Source of the DNA: an uncultured Gemmatimonas sp.
Lineage (GTDB): Bacteria > Gemmatimonadota > Gemmatimonadetes > Gemmatimonadales > GWC2-71-9
Length of the DNA stretch: 54,288 nucleotides
NCBI GenBank assembly: GCA_964649225.1
Contig: CAZYPO010000002.1
Coordinates: 48,384 to 102,671, forward strand
Direction: 5' to 3'
Part shown: piece by piece, positions 1 through 54,288 of the stretch
How positions within the stretch are numbered: the stretch's first letter is position 1
How the letters are laid out: each line of letters opens with the position of its first letter
Position numbers and translations under genes: made by a program
Notes under the pieces: generated by a model
Database searches by the model: none
Seen by the model: the letters and a program-made list of their open reading frames with translations, nothing else
Told to the model about the DNA's origin: nothing

Positions 1-248
1 TCGAGCCGGGCGTGAACCGCCTGATCCACCTCCTCACCCAGCCCCTGCGCCGCGACCGCGGCCTCCTGCGTGCCGGGACCGATCAGCCACGCAGCCCGCG
101 CTGCGTTGCAGCGAAGAATCCATTCGAGCAGCGGCGGACCGTCCGAGGGAAGCGGCAAGGGTCGCCGCACCAGGCGGGGATGGCGGCCCAGCCACAGTCC
201 GACACCCAGTCCAGCGGCCGCCGCAAACGCAATCCAGATGATCGTCAC
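1..248 (-). CDS. 5' part of a membrane-anchored protein running off the window (not in the ORF track)
   Basis: Manual translation from GTG at 248 gives MTIIWIAFAAAAGLGVGLWLGRHPRLVRR...LLEWILRCNAARAAWLIG..., open to base 1. It has an N-terminal hydrophobic helix followed by basic residues and starts 16 bp after the dusB stop on the same strand. Confidence 0.6.
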   Translation of the reverse strand, partial: MTIIWIAFAAAAGLGVGLWLGRHPRLVRRPLPLPSDGPPLLEWILRCNAARAAWLIGPGTQEAAVAAQGLGEEVDQAVHARL

Positions 249-264
249 GGCGGCGCGATGCGAG

Positions 265-1248
265 TCAGGCGGCCTGGACCGCGGGCTCGAGGTAAGCGCG
301 GAAGATCATCTCGGCTTCGACCATCGACTCGACCTGGAAAAGCTGCTCGCGGAGTTGGGAAGCGCCCGGCAATCCCTTGGTGTACCAGCCAAGATGTTTG
401 CGGAACTCGATCACGGTTTTGCGGGAATCCCCCTGCAGCCGGAGGGCCAGCTGGGCGTGCTCCGCCGCTACTGCGAATCGCTCGGCGGCATCGGGAGGGG
501 TCGGCAGGGGAGCGCCGGACAGCAGGGCGCGGCCGTCACGGAAGATCCAGGGATTCCCAAAGGAGCCCCGGCCCACCATGATCGCCGCGCACCCCGTGTG
601 GCGCTGCATCCGGAAGATGTCGGCGCCGTTGCTCACGTCTCCGTTGCCGACCACCGGCATCTCGAGCGCCTCCACCACCCGGGCGATCTCGTCCCAATCG
701 GCGCGCCCGCTGAACATTTGAGTTCGGGTTCGCGCGTGCAGGGTGAAACCGCGCGCCCCCGCGTCCTGCATACGCAGCGCGATGCCGATGGGATCGCGGT
801 CGGCTTCGCTCCAACCGCTGCGCGTCTTGACGGTCACCGGCAGATGGGTCGCCCCCACCACCGCGCGGATGATCCGCTCGACCAGATCCAGATCGCGCAG
901 GCAGCCGGAGCCGCCATTCCGCTGCACCACCTTCTTGACCGGGCAACCGAAGTTGATGTCGATGAATTCGGGCTCGTACATTTCGGTGACGATCGCGGCC
1001 GCGCGGGCCATCGCGTCGGCATCGGCGCCGTAGATCTGCACGCCGATCGGTCGTTCCACCGGCTCGAACTCGCACCCTTCGAGGGTCTTGCGAATGCCCC
1101 GCCGGATGGCCTCGGCGGAGAGGAACTCCGTCATCAGGATGTCCGCACCGTAGCGCCGACAGATCTGTCGGAACGGTGGCTCCGAGACCCCGGCCATGGG
1201 AGCCAGGATCAGGGGAACCTCAGGTCCGGAGCAAAAGGGTAACCACAT
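265..1248 (-). CDS. dusB: tRNA-dihydrouridine synthase B
   Basis: LAPMAGV, QIYG, IDINFGCPVKKV (catalytic Cys), VTVKTR, LHARTR, GNGD and MVGRG motifs. Confidence 0.93.
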   Translation of the reverse strand: MWLPFCSGPEVPLILAPMAGVSEPPFRQICRRYGADILMTEFLSAEAIRRGIRKTLEGCEFEPVERPIGVQIYGADADAMARAAAIVTEMYEPEFIDINFGCPVKKVVQRNGGSGCLRDLDLVERIIRAVVGATHLPVTVKTRSGWSEADRDPIGIALRMQDAGARGFTLHARTRTQMFSGRADWDEIARVVEALEMPVVGNGDVSNGADIFRMQRHTGCAAIMVGRGSFGNPWIFRDGRALLSGAPLPTPPDAAERFAVAAEHAQLALRLQGDSRKTVIEFRKHLGWYTKGLPGASQLREQLFQVESMVEAEMIFRAYLEPAVQAA

Positions 1249-1254
1249 AAAGGA

Positions 1255-1283
1255 AAGGTATTTGGCGCGGTGGCGGGGGGCAA
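1255..1283 (-). promoter_or_regulatory. sigma70-type promoter of dusB, probably leaderless
   Basis: Minus strand reads TTGCCC-N17-TACCTT-N6-ATG(1248), with no Shine-Dalgarno. Confidence 0.6.
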
Positions 1284-1306
1284 CGCGGCAGAGTTAGACT
1301 TGTCCC

Positions 1307-1762
1307 GTGATCCGACTCCGGGACTTTCTCGAGCCGTCCGCGGTATCGCTTTCGCTCTCGGCCCCCAGCAAGGAGGCCGCGCTCGACGAGCTGGTGGGTC
1401 TGTTGCATCTCGACGAGCCTTCCGCGCAGCAGCTGACCCTGCTCCTCAAGCGCCGGGAGCTGCTCGGGTCGACCGGAGTAGGCAAAGGCATCGCGATTCC
1501 CCATTGCCGCTCGCTTTCCCTGGATCGGCTCAGGCTTGGCTTCGGAGTGCATCCCGCGGGGTTGGAGTATGACTCGGTGGACGGTCGCCCGGTGCACGCG
1601 TTCTTCCTGATCGTGGCCCCGCCGAACGAAATCTCCAACCAGTATCTGCCGGTGCTCGGGAAGATCGCGCAATTCGCCCAGGCGCCCGAGATTCCGGAAC
1701 AGCTCAAGCAGCTTCCCTCGGTCGAGGCGCTGTTTGAGCTGTTCGACCAGAAGGGGGTGTGA
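1307..1762 (+). CDS. PTS EIIA domain protein (PtsN/Fru-type EIIA)
   Basis: RRELLGSTGVGKGIAIPHCR with the phosphorylatable His, plus DGRPVHAFFLIVAP. GTG start is preceded by TAGACT-N6. Confidence 0.88.
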   Translation: MIRLRDFLEPSAVSLSLSAPSKEAALDELVGLLHLDEPSAQQLTLLLKRRELLGSTGVGKGIAIPHCRSLSLDRLRLGFGVHPAGLEYDSVDGRPVHAFFLIVAPPNEISNQYLPVLGKIAQFAQAPEIPEQLKQLPSVEALFELFDQKGV

Positions 1763-1771
1763 ATTCTTGCC

Positions 1772-2608
1772 ATGGCGCGAGTTTGCCTGATCCATTGGCA
1801 CCCTGACGAGGCCGCGGCGCACGCCAAGACCCTGCGGAAGCTTGGGCACGTGGTGGCCTACGATCCGATTGCCGCTCCGGAAGCATTCAAGCGAGTCCGC
1901 CAAAACCCACCCGAACTGTTCTTGATTTGCCTCGACCGGTTGCCGAGTCACGGGCGGGAGACCGCGGGAGCCCTGCGGGAGTTCAAGTCGACCCACGCGA
2001 CCCCGATCCTGTTCGTAGGCGGCTTGCCCGAGAAAGTCGCGCGGGTAAGGGAGTCGCTGCCGGGTGCCGCCTTCACCAACTGGAAGGGCGTTGGCGCGGC
2101 GATCAAGCGGGCCATTGCCCATCCACCCAGCCTGGCGGCGCTGCCCGATTCACGCTTCGCGGGTTATTCCGGCACTCCGCTCCCCCGGAAGCTCGGCATC
2201 GCCGAAGGGCGGGCCGTCGCACTGGCCAATGCGCCTGCCGATTTCGCCGCCACGCTGGGTCCCCTGCCCGCGGGGGCCACGCTCCACGCGAACCCGCGGG
2301 GCAAGCGGGATCTGACCGTCTGGTTCGTCCGCTCCCTCAAGGAGCTCCGTTCCGCGATGCCGCGGATGGTGGCGGCTTCGCGCCAGGGCGGCGTGTGGAT
2401 CGCCTGGCCCAAGAAAGCGTCAGGGATGCCCACCGATGTTTCGGAGACGGAAATCCGCGCGGTAGGCTTGGCGGCCGGATTGGTGGATCACAAGATCTGT
2501 GCGATCGACGCCACCTGGTCGGGACTCCGCTTTGCGCTGCGGAAAACCCCTACTCCCATTCGATCGTCGCCGGCGGCTTCGAGCTCACGTCGTACACCAC
2601 GCGGTTGA
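1772..2608 (+). CDS. pseudo-receiver domain fused to a DUF3052-like domain
   Basis: C-terminal half has [14 protein letters not shown]...[10 protein letters not shown]...[19 protein letters not shown] (DUF3052-like). N-terminal ~115 aa follows the receiver pattern ([14 protein letters not shown]...LR...T..TPILFV) without the acidic pocket. Confidence 0.72.
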
Positions 2609-4103
2609 CTCCCTTTACCTCGTTGGCAATCCGGCTCGAGATGTGGCCCAGCACATCGGGTGGAAAGGGGAACCAGTCGGCCGTCATCCCGTCGCGGCTG
2701 GTCACCGCGCGGAGGGCCACCGCCTGGTCGTAGGTGCGGAAGTCGCCCTGCACCCCGACCGACCGGATGGGCAGCAGCACCGCAAAGGCCTGCCAGATTT
2801 CATTGTAGAGTCCCGCCGCGCGAATCTCCTCGATGTAGATGGCGTCCACTTGGCGGAGCAGGTCGAGCGCCGGGCGCGTCACTTCGCCCAGGATCCGGAT
2901 CGCGAGCCCCGGTCCCGGGAACGGATGCCGCCCCACGATCTCTTCCGGCAGGCCGAGCTCCCGCCCCACCTGCCTCACCTCATCCTTGAACAGCTCGCGC
3001 AACGGCTCGATCAGCTTGAACGGGAGCCGCTCAGGCAGGCCGCCCACGTTGTGATGGGTCTTGATGGTCACCGAGGGCCCGCCCCTCGGCGAAAACGATT
3101 CGATCACGTCGGGGTACAGCGTCCCCTGCACCAGGTAGCCGACGTCTCCCGTGACCGACTTGGCCTCCTGCGCAAAGACCTCGATGAACTCGTTCCCGAT
3201 GATCCGCCGCTTCTGCTCCGGATCGCCGACCCCGGCGAGCCTGGCCAGGAAGCGCTCGCTGGCGTCCACCACCCGCAGATCGATTCCCAGGTGGCGCCGG
3301 AAAGTCCGCTCCACCTGGTCCCGCTCGTGCAGCCGCAGCAGCCCGTGGTCGACGAAGATGCAGGTGAGCCGGTTGTCCACCGCGCGATGGACCAGCGCCG
3401 CCGCCACCGCCGAGTCGACCCCCCCGGAAAGTCCGCAGATCACCCGCGCGACGGGGCCCGTTTGGCGGAGAATTCGGGCCGTTTCGTTCTCGATGAAATG
3501 CCCCGCGGTCCAGTCGGCACGGCAGCCGCACACGTCGAACAGAAAGCTCGCGATGATCTCCCCCCCGCGCGGGGTGTGGGCCACCTCGGGGTGGAACTGC
3601 ACCGCGAAGATCGGCTTGCGGCGATGCTCGAACCCGGCCACCGGGCTGTTGGCGCTCGCTGCCGTCGCGACGAATCCCTCGGGGAGCGCGTCGACGTGAT
3701 CCCCGTGGCTCATCCAGACCTGGATCTCTTCGCCCGGGGTGAAGCCCTGGAACAGGCGGCCACCCAGCACCCGCACCAGCGCCCTGCCGTACTCTTTGCG
3801 GGAAGCACTCACCACCCGAGCGCCCGCCAGATGGGCGATCAGCTGCATTCCGTAACACAGCCCCAGCACCGGCACGCCGAGCTCGAGCAGCTGCTTGGGG
3901 GCGAGGGGAGCCCCCTCGTCATAGACCGAATTGGGGCCGCCGGAGAGGATGATGCCTTTCGGCTTCCACTCCCGGATCCAGCTCAGCGAGCGGCTCGCGG
4001 GGTGAATCTCCGAGTAGACGTGCGCTTCGCGGATCCGCCGCGCGATCAGTTGGGTGAACTGCGAGCCGTAGTCGAGGATCAGGATGCCGGGATGGTGGTT
4101 CAC
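2550..4103 (-). CDS. guaA: GMP synthase (glutamine-hydrolysing)
   Basis: [52 protein letters not shown]. Start placed at GTG 4103, which overlaps the lysA TGA (GTGA). Confidence 0.97.
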
Positions 4104-5404
4104 CTCTCGCTCCGCAGCAGGTCCTCGAGGGTCTCCCGCCGCCGCGCGATGCTCCAATGCTTCCCGTCTACCAGGATTTCCGGTGGCCGCGGACGCGCGT
4201 TGTAGTTGGAGCTCATCACGAAGCCGTAGGCGCCCGTCCCCAGCACCGCCAGCACGTCCCCCGCCTCGACCTCGGGCAGCGGCCGGCCGAGCGCCAGGAA
4301 GTCGCCCGATTCGCAGATCGGGCCCACGACATCCACCGGCCGCGATGGTCCTCCGCTCTGCCGCACCATCACGATCTCATGGTGCGCCTGGTAGTGACTG
4401 GGGCGCACCAGGTCGTTCATCCCCGTGTCCACCACGACGAAATGGGTACCCCCGGCGTGCTTCCGATACAGCACGCTCGCGAGCAGAATCCCCGCGCTGC
4501 CCACCAGGTAGCGCCCCGGCTCGACGTGAATCGCGAGGCCCAGCGGCGCCACGATGGGGAGCAGCGCTCCCGCCAGCATCTGCGGCGTCAGCGGCGTTTC
4601 GTCCTTGTAGCGGATGCCGAGCCCGCCGCCCAAGTCGAGCGATTCGAGCGTGTTCACGCCGGCGGCGCGCAACGCTTTCACCAATTCCGCCAGGCGCAGC
4701 GTGCCCCTCTCGAACGGGGCGGGATCCAGCACCTGGCTCCCAACGTGCATCGCGAGTCCGGACAGCCGCAGCCCTTGCTGCGCGGCGACGCGCTGGGCCG
4801 TCTCGAGAACCTGATCGGCGGGGATCCCGAATTTGGCCGCGGCCATCGCGGTGCGGGTATAGGGGTGGGTGTCGACCGTGACGTCCGGGTTGACCCGAAT
4901 GCCGACTCGGATGGCGGGGCCGTCGTGGCGCGTCGCCAGCGCGGCGAGCGCCTCGAGCTCTTCCAGCGATTCGATGTTGATCTGCCCCACCCGCGCCGCG
5001 ATGGCCGCGGCCAGCTCGTCGCCGCGCTTCCCGACGCCACTGAAGACGAGCTCCGCCGGGTCGAACCCCGCCGCCAGTGCCCGTTGCAGCTCACCGCGCG
5101 AGACGATGTCACAACCGGCCCCCAGCTCGCGCAGCAACCGGAGCACCTCCAGGCAGCTGTTGGCCTTGACGGCGTAACAGATGCGGTGCGCGATGGGGCT
5201 GAGGGCTTCGCTGAGCTCCACGAATCGCGCGCGGATGGCCGCCGCGTGGTAAACGTAGGCCGGCGTCCCCGCCTCCCGTGCAATCTCCTCCAGGGACACT
5301 CCTCCCAGCAGCAGCGTCCCGTCGCTCCGCCGCGACAGCCCGGCATCGTCGAAGAGCGCCGACTGCCGGTCGTCCTGTCCGACTGTCAATACGCCTTCCC
5401 CCAT
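4100..5404 (-). CDS. lysA: diaminopimelate decarboxylase
   Basis: YAVKAN (PLP Lys), [51 protein letters not shown]. Confidence 0.95.
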
Positions 5405-6837
5405 ACCACCTCGGCGGTCGCGGGTCTGCCGGTCCAGATACAGGTCGTGGGCGCTTTCGGCGAGCGGAACTCTGCATCCGGAATCACCCGGATCGTCGCC
5501 TTGGTCTGCTCCTTGATCTCCGCCTCCACCGCCGGATCACCGCACCAGCCCGCATAGACGAAGCCGCCGTTCCCTTCGATGAAGTCGATGAACTCCTGTT
5601 TGGATTTGGGTCCGCGCAGCGAGTTCTGCTCGCGCCGCGCGCGGGCCGCTTCGAGCAGCGCGCTCTGCATCCGATCCATCTCGGCGGTGAGCCGCGCCGC
5701 CAATCCGGCCATCGGGAGCGGCTCCTTGGGTCCCCCGGTCCGGCGAGCCAGCATGACGGACTGGTTGCCCAGATCCCGGGGACCCAGCTCGAGCCGCAGC
5801 GGGACGCCCCGCCCTTCCCACTCGTAGTATTTGGCCCCTGGTTTCATTCCGTCACGCAGATCGATATGGACTCGCTGACCCGCCGCGCGCAGCTCGGCGG
5901 CGATCCGGTGCGCGGCCTCGGCCACGAGCGAATGCTCCTCCTCGCTCTTCCAGATCGGCACGATCACCACTTGCCATTGCGCGAGCCGCGGTGGGCAGAC
6001 CATTCCGCTGTCGTCGCCATGGGTCATGATGAGCCCGCCGACCAGCCGGGTCGACACACCCCACGAGGTGCTCCAGACGTGATCGAGTCCCCCTTCCGCG
6101 GTCTGGAACGTGACGTCGAATGCCTTGGCGAAATTCTGCCCCAGATGATGGCTGGTGCCCGCCTGCAGGCCCTTGTTGTCCTGCATCATGGCCTCGAGCG
6201 CATAGGTGCGCACCGCCCCCGCGAATTTCTCGCTCTCGGTCTTGGCGCCCGTCAGCACCGGCATCGCCATCCATTCCTCCATGAAGCGGCGATACAACCC
6301 GAGGATCATCCGGGCCTCCACCTCCGCCTCCTGCTCGGTGGCGTGCGCCGTATGACCCTCCTGCCAGAGGAATTCCGTCGTGCGCAGGAAGAGCCGGGTG
6401 CGCAGCTCCCAGCGCACCACGTTGCACCACTGATTGATCAGGAGCGGCAGATCACGCCAGCTCTGGATCCACTTGGAGAACATCGCGTAGATGATGGTCT
6501 CCGAGGTGGGCCGCACCACCAGCGGTTCCTCCAGCTCCTTGCCGCCCCCGTGCGTCACCACCGCGGTCTCCGGCGCGAAGCCCTCGACGTGCTCCGCTTC
6601 CTTGGAGAGGAAGCTCTGCGGGATGAAGAGCGGGAAATAGGCGTTCTGGTGGCCGGTCTCCTTGAACATGCGGTCCAGCGCGGCCGTCATCTGCTCCCAG
6701 ATGGCGTAGCCGTTGGGCCGGATGACCATGCAGCCGCGCACCGGGCTGTAGTCCGCCAGCTCGGCGCGCATGATGACCTCGTTGTACCAGGCGCTGAAGT
6801 CCTGGGCTCGAGGAGTTAGCGCTTTGGTGTCAGCCAT
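5386..6837 (-). CDS. proS: prolyl-tRNA synthetase (short archaeal/eukaryal-type form)
   Basis: [56 protein letters not shown]-terminal KAY. Confidence 0.96.
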
Positions 6838-8131
6838 GGTCCGGAGCCTTGAGCGCCGCGCGGAGCTCGTCGCCGAGCCGCACCAGCCTCACTTCGCGTT
6901 GCGATCCGTCGCGCAGGTTCTTGAGCACCGCCATGCCGCGGGCCCGCTCGTCGGGGCCCAGCAGCAGGACAAAGCGCGCCCCCCGGGCGTCCGCGAGCTT
7001 GAGTTGCTTCCCTACCTTGTCGCTGCCGAGCGCGTATTCGACCCGGAAATCCTTCTCCCGGAGCTCGTGCGCGAGGCGCAACAGCGTCGGGCGGTCCTCC
7101 GGCGTGGCGCCGACCAGAAACGTGTCCGTGCTGGCCGCAGCGGCCGGGGCCAGCCCCCGCTCCTTGAGCAGCTCGCCCAGGACCACGTCCCCCATCCCGA
7201 AGCCGAGCGCCGGCAGATCCACTCCGCCGACGCGCTGCAAGAGGTCGTCGTAGCGGCCGCCGCCGCAGATGGCGCGGAGCGAGCGTTGCGCGTCGAACAG
7301 CTCGAAGACGGTGCCGGTGTAATAGGCCAGTCCACGCACGATCGTCAGATCGAGGTCGATGAAGTCGCCGAGCCCCATCGCCTCCAGCGCGGCCACACAC
7401 TCGCGCAGCGGAGTGGCGGCGCCCGCCGTCATCGGAAACCGCTCCTCGAGGTCGGCCCAGCTGTGAATCTCCGGCAGGGACTCGATGGCCTGGAGGGCCG
7501 CCGCCGGAGCCCCCGCCGCCTCGAGCGCGCCGCGGCGTGGGCCGTACTCGGACCGGCCCAGTTTGTCGATCGCGTGGAAGGCCAGGTCCTGCCGCGCCGC
7601 GCCGATGCCGGTTTCTTCCAGCAGCACCGTCAGCATGCGCCTATCGGACACCCGCACCCGGATGTCGGCCGGGCCCAGGCCGAGTGCGCGCATCACGTCG
7701 ATCGCCAGCGCGATGATCTCGGCATCGCCCAGCGGACCCGCCTCACCGATCAGGTCACAGTTGAGCTGGAAATGCTCGCGGAGGCGGCCCCGCTGCTGGC
7801 GCTCATAGCGGAAGAGCTGCGGAATCGAGAACCAGCGAATCGGCTTCTTGAGTCCGTTGGCGCGTTCGGCCACCATGCGCGCCAGGGTCGGCGTCATTTC
7901 GGGGCGCAGCGCGACCGCCCGGCCACCCTTGTCGGTGAAGCTGTAGAGCTGGGCGACGAGTTCCTCGCCGCTCTTGTCGGAATAGAGCTCCAGCGGCTCG
8001 AGCGGCGGCCCGTCGTACTCCTCGAAGGCGTAGCGCCGAGCCACCCGGCGCATCGCATCGAACAGGTGGGCCCTGAGGGCAAGCTCCTCGGGAAAGAAGT
8101 CCCGGAAGCCGGGGAGCGACTGGGGTGGCAT
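6830..8131 (-). CDS. hisS: histidyl-tRNA synthetase
   Basis: [49 protein letters not shown] and a C-terminal anticodon-binding domain. Confidence 0.95.
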
Positions 8132-8154
8132 CGGGCAAAGATAAGCGATCGCGC

Positions 8155-9441
8155 CTATCCCTTCCGCAACCGGTACCCCCTCACGTGCTCGACCCCCTCC
8201 TCATCCTTCCATACCCCGTAGATCACGTCCGGCCCGATGAACGTCGCCCGAAAATTCGCGGGCATGCTGACCACGCCCAGCCAGCGACCGGTCGAATCCA
8301 CCACGGCGTAGCGCGGCGCCTTGACCACCGGAGACATCGCTTCCTGCGCCCAGACGTTGCCATCCTCGTCGCTGAGCAGGCTCGCGAAAAACGGGAACGT
8401 GGTCGGATACTTGGCTTCCGAAATCCGCGCGGTGAACTGCTTCTTCAGCCCTTCGGGCAGGCTGCGGATCTGCGGCAGGGCTTCCATCGCTTCCAGCTGT
8501 TCCTTGCGATGGGCCGCGACGTCGGAAGCAGTGATGCGGGTCGGCTCCGCCGGACTCCGCGCCAGGACCTGCAGTGCGCCGTCGAGTCCGCGGATCTCGA
8601 TCTCCCAGGCTTTGTTCTGGACGACGAACACCCGGTTCTTTCCGACGGCGAGCGCGGTCTGCTTGCCGAGCGGCACCGGGGAGGGCGCCGAGACGGTTTG
8701 CGGCCCGAACCTCATCGTGATCTGTTCCATCTCCGCGCCCGGGAACCGGCCGAGGGTGTCTTTCACCACCCCGTCGGCGCCGTAATGGATCACGCTCATG
8801 CTGTCGCGATACACCCCCGACCGCGGCTGATTGATCGTAAAGGTCTGAGAGACGCCGACCACCGAGCCATCCGCGAACAATCCGGTGGGAATCGCAAAGT
8901 CCACCTTCCCGTTCGTGGGCACCATCTGGCCGCCTTGCGCGCCCAGCGAGAAGGAGCGGCCGACATTCGCGTCTCCATCGAGCACCGTGAGCCTGCGCAC
9001 CAGCAGGTCGGCCACCCAGAGCGAATCCCCGGGCCCCCGCCACAAGCCGACGATTTGCTGATACTCTCCCGGTCCGCTCCCGCTCCGCCCGTGGGAGCGG
9101 AGGTGCTTGCCTCCGGAGTCATAGAGCCGGACCTCGCTGGTCGTCGCGTTGGCGATCACCAGGCGACCGTCTCCCATCCGGACCGGACCGCGCACCTGAT
9201 CCAGCTCGTATGCCGGATCGCCGCCCTTGGCGCCGATGTCCACCAGTGGACTGTCGACCACCTTCCAGCCCTGGCCCGCCGCCCAGGCGGGACCGGCGTT
9301 CTCGACGATCTTGATCCCGGCGCTGTCGCGCGTGGCCGCGCTGCCGCTCTTCGCCCCGCCGCCGCCGCACGCGGCCGGCAGTACCGGAGTCACCGCCAAA
9401 AAAACTCGGATTACTGTCCTCACCGTGCTCACCGTCCTCAC
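8155..9441 (-). CDS. lipoprotein, probable 6-bladed beta-propeller (NHL/TolB-like)
   Basis: Signal peptide ending LPAA-C, followed by repeated blade-like segments (GRSGSGPGEYQQI, LWVAD, GNVWAQ, YAVVDSTGRWLG). Function unknown. Confidence 0.7.
   Translation of the reverse strand: MRTVSTVRTVIRVFLAVTPVLPAACGGGGAKSGSAATRDSAGIKIVENAGPAWAAGQGWKVVDSPLVDIGAKGGDPAYELDQVRGPVRMGDGRLVIANATTSEVRLYDSGGKHLRSHGRSGSGPGEYQQIVGLWRGPGDSLWVADLLVRRLTVLDGDANVGRSFSLGAQGGQMVPTNGKVDFAIPTGLFADGSVVGVSQTFTINQPRSGVYRDSMSVIHYGADGVVKDTLGRFPGAEMEQITMRFGPQTVSAPSPVPLGKQTALAVGKNRVFVVQNKAWEIEIRGLDGALQVLARSPAEPTRITASDVAAHRKEQLEAMEALPQIRSLPEGLKKQFTARISEAKYPTTFPFFASLLSDEDGNVWAQEAMSPVVKAPRYAVVDSTGRWLGVVSMPANFRATFIGPDVIYGVWKDEEGVEHVRGYRLRKG
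9411..9441. repeat. CTCACCGTS nonamer tandem repeat
   Basis: TTACTGTC-CTCACCGTG-CTCACCGTC-CTCAC, which includes the folC stop / lipoprotein start overlap. Confidence 0.75.
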
Positions 9442-10679
9442 GTTATCGAGAGTCCCAGCACGTCCATCACATCGCCCACTGTGTGGAACGATCCGGTTAC
9501 CAGCACCGTCTGCGCTCTATCCTGCACCCGCCGCAACGCCTCGGTGAAATCCGGGATCAGCTGCCAGGCCGCACGGGCCGGGGGACGCTGCGGATCTTTG
9601 AGCCAGTGGCGCAGCCACTCGAGGTCCCAGCGCCGCCCGGCCGCGCTCGGGGCGACCGTCAGGATACCGCGGTCCACGACTTGGTCGAGCCGGACCAGCA
9701 TCTCGGGCCAGGCCTTTTCGCCCAGAATCGAGACCAGCGCGTGAATCGGCCGCGGCGGAGCCAGCTCCTCTATGCTGCGACAGAGCGCCGCGATCCCATC
9801 GGGATTGTGCGCCACATCAAACAGCCACTTGCCATGGCGGTCCAGCCGCCCCGGGACCGTGACGCTCCCGAATCCTTCGCGAATGGCCTCGGGCACCGGA
9901 CGATAGGGCGCAGGCAATGCTTCCAGGACCGCCTCGGCCACCGCCGCATTCCTGCGCTGGTGCCGACCCGCCAGCGCGAGCGGACCGTGGTACTCTGCCT
10001 CGGCTGGCACCACCCGCACATCGGCCTCGGCGCCTGGCTCGATCGTTCGGACCGCGGCGCCCGCCTCGGCGCGCAGCACGGCGATGAGCTCCGGTCTCGT
10101 TTCGCCCACGATGAACGGGGCGCCCGGCTTCGCGATCCCGGCCTTCTCACGGGCGATGGCCGCGAGCGTATCACCCAGGTATTTCTGATGGTCCATCTCG
10201 ATCTTGGTGACCGCGCTGGCCAGCGGACGCACCACATTCGTGCTGTCGAGCCGACCGCCGAGCCCGACCTCGATAACCGCGACCTCCGCGCCGCGCGCCG
10301 CCAGGTCGGCGAACGCCACCGCCGTCGTCGTTTCAAAGAATGTAGCGCCCAGCCGGTCTGCAAGCGGGAGTAAGCGCTCCACCCACATCGCCGCTGCCTC
10401 CTCGCCGATCGGCCGGCCCTCCACCATGATTCGCTCCCGGAAGGAAACCAGGTGGGGCGAGGTGTAGGTCCCTACCCGCCAGCCGGCGGACCGCAACGCC
10501 GCCGCGATCAACGCGGTGACGCTGCCTTTCCCGTTGGTCCCTCCCACGTGCACCACCGGCATCACCGTGTGTGGGTCGCCCAGCTCGGCCAGCAGCGCGC
10601 GAGTCGTGTCCAGCCCGAACTTGATCTGGGTGACGCGGGCGTAGAGGTACTCGAGGGCGCCGGCGTAGCTGAGAGACAT
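9438..10679 (-). CDS. folC: folylpolyglutamate synthase / dihydrofolate synthase
   Basis: HVGGTNGKGS, YTSPHL..FRERI, TFFETTT, IEVGLGGRLDSTNV, EKAGI, DVAHNPDG. Confidence 0.94.
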   Translation of the reverse strand: MSLSYAGALEYLYARVTQIKFGLDTTRALLAELGDPHTVMPVVHVGGTNGKGSVTALIAAALRSAGWRVGTYTSPHLVSFRERIMVEGRPIGEEAAAMWVERLLPLADRLGATFFETTTAVAFADLAARGAEVAVIEVGLGGRLDSTNVVRPLASAVTKIEMDHQKYLGDTLAAIAREKAGIAKPGAPFIVGETRPELIAVLRAEAGAAVRTIEPGAEADVRVVPAEAEYHGPLALAGRHQRRNAAVAEAVLEALPAPYRPVPEAIREGFGSVTVPGRLDRHGKWLFDVAHNPDGIAALCRSIEELAPPRPIHALVSILGEKAWPEMLVRLDQVVDRGILTVAPSAAGRRWDLEWLRHWLKDPQRPPARAAWQLIPDFTEALRRVQDRAQTVLVTGSFHTVGDVMDVLGLSIT

Positions 10680-10692
10680 GAAGAGACTACGG

Positions 10693-10736
10693 CTGTTGGC
10701 GGTCAGCCGTTAGCCGTTAGCTGTAGTTGTGAGTAG

Positions 10737-10740
<4 letters not shown>
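10693..10740. repeat. degenerate heptamer array (CCGTTAG-like, about 7 units)
   Basis: CTGTTGG CGGTCAG CCGTTAG CCGTTAG CTGTAG TTGTGAG TAGTTAG between accD and folC. The last unit contains the accD TAA. Confidence 0.7.
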
Positions 10741-11606
<866 letters not shown>

Positions 11607-11720
11607 CACGGCCATAGGCTTGAGGTGAAGGACACGAAAGAGGCGTCACCGATCGGGCGCAACCGGCTCAATCTGGCGTAATCGCCAGCATCTCGCCAGA
11701 CCTTGACGCCTAAGTCGTTG

Positions 11721-12962
11721 TCATACATCGGCATAGCCACTCAGCCTCGAGTCCAAGGCCACCCGCAAAGCCAGCCCCATGGCCAGCCCAGTCGCCAGAA
11801 TAAAGGAGCCTCCATATGAAAAAAATGGCAGTGGGATTCCGGTGATGGGCATGATGTTGATCGTCATGCCAACGTTCTCGAACAAGTGGGTAAACAGGAG
11901 TCCCAATACCCCGAAAACCACCAGACTGGAAAACGGGTCGGTCGCCCGGCGCGCAATCCGGAGCAGAATCATGAACAGCCCCAGGAAGAGACTCAGCGCC
12001 GTGATCACGCCAAGGAATCCGAGCTCCTCCCCCACCACGGCAAAGATGAAATCGGTGTATTGCTCCGGCAGGAACGCCAGCCGTTTCTGCGGGCCGTTCA
12101 GGAACCCGTTGCCGAACAGCCCTCCTGAGCCGATCGCAACCTTCGACTGGATCGCCTGGTACCCGGCGTGGACGGGATCGCTTTCCGGATTGAGATAGGT
12201 CAGCAGGCGTTGCCGCTGGTAGTCCTTGAGCCCGTTCCAGATCACGATGGCCACGACGCCCATGGCCGAGTTCACCAGGTAAATCAGTACGCCTTCGACG
12301 ACGTAGGAACGCCAGAGCACCAGCAGCAGGAAGAGCACGAGCATCCAGGCGCCCCACCAGCGGGTGTCCGCGGCCAGCAGCAGGCTCACTGCCGGGGAGG
12401 CGAGCAGCAGGAGCAGGCGCGGCGACACGCCCGCCCAGAACAGCATGGCGAAGAGGATCCCGATGAAGACGATCGCGCTGCCCAGGTCCGGCTGTCCCAT
12501 CACCAGGATGAGCGGGACCCCGGCAATCATGACCGGGACCACCAGCCTGCGGAGCGTGTGGGGCGGTTCGCGCAGTGAGGAGAGGTAGCGCGCCAGCAGC
12601 AGGATCGTTGCCAGCTTGGCCAGCTCGACCGGTTGTCCGATCTTGTGGCCCGAAATCGCCAGCCAGCTCTTGCTGCCCGCCGCCGTTCCGGAGCCGGTCC
12701 CCACCAGCAGGGTCAGCACCAGCAGCAGGAGCCCAACCGCGTAGAGAAACGGCGCGGCCCACTCGAGCAACCGGAAATTCACCCGGAGGACCACTGCGGC
12801 CGCGACCGTCGCCACCCCGATCCATGCGATCTGGCGGGTCCAGGCGTTACGGGCCAGGCTGGGTACATCGGTCTGCCCGGCGGAATAGACCATCAGCACG
12901 CCGAAGGCGGAGAGCGCCAGCACGGCCAGAAGGAGCGGCCGGTCGAGACCTTGCCGTCTCAT
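11721..12962 (-). CDS. rodA: rod shape-determining SEDS protein RodA
   Basis: QPVELAK, QPDLGSA, YQRQRL, QSKVAIGSGG, LPEQYTDFIFAVVGEELG, PFFSYGGS; lies directly after the PBP2 gene. Confidence 0.94.
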   Translation of the reverse strand: MRRQGLDRPLLLAVLALSAFGVLMVYSAGQTDVPSLARNAWTRQIAWIGVATVAAAVVLRVNFRLLEWAAPFLYAVGLLLLVLTLLVGTGSGTAAGSKSWLAISGHKIGQPVELAKLATILLLARYLSSLREPPHTLRRLVVPVMIAGVPLILVMGQPDLGSAIVFIGILFAMLFWAGVSPRLLLLLASPAVSLLLAADTRWWGAWMLVLFLLLVLWRSYVVEGVLIYLVNSAMGVVAIVIWNGLKDYQRQRLLTYLNPESDPVHAGYQAIQSKVAIGSGGLFGNGFLNGPQKRLAFLPEQYTDFIFAVVGEELGFLGVITALSLFLGLFMILLRIARRATDPFSSLVVFGVLGLLFTHLFENVGMTINIMPITGIPLPFFSYGGSFILATGLAMGLALRVALDSRLSGYADV

Positions 12963-14794
12963 CGCGGGATGGTGTCGGGGATCACGCTCGGCTGAGCCAC
13001 CGAATCCTCCACCACCGGCACCTTCACCTTGGCACGGCCCAGGCTCGGATCGAGCTCGGCCAGATACCGTCGGATGACCTGCACCACATAGGGCGCCACG
13101 CCGGAGCCGTGCTCCTTGAACTCCATGATGCTGCCCACCACGATCTCGGGCTTGTCGGCCGGGGCGTACCCGATGAACCAGCCATGGTCCTTGCCATGCG
13201 CGTTCTGCGCGGTTCCGGTCTTCCCCGCCACGTGGATCTCGCGTCCGCCGCTCGCGGACGCCGTACCGCTCTCGACCACTTTCGCCAGCGCCACGCGCAA
13301 CCCCTGCAGCTGCGCGGGAGTGAGCCCGAGCGAGCGCCCCGCGGTTTGGGGGCGCTGCACCAGGTAGGGCGACCGGATGCTGCCGTCGCCCGCGAGCGCG
13401 GCGTAGAACCGCATCATGTTCATCAAGGACTGGTTGTTCTCACCTTGCCCGATCGCGAGGTTGAGCGTCACCGCGTTGCTCCAGCCCCTCGGGCCATAGG
13501 CGCGGTCGTAGTAGGCGGGATTGGCGGGGAGGAATGGCTTCACCTCGCTGCCGAGATCGATCCCGGTCCGCTCCGAGAAGCCCAGCTTGTTGCCATCCTC
13601 GAGAAGGTACGGTAGGCCCAGCCGGAGGCCGAGCTGGTAGAAATAGGCGTCGCAGCTCTTCGCGATCGCGTCGGTCAGGTTGAGCGAGCCGTGGCCTTCC
13701 TTTTTCCAGCAGTGGAAAAAGCGGTTGCCGTACTGAAAGCCCCCGCGGCAGGGCTCCGGCATGTGGGTCTCGAAGCCCACCGCTCCGCGGCGCAGCGCCA
13801 TCACGGCCAGCGCCAGTTTGAACGGCGAGGCGGGGGGATAGGTCCCGCGGATCGCGCGGTTCAGCAGCGGCTTGGCTTCGTTGCTCGTCAGCCCCGACCA
13901 CAGCTCCTGCCCGATCCCGCCGATGAACTCATTGGGGTCGAAGCTCGGCGCGGAATACAGCGCCAGGATCTGCCCGTCCGGTGTCATCGCCACGAGGGCG
14001 CCCCGGGTGTCGGGCAACGCGGCCTTCCAGAGGCTGTCGATGAACTCCTGCAGAGGGAGGTCGATGGTGGTCTTGATCGGCACGCCGGCGATCGGTGAGA
14101 GCGAGGGCGAGGAGACTTCCTCGCGCACCATGCGGCCGCGCGCATCCACTTCGGTGTAGCGCACTCCGTCGATCCCCCGCAGCACCGAGTCGTACTGCTG
14201 TTCCAGCCCATCCCGGCCCACGATCGAGCCCATCCGCGAGCCCGGATAGCGCCCTTTTTTGAGCTCGTCTTCGTTCACCTCGCCTACGTACCCCACCAGG
14301 TGCGCCACCGCCGCCCCGGCGCCGTAGATCCGCCGCGGCTCGGTCTGAATCACCAGGCCCGGCAGCAGGTAGCGGTGCTCCTCGAGCTGGGAGACGGTTT
14401 CGAAGCGCGCCCCGGTAAAGACCAGCGTCGGCTGGTAGGGCGCGCTCTGGAAGCGCCGCACGATCGTCCGCGCTTCCGCGCTGTCGAGCGGCACCAGGGT
14501 TGCCAGCCGCCCCAGCACCGCCCGGATGGAATCCGCCGAAGGCGAGAACAGCTTGACCGTATAGCCGGGAACGTTCTCCGCGATGACCGCGTTGTGGCGG
14601 TCGAGGATCGCGCCGCGGGGCGCCAGCAGCGGAACCTGGCGAAGCCGGTTCTTCTCCGACCGCAGCCGGTAGTCCTGCACCTCGAGCACCTGGGCCCGGA
14701 AGAAGGCGCCCGTCAGCAGCAGGAACACGATCCCCAAGACCAGTTTCGCCTGCGACGTGCGCGCGCGCAGCCGCTCCGCACTGAGCCCGTTCAT
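12959..14794 (-). CDS. mrdA: penicillin-binding protein 2
   Basis: APRGAILDR, GRDGLEQQYD, transpeptidase motifs SPFK / SCD / KTG. ATG 14794 overlaps the mreD stop. Confidence 0.93.
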   Translation of the reverse strand: MNGLSAERLRARTSQAKLVLGIVFLLLTGAFFRAQVLEVQDYRLRSEKNRLRQVPLLAPRGAILDRHNAVIAENVPGYTVKLFSPSADSIRAVLGRLATLVPLDSAEARTIVRRFQSAPYQPTLVFTGARFETVSQLEEHRYLLPGLVIQTEPRRIYGAGAAVAHLVGYVGEVNEDELKKGRYPGSRMGSIVGRDGLEQQYDSVLRGIDGVRYTEVDARGRMVREEVSSPSLSPIAGVPIKTTIDLPLQEFIDSLWKAALPDTRGALVAMTPDGQILALYSAPSFDPNEFIGGIGQELWSGLTSNEAKPLLNRAIRGTYPPASPFKLALAVMALRRGAVGFETHMPEPCRGGFQYGNRFFHCWKKEGHGSLNLTDAIAKSCDAYFYQLGLRLGLPYLLEDGNKLGFSERTGIDLGSEVKPFLPANPAYYDRAYGPRGWSNAVTLNLAIGQGENNQSLMNMMRFYAALAGDGSIRSPYLVQRPQTAGRSLGLTPAQLQGLRVALAKVVESGTASASGGREIHVAGKTGTAQNAHGKDHGWFIGYAPADKPEIVVGSIMEFKEHGSGVAPYVVQVIRRYLAELDPSLGRAKVKVPVVEDSVAQPSVIPDTIPR

Positions 14795-15285
14795 GCGTCG
14801 ATCCGGATGGCAAACCAGTTGCGGAAGAGCAGCAGGATCACCGTGCCCGCCACCGCCGTCGTCAGGGCCTGCAGCGGCGCCCACACCAGCAATCCCGCCG
14901 AGAGCTGCCCCGCCGGGGTCCCGCTCGCCAGCAGCATCAGCGTATTGCGGAGCATGACACCGCCGGCAAAGAGGCCGGCATTCACCAGCAGGTTATCGGG
15001 GAAAAAGACCGCCCTGCCCCACGCCGCGAGGTAACCCACCACGGTATGGGCCAGGGCCCCCGCGCCGAAGCTCGCCGGGGTCAGCACGTCATTGACCAGG
15101 CCGACGATGAAACCCGCCAGCGCCGCGATGCCCGGCCGGGCGCGAATCGCCACCAGCATGAGGGCGAGCAGCAAAAAGTCCGGCGCCGCGCGGCTGTCCC
15201 ACAGTCTGGGCCGGACATAGAAATGCAGCGCCGCGAGCAGCGCGAAGCCGAGCATCAGCTGACCTGAATCGCGCCGCGGGCTCAC
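14791..15285 (-). CDS. mreD: rod shape-determining protein MreD
   Basis: Hydrophobic 164-aa protein (PDFLLL, GFIVGLVNDVL) between mreC and mrdA with 4-bp overlaps. Confidence 0.88.
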   Translation of the reverse strand: MSPRRDSGQLMLGFALLAALHFYVRPRLWDSRAAPDFLLLALMLVAIRARPGIAALAGFIVGLVNDVLTPASFGAGALAHTVVGYLAAWGRAVFFPDNLLVNAGLFAGGVMLRNTLMLLASGTPAGQLSAGLLVWAPLQALTTAVAGTVILLLFRNWFAIRIDA

Positions 15286-16103
15286 GGGGGCGAATCAGGC
15301 GCGGAGGGAACCCGCAGCACCAGCACGTGCGCCAGATGGCCCGGATTGGCGAGCGGCGCCAGCCGGTAGATCCGTTCCCAGCCGAGCTCTTCTTTGCGCA
15401 CCCCCGCCACCCGCCCGATCGGGATCCCGCGCGGATACACGCCACCGAGCCCAGAAGTCAGCACCAGCGTCCCGGTCGAGACCGTATCGCGGTAGGCCAC
15501 CCCGCGAAACTCCAGGAACGTCTCACTCGCCTCGGTGTTCACCGAGGGCGCTACGATGCCCAGCACCGCGCCGTCCTCGGTTGCCGCGCTCACCCGAAAG
15601 TCCGGGTGCGCCCAGGTCATCGCCACCGTGCTCATCCCGCCCACGCTGATCAGCACGCCCACGAGACCTTCGGGTGAGATCACCGGATCGCTCACCCTTA
15701 TGCCGGCCGCCGCGCCGACCCCGAGTAGCAGGGTGCGGCCATCCGTCGGTGCCGTCTGGTGCAGGACCTCGGCGGGGACGGTGGCGACCGCGGTCCGGCC
15801 GCGCAGCGCCAGCAGGGCGCGCAGCCGCTGGTTCTCCGCGGCGAGCTCGGCGAGGGATTGGGAGGCAAACACGGCGGAATCCCGCTCCGCCTGCAGCGCT
15901 TGGAAGCGGGAGCGGCTCGTGCGGCCTTCCACCGCGCGCTGCTCCAGCCACAGCAAGGGCAGCAGGGCGGTCTCGCGCACCCCGTTCGCCAGCGAGAGGC
16001 TCCAGCGCTCGGGCAGGGCGATGGCGCCAACCGAAAGCGCCAGACAACCGAGGAAGAGGAGGGTGTCGCTCCGTGAGGTAGCGCGGCCCGTCGCTCGGTT
16101 CAT
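15282..16103 (-). CDS. mreC: rod shape-determining protein MreC
   Basis: N-terminal TM helix, coiled coil (ELAAENQRLRALL), TSGLGGVYPRGIPIG. Confidence 0.9.
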   Translation of the reverse strand: MNRATGRATSRSDTLLFLGCLALSVGAIALPERWSLSLANGVRETALLPLLWLEQRAVEGRTSRSRFQALQAERDSAVFASQSLAELAAENQRLRALLALRGRTAVATVPAEVLHQTAPTDGRTLLLGVGAAAGIRVSDPVISPEGLVGVLISVGGMSTVAMTWAHPDFRVSAATEDGAVLGIVAPSVNTEASETFLEFRGVAYRDTVSTGTLVLTSGLGGVYPRGIPIGRVAGVRKEELGWERIYRLAPLANPGHLAHVLVLRVPSAPDSPP

Positions 16104-16104
16104 G

Positions 16105-17139
16105 TCAGGAGGTGAGGACGCTCCGATACTTCTCGAAATCGTCCAGGATGCGGCCGGTGCCGCGCACGACGCAGGTGAGCGGATCCTCATCCAGATGGAT
16201 CGGTAGCCCGGTCTCCTGCTGCAGCAACAGGTCGAGCCCGCGGATCAGCGCGCCTCCGCCGGTCATGATGATGCCGCGATCCACAATATCCGCCGACAGC
16301 TCGGGCGGAGTGATCTCCAGCGCGCGCCGGACCGCATCCACGATCTGCTGCACCGGCTCCTGGATGGCCTCGCGAATCTCGCTGGAGTGCACCCGCACCG
16401 TCTTGGGAATGCCCGACACGAGATCGCGGCCTTTGACTTCCATCTCCCGCTCTTCTCCTGTGGGGTACGCGGAGCCGATCTTGATCTTGATCGCTTCGGC
16501 GGTGGGCTCACCGATCAGCAGGTTGTAGTTCTTGCGCATGAACTGCACGATCGCCTGGTCGAGTTCATCGCCGCCGGTGCGGATGGAGGTGTCGCTCACG
16601 ATCCCGGAGAGCGCGATCACCGCGATCTCCGTGGTCCCCCCGCCGATGTCGATCACCATGTTGCCCGTCGGGGTCTCGACCGGCAACCCGACGCCGATCG
16701 CCGCCGCCATCGGCTCCGCGACCATCAGCACCTGCTTGGCACCCGCGGTTTCCGCGGAATCGCGCACCGCTCGGCGCTCCACTTCGGTAATTCCCGAGGG
16801 AACGCACACGATCACCCGCGGCTTCACCCGAAATATGTGCTTGTCGATTATGGTCTTGAGGAAATAGCGCAGCATCTTCTCGGTCACGTCGAAGTCGGCG
16901 ATCACGCCGTCTTTGAGCGGCCGCACTGCGATGATGCCGTCGGGCGTGCGCCCGAGCATCCGTTTCGCCTCGAGCCCGACCCCTTTGATCTTTCCGGTGG
17001 CGCGTTCCAGCGCCACAACCGAAGGCTCGTTGAGCACGATGCCTTCGCCGCGCACATAAATCAGGGTATTGGCCGTTCCGAGATCCACCGCGATCTCGTT
17101 GGCGGGAAGCCAGTTTGCGAATTTCCAGGAACGAAACAT
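16105..17139 (-). CDS. mreB: actin-like protein MreB
   Basis: VDLGTANT, LNEPSVVA, RPLKDGVIADF, DIGGGTTE, TGGGALIRG. Alternative GTG start at 17145. Confidence 0.97.
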   Translation of the reverse strand: MFRSWKFANWLPANEIAVDLGTANTLIYVRGEGIVLNEPSVVALERATGKIKGVGLEAKRMLGRTPDGIIAVRPLKDGVIADFDVTEKMLRYFLKTIIDKHIFRVKPRVIVCVPSGITEVERRAVRDSAETAGAKQVLMVAEPMAAAIGVGLPVETPTGNMVIDIGGGTTEIAVIALSGIVSDTSIRTGGDELDQAIVQFMRKNYNLLIGEPTAEAIKIKIGSAYPTGEEREMEVKGRDLVSGIPKTVRVHSSEIREAIQEPVQQIVDAVRRALEITPPELSADIVDRGIIMTGGGALIRGLDLLLQQETGLPIHLDEDPLTCVVRGTGRILDDFEKYRSVLTS

Positions 17140-17172
17140 CGCCACGGCGGCACCGGGGGTGGAACTGAAGCT

Positions 17173-17201
17173 ATCCTAATGGCACGCTTACACTTCCACA
17201 A
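17173..17201 (-). promoter_or_regulatory. sigma70-type promoter of the mre operon
   Basis: Minus strand TTGTGG-N17-TAGGAT, about 30 bp upstream of mreB. Confidence 0.5.
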
Positions 17202-17218
17202 GCGGCCAAAGCGCTTCT

Positions 17219-17662
17219 CTAGCCGTGGACCCCAGTGCTCCCGAACCCGCCCTCTCCTCGACCCGTAAGTGGGAGAGTACTCACTAGCGTAAATTCGGCC
17301 GCTTCCACCCGGGAAACCACCATCTGGGCGATGCGCATCCCCCGCGCAATCTGGAACGGCTCAGCCCCCAGGTTGATCAGAGCGATCTTGAGCTCGCCCC
17401 GATAGTCGCTGTCGATGGTGGCGGGCGTGTTGGGCAGGGTGATGCCGTGGCTGAGCGCCAGCCCCGAGCGGGGCCGGATCTGGATCTCGTATCCGAAGGG
17501 AATCGCGACGGCGAAGCCGGTCCGGAACAGGCGCCGGGTACCCGGCACCAGCTCGCCCTCGTCGGCGCTCGCGATGTCGAAGCCGGCGCTTCCCGGCGTG
17601 GCAAGGCTGGGCAGCGGCAGCCCCTCACCGTGGGGGAGACGGATGATCTGGATCTGGAGCAT
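17219..17662 (-). CDS. dut: trimeric dUTP diphosphatase
   Basis: GSAGFD, IRPRSGLAL, TIDSDYRGE, RIAQMV, RGEGGFGSTG. Confidence 0.96.
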   Translation of the reverse strand: MLQIQIIRLPHGEGLPLPSLATPGSAGFDIASADEGELVPGTRRLFRTGFAVAIPFGYEIQIRPRSGLALSHGITLPNTPATIDSDYRGELKIALINLGAEPFQIARGMRIAQMVVSRVEAAEFTLVSTLPLTGRGEGGFGSTGVHG

Positions 17663-17667
17663 GTCAG

Positions 17668-17737
17668 GTTAGGGAGTAGGAATTGGGGATTGGGGATTGG
17701 GGGTTCGGAGGGGGAGCGGTCCTCCCCACTCCCTAGC
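17668..17737. repeat. ATTGGGG heptamer array with inverted partner units
   Basis: GTTAGGG AGTAGGA ATTGGGG x3 (17682-17702), with inverted-sense units CCCCACT CCCTAGC (17724-17737) that contain the ald TAG. Confidence 0.75.
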
Positions 17738-18851
17738 CTGATAGCACGGATTCCACCGCCACCAACGGCAGCCCGAACGCCTCCGCTACCCCCGGATACA
17801 CCACTTTCCCTTCGACCACGTTCAAGCCGAGCGCCAGCGCCTTGTCGTCCCTGCAGGCCTGCTTCCAGCCTTTGCGGGCCAGCCGCACCGCGTAGCCCAG
17901 CGTGGCGTTGGTGAGCGCCAGGGTGGAGGTCCGCGGCACGCCGCCCGGCATGTTCGCGACGGCATAGTGCAGGATGCCGTCCACGAAGTAGGTCGGGTCC
18001 TCGTGGGTGGTCGGTTTGATGGTTTCGACGCAGCCTCCCTGGTCCACCGCCACGTCGACGATCACCGCGCCGGGCTGCATCCGCTTGAGGTCCGCCCGGG
18101 TAACCAGGTGGGGCGCTTTAGCACCCGGAAGCAGCACGGCTCCGATCACCAGATCGGCCCGCTCGATGGCCTCGAGGATGTTGAACCGGTTGGAATAGAT
18201 CGTCTTGACGTTGGCGGGGAGCACGTCATCCAGATAGCGGAGCCGCTCCAGCGAAATGTCCAGGATGGTGACGTTGGCCCCCAATCCAGCCGCCATTTTG
18301 GCCGCGTTGATCCCAACCACCCCTCCGCCGATGATCACTACTTTGGCCGGCGCCACCCCCGGCACTCCCCCCAGCAGCACGCCGCGGCCGCCGTGCACCT
18401 TCTCCAGGTACTTGGCGCCCTCCTGCACCGCCATCCGCCCCGCCACCTCCGACATCGGCGTGAGCAGCGGCAGCTCCCCACTGGGCAGCTGCACGGTCTC
18501 GTACGCGATGGCGATGGCGCCCGACTGGATTACCGCTCGGGTGAGCGCTTCGGCCGCGGCGAAATGGAAATACGTGTAGATGACTTGGCCGGGCCGCATC
18601 CGCGGCCATTCGACCGCGATCGGCTCCTTTACCTTCATGATCATCTCGGCCGTGGCCCATACGGCTTCGGCCGTTTCGAGCATCTGGCCGCCGGCGGCAA
18701 CAAACTGCTCGTCGCTGAACCCGCTGCCCAGCCCCGCACCCCGTTCCACGCACACCCGATGGCCATTGGCCGCGAGCAGCTCACACCCAGCGGGCACCAG
18801 GGCAATGCGGTTCTCGTTGGTTTTGATCTCTCGCGGGACTCCGATGATCAC
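17733..18851 (-). CDS. ald: alanine dehydrogenase
   Basis: [67 protein letters not shown] before the GTG. Confidence 0.96.
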
Positions 18852-18872
18852 GTAGACCTCCCCGTGGAGGAA

Positions 18873-18975
18873 GCTAGGGGGCTAGGAGGTTAGGAGTCGC
18901 CCGGTGTCCTAGCCCCTATCCTCCTAGCTTCCTAGCCTCCTAGCCTCCTAGCCTCCTAGCCTCCTGGCCCCTGGC
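18873..18975. repeat. CTCCTAGC octamer arrays in opposite orientations
   Basis: GCTAGGGG GCTAGGAG GTTAGGAG (18873-18896) facing about six CTCCTAGC-type units (18921-18968). The array includes the M16 peptidase TAG and its last codons. Confidence 0.85.
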
Positions 18976-20223
18976 CTCCGGCCCCAGCCGCACCACGCAC
19001 CATCGCGCCGGATCAAAATACTCCGCGGCGAGGGCGGCGACAGACTCCGGGTTGACCGCGTCGATCTCCACCAGGATCTCATCGAGCCGGCGATATCGGT
19101 CGGCGTGGAGCACGGTCCCCGCCAGGCGATGCATCCGGCTCGAAGGACTCTCCAGCGCCAGCATGATCTGGCCCTTGAGCTGCCGCTGGCCGCCGGCCAG
19201 CTCCTCGCCCGAAAGGCCCTCGCGCGCCAGCCGGCTCAGCTCCACCCGGATGGCCGCCTCGGCGGCCGCCGCGCTGCCGGGATGGGTCCCCACATAGACG
19301 CCGATCGTGCCGGCGCTCTGGTAGAGATGATGGAACGCGTAGACGGCGTAGGCCAGGCCCAGCTCCTCCCGGATTCGCTGGAACAGCCGGCTCGACATGC
19401 CTCCGCCGAGAGTATTGCTCAGGATCGCGAGCGCGTAACGCCGCGGATCGCGGGCGCCGAAGCAATCGGTCCCCAGCACGATGTTGCTTTGGGTGGTGTC
19501 GCGCGGCTCCGAGAGCGACTCGCCGCGCCGCGCCGGCACCGCGGGCACCGGCTTACTGGCCGGCTCGAGGGCGCCTTCGAACCAGCCTTCCCGCTCCAGC
19601 ACCGTGAGGAGCTGTTCGTGGTCCACCTGACCCGCGGCCGCGATCACGCAGTTTCCCCGATAGTAGGCGCTCCGGTGCAGCGCCGTGAGGGCGGCCGCGT
19701 CCAGATTGCCGATGCTTTCCGGGGTGCCCAGGATGGAATAGCCGTAGGGATGGTCTGGCCAGAGGGTGCGCGCGTGCAGCTCGAACACCAGATCATCCGG
19801 CGTGTCGAGCACGCTGTTGATCTCTTCCAGGACGACGTTCCGCTCGAGCTCGAGGTCCTCCGCCCGAAGCAACGGATGGCGCACCAGATCGGTGAGCACT
19901 TCCACGGCCAGCGGAACGTCCGCGTCCAGCACGTGGGCCTGGAAACTGGTATGGTCACGCGAGGTGTAGGCGTCCAGCGAGCCCCCGCGAACCTCGAGCT
20001 CCTCGGCCAGCTGCTTCGAGGTGCGCCGCTCGGTGCCCTTGAAGACCAGGTGCTCCAGCAGGTGCGCCGCCCCCATGATTTCACGCGGCTCGTGCGCGCT
20101 CGCCGAACGCACCCAGATGCCCACCGCGGCCGACCGCACTCCCGGGAGCCGCTCCGAGAGCACGGTCAGGCCATTGGGGGCTATCGACCGCAGCAGCCCT
20201 TCGTCGAGGCGTTCCTGCTCCAC
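18940..20223 (-). CDS. M16 (pitrilysin-family) zinc peptidase
   Basis: HLLEH (HxxEH), ERNVVLEEI, LGGGMSSRLFQRIREELGLAY; lies directly after pnp. Confidence 0.92.
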   Translation of the reverse strand: MEQERLDEGLLRSIAPNGLTVLSERLPGVRSAAVGIWVRSASAHEPREIMGAAHLLEHLVFKGTERRTSKQLAEELEVRGGSLDAYTSRDHTSFQAHVLDADVPLAVEVLTDLVRHPLLRAEDLELERNVVLEEINSVLDTPDDLVFELHARTLWPDHPYGYSILGTPESIGNLDAAALTALHRSAYYRGNCVIAAAGQVDHEQLLTVLEREGWFEGALEPASKPVPAVPARRGESLSEPRDTTQSNIVLGTDCFGARDPRRYALAILSNTLGGGMSSRLFQRIREELGLAYAVYAFHHLYQSAGTIGVYVGTHPGSAAAAEAAIRVELSRLAREGLSGEELAGGQRQLKGQIMLALESPSSRMHRLAGTVLHADRYRRLDEILVEIDAVNPESVAALAAEYFDPARWCVVRLGPEARGQEARRLGG

Positions 20224-20238
20224 GGGAGGGTCCTGACC

Positions 20239-20254
20239 CCCTATTCCCCAATCC

Positions 20255-20259
<5 letters not shown>
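20239..20259. repeat. CCCTATT/CCCCAAT heptamer triplet
   Basis: CCCTATT CCCCAAT CCCTATT; the third unit contains the pnp TAG. Confidence 0.65.
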
Positions 20260-22336
<2,077 letters not shown>

Positions 22337-22375
22337 GTTGACTGCCTTGGTTGAACGGTCCGCTTCCAATGCCAA

Positions 22376-22408
22376 GCGGGCGTCCCACGCTTTTGGCGGG
22401 ACGCCCGC
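22376..22408 (-). terminator. 11-bp GC stem-loop between rpsO and pnp (terminator or processing site)
   Basis: GCGGGCGTCCC(22376-86)...GGGACGCCCGC(22398-408) is a perfect inverted repeat with only a weak U-tract. Confidence 0.45.
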
Positions 22409-22424
22409 GCGCATCCGGGGCCGG

Positions 22425-22685
22425 CTAGTGCCGGAGTCCGAGCTCCTGAATCAGAGCGCGGTAGGTCTCAAGATCAGTATTTCTGAGATAGGTCAGCAGC
22501 CGACGCCGGGTGCCCACCATCTTGAGCAGGCCGCGCCGGCTGTGATGGTCCTTCACGTGGGTTCGGAAATGGTCGGTGAGCGAGTTGATGCGCTCGGTGA
22601 GCAAGGCTACCTGAAGCCGGGCAGACCCGGTGTCCTCTTCGTGGAGGCGGTATTTCGTCGCCACGCCTACCTTGTCGTACGCCAT
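22425..22685 (-). CDS. rpsO: 30S ribosomal protein S15
   Basis: [16 protein letters not shown]...[20 protein letters not shown]. Confidence 0.96.
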
Positions 22686-22743
22686 GCCCTCTTATCCTCT
22701 TTTACATCCGTCTCAGTGAATACGTAAGCTCTAGGAATCCAAT

Positions 22744-22772
22744 AAGATAAGCTCCCGTTCACCCTCCAGCAA
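22744..22772 (-). promoter_or_regulatory. sigma70-type promoter of rpsO-pnp
   Basis: Minus strand TTGCTG-N17-TATCTT, followed by an AT-rich leader of about 50 nt. Confidence 0.6.
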
Positions 22773-22786
22773 CTACCCCCCTCTCC

Positions 22787-23692
22787 TCACCGTCCGCTCC
22801 TTGCCACCGCCGCCACCCCCTCCGGCAGTGTCAGCGGGACCTGCTCGGGCCAGGCCCGAAACACCGCCCCCGCCTTGCCCCGCGCCTTCGCGCGGTACAT
22901 GCAGGCGTCGGCCATGGCCACCGCGGCGTCGATCGAGTCCGGTGGGGCCGTGAAGGTGACCGCCCCGATGCTGAAGGTGACCTCCCAGCCCTCCCGCCGC
23001 ACCACTTCGTCCAGCAGCGACAACACCTTGTTGACGATAGTCTCAGCCTGCTCGGCATCGGTCTCCGGCAGGAGCAGGGCGAACTCGTCACCGCCCAGCC
23101 GAGCCACCACGTCGATGCGGCGGGTGCCCTCGCGGAGGGTCCGCGCCACCCGCCTCAGCACCTCATCGCCCACGCCATGGCCGAGCGTGTCGTTGATTTT
23201 CTTGAAGTTGTCCACGTCGAGATACGCCAGCACCCAGGACATGCCCTGGCGCCGGCTCCACTCCACCGCCCGGTCCAGCGCTCCGAAGAACGCCCGCCGG
23301 TTGGGGATGCCGGTGAGCGGGTCTTCGCGAGCCAGGGTCCGGAGCTTCACGGTCTGCTCCGCCAGCAACGAGACCAGCGCGGAAATGAAGAGGAAGAAGA
23401 GCAGCTGTGCCACGCTGTTCCAGACCAGGTACGGGGAAGCCAGGCCGCCAGGGCGGCTCAACCAATCCAGCGCGATGCGGGTTAGGGTTGTCAGCGCGGC
23501 GAACCATACCCCGGCCGAGCGGCCCAGGTGCCACGCCACTGCCACGATGGGGGGGAGATAGAAAACCGCGATCTCCATTCCCGCGCCGGCGCGGAAATCG
23601 AACCACGCAACCGCGGCCGTCACCAGCAGGCTCCCGGCCAGGATGGCCCAACCGGGGACTCGGCGCAGGGCCGCGTTCAGTCGAATCAACAT
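22787..23692 (-). CDS. membrane-bound diguanylate cyclase (about 4 TM + GGDEF)
   Basis: DPLTGIPNRR, LDVDNFKKINDTLGHGVGD, ARLGGDEF. Start at ATG 23692 is preceded by TACTCT-N6. Confidence 0.9.
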   Translation of the reverse strand: MLIRLNAALRRVPGWAILAGSLLVTAAVAWFDFRAGAGMEIAVFYLPPIVAVAWHLGRSAGVWFAALTTLTRIALDWLSRPGGLASPYLVWNSVAQLLFFLFISALVSLLAEQTVKLRTLAREDPLTGIPNRRAFFGALDRAVEWSRRQGMSWVLAYLDVDNFKKINDTLGHGVGDEVLRRVARTLREGTRRIDVVARLGGDEFALLLPETDAEQAETIVNKVLSLLDEVVRREGWEVTFSIGAVTFTAPPDSIDAAVAMADACMYRAKARGKAGAVFRAWPEQVPLTLPEGVAAVARSGR

Positions 23693-23839
23693 GGTCAAAG
23701 AGTAATGAACGCTTCAGGCCCGAGACAGCAGCACACCCTGCGGGGCAAGGCGCTGCGGCTCCGCCTCCCTACACTGCATCGCAACGCTTTCCGCGGCCGC
23801 CGTGTCTATATCTCTGACTTTGTCATTAAAATGAGCGCC

Positions 23840-24166
23840 ATGGCATCTCATCTCGGCGAGTTCGAGCAGTTGGTGTTGCTGGCCCTGCTGCGCCTGGGCC
23901 ACGCGGGCTATGGCGTGACGGTGCGGGAGGAGCTGCAGCGCCGCGCCGACCGCGGCGTGAGCCTGGGCACCGTCTACAAGACCTTGCTCCGGCTCGAGGC
24001 CAAGGGCTTGGTCGCCGCCCATATCGGAGCGCCTACACCGGAGCGCGGCGGCCGCCGCAAGAAGCACTACGCGATCACCCCTCCCGGCCGCCGGGCCCTC
24101 CTGCGCTCCCTGGCGGCCCTGCGAAAGCTCAGCCGCGGCCTCGCCCCACTCTGGGAAGCGCCATGA
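23840..24166 (+). CDS. PadR-family transcriptional regulator
   Basis: LGEFEQLVLLALLRL...GTVYKTLLRLEAKGLV...GGRRKKHYAIT. Alternative ATG at 23831; overlaps the permease start (ATGA). Confidence 0.9.
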   Translation: MASHLGEFEQLVLLALLRLGHAGYGVTVREELQRRADRGVSLGTVYKTLLRLEAKGLVAAHIGAPTPERGGRRKKHYAITPPGRRALLRSLAALRKLSRGLAPLWEAP

Positions 24167-26760
24167 ACCCCCTTCGCTGGCTCGCCCGCCTGCTTCCACC
24201 GGGAGAGCGCGAATTCGTCCTCGGCGACCTGGAGGAAGTCTACGGCAACGCCTCCACCCTGCGGCGCGCCGCGGAACTCCTCAAGGCCGCGGCCGCGCTG
24301 CGCCGAACCCGACCCCTGGCCTCTCGTCACGGAGACCGCTTCATGCACACCCTGCTCAACGACTTCCGCTACGGCCTCCGCCAGCTGCTGCGCAGTCCCA
24401 GCTTTACCGCCCTGGCGGTGCTCACGCTGGCGCTCGGTATCGGGGCGACGACCGCCGTGTTCTCGGTGATCAATCCGGTTCTGCTGCGTCCGCTGCCCTA
24501 CCCCCACCCGGAGCGGATCGTGACGCTGTGGGAACGCGGCGAGGACGGCGGGGAGAGCAATACGGGCTATGCCACCTTCCTCGACGTGCGACAGCTCGCG
24601 ACCGCGTTCGACGGCATCGCGGTGCTGAGCTCGTGGCAACCGACCCTGCAAGGCGGCGCCGAAGCGGAACGACTCGATGGCCAGCGGGTGACCCGGGAAT
24701 TCTTCGCGGTCCTCGGGGTGCGCCCCGCGTTGGGACGCGACTTCGCTGCCGCGGAGCATGTGCGCGGGCAACACCACGTCGTGATTCTTTCCCACGGCCT
24801 GTGGCAGCGCCGCTTCGGGGGTGATCCGTCCCTGATCGGGCGCCCGGTCACCCTGAACGGCATCGCGTACACCGTGGTCGGGGTGATGCCCAAGAGCTTT
24901 GAGAGCCTGCTCGCTCCCACGGCGCAGCTGTGGGCCCCACTCGCCTACGAGACCTCCCTGCCCTGGGCGTGTCGCAGTTGCCGGCATCTCCGTATGGTCG
25001 GCCGCCTCAAGGGTGGCGCAGATGCGGCACGCGCCGGCAGGGAGCTGGACCTGATCTCGGCCCGCATGGTCGCGGAACATCCGACGGACTACCCGGCGAA
25101 GGGCATGTTCGTGGTTCCGCTCCAGACCCGGCTCACCCGCGACGTCCAGCCGGCGCTCCTGGCCGTGCTGGGCGCGGTGGGCTTCGTGCTGCTCATCGCC
25201 TGCGCCAACGTATCGAGCCTGCTGCTGGGCCGCGCGATGCAGCGCGAAAGCGAGTTCGCGATCCGGGGCGCTCTGGGAGCCGGGCGGCAGCGGGTCGTCC
25301 GGCAGCTGCTGACCGAAAGCGTCCTGCTCGGGCTGCTGGGAGGTCTGGGTGGAGTCGTGCTGGCCTGGTGGGGCGTGAAAGGCCTCGTGGCACTCGGACC
25401 CGCCAGCCTGCCGAGGTTGCAGGCGATCGGCATCGACCTCGGAGTATTGGGATTCACCGCGGCCCTCTCGGTGGCTTCGGGACTCCTCTTCGGCCTGATT
25501 CCCGCCTTCGCGACGGCGCGTCCCGATCTGTTTACCGCGCTGCGTCCCGGCGGCCGCCATACGGGACAGAAGCGCCGCCGGATGGCACGCGCGATCCTGG
25601 TGATGGGGGAGGTTGCCCTGGCACTCATGCTCCTCGTCGGTGCGGGCCTGCTGATGCGAAGCCTGCACCGCCTGTTGGACGTGGATCCTGGGTTCGAGCC
25701 GAAGCGCTTGCTCACGATGGAGGTGCAGACCACCGGCCCTCGCTACGAGGATGAGGACGCGGTTCGCGCCTTCTTCGTCCGCGCGGCGGACGCGATCCGC
25801 GCGATACCCGGCGTCGAGCAGGCCGGGTGGACGAGCCAGCTGCCTCTGGGCGGAAACTTCGACCGCTATGGGGTGGAGATCGCAGGCAAGCCCCTGCCCA
25901 ATCCCGCCAACGCGCCGTCGGCGGACCGTTACGCGGTCTCGCCGGGCTATCTCGAGGCAATGCGGATTCCCCTCAAGCGCGGACGGACGATCACCGCGGA
26001 CGACGCGCGGGGCCGGCCCGGGATCGTGCTCATCAACGAAGCCTTCGCGAAGCAGGACTGGCCGGGCGGTGACGCCCTCGGCGCGCGGATCCAGCTGGGC
26101 GGACCCGGCGCCCCGTGGCGGACGGTGGTCGGCATCGTGGGCGACGTGCGCCACGTCAGCCTCGACGAGCGGCAAGCGCCCCAGGTCTACCTCCCCGAGG
26201 CGCAATGGCTCGGCGCCGACGGTGCGATGGTGCTCACGGCGCGCACCAGGGGCGAGCCCGCCGGGATGGCGGCCGCGGTGCGCGAGGCCATCCGCTCGGT
26301 CGATCGCGAACTGCCGATCCTGCACCTGGCCACGATGGAGGCAGTCGTCGCGAATACGGCCGACCAGCGGCGGTTTGCCTTCGTGCTGTTCGAGGGGTTT
26401 GCCCTGGTGGCGCTCCTCCTCGCCGCCGCCGGTATCTACGGTGTGCTGGCGGGCAATGTCACCGCCCGCACCCGCGAGATCGGCATCCGCTCCGCGCTGG
26501 GCGCCTCGCGCGGCGGGCTGCTCAAGCTGGTGATCCGGCAGGGGCTGGCGCTGACGGTCGCGGGGATGACGGCGGGACTCGTGGGGGCCCTGCTGTTGAC
26601 GCGATTCCTGCGCGGCCTGCTCTTCGGAGTCGGGGCGCAGGACCCGCTGACCTTCCTCGGGGTGGTTGCTGTGCTGGCGGTGGTCGCGCTGGCGGCCTGC
26701 CTTGCCCCCGCGCTGCGGGCGACGCGGGTTAGCCCGCTCGAGGCGCTGCGGTCGGAGTGA
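24163..26760 (+). CDS. duplicated MacB/FtsX-type ABC permease without ATPase (ADOP-like)
   Basis: DFRYGLRQLLRSPSFT, LALGIGATT, LLIACANV, RESEFAIRGALGAGR, GIYGVL...RTREIGIRSALGA, C-terminal RATRVSPLEALRSE. Confidence 0.9.
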   Translation: MNPLRWLARLLPPGEREFVLGDLEEVYGNASTLRRAAELLKAAAALRRTRPLASRHGDRFMHTLLNDFRYGLRQLLRSPSFTALAVLTLALGIGATTAVFSVINPVLLRPLPYPHPERIVTLWERGEDGGESNTGYATFLDVRQLATAFDGIAVLSSWQPTLQGGAEAERLDGQRVTREFFAVLGVRPALGRDFAAAEHVRGQHHVVILSHGLWQRRFGGDPSLIGRPVTLNGIAYTVVGVMPKSFESLLAPTAQLWAPLAYETSLPWACRSCRHLRMVGRLKGGADAARAGRELDLISARMVAEHPTDYPAKGMFVVPLQTRLTRDVQPALLAVLGAVGFVLLIACANVSSLLLGRAMQRESEFAIRGALGAGRQRVVRQLLTESVLLGLLGGLGGVVLAWWGVKGLVALGPASLPRLQAIGIDLGVLGFTAALSVASGLLFGLIPAFATARPDLFTALRPGGRHTGQKRRRMARAILVMGEVALALMLLVGAGLLMRSLHRLLDVDPGFEPKRLLTMEVQTTGPRYEDEDAVRAFFVRAADAIRAIPGVEQAGWTSQLPLGGNFDRYGVEIAGKPLPNPANAPSADRYAVSPGYLEAMRIPLKRGRTITADDARGRPGIVLINEAFAKQDWPGGDALGARIQLGGPGAPWRTVVGIVGDVRHVSLDERQAPQVYLPEAQWLGADGAMVLTARTRGEPAGMAAAVREAIRSVDRELPILHLATMEAVVANTADQRRFAFVLFEGFALVALLLAAAGIYGVLAGNVTARTREIGIRSALGASRGGLLKLVIRQGLALTVAGMTAGLVGALLLTRFLRGLLFGVGAQDPLTFLGVVAVLAVVALAACLAPALRATRVSPLEALRSE

Positions 26761-26787
26761 GCGTTCCCAATGCACTTCTGACCTGGC

Positions 26788-26828
26788 GACGGTGAGAACG
26801 GCCTCCATCCTCACCGTCCCCACCGTCC
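26788..26828. repeat. CTCACCGTC nonamer hairpin plus tandem copy between convergent genes
   Basis: GACGGTGAG(26788-96)...CTCACCGTC(26810-18) followed by CCCACCGTCC. It could act as a bidirectional terminator. Confidence 0.7.
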
Positions 26829-26831
26829 GCC

Positions 26832-28202
26832 CTACATCAACCCCAGCCCCCTGCGAATATCGTTCGAGAACGCGAGCACCATCAGCAGCGCGATCAGGAT
26901 CAGTCCCACGAAGGTGAGCCGCTCGCGCAACTTGGGCGAAAGCGGGCGCCGCAGCACCGCCTCGCCGATCAGGAAGAGGAATTGCCCGCCGTCGAGCACC
27001 GGGATCGGGAGCATGTTCAGCACGGCGAGGTTCACCGAGATCGTTGCCATGAACGCCAGGAACGCCGTGATGCCGAGCTGTGCGGACTGCCCGGCGGCGA
27101 TTCCGATGGCGATCGGGCCGCCGATCCCCCGAGTGGAAACCCTTCCGCTGAACATCCCGCGCACCAGACGGACGATCTGGGTGGACACCGCCAGGGTCTG
27201 CCGACCGCCGGTGATCGCGGCCTGGCCCAGCGTGAGCGGCCGGTGGTTTGTGGGCACCGCGGGCCCCAGGCGCAGTTTGCCTACTTTGTGGATCCCGGTG
27301 CTGTCCTTCACCATCTCGGTCAGGGTGTGGGCGACCAGCTCTTTCCGGCCCTCCGGCCGCCCGACCCGGAGCGTCAGGTCCTGATCGGGCCTCGACTCGA
27401 CCAGGGGAATCACGTCAAGCCATTGCCTGACCGGCTGTCCCGCCACGCTGATCAGCGTATCGCCCGAGCGCACCCCTGCGCGCGCCGCGGGGCCGCCCGG
27501 AACCACCTCGCCCATGATCGGGGTGATGAACGGCTGCAGCGCCTGCACGGCCGCCAACCGGGCTTCCAGGGCGTCACGATGCAGCCGGACGGTGAGATCC
27601 GGCCTGCCCTCGACCTCGAGGCGGAACGAATCCGCCGAGGTGGAGAGGAAGGTTTCCTGGATGTCGTCCCAGGAGGCCACCGGCCGCCCGGAGATCCGGA
27701 CGATGCGATCCCCCGGTGAGAGCCTGGCCAGCTCCTCCGCGCCCGCCGGCAGCGTCGGCGCCACAGCGCCGACCCGGGTGATCGGCACGACCGTTCGTCC
27801 GTTGACGAAATTGAGCCCGGAAAAGACCAGCCACGCGAAGAGCGTGTTCATCGTGACGCCGGCCAGGATCACGATGATCCGGACCCACACCGGCTTCGCT
27901 TCAAAGACGCGATCGGCTGGGACGCTCGCGCTGGCCGGGCCGCCCTCCAGCGTCGAGGAAGCGGGATCCTCCTCCCGGCTCGCCATTTTCACGTAGCCCC
28001 CGATCGGGAGCCAGGAGACCGCGTACTCGGTTTCCCCCCGCCGCCAGGTCAGCGCCCGCACCGGCTTGCCCATGCCGAGCGAAAAGCGGTGCACGTAAAT
28101 GCCCGCGGCCTTGGCCGCGAGGAAGTGCCCCAGCTCGTGCACGAAGATGAGCACACCGAGCACCACGATCAGGGCGAGGATGTTCAGCAAGACACCGCTC
28201 AC
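26832..28202 (-). CDS. rseP: RIP metalloprotease RseP
   Basis: HELGH, LPIGGYVKM, LAGVTMN, two PDZ-like regions, NMLPIPVLDGG. Confidence 0.94.
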   Translation of the reverse strand: MSGVLLNILALIVVLGVLIFVHELGHFLAAKAAGIYVHRFSLGMGKPVRALTWRRGETEYAVSWLPIGGYVKMASREEDPASSTLEGGPASASVPADRVFEAKPVWVRIIVILAGVTMNTLFAWLVFSGLNFVNGRTVVPITRVGAVAPTLPAGAEELARLSPGDRIVRISGRPVASWDDIQETFLSTSADSFRLEVEGRPDLTVRLHRDALEARLAAVQALQPFITPIMGEVVPGGPAARAGVRSGDTLISVAGQPVRQWLDVIPLVESRPDQDLTLRVGRPEGRKELVAHTLTEMVKDSTGIHKVGKLRLGPAVPTNHRPLTLGQAAITGGRQTLAVSTQIVRLVRGMFSGRVSTRGIGGPIAIGIAAGQSAQLGITAFLAFMATISVNLAVLNMLPIPVLDGGQFLFLIGEAVLRRPLSPKLRERLTFVGLILIALLMVLAFSNDIRRGLGLM

Positions 28203-29293
28203 GCCGCCAGCCTTTCCGCCACGGCCCGCGCCGCCCGGTCCGCCGCCTGGACCGCTTCGAGCGAGCTCGCGGCGGTCACTTCGTGCTGCTCCAGCGTCTG
28301 CTCGATCACTTCGGAGATCCGCCCGAAGGAAATCCGCCCGGCGAGGAATGCGGCCACCGCGACCTCATTGGCCCCGTTGAACGCCGCGGGCGCCGTGCCG
28401 CCGGCCCGCCCCGCGTCGACCCCCGCGCGGAAAGCCCGGAAGACCTCGTGCCGCAGCGGCTCGAAGGTGAGCGCTCCGGCCGCCACCGGGTCGAAGGCGC
28501 GGGCCGCTCCGTCCTCCAGCCGCTCCGGATGGGTCAGCGCGTACAGAATCGGCAGCTCCATGGAAGGAAACCCCAGTTGTCCCAGCACGCTGCCGTCGCT
28601 GAATTCTACCAGCGCGTGCACGATGCTCTGCGGGTGTACCACCACCTCGACTTGGTCGTAGCCAAACCCGAAGAGATGATGGGCCTCGATCACTTCCATC
28701 GCCTTGTTGGCGAGCGTCGCGCTGTCGACGCTGATCTTGTTCCCCATGCGCCAGGTCGGGTGATTGAGCGCCTCGGCGACGCTCGCCTGCCGCAGTCGCT
28801 CGGGCTCCCAATCCCGGAAGGGGCCCCCGGAGGCCGTGAGAATCAGCCGGCGGAACGCGCGCTCCCTTCCCGTGATGCACTGCAGCACGGCGCTGTGCTC
28901 CGAGTCCACCGGCACCAGTTCGCCTCCGCCCTCCAGGGCCGCGGCTCGGACCAGCTCGCCCGCCACCACCAGGGATTCCTTGTTGGCCAGCGCGACGCGC
29001 TTCCCGGCGCGCAGCGCCGCGAGCGTGGCCGCGAGCCCGGCAAATCCCACCACGGCGTTCACCACGATCTGCGCGTCGGGGTGCGTCGCCGCTTCGAGCA
29101 GGCATGCCGGCCCGATGCCGCTGACCAGCCCCGCAAAGCCGGGCTGCCACTCCGCGATCTGCTCCGCCAGCAGCGTCGCGTTGGACCCCGCCGTGAGCGC
29201 GACCAGGCGGAAGCGATCGGGATGCCGGCGCAACACGTTGAGCGTGCTGGTGCCGATGGATCCGGTCGAGCCCAGCACCACCACGCCTTGCAT
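28199..29293 (-). CDS. dxr: 1-deoxy-D-xylulose-5-phosphate reductoisomerase
   Basis: LGSTGSIG, LANKESLV, PVDSEH, LTASGGPFR, HPTWRMGNKISVDSAT, HPQSIVH. Real start is ATG 29293. Confidence 0.95.
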   Translation of the reverse strand: MQGVVVLGSTGSIGTSTLNVLRRHPDRFRLVALTAGSNATLLAEQIAEWQPGFAGLVSGIGPACLLEAATHPDAQIVVNAVVGFAGLAATLAALRAGKRVALANKESLVVAGELVRAAALEGGGELVPVDSEHSAVLQCITGRERAFRRLILTASGGPFRDWEPERLRQASVAEALNHPTWRMGNKISVDSATLANKAMEVIEAHHLFGFGYDQVEVVVHPQSIVHALVEFSDGSVLGQLGFPSMELPILYALTHPERLEDGAARAFDPVAAGALTFEPLRHEVFRAFRAGVDAGRAGGTAPAAFNGANEVAVAAFLAGRISFGRISEVIEQTLEQHEVTAASSLEAVQAADRAARAVAERLAA

Positions 29294-29295
29294 GT

Positions 29296-30201
29296 TCAGA
29301 GCACTCCGAAGGCCCGATACAGCACCGCGGCCACCGGCAGCACGAAATAGAGGGAATCGAAGCGATCGAGCACGCCGCCGTGTCCGGGAATGAGCGCGCT
29401 CGAGTCCTTCACCCCGGCCTCGCGTTTGAACAGCGACTCGGCCAGGTCCCCGACCTGGGCCACGATCGAGATAACGAGCCCCATGACGGCCGCCTGCACC
29501 AGCGGGATCGGCTTCCCAACCGGCGCCAGGACAAGCGGGACGTATGCGATCGCGGCAATGACCCCACCGACCACACCGGCGGCACTGCCCGACTGGGTCT
29601 TCCCCGGGCTCACCGAGGGCCACAGCTTGGGACCACCGAACGCCTTGCCGCCCCACATCGCGAAGCTGTCGCAGATCCACGTGACGGCCAGCGGAAACAG
29701 CACCAGCCAGGTCGCGCCCCAGGAGCGATCCGGGCCGGCGCTGAACCGGATCAGCAGCACTGCCGACGGCAACAGCCCGCAATACGCCGGGCCCAGCAGA
29801 GTCAGCCCCGCGGCGCCCAGCGGGTGGTCCTCCGGCCGGCGCCGCAGCAGGACCGCGGTGAGCACGACGATGGGAATCAGGATGGCCGCCAGCGGCCACG
29901 GCACCCAGAGCCAGACCGGAGCCAGCAGGCCCGCCACGAACGACTCGAGCGGGTTCAACCGCTCCGTCAAGGGGCCCGCGACCGCCCAGGTCACCAACGG
30001 AGTCAGCACCGCGAACAGGATCCCGAGCCCGCGGAGGGGCCGTACCCCGGTCGGCGCCGCGAGGTCGAAGAGCTCGCGAGTGCCCAGTGCCGCGAGGAGG
30101 CAGACCAGCAGCACCAGCACCAGGCCACCATACCACACCCCGGCCACCGCGAGGGGAATTCCGATCGCGGCCACGACCACGCGCTGAACCTGGTTGCTCA
30201 C
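29296..30201 (-). CDS. cdsA: phosphatidate cytidylyltransferase
   Basis: WICDSFA, PSVSPGKT, GDLAESLFKREAGVKDSSALIPGHGGVLDRFDS. GTG start overlaps the uppS stop. Confidence 0.93.
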   Translation of the reverse strand: MSNQVQRVVVAAIGIPLAVAGVWYGGLVLVLLVCLLAALGTRELFDLAAPTGVRPLRGLGILFAVLTPLVTWAVAGPLTERLNPLESFVAGLLAPVWLWVPWPLAAILIPIVVLTAVLLRRRPEDHPLGAAGLTLLGPAYCGLLPSAVLLIRFSAGPDRSWGATWLVLFPLAVTWICDSFAMWGGKAFGGPKLWPSVSPGKTQSGSAAGVVGGVIAAIAYVPLVLAPVGKPIPLVQAAVMGLVISIVAQVGDLAESLFKREAGVKDSSALIPGHGGVLDRFDSLYFVLPVAAVLYRAFGVL

Positions 30202-30953
30202 GAAGGCGTCGAGACGCGTCCGAACCGCCGGTCCCGCCGCTGAAAATCGAGGATCGCTTCGAAGAGATGCCGCCGGGTGAAGTCCGGCCACAGCACCGCC
30301 ATCACATGGAACTCGGCGTAGGCAAGCTGCCAGAGCAGAAAATTGGAGATCCGGTGTTCTCCCGAGGTGCGGATCAAGAGGTCGGGGTCGGGCGTCCCCG
30401 CCGTGTAGAGCCGTCGGGCAAACCCCGCTTCGTCGATCTCCGCAGGGCTCAGCCGTCCGGCGGCCACCTCTTCCGCCAGCAGCCGGGCGGCGCGGGTCAG
30501 CTCGGCGCGGGAGCCATAGGATAGACAGATGTTGAGCGTGAGGCTGGTACCGGCCGCGGTCTCCGTTTCGATCGCTTCCACGGCGGCGCGCGCGGGCGGA
30601 GTCAGCCGGTCCAGCTCGCCGAGGACTCGTACGTTGACCCCCTGTCCCCTGAGCTCTGACCCCTCCTTTTCCACGTACTCTACCAGCAGGGCCATCAGCG
30701 CGTCGATCTCTTCGGTCGGCCGCTGCCAGTTTTCCTGGCTGAAGGCGAACAGCGTCAGGACTTCGACGCCCGCCTGCCGGCAGCCCTCGACGCACTCGCG
30801 CACCGCGGTCATGCCGGCCTGATGCCCCGCCGAGCGCGGCAGCCCGCGCTGGCGCGCCCAGCGCCCATTGCCGTCCATGATGACGGCGACGTGCGCCGGC
30901 ACGCCGCCGTTGATCCGGATGCGGCCCAGCAGCTCTTCCGCGGCGCTGGTCAC
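30198..30953 (-). CDS. uppS: undecaprenyl diphosphate synthase
   Basis: HVAVIMDGNGRWA, FSQENWQRP, PDLLIRTSGEHRISNFLLWQ. Confidence 0.96.
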   Translation of the reverse strand: MTSAAEELLGRIRINGGVPAHVAVIMDGNGRWARQRGLPRSAGHQAGMTAVRECVEGCRQAGVEVLTLFAFSQENWQRPTEEIDALMALLVEYVEKEGSELRGQGVNVRVLGELDRLTPPARAAVEAIETETAAGTSLTLNICLSYGSRAELTRAARLLAEEVAAGRLSPAEIDEAGFARRLYTAGTPDPDLLIRTSGEHRISNFLLWQLAYAEFHVMAVLWPDFTRRHLFEAILDFQRRDRRFGRVSTPS

Positions 30954-31513
30954 ACCTCCATGATCTCCGCTTCTTTGGCGTGGATCAGTCCGTCGATCTG
31001 CTTGATGTGCTCGTCGTGCGCCTTCTGCACTTCCTTCTCCGCCCTCGTCTTCTCATCCTCGGAAACGTGCTCCACCTTCTTGATCTTGTGCAGCGCGTCG
31101 GTGCGCCCATGCCGCACCGCGACCCGCCCTTCTTCCGCGAGCTTGTGCACCACCTTGACCAGGTCCTTCCGCCGCTCTTCGGAGAGCGGCGGCAACGGGA
31201 TCCGGATCAGGTTTCCCGCCGTCGACGGGTTGAGCCCGAGGTCCGATTCCCGGATGGCCTTGTCGATGGCCTGGCTCAGCCCCTTGTCGAAGGGCTGCAC
31301 CGTGAGCAGACGCGGCTCCGGCGCCGCCACCAGTCCCACCTGGTTGAGCGGAACGTGATTCCCGTAGGCGTCGACCCGGATGGTGTCCAGCAGCGCGGTG
31401 GTGGCCTTGTTGCTGCGCAGGCCCGACAGCTCGCGTTTGGTGCTGTCCACGGCCTTGTGCATGTGCTCGCGGGCCTGCTTGACGATATCTGGGATGCTGG
31501 CGGCAGCGCTCAT
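30950..31513 (-). CDS. frr: ribosome recycling factor
   Basis: [42 protein letters not shown]. Confidence 0.96.
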
Positions 31514-32220
31514 CGGACGATCGTCCCCACCCGTTCGCCCGCGAGCACGCGCCCGATGGCGCCCGGCTGATTGATGTTGAACACCACGATCGGTAATTGG
31601 TTTTCTTTACAGAGCCCGAACGCATTGGCGTCCATCACGGCGTACCCTTTAACCAACGCTTCCTGGAACGAAACCTCCGGGATGAATTGCGCCGCCTTGT
31701 CGCGCTTGGGGTCGCCGGTGTACACGCCGTCCACACTGGTTGCTTTGAGAATAACCTCGGCTTCCATCTCCAGGGCTCGAAGCACCGCCGCGGTGTCGGT
31801 CGAAAAGAAGGGGTTGCCGGTGCCGCCCGCGAAGATCACCAGGCGGCCCTTCTCCAGATGCCGCACCGCCCGGCGCCGGATGTAGGGCTCCGCCAGCGAT
31901 TCCATGCGGATCGCCGTGAGCACCCTGGTCTGAACGCCAATGCGCTCCAGGATATCCTGGAGCGCGAGGGCGTTGATGATCGTGGCGAGCATCCCCATGT
32001 AATCCGCGGAGACGCGATCGAGTCCTTCCGCACTGGCGGCCGAGCCGCGGACGATGTTGCCGCCGCCCACCACCAGCCCGAGGTGAATCCCCTGGCCATG
32101 CACCTCTTTGATCTGCTGGGCCAGCGACTCCACCACCCCGTAGTCGAGGCCCACGCCGCGAGCTCCGGCCAGGGCCTCACCGGAGATCTTGAGCAGCGCG
32201 CGGCGGTAGGCCAGTGCCAT
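31510..32220 (-). CDS. pyrH: uridylate kinase
   Basis: [48 protein letters not shown]. Confidence 0.96.
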
Positions 32221-32221
32221 C

Positions 32222-33094
32222 TCAGGCCTCGCCGACCTTGAAGCGGGCAAACCGCTTCACCGTCACGGCCCCGCCCAAGCTCTTGGCGGCCTCCGCGACC
32301 AGGGCGCCGATCGGCTTGGCTTCATCCTTCACGAACCGCTGGCCCAGCAGGGTTCGCTCCGCCACAAACTTGCGCAGCTTGCCCTCGACGATCTTGGCCC
32401 GGATCTGCTCCGGCTTGCCCTCCGCCGTGACCTGCTCCTCGGCGATGCGGCGCTCCCGCTCCAGGGTTTCGCCAGGAATGTCGGCGTCGCTGATCCCGAT
32501 CGGATCAGCCGACGCGATGTGCAGCGCCAGCTCGCGGCCCAGCGCATCGAGCGCCTCGCCGGAGGGACCCTCGAGCTCGATGAGCGCCCCCACCTGTCCA
32601 TTATGATGCAGGTACCCCTGCACGCTGCCGTTTTCCTGCCGGAAATGGGCGACCCGCTTGAGCGCCATGGCCTCGCCGGTGGTGCCCGCAAACTGCTTCA
32701 CGACCTCGGCGACGGTCTTGTCGCCGAACGGCTGTGCGTCGAGCACGCTGCCCGGATGCACTCCGAGCGGTGCGTGCACCGCCGTGTGGACGCCGAGCTC
32801 CCGGGCCAGCCGCACAAAGCCTTCGGTCCGCGCCACGAAATCGGTCTCGCAGTCCAGCTCGACCATCGCGAGGTCGGTCCCCAGGTTCTCGGCCGAGATG
32901 ACCACCAGGCCCTGCGAGGCGGTCCGGCCGCCGCGCGTCTCCGCCTTGGCGATCCCCTTCTTGCGGAGGATCTCCGCGGCGCGGTCCAGGTCACCCCCGG
33001 CCTCCTCGAGCGCCGCTTTGCAATCCATCATCCCCGCGCTGGTCCGGGCGCGGAGCTCGCTGATCTGCTTCGGTGTAATCGACATCGTCGTCAT
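32222..33094 (-). CDS. tsf: elongation factor Ts
   Basis: [51 protein letters not shown]. Confidence 0.96.
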
Positions 33095-33207
33095 GGGTTC
33101 GCTCTTCGGGTAAAGGTCGTACCGTCTTACCGTCCTAAAGAAACGCCGCGCACAGCCGAGAGGGCCATGGCGCGGCGGGTGGCGACCGGCTCGGGAACTT
33201 ACCCGGC

Positions 33208-34098
33208 TCAGGCGCTCGCCTCGCCGGCCGGCGTCGGCGCCGGCTCGCTGGCCTCCCCTTCGTGCTTCAGGCGCGCGGCGATGGCTTCGGGCTTCGGCCG
33301 CCGCTTCCGTCCGCCGGTGCGGCGCCGGCGACGATCGCCCTCGGTATCGCCTTCGCTGCCGCCGTCGGTACTGTACGTCTCGGCATCGTCGTGCTCGGCC
33401 GCCTCACGCACCGGGACCTGCTGCCGGGCTTCCCTGATCACGTCGCACAGCGCCTTGGTGATCAGCCCGACCGACCGGATCGCGTCGTCGTTGCCGGGAA
33501 TCGGCACCGTGATGACGTCGGGGTCCGCATTGGTGTCGACGATGGCCACCACCGGAATGCCCAGCTTGTTGGCCTCCAGGATGGCAATCCGCTCCTTCTT
33601 GGCGTCGACCACAAAGAGCGCCCCGGGCAGCCGGCTCATGTGCTTCAACCCTTCGAGGTTGCGGGACAGCTTCACCCGCTCCCGCTCGAAGAGCAGCTTT
33701 TCCTTCTTGGTGTAGCTGTCGAACTCGCCCTCCGTGCTTCCCTGCTCCAGATCCCGCAGCCGGCGAATCTGCTTCTTGATGGTGGAGAAATTCGTCAGCG
33801 TTCCCCCCAGCCAGCGCTCCGTGACGTAGTGGCACACGGCGTTCTGCGCGTCGCTCTGCACCAGCGCCTTGAGCTGCTTCTTGGTGCAGACGAAGAGGAC
33901 GTTGTCTCCCTTCAGCACCACCCCCCGCAACAGCTCCTGCGCCTTGTGGATCTGGCCCAGCGTCTTCTGGAGATCGATGATGTAGATCCCGGAACGCTCG
34001 GCGAAGATGAACCGGCGCATCTTGGGATTCCAGCGCCGGGTCTGGTGCCCGAAGTGAACGCCCGCCTCGAGGAGGTCCTGCACCTGGGGTTGATCCAT
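33208..34098 (-). CDS. rpsB: 30S ribosomal protein S2 with a low-complexity C-terminal tail
   Basis: LLEAGVHFGHQTRRWNPKM, RWLGGTLTNF, IPGNDDAIRS. Start placed at ATG 34098. Confidence 0.96.
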   Translation of the reverse strand: MDQPQVQDLLEAGVHFGHQTRRWNPKMRRFIFAERSGIYIIDLQKTLGQIHKAQELLRGVVLKGDNVLFVCTKKQLKALVQSDAQNAVCHYVTERWLGGTLTNFSTIKKQIRRLRDLEQGSTEGEFDSYTKKEKLLFERERVKLSRNLEGLKHMSRLPGALFVVDAKKERIAILEANKLGIPVVAIVDTNADPDVITVPIPGNDDAIRSVGLITKALCDVIREARQQVPVREAAEHDDAETYSTDGGSEGDTEGDRRRRRTGGRKRRPKPEAIAARLKHEGEASEPAPTPAGEASA

Positions 34099-34119
34099 GC
34101 GACTGCCGTGTGTCCTTCC

Positions 34120-34205
34120 GTGTTGGGTTGTCTCGTCCATCGCGTTCGTCCGACCGTCCGACCCCATTCGGGGCACCCAGACGAGCGTCCCGCGATGTGT
34201 GTGAT
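34120..34205 (-). ncRNA. rpsB 5' leader (t44-like S2 autoregulatory element)
   Basis: Minus strand has ACACAC, a closing stem CATCGCG/CGCGATG, an internal GGGTGCCC-GAAT-GGGGTCGG and a downstream ACAACCC. These match elements I recall from the conserved rpsB leader; no covariance model was run and boundaries are approximate. Confidence 0.65.
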
Positions 34206-34252
34206 GTCGGGCGGGCGGTTGTGTCTGACCGCCCGTCCGCCTGACCGTCCGG

Positions 34253-34651
34253 CTACCGCTTACTGAACTGGAACCGCTTCCGCGCCCCTGGCCGTCCCGG
34301 CTTCTTGCGCTCCACCGCGCGCGGATCGCGCGTCAGCAGCCCGCCGGTCCGCAGCTTCGGGCGGTGCAGCGAATCGGCCAGGACCAGCGCCCGTGCGATC
34401 CCCATGCGCATCGCCCCCGCCTGACCCGTTTGGCCGCCGCCATCCACGTGCGCCTTCACATCGAACGCGCCCAGCGTGTCGGTGGTCGTGAACGGCTGCT
34501 GGATATGCTGCACCAGCGAGGGCCGCGGGAAGTAGTCTCCCAGCGTCCGCCCGTTGATTTCCCACTTGCCGGTCCCCGGGGTCAGATACACCCGGGCCAC
34601 GCTGGTCTTGCGCCGGCCCACCGCGTGCCAGCGGAACTGATCTTCACTCAT
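34253..34651 (-). CDS. rpsI: 30S ribosomal protein S9
   Basis: [42 protein letters not shown]. Confidence 0.97.
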
Positions 34652-35091
34652 GCGCTCACCTTGACGGCGAAGGGCTTCGGCTGTTGGGCCACGTGCGGAT
34701 GCTCGGCGTCGGCATAGACCTTGAGCTTGAGCCGCAGCCGCTGCCGGGAAAGCGAGTTCTTGGGCAGCATCCCGAAGACCGCTTTCTCGATGACCAGCTC
34801 GGGCTTCTTCGCGAGCAGATTCCGCACCGGAACGAAGCTCTCGTGTCCCATGTAGCCCGAGTGTCCGAAATACTTCTTCTGCTCGAGCTTGCGGCCGGTC
34901 AGTTTCACCTTGGCGGCATTCACGACCACCACGAAATCCCCGCCATCCATGTGAGGCGTGAACGTGGGCTTGTGTTTGCCGCGAATCAGCTGGGCGACGG
35001 CGCTGGCGAGCCGGCCCAGCGGAACCCCAGCCGCATCCACCACATGCCAGTCGTGCCGGATCTCCGCCGGCTTTGCGGAATACGTGTTCAT
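34648..35091 (-). CDS. rplM: 50S ribosomal protein L13
   Basis: [42 protein letters not shown]. Start at ATG 35091. Confidence 0.97.
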
Positions 35092-35134
35092 GTATCCTGT
35101 CTGCGTTCGGTTTTCCATTCCGACATAGCTTCGC

Positions 35135-35164
35135 AACATAGCGGTTCCCAATGGGTTAGGTCAA
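35135..35164 (-). promoter_or_regulatory. sigma70-type promoter of the rplM operon
   Basis: Minus strand TTGACC-N18-TATGTT. Confidence 0.45.
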
Positions 35165-35706
35165 GGCCGCACCCTTGATTCGGACTCCTCCCTGGAGAGT
35201 TCCGACGCGGGCGCAAAGCGGATCAGTATTTGTCCTCGCTCGACGGTCTGACCCGGCCGGATGGCCACCTCCGTCACGGTTCCCTGCCCGGCGGCTTTGA
35301 GCTCGTTCTCCATCTTCATCGCTTCGAGAACCACCAGGCTGTCGCCGGCGGCAACCCGCTGACCCGTCTCGGCCAGCACCCGGACCACCAGACCGGGCAT
35401 CGGCGCCTTCAGGGCCAGCGGCCCCGTCGGCGCGGCCCCCTCCCCCACTAGGCTCCGGATGTGCGCGGCCCGCTCATCGAGCACCTCGACCTCCCGCTCC
35501 TCGCCCTGGGCCTGCACGCTCCACACCCCGCGCCCCTTGCTCTCCATCGGAAAGCTCCAGGTCCTCCCGTCGAGCAAGAGCAGCCCCAATGGGGACCCGT
35601 CCACGCTGCGCAGCTCCGCGTGATGCTCCTCGCCGTCCACCGTCACTCGGTTCCCCTCGAGCCCGATGACCCAGGTGCGCCCCTGCAGCGTGACGTAGTA
35701 CTTCAT
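35161..35706 (-). CDS. biotin carboxyl carrier subunit (PccA C-terminal-like BT + biotinyl domain)
   Basis: LKAPMPGLVVRV, LEAMKMENE (biotinylated Lys) and an N-terminal beta-rich domain. Confidence 0.9.
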   Translation of the reverse strand: MKYYVTLQGRTWVIGLEGNRVTVDGEEHHAELRSVDGSPLGLLLLDGRTWSFPMESKGRGVWSVQAQGEEREVEVLDERAAHIRSLVGEGAAPTGPLALKAPMPGLVVRVLAETGQRVAAGDSLVVLEAMKMENELKAAGQGTVTEVAIRPGQTVERGQILIRFAPASELSREESESRVRP

Positions 35707-36929
35707 CGCCGCTCCAGTCGCGCGACGGTTTCCACGTGCGCGGTCTGGGGAAAGAGATCGAACGCCTGCACGGCATCCAGTCGGTAGGCCGGGGCGAGTC
35801 GGGAAAGATCACGCGCGAGCGTGGCGGGGTCGCAGGAGATGTAAACGAGTCGGGAAGTCGGGAGGTCGGAAAGTCGGGAAGTCACTGCCTCCCCCAACCC
35901 CGTGCGGGGCGGGTTCACGATGATAGCCTGCGCGAGATGCAACCTGCCAAGCACATGTTCGACTCGCCCCGCGATGCGGGTTACTCCGGCGGCCGGGCCC
36001 CGTGCCTCGGCCACCCGCACCGCGCGTGGATCCGCCTCGACGCTTTCCACGCTGGCGCCGCGCTCCGCCAACGCGTGCGTCGTCTCGCCGATACCGGCAT
36101 ACAGGTCCCACACGTGTCGGCCCAAGAGCTCGCCCAGTTGTTCGAGCGCGTGCGCGCGCACCCGATCGCCCATCCCCGGGTGCACTTGCTCGAAGACCAT
36201 GACCGGATAGGCTTCCGGCGCGCCGTACACGGTGCGCGGCGCGCCCTCGGCCGGTTGCCACCACAGCACGGCGGTCACGCCTTCTCGTTCCAGCGCGCTG
36301 CCCAGCTCCTTCGCGCGAGTCCAGGCGTCGCCCGGTGCGGTGCGCACGATGGCGTGGCAGGTTCCCGTGCGGTCCACCCGCAGCACGATCTGATCCAGGT
36401 GTGGCGGAAGCAGGTGTCGCTTGCTTCGCAGCGCCGTCCACAGGATACCGAGCTCGGGCCGCGCGATGGGACAGCGCTCCAGCTCGAAGACTCGGCCGGG
36501 CTGGCCGAGCTTGTGATAGCCGATCCGCCCGCCGCGTGCCGCGAGCGTCATCTTGGTGCGGTAGGCCCACTCGGCCTCGCTGGGCTCGAGGTCGGGGTCC
36601 TCCACGCTCAGATGGCCTATCCGGCGCAGCGCATCACCCACCAGCTGACGTCGCGCCGCGCGCTGGGCCTCGCCGCTCAGATGCTGGAGCTGGCAGCTGC
36701 CGCACTCATCCACCTGGTAGTGCCGGCACGCCGGCGTCACCCGTCCGGGCCCGGGCTCGAGCACCCGCGCCACCCGGCCCCGCGCAAAACGGCGGGCCAG
36801 CCGCACCTGGGCGAGCTCGACCAGATCTCCCGGCGCGCTTCGCGGTACGAAGACGGTCCGGCCGTCCCCCAGCGTTCCCACCCCGTCGCCACCCGCCGCG
36901 ATCGCGCGGATGCGGACCGCGTCAGTCAC
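35703..36929 (-). CDS. RlmD/TrmA-family RNA m5U methyltransferase
   Basis: TRAM-like start (GGDGVG...VFVPRSAPGD), Fe-S motif CRHY..DECGSCQLQH...CPI, DLYAGIG, NPPRTG, YISCDPATLARD, DLFPQTAHVE. True start is GTG 36929. Confidence 0.9.
   Translation of the reverse strand: MTDAVRIRAIAAGGDGVGTLGDGRTVFVPRSAPGDLVELAQVRLARRFARGRVARVLEPGPGRVTPACRHYQVDECGSCQLQHLSGEAQRAARRQLVGDALRRIGHLSVEDPDLEPSEAEWAYRTKMTLAARGGRIGYHKLGQPGRVFELERCPIARPELGILWTALRSKRHLLPPHLDQIVLRVDRTGTCHAIVRTAPGDAWTRAKELGSALEREGVTAVLWWQPAEGAPRTVYGAPEAYPVMVFEQVHPGMGDRVRAHALEQLGELLGRHVWDLYAGIGETTHALAERGASVESVEADPRAVRVAEARGPAAGVTRIAGRVEHVLGRLHLAQAIIVNPPRTGLGEAVTSRLSDLPTSRLVYISCDPATLARDLSRLAPAYRLDAVQAFDLFPQTAHVETVARLERR
35848..35883. repeat. 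AGTCGGGA octamer x4.5 inside the RlmD-like CDS
   Basis: AGTCGGGA AGTCGGGA GGTCGGAA AGTCGGGA AGTC, encoding TSRLSDLPTSRL. An extra copy lies at 35797-35804. Confidence 0.8.
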
Positions 36930-38430
36930 GCAGCGCGTCGATGCGGCCCGCGTGCGTCCAGCCAGCGGTCCCGTCGCCGTTGCCGTCGGGCGCGACGGCC
37001 GGCTTCTGGCCGCTGCGTCGCCGTGCCTCGGCGAGCGCCGCCGCGATGGCAATGCGCGCATCCCGGGCTGGATCGGAGGGAGCCGTGAGAAGATCGCCGC
37101 GCCGCTCCAGAAATTGGATATCGACCTCGCCGCGGCAAAAATCCGCATCGTTGAGCAGTCGCCCGAAAAACCCCTGGTTGGTCGCGACACCCACGACCAC
37201 CAGCTCGTCGAGGGCGCGCCGCATGCGCCGAATGGCGGAAGCTCGGTCCTCCCCGTGCACGATGAGCTTGGCCAGCAGCGAATCGTAGTACAGCGTGACC
37301 TCGTTGCCGGCCTCGAATCCCGAATCCCAGCGCACCCCGGGTCCCGAGGGTACCCGCAGATAACTGATCCGCCCCGTCGAGGGCAGAAACCCGTTGGCGG
37401 GATCCTCGCTGGTGATCCGGCACTCCAGAGCGTGGCCTCGCGGCGCGAGCGGCCATTCCGAGACCGCCATGCCGAGTCCCCGCACAATGCGAAGCTGCTC
37501 GCGAACCAGATCCACGGAGTACACCAGCTCGGTGACCGGGTGCTCGACTTGGATCCGCGTATTCATCTCGAGGAAGTAGAACTTTTCTGCCGCGTCGACC
37601 AGGAATTCACAGGTCCCGGCGCCGCGATACCCCACGGCCGTGGCGGCGGCCACCGCGGCCTGGCCCATCTCGCGCCGCAGCTGGGGTGAGACCGCGGTCG
37701 AGGGGGATTCTTCCAGCAGCTTCTGATGGCGGCGCTGGATGGAGCATTCGCGCTCGCCCAGGTGAATCGTCTTCCATTGATCGGCCAGGACCTGGATCTC
37801 GATATGCCGCGGACGCTGGAGGTATTTCTCGAGGTAGACCGCCGCATCGCCGAAGGCCTTGAGCGCCTCTGCTGCGGCGGCTTCCAGCGCCGCCTTGAGA
37901 TCCGCGCCCCGCTCCACCAGCCGCATGCCCCTGCCGCCCCCGCCAGCGCTCGCTTTCACCAGCACCGGAAAGCCGAGCTTTTCCGCCAGCTGGCTCGCTT
38001 CCTTGAGATCCCCGATCGGCGCCATGCCACCCGGCACCACCGGCACTCCGGCCGCCTCCATGCGACAGCGCGCCTGGGTTTTGTCTCCCATGGCACGAAT
38101 GGCGGCCGCCGGCGGGCCGACGAAAATCAGTCCTGCTCGCTCCACCGCTTCGGCAAAGTCGGCGCGCTCGGAAAGAAAGCCGTAACCCGGGTGGACGGCC
38201 TGGGCGCCCCACTGGCGAGCGGCTTCCAAAAGGGCGTCGATGCGGAGATAGCTCTGCCCGGAGGGGGCGGGCCCGATGCGGACCGCGGCGTCCGCAGCGC
38301 GGACATGCGGACTGGCGCTGTCCGCGTCGGAGTAAACCGCTACCGCCTCGAGCCCCTCCTCGTGGCAGGCCCGAATGATCCGCAGCGCGATCTCGCCTCG
38401 ATTGGCCACCAGAACCCGACGAATGTGCAT
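36922..38430 (-). CDS. accC: biotin carboxylase (AccC / PccA N-terminal type)
   Basis: VLVANRGEIA, HPGYGFLSE, GGGGRGM, ERECSIQRRHQK, FLEMNTRIQVEHPVTE, YDSLLAKL. Start at ATG 38430. Confidence 0.92.
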   Translation of the reverse strand: MHIRRVLVANRGEIALRIIRACHEEGLEAVAVYSDADSASPHVRAADAAVRIGPAPSGQSYLRIDALLEAARQWGAQAVHPGYGFLSERADFAEAVERAGLIFVGPPAAAIRAMGDKTQARCRMEAAGVPVVPGGMAPIGDLKEASQLAEKLGFPVLVKASAGGGGRGMRLVERGADLKAALEAAAAEALKAFGDAAVYLEKYLQRPRHIEIQVLADQWKTIHLGERECSIQRRHQKLLEESPSTAVSPQLRREMGQAAVAAATAVGYRGAGTCEFLVDAAEKFYFLEMNTRIQVEHPVTELVYSVDLVREQLRIVRGLGMAVSEWPLAPRGHALECRITSEDPANGFLPSTGRISYLRVPSGPGVRWDSGFEAGNEVTLYYDSLLAKLIVHGEDRASAIRRMRRALDELVVVGVATNQGFFGRLLNDADFCRGEVDIQFLERRGDLLTAPSDPARDARIAIAAALAEARRRSGQKPAVAPDGNGDGTAGWTHAGRIDALRD

Positions 38431-38433
38431 GCG

Positions 38434-38484
38434 CTCGACTATTGGCTGGCAGGCTAGGGGATGACGGCTAGCCAATAGTCCGAG
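38434..38484. promoter_or_regulatory. 17-18 bp imperfect inverted repeat directly upstream of accC
   Basis: CTCGACTATTGGCTGGC(38434-50) versus GCTAGCCAATAGTCCGAG(38467-84). Confidence 0.55.
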
Positions 38485-38511
38485 GGTGCGGAGGAAAATG
38501 CCAGGGGCGAG

Positions 38512-38934
38512 CTAGCCCAACAGCCGCGCGAGCAGGCGAGCCAGCGCGGCCAGGCCCGTCAGGGCGATCGGAAAGAGAGTGAGGCCGACCGAGAAAATCA
38601 GGCCTTGGCGGAACAGGGCCGGTCCCGCTCTGGGTGCCTCATCACCCCAGAGCCGGTACATGGCGAGCTCGCTCAGCGGGCCGAGGAAGTAGCAGAGGTT
38701 GGCCAGGAAGCCGTACACCACGGCCCCGCCGAGCAGCAGTCCGAGCGGCGGATGGCCTCCCCCGAAGCCTCCCGGCAAGGACAGGAGGAGCGTGGTGGTT
38801 GCGATCGTCGCGCAGCCGACCCCGCCCACAATGAGGTTATAGGCTGGCCGGCGCACTTCCCACCAGAGAAAAACGGCGGCGGCAGTGCGGCGCCGGGCCG
38901 GCAGCGGATAGAAGAAGTCGACGAACTGGGACAT
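38512..38934 (-). CDS. small integral membrane protein of unknown function
   Basis: 140 aa with about 3 hydrophobic helices and a WWEVRRPAYN motif. Confidence 0.7.
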   Translation of the reverse strand: MSQFVDFFYPLPARRRTAAAVFLWWEVRRPAYNLIVGGVGCATIATTTLLLSLPGGFGGGHPPLGLLLGGAVVYGFLANLCYFLGPLSELAMYRLWGDEAPRAGPALFRQGLIFSVGLTLFPIALTGLAALARLLARLLG

Positions 38935-38946
38935 GGGGTTCCCACC

Positions 38947-38993
38947 AATTTGCCTATCTGAGCGGTGTTGTCAAGTACTTTGTTACACAAAGT
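38947..38993 (-). promoter_or_regulatory. internal promoter with an adjacent palindromic operator
   Basis: Minus strand TTGACA(38974-69)-N16-CAAATT, with the perfect dyad ACTTTGT-TAC-ACAAAGT (38977-38993) next to the -35. Confidence 0.55.
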
Positions 38994-39020
38994 CCAACCC
39001 TGACCCCTGAGGGCTGCTCG

Positions 39021-40574
39021 CTACAAAGGAATATTCCCGTGCTTCTTCTTGGGATTGGCGTCCCGCTTGGATCGGAGCATCCGCAGCGCGTCGATCAGGC
39101 GGGGCCGGGTGTCGCGGGGATCGATCACGTCGTCGACGAAACCGCGTGCCGCGGCCTGGTACGGATTCGCGAACGCCTTGGTGTATTCGTCCAGGCGCCG
39201 CTGCAATTCGGCCGCGGGATCCCGGGCTCCGCCAATCTCTTCCTTGAAGAGGATCTCCACTGCCCCGCGCGGCCCCATCACCGCGATCTCGGCGGAGGGC
39301 CAGGCCAGGTTGACGTCGCCGCGGATGTGCTTCGAGCTCATCACGTCGTACGCTCCGCCATAGGCCTTGCGGGTGATCACCGTGAGCTTCGGCACGGTGG
39401 CCTCGCAGTAGGCGTAGAGCAGCTTCGCGCCGTGCCGGATGATCCCGCCGTGCTCCTGTGCGGTGCCCGGGAGGAATCCCGGCACGTCCACGAACGTCAC
39501 GACGGGGAGGTTGAATGCGTCGCAGAAGCGGATAAAGCGCGCCGCCTTGACCGAGGCGTTGATGTCCAGCACGCCGGCCAGCACCGCGGGCTGATTGGCG
39601 ACGAGACCGACGCTGCGACCCCCCAGCCGGGCAAACCCCACCAGCATGTTCTGCGCAAAGCCGGCGTGCACCTCGAAAAAGTGGCCCTCATCGACGACGG
39701 CACTGATGACGGAGTGCATGTCATAGGGCGTCGCGGGCGATTCGGGGATCACCTCGAGCAGGCGCTCGTCGCGGCGATCCTCGGGATCGCTCGAGGGGCG
39801 GCTGGGCGGCTCGGCGAGATTGTTGGAGGGCAGGTACTCCAGCAGCTCGCGGATCGCGGCGAGACATTCCGGCTCCGAAGCGTAGACCGCGTGCGCGATG
39901 CCGGAGGTCGCGCCGTGGATCTCCGCTCCGCCGAGGGTCTCGAAGGTGACTTCCTCGTGGGTCACGGTCTTCACCACGTTGGGGCCGGTGACGAACATGT
40001 AGCTCACGCCTCGTACCATGAACACGAAGTCGGTGATCGCGGGGCTGTAGACGGCGCCGCCCGCGCAGGGGCCCAGAATTGCCGAGATCTGGGGAACTAC
40101 ACCCGAGGCGAGCGTGTTACGCAGGAAGATGTCGGCATAGCCGCCCAGCGAGGCGACGCCTTCCTGGATGCGCGCGCCGCCCGAGTCGTTGAGGCCGATG
40201 ACCGGTGCGCCGTTCCGGAGCGCCAGGTCCATCACCTTGCAGATCTTCTGGGCGTGGGTCTCGGAGAGGGAGCCGCCGAAGACCGTGAAGTCCTGGGAGA
40301 AGACGTACACCAGCCGCCCGCCGATCCGGCCGTACCCGGTCACCACCCCGTCACCCGGGTATTGCTGCTTCGCGAGACCGAAGTCGGTGGCCCGGTGGGT
40401 GACGAAGCGGTCCAGCTCTACGAAGCTCTCCTCGTCGAGCAGCAGGTCCAGCCGTTCGCGTGCGGTGAGCTTCCCCTTCCCGTGCTGTTGCGCCACTCGT
40501 TCGGGGCCCCCGCCCTGCTCGGCTTCGGCCTGGCGGCGATGGAGCTCGGCGAGGAGGTCGCGGGGAGAGGGCAT
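39021..40574 (-). CDS. pccB: acyl-CoA carboxylase carboxyltransferase (PccB type)
   Basis: [67 protein letters not shown]. Start at ATG 40574. Confidence 0.9.
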
Positions 40575-40591
40575 GGCGCGGGAAGATAGTG

Positions 40592-40614
40592 CTGGGTCCT
40601 GGGTACTGGGTACT
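40592..40614. repeat. CTGGGTA heptamer x3
   Basis: CTGGGTC CTGGGTA CTGGGTA CT between the barrel gene stop and the pccB start. Confidence 0.7.
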
Positions 40615-40633
40615 CCATCCGCCATCCCGCAAA

Positions 40634-41383
40634 CTACCAGCGAACGAATGCTCCCAGCGTCACACCGGAACGTCGGGGTTGGCCCTCATCGGCCGCCAGC
40701 GAACCGCCGAGAGTCACGCCCCACGACGCACCAAGAAGCAACTGCCACCGCGCCGACAGCGATCCGGAAGCGCGGCGAACCACCGATCCGGGACCGAGAG
40801 TCACCAACTCACTGCCATAGCCTCCGGCCAACTCAAAAAACCGGTCTCGGTCTCCGGCGTACCTCCGGAGCAGCAGTGCGCCGCCTGGTGAAACGCCATC
40901 GGAATGATCCGCAAGCAGGACGCGCGCCCGGAGATACCAGGAACCCAGGTACCGGGCCACCCCGCCGCTGTAGATACCGATCGTCTGGCTCTCAAACGCC
41001 ATTCGCCGGTATCCCACCGAGGCTTCCCACCCGCGGACTGGAGAATGGAAAAGCTCCGCAGCGAGGTCCGATTCAGGAAGAATCTCCGCACCGGCGGCGA
41101 GCTGCACCCGCAGGTTCCCATACGTCCCGGGGCGAAAGAGCACATATCCGTCCGCCGCGAAGGCGAGGTCGCTGGCGCCGAACCGTGTGCTTCCCAGGGC
41201 CTCCGCCAGCACCGAAGCCCGCCTGGTGCGTCTGCCACCGGTGATCGCCCAAGCCTGCCAGCTCGAGCCGGGTCCACTAACGGACTCGACACCATATCGC
41301 GCGGCGGCATACCAGGCCGGCGCGACGTTGCTGTCGGCAGGTGCGGTCCAGACAAGTACAGCGAGCAGCCCGGCTGTCGTCAC
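40634..41383 (-). CDS. outer-membrane beta-barrel, YaiO-like
   Basis: GTG 41383 overlaps the GT2 TGA. Short signal peptide, alternating amphipathic strands ([33 protein letters not shown]) and a terminal aromatic (GAFVRW). 249 aa. Confidence 0.75.
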
Positions 41384-42783
41384 GAGGTCGGCGCCGTGGC
41401 GAAGCCGGTTCGAGTCATGGTGCCCCACCCGCGCTGCCCGCGCCAGGCGCCCACCAGACCCCGGATCCTCCACCAAGTGTTGAGTTGGCGGTACCCGAAC
41501 GGCTCCAGAGCCGCCATGATCATGAGCCTGCCAAGATCGGTGACCCGGGGATAGCGCCGGATGGACATCTCTTCGAGCGCGATTGCGGCCATCGAGAGCA
41601 CCGCCCCCAGAACGAAGGCGAACAAGAAGAACGCGAGCATGAAGGGAGGATTCACCCGTCCCAGCGCGAGCGCGATGCCGAAACCGAGGTACCCGAGCAG
41701 CTCGATCAGCGGACCCAACATTTCCAGAAAGAAAAAGTACGGATAAGCCACCATTCCGAGGAATCCGTATCGGGAGCGGAATAGCATCCCGCGGTGGCGA
41801 ACCATGACCTGGGCGAGCCCGCGCTGCCACCGTTCCCGTTGCCCGCCGAGGTTTCGGAGCGTCTCGGGCGCCTCGGTCCAGGCCACTGGATCCGGAACGA
41901 ACACGAACCGGTAGGCCTCCCCCCGCTCGCGGAGCCGCCGATGCAGGCGAACGACGAGCTCCATGTCTTCGCCTACGGTGTCGGTGGCGAACCCCCCGAT
42001 TTCAACCACCGTCCTGCGGCGGAACAGGCCGAAGGCTCCGGAGATGATGAGCGTGCCGTTGAGCATCGACCATCCCAGCCGCCCGGCCAGGAAGGAACGC
42101 AGGTATTCGAGGACCTGGAAGCGCGCGAGCAGGCTTTTCGGAAGCTGAACCCGGGTTACCTGGCCCTCACGCACCGTGCACCCGTTGACGATCCGGATCA
42201 CCCCTCCTACGCCAACCGTGTCGGCGTTCTCGAGGAACGGGCGTACGATCCGGGTCAGGGCATCCCGCTCCAGGAGGGTATCGGCGTCCATCGCGCAGAA
42301 CAGCGGCGTGCGGCAGAACGCGAGTCCGGCGTTCAGGGCATCCGCCTTCTTGCCGTTGACCTTGTCGAGTACCCAGAGGCCGGGATGCTGGCGGCTGTGC
42401 CAGATTCCCCGCAGTTCGGCATGGGAGAGGTGCGCGGTGGGTGCCCGGACGGCGGGCTCGAGGTCGAAGGCCTCGAGCAACCGGGCCGCCGTCGCGTCGG
42501 TGGAGCCGTCGTTGATCACCAGGATTTCGTAGTCGGGATAGCGGAGTGTCAGCAGGGCTCGCACCGCCTGGACGATGGTCGCCTCCTCGTTATGCGCCGG
42601 GACCAGCAGCGTAATGGGAGGCACGGCGCCCAACGAAATCAGATCTTCGACATCTACGGTCCGCAGCCGTCTGGCATACCGGCGCAATGCCACGACGGCA
42701 ATCCCGGTTGTAATCAAATAGACCAGGTTGATCAATCCGAAATACCCCAGGACGAGCAGGTTGAAGGCATCGAGGAGAAACAT
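41380..42783 (-). CDS. processive family 2 glycosyltransferase (PgaC/IcaA/chitin-synthase-like)
   Basis: N-terminal TM, VPAHNEE, NDGSTD, KADALNAG, MDAD (DxD), ISGAFGLFRR, VGEDMEL, QRERW (QxxRW) and C-terminal TMs. ATG 42783 overlaps the HEAT gene TGA. Confidence 0.9.
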   Translation of the reverse strand: MFLLDAFNLLVLGYFGLINLVYLITTGIAVVALRRYARRLRTVDVEDLISLGAVPPITLLVPAHNEEATIVQAVRALLTLRYPDYEILVINDGSTDATAARLLEAFDLEPAVRAPTAHLSHAELRGIWHSRQHPGLWVLDKVNGKKADALNAGLAFCRTPLFCAMDADTLLERDALTRIVRPFLENADTVGVGGVIRIVNGCTVREGQVTRVQLPKSLLARFQVLEYLRSFLAGRLGWSMLNGTLIISGAFGLFRRRTVVEIGGFATDTVGEDMELVVRLHRRLRERGEAYRFVFVPDPVAWTEAPETLRNLGGQRERWQRGLAQVMVRHRGMLFRSRYGFLGMVAYPYFFFLEMLGPLIELLGYLGFGIALALGRVNPPFMLAFFLFAFVLGAVLSMAAIALEEMSIRRYPRVTDLGRLMIMAALEPFGYRQLNTWWRIRGLVGAWRGQRGWGTMTRTGFATAPTS

Positions 42784-43820
42784 CAGCCGCGCGCCTCCAT
42801 CAAAGCCTGGCCGGCGATCACCGCCACTCTTCCAGAACCGGCCGCAGCACTCCTCAACAACCGACCGTCGCCGAACCGCGCGAGGGCCCGTCCCGCTTCC
42901 ATGGCCACCCACGGTGATTCGTCGTGCAGGTACTGAAGCAGGCGGGGGAGTTTCGCCGGCTCCTCGAGCGATCCGAGCGCGCGCACCGCGTGCTGGCGAA
43001 TGACTTCATCCGGTGAATCGGCGAGGAGACGGATCGCCGCAAGGTGCCCGTCGTGGCCGACGACTGCCAGCAGGCGAAGACAGGCCGAGACCAGGTCCCG
43101 GTCGGTCACCCGCTTCGCCACCGAGGCGGCGACCGAGCCGGCCGGCAGATAGTTGAGTTTCAGGAGCGTCCTCGCGGCAACTTGCCGCACGCGCACCGAG
43201 GCGCTTTCGTCGGCGAGCACGTCGAGCAGTGCCGGGCTCACCGAGGACCCGATGGCCGCGAGGATCGACGCGAGAAAACCTGGATCCCAGGCTGCGAAGC
43301 GGTCGAGCCGGCCCAGCAGGTCCGGGGCGCTGGCCGCGTGCTCGGGCCGGGCCAGCGCACGCATCGCCGTCATTCCGACGAATTCTGAAGGGTCATTCAG
43401 TGCAGCGCTCACGAGCTCAACATGCCGATCCATGCCGAGCAGACCGAGCGCATGCACCGCCTGGGCTCGATACCCCGCATCCCGATGCCTGGCACGCTTC
43501 ACGAGATGAGGCAGGTAGGGCCGGACCACCTCCGCGCAGCGAGACCGTTCTTCCCCGCGCAACCGCCGAGCGAATCGGGAAACAACTTCCAGGAGATAGC
43601 GCTCCTCCCCCCGGCGGACTACCGCGTGCAGCTCGGTCGGCGACCGCACTCCGGCCAGCACCTGGAGGAGCAGATCGTGCCACCGCGCCTCGACCAGCGC
43701 CCAGCGGTGGGCCACCAGTGCGTTCCGCGCCCGGAGCACCCCCGCCAGTGCGGCGAGTGCGAACGTGATGAGAAGCAGGAGCCCGATGCCGACCACGAGG
43801 ACCGAAGCGGCGTCGGTCAC
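42783..43820 (-). CDS. membrane-anchored HEAT/PBS-lyase repeat protein
   Basis: One N-terminal TM, then repeats YRAQAVHALGLLG, VGMTAMRALAR, VRQVAARTLLKL, IRQHAVRALGSL, VAMEAGRALARFG. Confidence 0.82.
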   Translation of the reverse strand: MTDAASVLVVGIGLLLLITFALAALAGVLRARNALVAHRWALVEARWHDLLLQVLAGVRSPTELHAVVRRGEERYLLEVVSRFARRLRGEERSRCAEVVRPYLPHLVKRARHRDAGYRAQAVHALGLLGMDRHVELVSAALNDPSEFVGMTAMRALARPEHAASAPDLLGRLDRFAAWDPGFLASILAAIGSSVSPALLDVLADESASVRVRQVAARTLLKLNYLPAGSVAASVAKRVTDRDLVSACLRLLAVVGHDGHLAAIRLLADSPDEVIRQHAVRALGSLEEPAKLPRLLQYLHDESPWVAMEAGRALARFGDGRLLRSAAAGSGRVAVIAGQALMEARG

Positions 43821-43833
43821 GGCCCGGTCTCGT

Positions 43834-44922
43834 TCATGGCGCGAGGAGCCGCCGGACCCGGGCAGTCACCTCCCCGGGCGAAAACGGCTTGAGCACATAG
43901 TCCGTGGCCCCGAGGGAAAACGCCTTCACAAGGTCCGCTTCGGCGCCGAGGGCCGTCAGCATGACGATGGGGATCTTGGCCCAACCCGCCATCGCCCGCA
44001 GCCGGGTCAGTACGGAGAAGCCGTCCAGGCCGGGGAGCTTTACGTCCAGGATCACGAGACTCGGAGGGCCCGCGGCGGCAACCTGAAGCGCCTCGAGTCC
44101 GTCCGATACCGCGTGCACGCGAAAGCCGTCGCGCTCGAGCCGATGGCGCAAGACCTCGACCGTGAGATCGTCATCTTCGACGAGCAGAACATCCGCCGGC
44201 CCTTCGACACCCGCCTCGCTGCCCGCCGGGCCCCGGGGCGATGAGCCGCTTCGCGGCGAGTCCGCCCGCGCGCCGACCGCCCGAGCGAGCCGGGCGGTGA
44301 CGGCCGCGCCGATTGCGGCTGCGTTGAGGGGCTTCTGAAAGAATCCGTCGGCGCCAAGGGCATAACACTCTGCTTCGGTCTCCGGTCCCAGGGATGGCGA
44401 GATCGCCAACAGCGGCACCTGCGCCGTATGGCTCATGCGGCGCAATCGGCTGAGGAGCTTTCGCCCATCCTCGTCCGGCAGGACCAGATCGACCAGGATC
44501 AGGTCCACCGCCTGCTCGGCAAGCAGCTCGGTGGCCTCACGGGAGCTCTCGGCTACGAGGATGCGGCGGCCGGGAGCGCCAAGCGTTCCGGTGAGGAGAG
44601 AGCCGACCTGCGGATCATTGCCCACGAGCAGAATGGTTCGAAGCGGGATCGGCCCGGTGGCGGCACAACGGACGGCGATCTCGAACAATTGCTCGGCCAC
44701 GCTGAGATCAAATTCGGATTCCCCAATGGGGCGAGCAGCTTCGGTGATCTCCGGGAATCCGAACGCCGCTCCCGTTCCTTTCAGATCGTGGGCGAGGCGG
44801 CGAATCGCGTCCCAACCCCGATCGGATCCCGAGGCGGCAAGATCGATCGCGGCCCGGAGCGCATCGGCATGGACGGGGAGACGCGTCCGATAGATCTCGC
44901 GGAGCGAGGCCGGGTCGGTCAT
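43834..44922 (-). CDS. Hpt-REC-REC phosphorelay protein with no output domain
   Basis: Hpt motif LAHDLKGTGAAFGF; REC1 DLILVDLVLPDEDG...QKP; REC2 VEDD...LVILDVKLPGLDG...MLTA...LKPF. Confidence 0.85.
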   Translation of the reverse strand: MTDPASLREIYRTRLPVHADALRAAIDLAASGSDRGWDAIRRLAHDLKGTGAAFGFPEITEAARPIGESEFDLSVAEQLFEIAVRCAATGPIPLRTILLVGNDPQVGSLLTGTLGAPGRRILVAESSREATELLAEQAVDLILVDLVLPDEDGRKLLSRLRRMSHTAQVPLLAISPSLGPETEAECYALGADGFFQKPLNAAAIGAAVTARLARAVGARADSPRSGSSPRGPAGSEAGVEGPADVLLVEDDDLTVEVLRHRLERDGFRVHAVSDGLEALQVAAAGPPSLVILDVKLPGLDGFSVLTRLRAMAGWAKIPIVMLTALGAEADLVKAFSLGATDYVLKPFSPGEVTARVRRLLAP

Positions 44923-45149
44923 GCCGGCACCGGGACCGGGGACTCGAGGCCGGGCTCGCGGCGGGGCGAAAGCTCGAAGTATCGACGCGAGATCGTGTCC
45001 TCGCCTTGCTCGAACGCATCAAAAATGGAGGCGTGGCGGTGGAGGGCCCGGATGAGCAGGCCATTGTCCGTACAATGGTCGATCGGGGCTAGTCGTCTCA
45101 TGCTCTCGCATCCTACGGGGAACATCGCTTCCTGCGCCCGAAGCACCAT
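44919..45149 (-). pseudogene. probable remnant of a histidine-kinase HATPase_c domain
   Basis: TDNGLLIRALHRHASIFDAFEQGEDTISRRY resembles the G1 (DxG) and F boxes but lacks the following GGxGLGL G2 box. Its stop overlaps the Hpt-REC-REC ATG (ATGA). Confidence 0.5.
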
Positions 45150-45253
45150 GAAAACAACGGGTTAGAAGGATGATCTCCTGAATCCGGGCAAGCTCCGGGC
45201 CATCTGGCGGGATCCAGACACGGATTGGCAGGCGCGGATGCCGGGGCCGGAGC

Positions 45254-45290
45254 AAATTCAAACGGCTGAGAGCGTCCCGCCCTCAGCCGT
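45254..45290 (-). terminator. intrinsic terminator after rpsA
   Basis: Minus strand ACGGCTGAG-GGCGGGACGCT-CTCAGCCGT followed by TTGAATTT. Confidence 0.7.
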
Positions 45291-45318
45291 CCTCCTCCGG
45301 TCCTCACGGTCCGGTGCC

Positions 45319-47022
45319 CTACTCGATCACGTCCTCATCCGGCGGGGGAATCGGCCGGGGCGGCAGCGGCTCGAAGGGCTCGTCCGGAAATCCCGTGACC
45401 CCCACCACGACGCGGTGGTGAATCGGATCCACCTCCAGCACCTCGACGTCGAGCGGCTGTCCTTCCTTCACCACATCGCCCGGGTTCTCGACGGCCTGGT
45501 CGGTGCCGAGGTGCGACATCGGCACGAAGCCCTCGAGGTCGTTGCCCAGGTCGACCACCACGCCCTTGTCCATCAGGCGTACCGCACGGGCGCGCATCCG
45601 GGTGCCCACCGGGTAGTTCTCGCCGATCCGCAGCCAGGGATCCTCTTCGGCCTGTTTGAGACCGAGCGAGATTCGCTTGTTCTCGGCGTCGATGTTGAGT
45701 ACTACCACATCCACCGCGTCGCCCTTCTTCACCACTTCGGACGGATGCTGCACCCGCTTGGTCCAGGACATGTCCGAGATGTGGATCAGGCCGTCAATGC
45801 CCGGCTCCAGCTCTACGAAGGCGCCGAAGCTGGTCAGATTGCGGACCTTGCCCTGAATGCGGGTCCCGACCGGGTAGCGCTGCGGCAGAATCATCCAGGG
45901 ATCCTGTTCCGTCTGCTTCATGCCGAGGGAGATCTTCTCCTCGGTTTCGTCCACCTTGAGCACCACCGCTTCGATGGTCTCGCCGATCGAGACGATCTTC
46001 GAGGGATGCCGCACGTTCCGGGTCCAGCTCATCTCGGAGATGTGCACCAGGCCCTCGATGCCCGGCTCGAGCTCGACGAACGCGCCGTAATTGGTGATCG
46101 AGACCACCTTGCCCTGCACCCGGGTGCCGACCGGATACTTCTCGGAGACATCCTTCCAGGGATAGTTCTGCAGCTGCTTCATGCCCAGCGAGATCCGCTC
46201 GCGCTGCCAGTCGATGTCGAGCACCTTCACCTCGACCTCGGTGCCGATCTGCACCAGCTCGGTCGGGTGCGACACCCGGCCGTAGGACATGTCGGTGATG
46301 TGCAGCAGACCATCCACGCCGCCCAAGTCAATGAACGCGCCGAAGTCGGTGATGTTCTTGACGATGCCCTTTCGCACTTGGCCGACCTCGAGCTCCTTCA
46401 TCAGATGCTCACGCTTGCTGGCGCGCTCGGTTTCCAGAATGACCCGGCGGCTCACCACGATGTTGCGACGCCGCTTGTTGAGCTTGATGATCTTGAATTC
46501 GTAGCTCTGGCCCAGCAGCTCGTCGATGTTGGGCACCCGGCGCAGCGCGATCTGCGAGCCGGGGAGAAACGCGTCGACGCCCATCACATTCACGACCACC
46601 CCGCCCTTGATCTTCTTCATCAGGGTGCCTTCGACCGGCTGATCGCTCTCGTACGCAATGCGGATCTTTTCCCAGACCCGCATGAAGTCGGCCTTCTTCT
46701 TGGAGAGCACCACCGCGCCCTCCTGGTCTTCCAGGTGCTCGAGGAAGACCTCGACCTCATCGCCCTCTTTGGGAACGTCCTTGAATTCGTCGAGCGGGAC
46801 CGATCCCTCGGACTTGAAGCCGACGTCGAGAATCACCGCGTTCTCGGTGACGCGCAGCACCTTGGACTTGACGATCTCGCCCTCGGCGATGGACGCCATG
46901 GTGCCCTCGTACATCGAGAGCATCTTCTCGTAGTCTTCGGAGCTGTAGCTCTCGTCGATGAGGTCTTCGCGGACCCGGAGGCCCGTGTGGGTGGACAGCA
47001 TATCGGGAGTGGGATGGCTCAT
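45319..47022 (-). CDS. rpsA: 30S ribosomal protein S1
   Basis: DVGFKSEG, AFLPGSQ, VKNITDFGAFIDLGG, ITNYGAFVELEPG, LTSFGAFVELEPG S1 repeats. Start inferred at 47022. Confidence 0.95.
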   Translation of the reverse strand: MSHPTPDMLSTHTGLRVREDLIDESYSSEDYEKMLSMYEGTMASIAEGEIVKSKVLRVTENAVILDVGFKSEGSVPLDEFKDVPKEGDEVEVFLEHLEDQEGAVVLSKKKADFMRVWEKIRIAYESDQPVEGTLMKKIKGGVVVNVMGVDAFLPGSQIALRRVPNIDELLGQSYEFKIIKLNKRRRNIVVSRRVILETERASKREHLMKELEVGQVRKGIVKNITDFGAFIDLGGVDGLLHITDMSYGRVSHPTELVQIGTEVEVKVLDIDWQRERISLGMKQLQNYPWKDVSEKYPVGTRVQGKVVSITNYGAFVELEPGIEGLVHISEMSWTRNVRHPSKIVSIGETIEAVVLKVDETEEKISLGMKQTEQDPWMILPQRYPVGTRIQGKVRNLTSFGAFVELEPGIDGLIHISDMSWTKRVQHPSEVVKKGDAVDVVVLNIDAENKRISLGLKQAEEDPWLRIGENYPVGTRMRARAVRLMDKGVVVDLGNDLEGFVPMSHLGTDQAVENPGDVVKEGQPLDVEVLEVDPIHHRVVVGVTGFPDEPFEPLPPRPIPPPDEDVIE

Positions 47023-47113
47023 GATGGCGGGATCGCTCTCGGACCGGCGGCGGCGGGCCACCGGGCTAAAAGGTGAATCTCCCCGGCGCGGAAGTGCCCC
47101 GGCGAAGCCCTGC

Positions 47114-47142
47114 AAGATATCGACGGGTCAGAGCTCCGGCAA
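47114..47142 (-). promoter_or_regulatory. sigma70-type promoter of rpsA overlapping the cmk 3' end
   Basis: Minus strand TTGCCG-N17-TATCTT. Confidence 0.6.
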
Positions 47143-47808
47143 GCGGCGGCGGGTGATGCGAACGATCTCCCCGACCTGTTCGGCGAAATCCAGCTCGCTG
47201 GTATCGAGCGGCACGGCGTCGGCCGCCTGGCGCAGCGGGGCCACGGAGCGCGCACTGTCTTTGGCGTCGCGCTCGATGAGCAGCGCGGCCTCGCGCGCCA
47301 CCAGCGCCGCATCGGGCCGGTCGCCCCGCTGCAGCAGACGCCGCCGGGCCCGGGCCTCGGGTGTCGCGGTGAGAAAGACTTTTACCGGCGCGTCGGGAAA
47401 TACCGCGGTCCCGATGTCGCGGCCATCGAGCACCATCAGCCGCGAGCCGGTTGCCGCCTGGCGCAAGCGCGCGTTGACCCACTCGCGTACCTGCGGCCAG
47501 GCACTCACCTCCGAGACCCGCGCGTTGACTTCGGCGGTGCGCAGCAGCGGCTCGGCGTCGCGGCCCTCCAGAAACGGGACCAGTGAGCCCCCGGCTTCTC
47601 GGAGTTCGAGACCGCGCTCCTCCGCGAGGTGGAGTAGCCGCACTGGATCCGGCGGCTCGGGGCCGAGCGCGAGCGCGGTGAGCGCCCGATAGAGCGAGCC
47701 GGAATCGAGGTGGAGCGCCCCGAGCTCGCGCGCGACGGCCGCGGCGGTGGACGACTTGCCCGAAGCCGACGGGCCATCGATCGCGATCACGGTCCCCACC
47801 GTCCTCAC
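47128..47808 (-). CDS. cmk: cytidylate kinase
   Basis: IAIDGPSASGKSS, LDSGSLYR, DGRDIGTAVFPDA, ERDAKDSARSVAPL. Confidence 0.95.
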   Translation of the reverse strand: MRTVGTVIAIDGPSASGKSSTAAAVARELGALHLDSGSLYRALTALALGPEPPDPVRLLHLAEERGLELREAGGSLVPFLEGRDAEPLLRTAEVNARVSEVSAWPQVREWVNARLRQAATGSRLMVLDGRDIGTAVFPDAPVKVFLTATPEARARRRLLQRGDRPDAALVAREAALLIERDAKDSARSVAPLRQAADAVPLDTSELDFAEQVGEIVRITRRRLPEL

Positions 47809-47829
47809 CGTCCGTCCGTCCTCACTGTC
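47795..47829. repeat. CTCACCGTC nonamer array at the aroA/cmk overlap
   Basis: CCCACCGTC CTCACCGTC CGTCCGTC CTCACTGTC, which includes the GTGA stop/start overlap at 47805-47808. Confidence 0.75.
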
Positions 47830-49094
47830 CGTCCTCCCAGCACAGAGCGCAGCGTCCCCGCAAACCCCGGAAAACTCACCTCGGCACAGGCCAGGTTGTC
47901 GACCCGGACCCGGGCGCCTGGGACCGCGCGGAGCGTCGCGAACGCCATCGCGATGCGATGATCGGCCGCGGTGCGGACCCGGCCAACCGGCGGCGCCGCG
48001 CCTCCTTCGATCACCAGGGCATCCCCTTCGACCGCGGCCTGGCTGCCGATGGCGCGGAGATTCGCGGCGAGCAGGCCGAGCCGGTCGCTTTCCTTCACGC
48101 GCAACTCCCCCACTTCGTGAAAGCGGGTGACTCCGCCGGCCCGGGAGGCGAGTACCGCGAGGATCGGCACCTCATCGATAAGTCCCGGGATTTCCCGCGC
48201 CGTCACCGTCGTGGCCCGCAGCGGGCCCGGCTCCACGCTCAAGTCGCCGACCGGTTCGCCGCAGCGATCCCCTTGCGGGGAGACCGTCACTCTGGCGCCC
48301 ATGCGACCGAGCACGCGCAGGAATCCGGTGCGCGTCGGGTTGAGTCCCACTCCGGTGATTTCTAGTCGGCCGGATTCGGCGAGCAGCGCCGCGCCGATCA
48401 GGAAGGCCGCGGACGAAGGATCACCCGGCACCTCGAGATCGAACGGAGACAGCGCTCCGGTCGGAGAGAAGCGAATCCAGCCGGCCGCGTCCTCGACCAC
48501 CGAATAGCCGAAGGAACGGAGCAGGCGCTCCGTATGGTCTCGGGAGCGCCCTGAGGGCTCCAGGAGCGAAACCGTGACTTTGCCAGCTAATCCGGCAAAC
48601 AGCAGGCAACCCTTGATCTGCGCGCTGGACACCGGGAGCCGCCATTCGAGGGGCCGGAGGAGGCCACCCCGTATGCCCAGGGGAAGGCGGTCGGGATCTC
48701 CCGGCCCGAAATGTGCGCCCATTTGCGCGAGCGGCTCGGTGACCCGTCGCATCGGACGCGTGCGGAGCGACCTGTCACCGGTCAGCCGCGTCGTAAACTT
48801 GTGGGCTGCCAGCAGCCCCAAAGCCAGCCGAGTGGTGGTGCCCGAATTGCCGCAATCGAGGGTGCGGCCGGGGCGCTGAAAGCGCCGGCGTCCCTCAATC
48901 ACCACGTCCCGGCCCGGGTGGAGCGGCGAGATGGCGATACCCAGGCCACGCAGGACCCGAGCGGTGGAACGAGCATCCAGGGAGGCCAACGCACCGCGCA
49001 GGCGGGAGCGCCCGGCAGTCAGCCCCGCCAGCAGCAGGAGCCGGTGGGTCAGGCTCTTGTCGCCCGGCACTGAGACGGACCCTCGCACCCTCAT
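47805..49094 (-). CDS. aroA: 3-phosphoshikimate 1-carboxyvinyltransferase
   Basis: PGDKSLTHR, CGNSGTT, SSAQIK, SRDHTER, RVKESDRL, DHRIAMAF. Confidence 0.96.
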   Translation of the reverse strand: MRVRGSVSVPGDKSLTHRLLLLAGLTAGRSRLRGALASLDARSTARVLRGLGIAISPLHPGRDVVIEGRRRFQRPGRTLDCGNSGTTTRLALGLLAAHKFTTRLTGDRSLRTRPMRRVTEPLAQMGAHFGPGDPDRLPLGIRGGLLRPLEWRLPVSSAQIKGCLLFAGLAGKVTVSLLEPSGRSRDHTERLLRSFGYSVVEDAAGWIRFSPTGALSPFDLEVPGDPSSAAFLIGAALLAESGRLEITGVGLNPTRTGFLRVLGRMGARVTVSPQGDRCGEPVGDLSVEPGPLRATTVTAREIPGLIDEVPILAVLASRAGGVTRFHEVGELRVKESDRLGLLAANLRAIGSQAAVEGDALVIEGGAAPPVGRVRTAADHRIAMAFATLRAVPGARVRVDNLACAEVSFPGFAGTLRSVLGGRTVRTDGR

Positions 49095-49141
49095 GGACGC
49101 CGCTCCAATGCTTCCGTCGGGGTTGCTACTTGATTGTGGGA

Positions 49142-49170
49142 ATTGTAGTTATACGGTGCCCCTGTACCAA
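49142..49170 (-). promoter_or_regulatory. sigma70-type promoter of aroA-cmk
   Basis: Minus strand TTGGTA-N17-TACAAT. It interleaves with a weaker plus-strand TTGATT-N16-TACGGT (49130-49157). Confidence 0.6.
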
Positions 49171-49184
49171 CGTCCCCCGGAACC

Positions 49185-51362
49185 ATGAGCTCCATGACCT
49201 CTCAGGCCCCCGGACAAGAACCGCCCCCAGACTTCTGGCTCGCGCAGACCTTGCTCGATGCGGGGATTGTGCTGGGGGTGCAGGCCGAAGAGCTGCGCGA
49301 GATCGAGCACGAGGACGAGGAGGGGGGCACCGTCTGGGAGCGGGCCGTCACGCGTGGGTACGCCAGCGACGAGCGCATCGTGCAGGCGCTCGCCGCTCAG
49401 TTCAAAATCCCGCCAGCGGATCTCGCCACGGCCGACCTCCGCGCTGCCACGCTGCTCCCCGAAGTGGTGGCTCGCAAGCATCGCGTCGTGCCAGTCGCCG
49501 CCGATGATCGTACCATCACGCTGGCCACCGCCGACCCCCGCGACCTCGATCTCGAGGGCACGCTTCGCTTCGTGACCGGGCGCCGCATCGTCCTGCAAGT
49601 CGCGCCGCCCGCCGACATCGATAAGAAGATCGATGAGGCCTATCGCCCCGAGCGGACCATCAACCAGCTGCTCAGCGGCCTGAACCCCGCCACGCTCGAA
49701 TCGATCGAAGAGGTCCAGACCGGGGGCGCCGAGCGCGACCCCGCCCTCGACGCCCCGATGACCCGGCTGGTGGATGCGATGATCACCGATGGCGTCCGGG
49801 AGGGTGCCAGCGACATCCACGCGGAACCCCGCTCCGATGGCACCTCGGTGCGCTACCGGATCGATGGCGTGCTCAAGGAAGTGATGCGGCTGCCTTCCAA
49901 TGCCGGGCCTTCGCTGGTGCGCCGCGTGAAGATCCTGGCCAAGCTCGACGTGACCGATCCGTTGCACCCCCACGACGGCCGTGCCGGCGTACGCGTGGAT
50001 GGCAAGGTGATCGACCTCCGGATCGCCACGGTGCCGGTCGCCCGGCGCGGCGAGAAGGTCGTGATCCGAATTCTCGACAAAGCCAATCTGCGCGCGAATG
50101 TCCCCGACCTGCACCTGACCAAAAACGAGGAGCAGCTCTTCCAAAAATTCCTGGGCAACCGGGAGGGCATGGTGCTGGTGACCGGCCCCACCGGGAGCGG
50201 CAAGACCACCACCTTGTACGCGGCGATGAACGAGCTGAAGACCGGCAAGGTGAACATCGTCACGGTCGAGGACCCGGTCGAGTACGACATGCCGGGTATC
50301 TCCCAGCTCCAGGTCAACGAGGCGCAGGGCTTCACCTTTGCGACAGCGCTGCGCTCCGTGCTGCGCCAGGACCCCGACATCCTGCTGGTCGGTGAAATCC
50401 GCGACGCCGAGACTGCGGACATCGCGATCCAGGCCGCGCTCACCGGGCACCTGGTGTTGTCCACCCTGCACACCAACGATGCGCCCTCCGCCGTGGTCCG
50501 CATGCGGGACCTGGGGACCGATGGGTTCAAGCTCGCGGCGGTGCTCAAGGGGATCGTCGCCCAGCGGCTGGTACGCCGGGTCTGCGCGGCGTGTGCGGTG
50601 CCCATTCCGGTCGCCGAGCTGCCCAAGGAAGCCCGCCCGCCGAAGCGCCGCAAGGCCAAGCCCATGCGCGCGGTCGGCTGCAAGACCTGCAGCGGAACCG
50701 GGTACCGGGGACGCCTCGCGGTGCTGGAGATCATGCCAATCAACGACGCGGTCGCCCACCTGATCGAAGCCGGCGCGCTCACCGATGTGCTGAGCGCCGC
50801 CGCGCGGCCCCTCGGCATGCGCACGCTGTGGGAGAGCGCCTTGGAACGGGTCTGGCTCGGCCAGACCGATCTGGCTGAAGCGGTCCGCGTGCTGGGCGAC
50901 CGCTCGGAGGACGAGGCGGCCGCCGTGCCCGCGGCGGAGGCGGTTCCCGCCTCGATCCGCGCGGCGGTGAGCGCCTCCCATACCGGCAAGCCCCGGGTTC
51001 TGGTGGCCGACGACGACCAGCAGATGCGCCGCCTGGTGCGCTCCATCCTCGAGCGGGATGGGTACGAAGTCACCGAGGCGGCGGACGGCCTCGACGCGCT
51101 CGAGCAAGTGGAGAACAAGCCCTTCGACCTGTTGCTGCTCGACATCGACATGCCGAGGCTCGACGGGCTCGGCGTGCTGGAAGAGCTCCGGACCCGCATC
51201 AAGACGCTGGGCGTCCCGGTGATCGTGCTGACCGCGCGCACCGATGACACCGAGACGCGGGTGCTCGATCTCGGCGCGCAGGACTTCCTGACCAAGCCGG
51301 TGCAACCCAAGTCCCTGCAGGCGAGGGTCAAGGCCGTGCTGCGGCGCGCCAAGCTGGCCTGA
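49185..51362 (+). CDS. PilB/GspE-family ATPase fused to a C-terminal receiver domain
   Basis: T2SSE_N-type N-terminus, SDIH.EP, Walker A GPTGSGKTTT, TVEDPVEY, LRQDPDILLVGEIRD, GHLVLSTLHTN, tetracysteine CAAC...CKTC and GYRGR. It ends in a REC domain (VADDD...LLLLDIDMP...LTA...TKP). Confidence 0.92.
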   Translation: MSSMTSQAPGQEPPPDFWLAQTLLDAGIVLGVQAEELREIEHEDEEGGTVWERAVTRGYASDERIVQALAAQFKIPPADLATADLRAATLLPEVVARKHRVVPVAADDRTITLATADPRDLDLEGTLRFVTGRRIVLQVAPPADIDKKIDEAYRPERTINQLLSGLNPATLESIEEVQTGGAERDPALDAPMTRLVDAMITDGVREGASDIHAEPRSDGTSVRYRIDGVLKEVMRLPSNAGPSLVRRVKILAKLDVTDPLHPHDGRAGVRVDGKVIDLRIATVPVARRGEKVVIRILDKANLRANVPDLHLTKNEEQLFQKFLGNREGMVLVTGPTGSGKTTTLYAAMNELKTGKVNIVTVEDPVEYDMPGISQLQVNEAQGFTFATALRSVLRQDPDILLVGEIRDAETADIAIQAALTGHLVLSTLHTNDAPSAVVRMRDLGTDGFKLAAVLKGIVAQRLVRRVCAACAVPIPVAELPKEARPPKRRKAKPMRAVGCKTCSGTGYRGRLAVLEIMPINDAVAHLIEAGALTDVLSAAARPLGMRTLWESALERVWLGQTDLAEAVRVLGDRSEDEAAAVPAAEAVPASIRAAVSASHTGKPRVLVADDDQQMRRLVRSILERDGYEVTEAADGLDALEQVENKPFDLLLLDIDMPRLDGLGVLEELRTRIKTLGVPVIVLTARTDDTETRVLDLGAQDFLTKPVQPKSLQARVKAVLRRAKLA

Positions 51363-51367
51363 GCGCC

Positions 51368-51757
51368 ATGGCCAGGATTCTGATCGTGGAGGACAATCCG
51401 GACAACATGAAGTTGTTCCGGGCATTGCTGACGCTGCGGGGCCACGAGGTGACGGCGCTGCCGTCCGGCGAGGGCCTCTTCGAAACGCTGGCCCAAACGC
51501 GGCCGGAGCTGGTGTTGATGGACATCCAGCTGCCGGGCAAGGATGGCTTCGCGCTGCTGTCGGACATTCGCGCCTCCGACTGGGGACGCCTGCGCGTGGT
51601 GGCGTTGAGCGCGCACGCCATGTCGGGTGACGCCGAGCGGGCGCGCCAAGCGGGGTTCGACGATTACATCACCAAACCGATCGAGATCGGGGAGTTCCCA
51701 GGGCAGGTCGAGCGGGCCCTGGCCGGACAGCGGATCAACTCGGAGGAGTCTCCTTGA
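51368..51757 (+). CDS. single-domain response regulator (DivK-like)
   Basis: ILIVEDNPDN, LVLMDIQLPGKDG, LSAHAMSGD, YITKPI. Confidence 0.92.
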   Translation: MARILIVEDNPDNMKLFRALLTLRGHEVTALPSGEGLFETLAQTRPELVLMDIQLPGKDGFALLSDIRASDWGRLRVVALSAHAMSGDAERARQAGFDDYITKPIEIGEFPGQVERALAGQRINSEESP

Positions 51758-52257
51758 GCCCACCGCAGAGACAGCCTCCCTTTCGCGACAGCAAGAGCAG
51801 CCTCTATGAGGCGGCGCTCGAGGTCGTGAAATCCAGCGAGCAGGCAGCGACCCAGTTGGTATCCAAGCCGCCCGCCCGACGGCGCGGCTGGCTCATGGTC
51901 TTGCTCCTCCTCGCGCTGGTCGGCGCACTGCTCCTGCTGCTGCGCCCGGTCTGGCTGGCGGGTCCCCAGGCCCCGCCCCCGGAGTCGCCGGGCATCGCCG
52001 CTGCATCGCTCCGGCTCGAATTGCTACGCGAGCGGCAGCGGGTGTTCACCTTCACCCGGCAGCACGGACACTTGCCCGCCACCTTGACTGAAACCGGTAG
52101 TCTCGGTGCCGACATCCAGTACCAAGCGACCGGCCCCGACGGGTTCCTGTTGTCCGGCCGGGTCGGAGACTCGCTCATCACCCTGCGCTCCACCGATCCG
52201 CTTCCGACCTTCCTGGGTGAGAGCCTCCGGCGCTTCAAGAATCGAGGTACCCAATGA
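51754..52257 (+). CDS. single-TM pilin-like / non-canonical minor pilin
   Basis: Basic RRRG then a hydrophobic helix (WLMVLLLLALVGALLLLL); later RVFTFTRQHGHLPATL resembles a pseudopilin alpha-beta loop. It has 4-bp overlaps on both sides. Confidence 0.5.
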   Translation: MSPPQRQPPFRDSKSSLYEAALEVVKSSEQAATQLVSKPPARRRGWLMVLLLLALVGALLLLLRPVWLAGPQAPPPESPGIAAASLRLELLRERQRVFTFTRQHGHLPATLTETGSLGADIQYQATGPDGFLLSGRVGDSLITLRSTDPLPTFLGESLRRFKNRGTQ

Positions 52258-52715
52258 AGCACCGGCGACGTGGGTTCACCCTGATCGAGCTGATGGTCGT
52301 AGTCATCGTGCTCGGCCTGCTCGCGGGGATCGGGTTGCTCAGGTACATCGACATGCGCAACGCGGCCATCGCTACCCAGATGTCGCAAGAGCTACGCGCG
52401 GTGACCGTGGCGTCGCTCAACTACTACGCGGACCTGGAGCAGTGGCCCCCCGACGCCGGCGCGGGCGCGGTACCCGCCGGCCTGGGCCCCTTGCTCCCCG
52501 GACAACTGGCCACCTCGTTCGACCGGGGACAGTACGTGCTCGATTACGAGGTGATCGGGGACGCCACTTCGGGGTACATCATCGGCGTCTCTGTCAGTAC
52601 CACCGATACCAAGCTATTCGCCAAGTTCGTCCAATATCTCGGAACCAAGGCGCCCTTCTCGGTCTCGGGCAACACGATGACCTATCTGATTGCGGGGCCC
52701 GGCGGAGTCTTCTAG
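52254..52715 (+). CDS. type IV pilin / pseudopilin
   Basis: Class III signal MKHRRRG|FTLIELMVVVIVLGLLA with E5, and a YYADLEQWP motif. Confidence 0.9.
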   Translation: MKHRRRGFTLIELMVVVIVLGLLAGIGLLRYIDMRNAAIATQMSQELRAVTVASLNYYADLEQWPPDAGAGAVPAGLGPLLPGQLATSFDRGQYVLDYEVIGDATSGYIIGVSVSTTDTKLFAKFVQYLGTKAPFSVSGNTMTYLIAGPGGVF

Positions 52716-52725
52716 GCCGACTGCG

Positions 52726-53541
52726 TTATTCGATGCTTCCCCGCAGGGCCAGGACGGCGGGGTCCGCGGGAGGGTAGCGCGGGTCCATCAGCTCAAGCGT
52801 CCTCACCAGCACCTCCGCCACCAGAAAATCCCTCGGCTTGTTCTTGTCCGCCGGCACCACGTACCAGGGAGCGTAGTCGGTGCTGCAGCGCTCCAGGACC
52901 TCTTCGTAGGCCGCCGAGTACTCCTCCCATTTCTTGCGCTCGTCCAGATCGGCGGCCTGGAATTTCCAGTTCTTGGCCGGATTGCTCAGGCGCTCTTCCA
53001 GCCGCTCCCGCTGTTCTTCCTTCGAGATATGGAGAAAGAACTTTCGGATCACGACGCCTTCGTCGGAGAGCATCGCTTCGAAGGCGTTGATATGCTCGAA
53101 GCGCCTGCGCCAGATCGCCTCGGCGGCCAGGCCGTGCACCCTGACCGCGATGATATCCTCGTAGTGCGAGCGGTTGAAGAGCCCGATGCTGCCCCGCGGC
53201 GGCACCGCCTTGTGCACCCGCCAGAGGTAGTCGTGGTTGAGCTCGAGGGCGCTGGGACGCTTGAAGCTGGTCACCCGGCAGAGCGCGGGGTTGAGACCGC
53301 CGAACACTCGCCGGATGGTGCCGTCTTTCCCCGAGGCATCCCTGCCCTGCAGCACCACGAGCAGCGCGCGCTTTGCCTCGGCCCCCAGCGCAGCCTGCAG
53401 CTGCTCGAGGCGCTCGGTGAGGTGGTCGAGCGCGTCGTCGAGCTCGTCCTTTCGGGGCAGGCCGGCGGGCGGCTGGGCCAGCGCGTCGCTGAGCCGGAGC
53501 GGGGAGCCGGTCGGATGGGGCTGCAGGAACTGGGTGCGCAT
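52726..53541 (-). CDS. ppk2: polyphosphate kinase 2 family (polyP:nucleotide phosphotransferase)
   Basis: LQGRDASGKDG (Walker A), FNRSHYED, FFLHISKEEQRERL, WKF..ADL.ER, APWYVVPAD. Confidence 0.92.
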   Translation of the reverse strand: MRTQFLQPHPTGSPLRLSDALAQPPAGLPRKDELDDALDHLTERLEQLQAALGAEAKRALLVVLQGRDASGKDGTIRRVFGGLNPALCRVTSFKRPSALELNHDYLWRVHKAVPPRGSIGLFNRSHYEDIIAVRVHGLAAEAIWRRRFEHINAFEAMLSDEGVVIRKFFLHISKEEQRERLEERLSNPAKNWKFQAADLDERKKWEEYSAAYEEVLERCSTDYAPWYVVPADKNKPRDFLVAEVLVRTLELMDPRYPPADPAVLALRGSIE

Positions 53542-53545
53542 CGGC

Positions 53546-54288
53546 TCAGCGCTCCCCCAGCAGGCGGATCCGGCGGGGCCGTGCGGCGATGTCGTCGTGG
53601 TGCTCCTGCAGCGCGTTTCGCACCATGCCTTCGACCACTTCGGGCGAATCGGTGGGCGTGAGCAGGTGGACGTCTTCCGGCGCGATGGTTCCCGCGCGGA
53701 CCAGTGTGCCCCGCACGAAGTCCAGCAGCGGCCTCCAGTATTCGGTGCCCACCAGAATCAGCGGGAAGGACTCGATCTTCCTGGTCTGGATCAGGGTCAC
53801 CGCCTCGAAGAGCTCGTCCAGCGTCCCGAAGCCGCCGGGCATGATCACGAATGCGTAGCTGTACTTGACCAGCAGCACCTTGCGCACGAAAAAATAGCGG
53901 AAGGTCACCCAGCGATCGAGATAGGGGTTCGGCACCTGCTCTACGGGCAGCTTGATGTTGCAGCCGATGGAGTAGCCCCCCGCTTCCTTGGCGCCGCGGT
54001 TGGCGGCCTCCATGATGCCGGGCCCCCCGCCGGTCATGACCGTGACACCGGCCAGCGCCAGCCGGCGGCCGATCTCGCGGCCCAGCGCGTAGTAGGGATG
54101 GCTCTCCGGGAAGCGCGCCGAGCCGAAGACGGTGACGCAGGGGCCGATGAAGTGGAAGCGCCGGAAGCCGCGGATGAATTCCCCGGCGATCCGGATGACC
54201 CGGGCGAGCTCGGAAAGGCGCGCGCGCGGGCCGCGGAGAAACGCGGCGTTATGGGGATCTTCGGGATGGACCGGCGCCGGAACGTCGG
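53546..54288 (-). CDS. LOG-family nucleotide monophosphate phosphoribohydrolase (5' end outside window)
   Basis: Frame is open to the window end: ...CVTVFGSARF...TGGGPGIMEAANRGA...FFVRKVLL...PGGFGTLDELFE. Confidence 0.9.
   Translation of the reverse strand, partial: DVPAPVHPEDPHNAAFLRGPRARLSELARVIRIAGEFIRGFRRFHFIGPCVTVFGSARFPESHPYYALGREIGRRLALAGVTVMTGGGPGIMEAANRGAKEAGGYSIGCNIKLPVEQVPNPYLDRWVTFRYFFVRKVLLVKYSYAFVIMPGGFGTLDELFEAVTLIQTRKIESFPLILVGTEYWRPLLDFVRGTLVRAGTIAPEDVHLLTPTDSPEVVEGMVRNALQEHHDDIAARPRRIRLLGER

Follow-up and report, generated by a model that had tools for sequence, protein, structure and literature searches.

What controls a polysaccharide synthase whose operon encodes a phosphorelay protein and no recognizable c-di-GMP receptor? 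The question is raised by a locus within a 54,288-nt stretch of genomic DNA (hereafter, the window), where four co-oriented, tightly packed genes on the minus strand encode an Hpt-REC-REC protein, a one-pass membrane HEAT-repeat protein (TM-HEAT), a PgaC-like processive family-2 glycosyltransferase (GT2), and a YaiO-family barrel. The DNA derives from a freshwater-sediment Gemmatimonadota bacterium. A sequence-only reading had proposed that these genes form an undescribed, phosphorelay-gated exopolysaccharide system, and its four genes and their junctions were recovered as described: 13 nt separate the regulator TGA from the HEAT start, the HEAT and GT2 genes overlap by 1 nt (cTGATG), and the GT2 and barrel genes overlap by 4 nt (GTGA). 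The overlaps are not an assembly artefact, because independent contigs from two studies, covering four sediment-metagenome runs, are colinear with positions 40500-45400 and differ by SNPs only, with no indel inside genes.

Table 1 Features of the operon and its upstream region (window coordinates).
Feature	Position	Strand	Evidence
YaiO-family outer-membrane beta-barrel, 249 aa, short signal peptide, no TPR	40634..41383	-	PF19413 4e-31; TIGR04390 8.7e-37
Processive-type family-2 glycosyltransferase, 467 aa	41380..42783	-	Glyco_tranf_2_3, Glyco_trans_2_3, weak Chitin_synth_2 match
Single-pass membrane HEAT-repeat protein, 345 aa	42783..43820	-	HEAT_2 2e-27 in 3 stretches; one N-terminal hydrophobic segment
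Hpt-REC-REC phosphorelay protein, 362 aa	43834..44922	-	Pfam Hpt 9.7e-08; Response_reg 8e-46 in 2 stretches
REC2, DDD, Asp293, Thr323, Lys345	43852-44190	-	Pfam, residue positions
Ala/Gly/Ser/Pro-rich linker, at the GGDEF site of relatives	44194-44286	-	
REC1, Asp145, S and K present, pocket GND	44287-44640	-	Pfam, residue positions
Hpt domain, His45 (in AHDLKG)	44653-44904	-	Pfam, residue positions
76-codon ORF with remnant of a stand-alone receiver gene	44919..45149	-	tblastn against L001 REC122
Probable promoter region and conserved non-coding leader of the operon	45102..45202	-	~80% DNA identity to the equivalent L001 region

We analyzed gene neighborhoods in 86 GT2-anchored loci. In 83 of them, the GT2 gene is immediately preceded by a same-strand HEAT orthologue, and in nearly all of the loci the domain closest ahead of HEAT is REC, the order seen in the window. 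Because this order recurs across many phyla, the arrangement is not due to chance. The REC-HEAT-GT2 core spans at least eight phyla, the set comprising Gemmatimonadota, Fidelibacterota/Marinimicrobia, Rhodothermota, Actinomycetota, Elusimicrobiota, Lentisphaerota, and Acidobacteriota, together with a Sericytochromatia MAG, and GT2 orthologues are 54-84% identical across phyla. Co-conservation of all four genes thus held for the core but not for the barrel: YaiO follows GT2 in about a third of the loci and never in monoderm ones. Some relatives encode a full relay in cis, in the order hybrid histidine kinase, Hpt-REC-GGDEF-REC, REC, HEAT, GT2, and TPR-YaiO.

The synthase carries the complete D, DxD, ED, and QxxRW set that had been read from the sequence. 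These motifs (D93, D167xD169, E273-D274, and Q316xxR319W320 in P0003 numbering, which is the real protein position +1) show no variation among 15 orthologues drawn from several phyla, and hydrophobic segments at 1-35 and 356-409 flank the catalytic domain. Pfam and NCBIfam matches were to PgaC, CelA, and Chitin_synth_2. BLASTP placed E. coli PgaC nearest (27% identity, 5e-32), followed by BcsA (2.7e-16), YaiP (2.9e-10), and NfrB (1e-3), while the best match among solved structures was BcsA (3.5e-11), covering residues 55-380 through QxxRW and the following helices. The best NCBIfam model, TIGR03937 (PgaC_IcaA), scored 137.5 bits against a curated cutoff of 422.3; with the low identity to E. 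coli PgaC, this led us to reject assignment as a PgaC/IcaA PNAG synthase equivalog, and in the GT2 tree a very long branch sets PgaC apart from the family. At the sequence level, GT2 is a processive synthase embedded in the membrane; it would build a polymer chain from a nucleotide sugar and thread this chain across the inner membrane. Our best guess for the product is a HexNAc polymer; that it is GlcNAc-based is no more than a hint, drawn from PgaC being the nearest characterized enzyme and from a GH20 gene at one distant locus.

The barrel belongs to the YaiO family over the whole domain: PF19413 scored 108.8 bits (cutoff 23.9; 92.7 bits for E. coli YaiO), and TIGR04390 scored 127.3 bits (cutoff 32) across model positions 2-230 of 230. 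Its C-terminus reads ...FVRW, in keeping with the aromatic terminal residue noted previously. An AlphaFold2 model (pLDDT 90.7) has 14 strands, with residues 1-19 disordered, and best matched 14-stranded OmpG (TM-scores 0.62-0.65), CymA being matched as well. The operon therefore encodes an outer-membrane barrel whose gene overlaps the GT2 stop codon. In relatives, three independent in-frame GT2-YaiO fusions retain a signal-peptide-like segment. Pfam detected no periplasmic TPR scaffold in the window's barrel, so the previously claimed lack of one stands for this locus but not for the family, in which Marinimicrobia orthologues fuse TPR to YaiO.

The TM-HEAT protein has a transmembrane segment at about residues 5-30 and a solenoid of ~9 repeats. 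Its AlphaFold2 model (pLDDT 96.2, pTM 0.89) shows a helix at 2-55 followed by 19 shorter helices, and Foldseek with this model returned only generic alphaRep, ARM, and PP2A-A solenoids. The family is large, with 4594 representative clusters at E<=1e-30. Across 79 homologues, K+R counts were 0.7 before the transmembrane helix and 4.3 after it, a positive-inside pattern, and one natural fusion has the order signal peptide, SH3_3, TM, and HEAT. SH3_3 is a domain type usually tied to cell-wall binding. From the charge asymmetry and the fusion order, we predict that the HEAT domain lies in the cytoplasm, in agreement with the sequence-only reading.

The regulator possesses the residues of a His-Asp phosphorelay, namely the Hpt histidine and the receiver pocket, Asp, Thr/Ser, and Lys. 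REC2, which adjoins HEAT, keeps every phosphorylation residue, and in the HEAT-proximal receivers of 75 loci the acidic-pocket D, the phospho-acceptor D, and K-P-F are conserved at >=90% and T at >=60%. REC1 is homologous in regulators with and without GGDEF, and its phosphorelay residues are conserved in 64 homologues. No hybrid histidine kinase is encoded within the window; many orthologous loci encode one in cis, and four or more elsewhere in this genome score alike, several equally similar ones lying on C4 and C83.

Upstream of the regulator, the region was compared with the related locus L001 (protein identity to the window, 68-82%). A sigma-70 consensus scan of the leader gave no match. 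The adjoining 76-codon ORF retains the N-terminus of a receiver at 45003-45101, where tblastn aligned MRRLAPIDHCTDNGLLIRAL with MRRLTLIDDCADNRLLIQALL of L001 REC122; the ORF is not a histidine-kinase fragment. About 317 nt are deleted relative to L001: DNA homology ends ~60 nt into the receiver gene and restarts just before the regulator ATG. The truncated structure is also present in independent contigs.

Pfam and NCBIfam searches of the four operon proteins found no PilZ, MshEN, or PgaD/PelD-like domain, no deacetylase, and no TPR, bearing out what had been said of this locus. A c-di-GMP-free system nevertheless fails as a family trait. Roughly half of the loci encode Hpt-REC-GGDEF-REC as the regulator, and a hybrid kinase gene frequently precedes it; the motif is a canonical GGEEF in Marinimicrobia and also in Lentisphaeria bins, it is degenerate in most Gemmatimonadota, and the domain is deleted in the window's clade. 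Mapped on the GT2 tree, GGDEF is canonical in 13 loci, degenerate in 23, and absent in 33, requiring the presence of the domain to change at least eight times. Every member of the window's clade is without GGDEF; in L007 and L055, close relatives of the clade, the motif is degenerate. The absence of an encoded c-di-GMP component is therefore derived, and the window's Hpt-REC-REC protein is a GGDEF-deletion derivative.

The closest known systems are PgaABCD, NfrBA-DgcJ, and the uncharacterized E. coli yaiO-yaiP locus. Like PgaABCD/IcaADBC, the operon places the gene for a membrane partner against the synthase gene and includes an outer-membrane barrel. PgaD, however, has 137 aa, whereas the partner here is a 345-aa one-pass HEAT solenoid; a TPR-less, 14-strand YaiO takes the place of PgaA_barrel; and the operon encodes a phosphorelay protein in cis, with neither a PgaB-type deacetylase nor a c-di-GMP receptor domain. 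In E. coli, NfrB-NfrA-YbcH with DgcJ combines a GT2 synthase and an outer-membrane protein with a dedicated, locally acting signalling enzyme (PMC8669469). Marinimicrobia orthologues resemble this system in encoding their own cyclase and a TPR-barrel parallel to NfrA. NfrB carries a C-terminal MshEN c-di-GMP domain and NfrA an NfrA_C barrel; both domains were found in the E. coli control proteins and neither in the window proteins, so membership in NfrBA was rejected, and the Nfr system in turn lacks a HEAT protein and receiver domains. E. coli yaiO-yaiX-yaiP-yaiS was the only model-organism locus found with a PF19413 barrel and a membrane GT2. Also found there are a gene for an LmbE-type deacetylase and, as a pseudogene, one for an acyltransferase, without HEAT or receiver; being uncharacterized, the locus gives no mechanism for the window operon. 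BcsA-BcsB offers a precedent for post-translational control by a synthase-attached module in the cytoplasm, yet the fused PilZ with c-di-GMP, the periplasmic BcsB, and the TPR-barrel BcsC have no counterparts here.

On balance, and by a modest preponderance, we judge the operon to encode a synthase-dependent polysaccharide secretion machine in which GT2, its HEAT partner, and YaiO would make and export a polymer at a rate set by phosphorelay. The HEAT protein would be an obligatory synthase partner, its transmembrane helix and conserved juxtamembrane helix packing against GT2 and its solenoid lying in the cytoplasm, and export through the outer membrane would fall to the barrel. His45 would receive its phosphate from a hybrid kinase with its gene at another site in the genome and hand it on to the receivers; phosphorylated REC2, the C-terminal receiver (Asp293), may then bind the solenoid or the HEAT-GT2 complex and activate synthesis. 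Orthologous regulators in relatives would additionally make c-di-GMP via the GGDEF between their receivers. This domain appears to have decayed in Gemmatimonadota and, because it was deleted in the window's clade, the phosphorelay would be the only locally encoded input. Several observations count against this reading: the sole REC-TM-HEAT fusion (L080, P0222) is at odds with an N-out topology; a HEAT homologue occurs in only 24 of 201 related genomes, so the system is patchy; two Gemmatimonadales loci (L078 and L079) have HEAT-GT2 with no nearby REC; the REC1 pocket is GND, not DD; the kinase input has four or more equally scoring candidates, none of them in the window; and the locus has no periplasmic scaffold or modifying enzyme.

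Since about half of the family encodes GGDEF, c-di-GMP could still be the real activator. HEAT and GT2 would then form a nucleotide receptor, as PgaC and PgaD do, with Hpt-REC-REC as the relay, scaffold, or phosphate sink left by a former cyclase and the nucleotide supplied by unlinked enzymes, for example the product of the intact GGDEF ORF at 22790-23713 of the window. Besides the canonical motifs described above, separate GGDEF or GGDEF-EAL genes just upstream in L004, L042, L059, and L080 fit this view, as does the precedent of PgaCD and NfrB-DgcJ (PMC8669469). HEAT-GT2 could conceivably bind c-di-GMP itself, although the four proteins lack an I-site-bearing GGDEF as well as the PilZ, MshEN, and PgaD-like domains. 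GGDEF is also absent in 7/7 Actinomycetota loci, and while it decayed or disappeared at least eight times, the HEAT-adjacent receiver kept all its phospho-residues. We therefore regard direct activation by c-di-GMP as unlikely.

It is rather improbable that GT2-HEAT builds a cell-envelope glycan, be it a glycolipid or a polymer of the periplasm or wall, with YaiO as an optional accessory porin and no secreted exopolysaccharide. Roughly two thirds of loci lack YaiO, many diderm Gemmatimonadota among them, the core occurs in monoderm Acidimicrobiia, one HEAT orthologue bears the extracytoplasmic SH3_3, and the window locus has no hydrolase, just as it has no scaffold or deacetylase. Many YaiO-less loci, however, lie on short or truncated contigs; QxxRW, ED, and DxD with post-catalytic transmembrane helices are a signature of polymerizing, translocating synthases; and both the three gene fusions and the TPR-YaiO proteins, which parallel PgaA and NfrA, tie the barrel to the synthase. 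We also find it improbable that regulator and synthase have no functional connection, the regulator being only co-transcribed while it feeds a different pathway or a transcription factor at an unlinked locus. It does lack an output domain and a kinase in cis, and decay of the upstream stand-alone receiver in this genome suggests that part of the relay is under relaxed selection. Yet gaps are tight or overlapping, and in at least eight phyla REC immediately precedes HEAT in varied guises: stand-alone REC, Hpt-REC-REC, Hpt-REC-GGDEF-REC, and Hpt-REC-GGDEF-REC-REC.

A literature search found no published description of this system, consistent with its having been called undescribed. Together, these results point to a widespread operon type, so far without a published account that we could find, which probably belongs among the synthase-dependent exopolysaccharide systems.

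The sequence-only reading had proposed four co-oriented genes, and these correspond to four minus-strand ORFs at 40634–44922 whose junctions, TGATG, GTGA and a 13-nt gap, are exactly as read. Between 63 and 93% of the words of the sequence were recovered in each of eight sediment metagenome runs from two freshwater-sediment studies. Contigs from four of these eight runs were colinear over 40500–45400, differing by SNPs only and leaving the genes free of indels. The genome of the window (3.34 Mb, 195 contigs) carries the module in one copy. A scan for sigma-70 promoters and terminators returned no signal exceeding shuffled controls.

Features of the putative exopolysaccharide operon and its upstream flank (window coordinates; domain assignments of the four proteins from Pfam/NCBIfam)
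Feature	Position	Strand	Length	Assignment
P0001, regulator	43834–44922	minus	362 aa	Hpt and two Response_reg domains
P0002, HEAT protein	42783–43820	minus	345 aa	HEAT_2 repeats after a single N-terminal hydrophobic helix
P0003, GT2	41380–42783	minus	467 aa from ATG 42783	Glyco_tranf_2_3 / Glyco_trans_2_3; top NCBIfam match PgaC_IcaA
P0004, barrel	40634–41383	minus	249 aa	YaiO: PF19413 (4e-31); TIGR04390 (8.7e-37, entire model covered)
Receiver remnant	44919–45149 (REC N-terminus 45003–45101)	minus	76-codon ORF	Remnant of a stand-alone receiver gene ahead of the regulator

The GT2 appears from its sequence to be a processive-type enzyme that is related to PNAG synthases and is not an equivalog of them. 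The processive motif set noted earlier held up, as D93, D167xD169, E273–D274 and Q316xxR319W320 (P0003 numbering, one above that of the actual protein) were invariant in 15 orthologues and hydrophobic segments border the catalytic domain on both sides. Among the E. coli MG1655 proteins taken for comparison, BLASTP with P0003 favored PgaC (27% identity, E = 5e-32), followed by BcsA (2.7e-16), YaiP (2.9e-10) and NfrB (1e-3), and the closest solved structure was that of BcsA (3.5e-11). P0003 reached 137.5 bits on the PgaC_IcaA model, short of its 422.3-bit cutoff, and PgaC fell outside the family on a very long branch of the GT2 tree. A GH20 hexosaminidase gene adjoining the module in one distant locus weakly hints at a HexNAc polymer as the product.

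Next to the synthase gene lies that of the HEAT protein, which is predicted to be oriented N-out with a solenoid in the cytoplasm, the location proposed earlier. All 79 HEAT homologues share a strongly hydrophobic N-terminal segment, and the prediction follows from the asymmetry of the flanking Lys and Arg residues, which average 0.7 across the 15 residues preceding the segment and 4.3 across the 15 that follow. This topology agrees with the 539-aa orthologue P0161, whose TM helix follows a signal peptide and SH3_3 domain; the partner protein would therefore extend outside the cytoplasm in that lineage, possibly reaching the cell wall. An AlphaFold2 model built from 46 sequences (pLDDT 96.2, pTM 0.89) contained a long helix spanning residues 2–55 followed by 19 shorter helices. 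All Foldseek matches of this model were solenoids of a generic kind (alphaRep, armadillo, PP2A-A, karyopherin and CpcE/F), no known polysaccharide-synthase subunit being among them, and a search of the sequence against solved structures found only designed alphaRep proteins; both are uninformative on function. Residues conserved across phyla are chiefly the structural VR..AA.ALG repeat positions, together with the juxtamembrane Trp47. A REC-TM-HEAT fusion from a Salinivenus MAG (L080:5412–6992, protein P0222) is at odds with the N-out prediction and could have arisen through loss of a stop codon, or its TM could form a hairpin. We did not accept it as Rosetta-stone evidence of REC–HEAT contact: its TM helix leaves the REC on the wrong side of the membrane, it was the sole fusion of its kind found, and in L042 and L059, both closely related, the two genes are separate.

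Against PF19413 the barrel reached 108.8 bits, more than the 92.7 bits of E. coli YaiO, whereas NfrA and PgaA belong to other Pfam barrel families; this comparison was made with Pfam because a custom YaiO profile failed to reach any of the three E. coli proteins. Its AlphaFold2 model (pLDDT 90.7) is 14-stranded, with residues 1–19 disordered as in a signal peptide, and gave top TM-scores of 0.62–0.65 to the 14-stranded OmpG; CymA also matched. The very short signal peptide, beginning at the GT2 stop, is common to relatives. A start at an upstream GTG (41428), from which the signal peptide would look better, was rejected, as it is unconserved and the corresponding stretch of L061 contains a stop. 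In three independent relatives (L004:8981–11113, L032:6683–9460 and protein P0059), GT2 and YaiO are fused in frame into proteins of about 710–720 aa, which links barrel and synthase in function. In these fusions the conserved GT2 tail GWGxMxRxGF, which is cytoplasmic, is directly followed by a retained signal-peptide-like stretch, implying that this hydrophobic stretch can serve as an internal export signal and suggesting internal cleavage or an unusual tether.

The arrangement recurs far beyond the window. Homologues of HEAT and GT2 bear Gemmatimonadales and Gemmatimonadota names, and word-indexed GT2 homologues exceeded 8000, the top ones being 61–84% identical. A GT2 scan with one genome per species confirmed at least 594 relatives, the best 80 of which came from Gemmatimonadota, Fidelibacterota/Neomarinimicrobiota, Salinibacter and Rhodothermales, Acidimicrobiia and other Actinomycetota, and Elusimicrobia, along with one bin each of Lentisphaeria, Sericytochromatia, Saprospiraceae and Polarisedimenticolaceae. 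The 'Saprospiraceae' GT2 of L070 is almost identical to the Actinomycetota GT2 of L083, and the 'Lentisphaeria' GT2 of L052 is nested in Marinimicrobia (L051, L054) with hardly any divergence; both resemblances likely represent mis-binning, not transfer. For HEAT, a word-indexed search yielded 21 proteins, a gross underestimate of the family that was corrected by a full HMM scan and synteny: the profile search gave 4594 representative clusters at E ≤ 1e-30, with about 137 full-length proteins (340–390 aa) among the best 150. Within the window's own family the distribution is patchy: 24 of 201 genomes had a HEAT homologue at this threshold, as did 11 of 99 genera.

Six-frame profile searches over 86 loci placed a same-strand HEAT orthologue immediately 5′ of GT2 in 83, across several phyla; two of the three exceptions are contigs that begin within GT2, and L067 has its upstream HEAT on the opposite strand. 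In nearly all loci the final domain before HEAT is a receiver, which is a stand-alone REC of 120–150 aa in some and the C-terminal domain of a longer regulator in others. YaiO lies downstream of GT2 in about one-third of the loci and is missing from every Actinomycetota locus, as expected of monoderms. Five independent metagenome contigs have a matching arrangement in their gene tables. A clean low-GC Marinimicrobia locus, L017, encodes by Pfam a 1188-aa hybrid kinase (PAS/GAF/HisKA/HATPase/REC-REC), a 512-aa Hpt-REC-GGDEF-REC protein, a 132-aa REC, TM-HEAT, GT2 and a 515-aa TPR-YaiO protein. The window's YaiO is TPR-less, in line with the earlier note, and in L017 TPR is fused to YaiO. Proteins of about 400–485 aa with no Pfam match are encoded 3′ of GT2 or TPR-YaiO in Marinimicrobia (L017:9928–11124) and Lentisphaeria (L052:8401–9609 and 9652–11106); these are candidates for additional components and have no counterparts in the window. 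A Pfam tally of downstream neighbors was not usable: of the 408 ORFs that high-GC loci contributed, most were spurious.

The proposal of a system free of c-di-GMP fails at the level of the family, in which about 36 regulators across the 86 loci carry a GGDEF domain between both receivers and about 33 are Hpt-REC-REC or REC only. The motif is canonical GGEEF in 13 loci (Marinimicrobia, Fidelibacterota and Lentisphaeria bins), degenerate in 23, mostly Gemmatimonadota (TGGAF, SGAEF, SACEL, FPGAA, AADEF, DVDNL and others), and absent in 33, which include the window's clade and all Actinomycetota loci. Mapping GGDEF presence on the GT2 tree required at least eight changes. The domain is absent throughout the window's clade (window, L001, L018, L005); degenerate motifs occur in L007 and L055, both near relatives. 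In both regulator forms REC1 has the LDL.LPD.DGR block and retains its Asp, Ser and Lys, marking it as clearly homologous, and P0001 has a 31-residue Ala/Gly/Ser/Pro-rich linker at the former GGDEF position. Given the GGDEF-bearing relatives, the homologous REC1 and the GGDEF-less clade, the window's regulator is therefore, as judged from sequence comparison, a GGDEF-deletion derivative; the operon does lack a locally encoded cyclase, which was lost in this lineage.

A second loss lies upstream of the regulator. L001 retains an intact 122-aa version of the receiver gene, with which the remnant shares about 80% identity over the leader (45102–45202) and the first ~60 nt of the gene; homology then stops and returns shortly before the regulator's ATG, about 317 nt having been deleted. 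Independent metagenome contigs carry the remnant in an identical state. This comparison identified the ORF as a truncated receiver gene, and its interpretation as a decayed histidine kinase was rejected. Deletion of GGDEF, a YaiO without TPR, decay of the additional receiver and the absence of a cis-encoded kinase set the window's member apart. Several hybrid kinases on C4 and C83, other contigs of the same genome, resemble the relatives' module-linked kinases equally well; three large tandem ORFs at C4:3706–12994 match these kinases at E values of about 1e-108 to 1e-115 and are candidate inputs of the orphan Hpt-REC-REC protein.

Domain content, cross-phylum synteny and intact phospho-residues are evident in these sequences, and the topology and folds of the operon's products are predicted. 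In the favored model the HEAT protein would act with the synthase as its co-subunit, the receiver, once phosphorylated, would dock on the cytoplasmic solenoid or on the complex, and YaiO would serve as the export pore. More tentatively, as a possibility rather than an expectation, REC-HEAT-GT2, with YaiO in diderms, would form a separate synthase class in which a phosphorylated receiver gates a processive GT2 directly via a membrane-anchored HEAT co-subunit, and the family would record a hand-over from phosphorelay plus c-di-GMP (Hpt-REC-GGDEF-REC) to phosphorelay alone (Hpt-REC-REC), with the window as an end state. The main rival holds that c-di-GMP is still the true activator, here from unlinked cyclases, a possible source being the minus-strand ORF at 22790–23713, which retains an intact GGDEF motif and lies some 17 kb away from the operon. 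Yet GGDEF has decayed repeatedly while the HEAT-proximal receiver is fully conserved: across 75 loci the acidic-pocket Asp, the phospho-acceptor Asp and K-P-F are each kept at ≥90% and Thr at ≥60%, the equivalent residues of the window's REC2 being D293, T323 and K345. This pattern argues for, without proving, a direct role of the receiver.

We class the module with the synthase-dependent exopolysaccharide systems, as a variant for which we found no published description; a full-text literature search returned no account of a REC-HEAT-GT2(-YaiO) module. PgaABCD is nearest for the synthase and overall logic, and the barrel family finds its nearest counterpart in yaiO-yaiP, an uncharacterised E. 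coli locus. The nearest system for a locally dedicated signalling enzyme is NfrBA with DgcJ (PMC8669469). Unlike the window's system, all three lack the HEAT partner and receiver domains.

To our knowledge, all well-studied synthase-dependent exopolysaccharide systems (cellulose, PNAG, alginate, Pel and Nfr) are switched post-translationally by c-di-GMP. A synthase always paired with a HEAT membrane protein and a phosphorylatable receiver would mean a different control logic for a biofilm-matrix or surface glycan. The module spans thousands of protein clusters in diderm and monoderm phyla, mostly uncultured, and its natural series of active, dead and absent cyclases makes a receiver role without c-di-GMP directly testable. 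In sediments, soils and oceans, its product could matter for how Gemmatimonadota and Marinimicrobia aggregate and turn over carbon.

Follow-up and report, generated by a model that had tools for sequence, protein, structure and literature searches.

A PilB/GspE-class ATPase of Gemmatimonadales with a C-terminal receiver domain and degenerate c-di-GMP motif positions, encoded in a four-gene module with its own prepilin

P0001, encoded by an uncultured Gemmatimonas sp., is a PilB/GspE-class ATPase whose catalytic motifs are intact and to which a receiver domain (REC) is fused at the C-terminus. We consider it probable, with a rough probability of 0.6, that P0001 is an intact motor switched by a phosphorelay, that it represents a REC-fused subfamily in which most members lack the c-di-GMP motif, and that the module encoding it, which includes a prepilin of its own, most likely uses a shared type IVa pilus (T4aP) machine. 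The gene was found in a window of 54,288 nucleotides, the whole stretch of DNA analysed, which makes up the final 54 kb of contig C2 in a Gemmatimonadales assembly of 3.3 Mb. The features of P0001 are as follows.

49185 to 51362, plus strand: P0001, PilB/GspE-class ATPase with C-terminal receiver, open frame of 725 amino acids
49236 to 49364, plus strand: the two degenerate c-di-GMP motif positions of P0001, residues 18-41 and 49-72, from alignment and motif scan
50994 to 51359, plus strand: receiver domain of P0001, from Pfam, family models, residue conservation and the nearest solved receivers
Residues ~18-73: MshEN_N-like four-helix region
Residues 74-158: MshEN/N1E domain
Residues 160-186: disordered linker
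Residues 189-568: N2D and ATPase core
Residues 574-600: disordered linker
Residues 604-724: REC

The open frame has a GC3 of 0.89, a value typical of the real genes of the window; in the database copy, translation begins at the second ATG (49194), which gives 722 amino acids. Pfam analysis assigned residues 189-568 to the T2SSE superfamily (PF00437, E value 3e-121, 404.8 bits at a cut-off of 24.9), residues 74-158 to MshEN (E value 1e-18, 67 bits), and residues 605-716 to Response_reg (PF00072, E value 1e-31, 109.4 bits). Conservation was checked in 48 orthologues sharing 62-91% identity with P0001. The Walker A motif GPTGSGKT (residues 334-341), the Asp box VEDPVEY (361-367), the Walker B motif DPDILLVGEIRD (396-407), the His box TGHLVLSTLHTND (420-432), and the tetracysteine motif C467, C470, C499, and C502 were invariant in all of them. 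A preliminary description of the sequence had stated that all PilB/GspE motifs are present, and reading of the sequence, the Pfam matches, and the invariance in the orthologues bear this out. Judged by its motifs, P0001 is predicted to be a PilB/GspE-class assembly ATPase that forms hexamers and is catalytically intact.

The presence of the N1E/MshEN domain and of the tetracysteine zinc motif assigns P0001 to the PilB/GspE subclass rather than to PilT, and matches to PilT families were restricted to residues 197-466. With the equivalog models for PilB (TIGR02538) and GspE (TIGR02533), P0001 scored 497.2 and 495.2 bits, respectively, which is below the cut-offs of 675.65 and 630.25, and the protein is therefore assigned no more precisely than to the PilB/GspE class. 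The solved structures closest to it in sequence were the T4aP PilB proteins of Geobacter and Myxococcus, Thermus PilF, and Vibrio GspE, and Foldseek placed the core of P0001 on PilB and GspE structures. With T4aP PilB (Geobacter 5zfr, 5tsg, and 6olj; Myxococcus xanthus 3jc8) P0001 shares the N1/MshEN domain, N2D, the ATPase core, the catalytic motifs, and the tetracysteine, with E values of ~1e-114 to 1e-116 and TM-scores of ~0.8 on the core. It differs from these proteins by the additional C-terminal receiver with its linker of ~30 amino acids, by a position that is not beside pilT and pilC, and by its score below the PilB equivalog cut-off. No chain spanning both an ATPase and a receiver was present among the PDB matches of P0001.

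The receiver domain of P0001 contains an acidic pocket formed by D609, D610, and D611, the phospho-acceptor D653 within the sequence LLLLD, T683, and K704, all of which are invariant in the 48 orthologues, and the switch residue F701, which was read from the P0001 sequence. An intact DD pocket, LLLLD aspartate, Thr, and Lys had been claimed before, and the sequence, Pfam, and orthologue data agree with that claim. In the wider family, the acceptor Asp is retained in 105 of 117 REC-fused representatives, and the same holds true for the Lys (105 of 117). The possibility that P0001 is a decaying pseudogene or paralogue is ruled out by the intact frame and by the invariance of the catalytic and REC residues in the 48 orthologues.

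The solved receivers closest to the REC of P0001 are PhoP, PleD, and PhoB, and its alpha4-beta5-alpha5 stretch LDLGAQDFLTKPVQPKSLQARVKAVLRR resembles that of the PhoP/PhoB (OmpR/PhoB-family) and PleD receivers. Once phosphorylated, OmpR/PhoB-family and PleD-type receivers pair through the alpha4-beta5-alpha5 face, and this behavior is the basis for the mechanism proposed for P0001 below. A receiver on a ring-forming ATPase is also found in the REC-AAA+ enhancer-binding proteins NtrC, NtrC1, and DctD, in which phosphorylation-dependent receiver pairing controls ring assembly. The likeness to these activators is one of working principle only, since their receiver is N-terminal and the AAA+ sigma-54 activator is unrelated to the RecA-like secretion ATPase.

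An AlphaFold2 monomer model of P0001, calculated from the 48-orthologue alignment, had a mean pLDDT of 79, with values of ~90 for the REC, and the linkers 160-186 and 574-600 were disordered. The model contained no confident contact between REC and ATPase (pTM 0.47, linker pLDDT below 50); as modeled, the receiver is undocked and tethered on a disordered linker of ~30 amino acids. Across the family, the linker preceding the REC varies between ~15 and more than 250 residues.

The source genome encodes three PilB-class ATPases: a canonical PilB on contig C7, which is followed by pilT and pilC, P0001, and a paralogue of 756 amino acids on contig C19, which has a C-terminal receiver and Trp at both motif positions. 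A third paralogue type was found in other Gemmatimonadales (loci L021, L022, and L024), where it lies directly downstream of, and in the same orientation as, a gene for a PAS-HisKA-HATPase-REC-REC-Hpt hybrid kinase. The gene string of L021 additionally holds two single receivers, a REC-HD-GYP protein, and a GGDEF-REC protein. Together with the invariant REC residues, this gene context favors real control of the fused motors by phosphorylation, as far as can be read from sequence. Beside the module of P0001 itself, no conserved histidine kinase or Hpt gene was found, either here or in the syntenic loci of two relatives (L001 and L002). An Hpt-REC-REC protein encoded at 43834-44922 was considered as phosphodonor for P0001 and is unsupported, as it is part of a neighboring polysaccharide operon and missing from the two syntenic loci. 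The invariant active site, the likeness to OmpR/PhoB and PleD receivers, and, indirectly, the position of the sister paralogue behind a hybrid kinase with Hpt lead us to predict that the receiver of P0001 is a working phospho-acceptor controlling the motor. Gating of the ATPase in cis by phosphorylation is a plausible hypothesis.

In other systems, separate REC proteins convey two-component signals to the motor for pilus extension, as reported for PilG/PilH, for PixG/PixH of Synechocystis, and for DrdR of Xanthomonas. The receiver of P0001 differs from these trans-acting proteins by being covalently fused to the motor, with a second receiver, P0002, encoded 5 nt downstream. Such proteins as PixG and DrdR reportedly act on PilB by binding, and this raises the alternative that the P0001 receiver does not gate catalysis but serves as a localisation or partner-binding module, which would recruit the motor to a pole or to a machine, or forms a phosphate sink together with P0002 for another pathway. 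The long and variable disordered linker would fit tethering better than rigid allostery, and the presence of a second receiver gene right beside that of P0001 is likewise in line with this explanation. However, a pure sink would have no need of the motor to which the receiver is joined in more than 100 diverged clusters, and the conserved OmpR/PhoB-like dimerisation face argues against a localisation or sink role. We regard this alternative as unlikely.

Three genes follow that of P0001 and form with it a module in the order ATPase-REC, stand-alone REC, bitopic protein, prepilin; the first two genes are 5 nt apart, and at each of the next two junctions the genes overlap by 4 nt.

51368 to 51757, plus strand: P0002, stand-alone receiver of 129 amino acids with E8/D9, D52, S81, and K103 intact, starting 5 nt past the stop of P0001
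51754 to 52257, plus strand: P0003, bitopic membrane protein of 167 amino acids, overlapping P0002 by 4 nt
52254 to 52715, plus strand: P0004, prepilin-type protein of 153 amino acids with the cleavage motif RRRG/FTLIE (cleavage at the slash), overlapping P0003 by 4 nt

The family models closest to P0002 are receivers of hybrid kinases. P0003 consists of a conserved cytoplasmic helix (RDSKSxLYEAAL), one transmembrane segment, and a periplasmic alpha/beta domain composed of a helix and a three-stranded sheet. It matches no Pfam family, and its 34 homologues are all labelled hypothetical or unnamed. The two best Foldseek matches of the periplasmic part were type IV pilins, with probabilities of 0.98-0.99 and weak E values of 0.08-0.13; this domain possibly has a pilin-like fold, which we take as a lead only. 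No similarity between P0003 and P0004 was detected by BLASTP. The N-terminus of P0004 resembles GspG and PilA, with the GspG N-terminus as best family match and scores below the equivalog cut-offs. In the two relatives mentioned above, the same four genes are located between aroA and ppk2 and share 62-71% identity with those described here. Copies of the module were also found in about a dozen other genomes, in most of which all four parts were detected, and the P0003 gene is sometimes duplicated. A terminator scan gave no hit.

A self-contained T4P or T2SS cluster was not found at this site: genes for a platform protein (PilC/GspF), a secretin, or a prepilin peptidase were absent in and beside the module, both here and in the two syntenic loci. 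Elsewhere, the source genome contains one PilC, one secretin, one A24 peptidase, and several ordinary T4a pilin genes. A similar situation was found in two near-closed genomes of relatives that possess the module (G045 and G122), each of which encodes three PilB-class ATPases and one PilC and one secretin, the latter two on a contig other than that of the module. The module, which lacks platform, secretin, and peptidase, most likely relies on the one type IVa pilus machine of the cell, and the use of this one machine by the fused motors is the most economical reading of the gene inventories. In two further genomes, G125 and G107, additional platforms and secretins are present, and sharing of a single machine is thus not forced in every genome.

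The same inventory could be read differently, with the module as a type II secretion-like or pseudopilus device reduced to a minimum: P0001, as a GspE-like ATPase, would power secretion via the single secretin, and P0004 would act as a GspG-like pseudopilin. This would agree with the nearly equal scores of P0001 for the two equivalogs (495 bits for GspE, 497 bits for PilB), with the GspG N-terminus as best match of P0004, and with the GspE-GspL complex 4pht as top fold match of the whole P0001 model. On the other hand, no gene for GspF, GspL, GspM, GspC, or GspD is located near the module, related Calditrichota clusters encode a PilT-like ATPase for retraction, a component typically found with pili, and the solved sequences closest to P0001 are T4aP PilB proteins. 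We consider a secretion device of this kind improbable.

The MshEN c-di-GMP receptor contains two tandem 24-residue motifs, RLGxxLLxxGLLxxxxLxxxLxxQ, which are 5 residues apart (Wang et al. 2016, PMC5013675). In an alignment with the canonical PilB of the same genome, the places of these motifs are occupied in P0001 by WLAQTLLDAGIV (residues 18-29) and VWERAVTRGYA (residues 50-60). At the first place, W18 stands for Arg and A20 for Gly (WLA versus RLG), and at the second, the first and third residues are T49 and W51 instead (TVW versus RLG), with W51 at the Gly position. The spacer between the two places comprises 7 residues versus 5 in the MshEN consensus, and neither of the two P0001 stretches matched the relaxed form of the 24-residue motif (Wang et al. 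2016, PMC5013675). Thus the earlier claim that the N-terminal MshEN-like repeats lack RLG was confirmed by both the alignment and the pattern scan. The canonical PilB carries RLGDILVKEGLL, in which the first 12 residues of motif I are kept, and a full motif II, PLGFVVAKQGFV. Among the 48 orthologues of P0001, conservation of W18 reaches at least 90%, and W51 does not vary. Vibrio cholerae MshE shares with P0001 the Pfam MshEN domain and an N-terminal four-helix region of equal length and helical pattern, but P0001 differs from it in that both motifs are devoid of Arg and Gly (WLA, TVW) and the spacer is 7 rather than 5 residues.

We then counted the relaxed motif in both groups of ATPases. Among the canonical PilB orthologues of the phylum, for which the reading frame holding Walker A was chosen, 14 of 16 contained at least one motif, and 11 of 16 contained both at a distance of 29 residues. 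Of 109 REC-fused representatives, 94 contained none, 9 contained one, and 6 contained both. Of 77 REC-fused representatives, 37 had Trp at motif I position 1 and 20 had it at motif II position 3. These recurrent, conserved Trp substitutions suggest that the N-domain was remodelled under selection, which is more than plain decay. By these counts, loss of the c-di-GMP motif goes with receiver fusion and is real and non-random, and c-di-GMP binding by the N-domain of P0001 is predicted to be lost. That this domain still binds c-di-GMP or another nucleotide despite its altered motif, with the motor integrating two inputs, is very unlikely: perfect motif conservation may be dispensable for binding (Wang et al. 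2016, PMC5013675), the 6 of 109 representatives with both motifs suggest that dual input exists within the family, and W18 and W51 are conserved rather than drifting, as expected for a pocket region under selection, but both P0001 motifs depart even from the relaxed pattern, at Arg as well as at Gly, the Gly position of motif II carries a Trp that should occupy the site according to the published binding mode, and the listed non-binders PA4526, VC2424, VC2732, XCC0660, and XCC4088 are PilB/GspE-type ATPases as well (Wang et al. 2016, PMC5013675).

The survey of the T2SSE-REC architecture across taxa that the preliminary description had proposed revealed a large family. A search of 1.84 billion cluster representatives at 50% identity was evaluated by classifying the best 150 with our own domain HMMs; a C-terminal REC was present in 115 of these best 150 clusters and an N-terminal REC in 1 of 150. 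More than 100 clusters at 90% identity possess the three domains of P0001, with names that come from automatic pipelines only, both domains being recognised there. The amino acid composition within the family ranges from very high-GC-like to low-GC-like, which points to further lineages beyond Gemmatimonadota and Calditrichota. The latter phylum, including Caldithrix abyssi, was identified in a second homologue search as the source of one low-GC clade. In a FastTree phylogeny of the ATPase core, calculated from a sample biased towards P0001 as query, the REC-fused proteins grouped together (125 rows, support 90), separate from both canonical PilB and a clade of tandem ATPase-ATPase fusions. 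The Calditrichota cluster is complete: its first gene encodes the fused ATPase, and the others encode an A24 peptidase, a T2SSF platform, three prepilins, a PilM-like protein, PilO, a secretin, and a PilT-like ATPase; the subfamily thus appears to include genuine machine motors.

A scan of 150 Gemmatimonadota genomes identified orthologues of P0001 (at least 60% identity) in ~15 genomes of one family. The REC-fused paralogue represented on contig C19 occurred in nearly all genomes of the order, the third receiver-bearing type was found in other genomes, and the other Gemmatimonadota classes had canonical PilB only. Taken as sequence groups, the REC-fused ATPases form an old and distinct subfamily, most members of which lack the c-di-GMP-binding residues in MshEN.

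Fusions of PilB/GspE-type ATPases with regulatory domains have been catalogued as REC-MshEN-T2SSE, GAF-MshEN-T2SSE, and MshEN-T2SSE-cNMPbind (Wang et al. 2016, PMC5013675). The first of these, exemplified by Gmet_3473 of Geobacter metallireducens, has an N-terminal receiver and occurs in beta-, gamma-, and delta-proteobacteria (Wang et al. 2016, PMC5013675, Suppl. Table 4). It has in common with P0001 that a receiver is fused to a PilB/GspE-type ATPase; the receiver of P0001 is C-terminal (residues 605-716, after the ATPase), and this form occurs in Gemmatimonadota and Calditrichota. The form with C-terminal receiver is not among the architectures in Suppl. Table 4 of that study (Wang et al. 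2016, PMC5013675). Full-text literature searches yielded no paper describing or testing it, and no experimental study of the N-terminal form was found in the literature searched. The C-terminal REC form is thus a variant of the PilB/GspE ATPases with fused regulatory domains that is already visible in databases and for which we found no study.

In the mechanism that we propose for P0001, a phosphorelay, possibly running through P0002, would phosphorylate D653. The OmpR/PhoB-like alpha4-beta5-alpha5 face of the phosphorylated receiver would then pair with a neighboring receiver or dock on the ATPase, which would alter assembly or the conformational cycle of the hexamer, as in the REC-AAA+ activators. 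The module, with P0004 as prepilin and P0003 as bitopic, possibly pilin-like adaptor, would plug into the single type IVa pilus machine, and the shared machine would assemble an alternative fibre or pseudopilus upon a two-component signal rather than a c-di-GMP signal. A bolder version, in which the whole subfamily swapped c-di-GMP for phosphorelay control, inter-protomer pairing of receivers sets the state of the hexamer, and the four-gene plug-in of Gemmatimonadales takes over the single T4aP machine and extrudes a different fibre, is tentative, and we doubt that all of it holds.

Known inputs to pilus extension motors are c-di-GMP or separate adaptor proteins. REC fusion as such is not unique to P0001, and its family suggests that two-component signalling can act directly as the switch of such motors; the anticorrelation of receiver fusion and c-di-GMP motif suggests an evolutionary replacement of one input by the other. 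A motor with its own receiver is the simplest system for testing the effect of a two-component signal on a secretion-ATPase hexamer, and the family is experimentally reachable because it is large and present in cultured Calditrichota. The exchange of a motif for a receiver, the plug-in module of four genes, and the single platform available to three PilB-class motors provide a good experimental handle on motor regulation, and they bear on how pilus extension motors are turned on and on how several PilB paralogues may share one machine.

Two genes on the opposite strand were noted in the window around the four-gene pilus module headed by the receiver-fused ATPase P0001:

43834-44922, minus strand: Hpt-REC-REC protein gene, 4 kb upstream of the module
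52726-53541, minus strand: PPK2 polyphosphate kinase gene, convergent with the pilin gene (P0004)

The stop codons of the PPK2 and pilin genes are only 10 nt apart, and this adjacency is kept in the relatives' loci L001 and L002. The Hpt-REC-REC gene is a member of a GT2 polysaccharide operon, and in relatives it shares no synteny with the pilus module. Within the module, the gene of the bitopic protein P0003 (51754-52257) evolves fast, with 26-39% identity between genera for its type (also loci L011, L012, and L015), and some genomes carry two or three copies. Elsewhere in the genome of the window, two pairs of short T4a pilin genes sharing NRKGFTLIELLIVVVIIG are located on contigs C7 (42395, 42893) and C48 (19829, 20497). 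All four are almost identical to one another and may represent alternative major pilins.

In the Calditrichota loci L003 and L004, the REC-fused ATPase is encoded by the first gene of a complete pilus-type cluster. The last gene of this cluster encodes a PilT-like ATPase, and its PilM-like protein is unusually long at 650-700 aa. Other architectures were observed among the representatives of the cluster search with P0001. Thirteen representatives of ~1000 aa (P0133, P0135, P0138, P0141, P0142, P0146, P0148, P0149, P0151, P0153, P0155, P0158, and P0225) contain a tandem pair of complete PilB-like ATPase cores and form a separate clade of their own; most have a lower-GC-like amino acid composition compared to the query. 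In the receiver-fused ATPases P0171, P0197, P0200, P0216, P0218, and P0144, 400-800 extra residues were found C-terminal to the receiver, and P0144 has three C-terminal receivers.

A second receiver-fused ATPase of the genome is encoded outside the window, on contig C19:

29707-31974: PilB-class ATPase with C-terminal receiver, 756 aa
25440-26996, opposite strand, ~2.7 kb upstream: FHA-GAF-type adenylate cyclase-like gene; a NUDIX gene follows

This paralogue has a linker of ~100 aa and Trp at both c-di-GMP motif positions, and its type was found in almost all genomes of the order Gemmatimonadales.

A third paralogue type occurs in locus L021 (G039:C2:642000-659000), where a single gene string (about 7700-16800 of the locus) encodes GGDEF-REC, REC-HD-GYP, a pair of single receivers, a hybrid kinase (PAS-HK-REC-REC-Hpt), and ATPase-REC. 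Here the fused motor is the meeting point of a phosphorelay and c-di-GMP enzymes.
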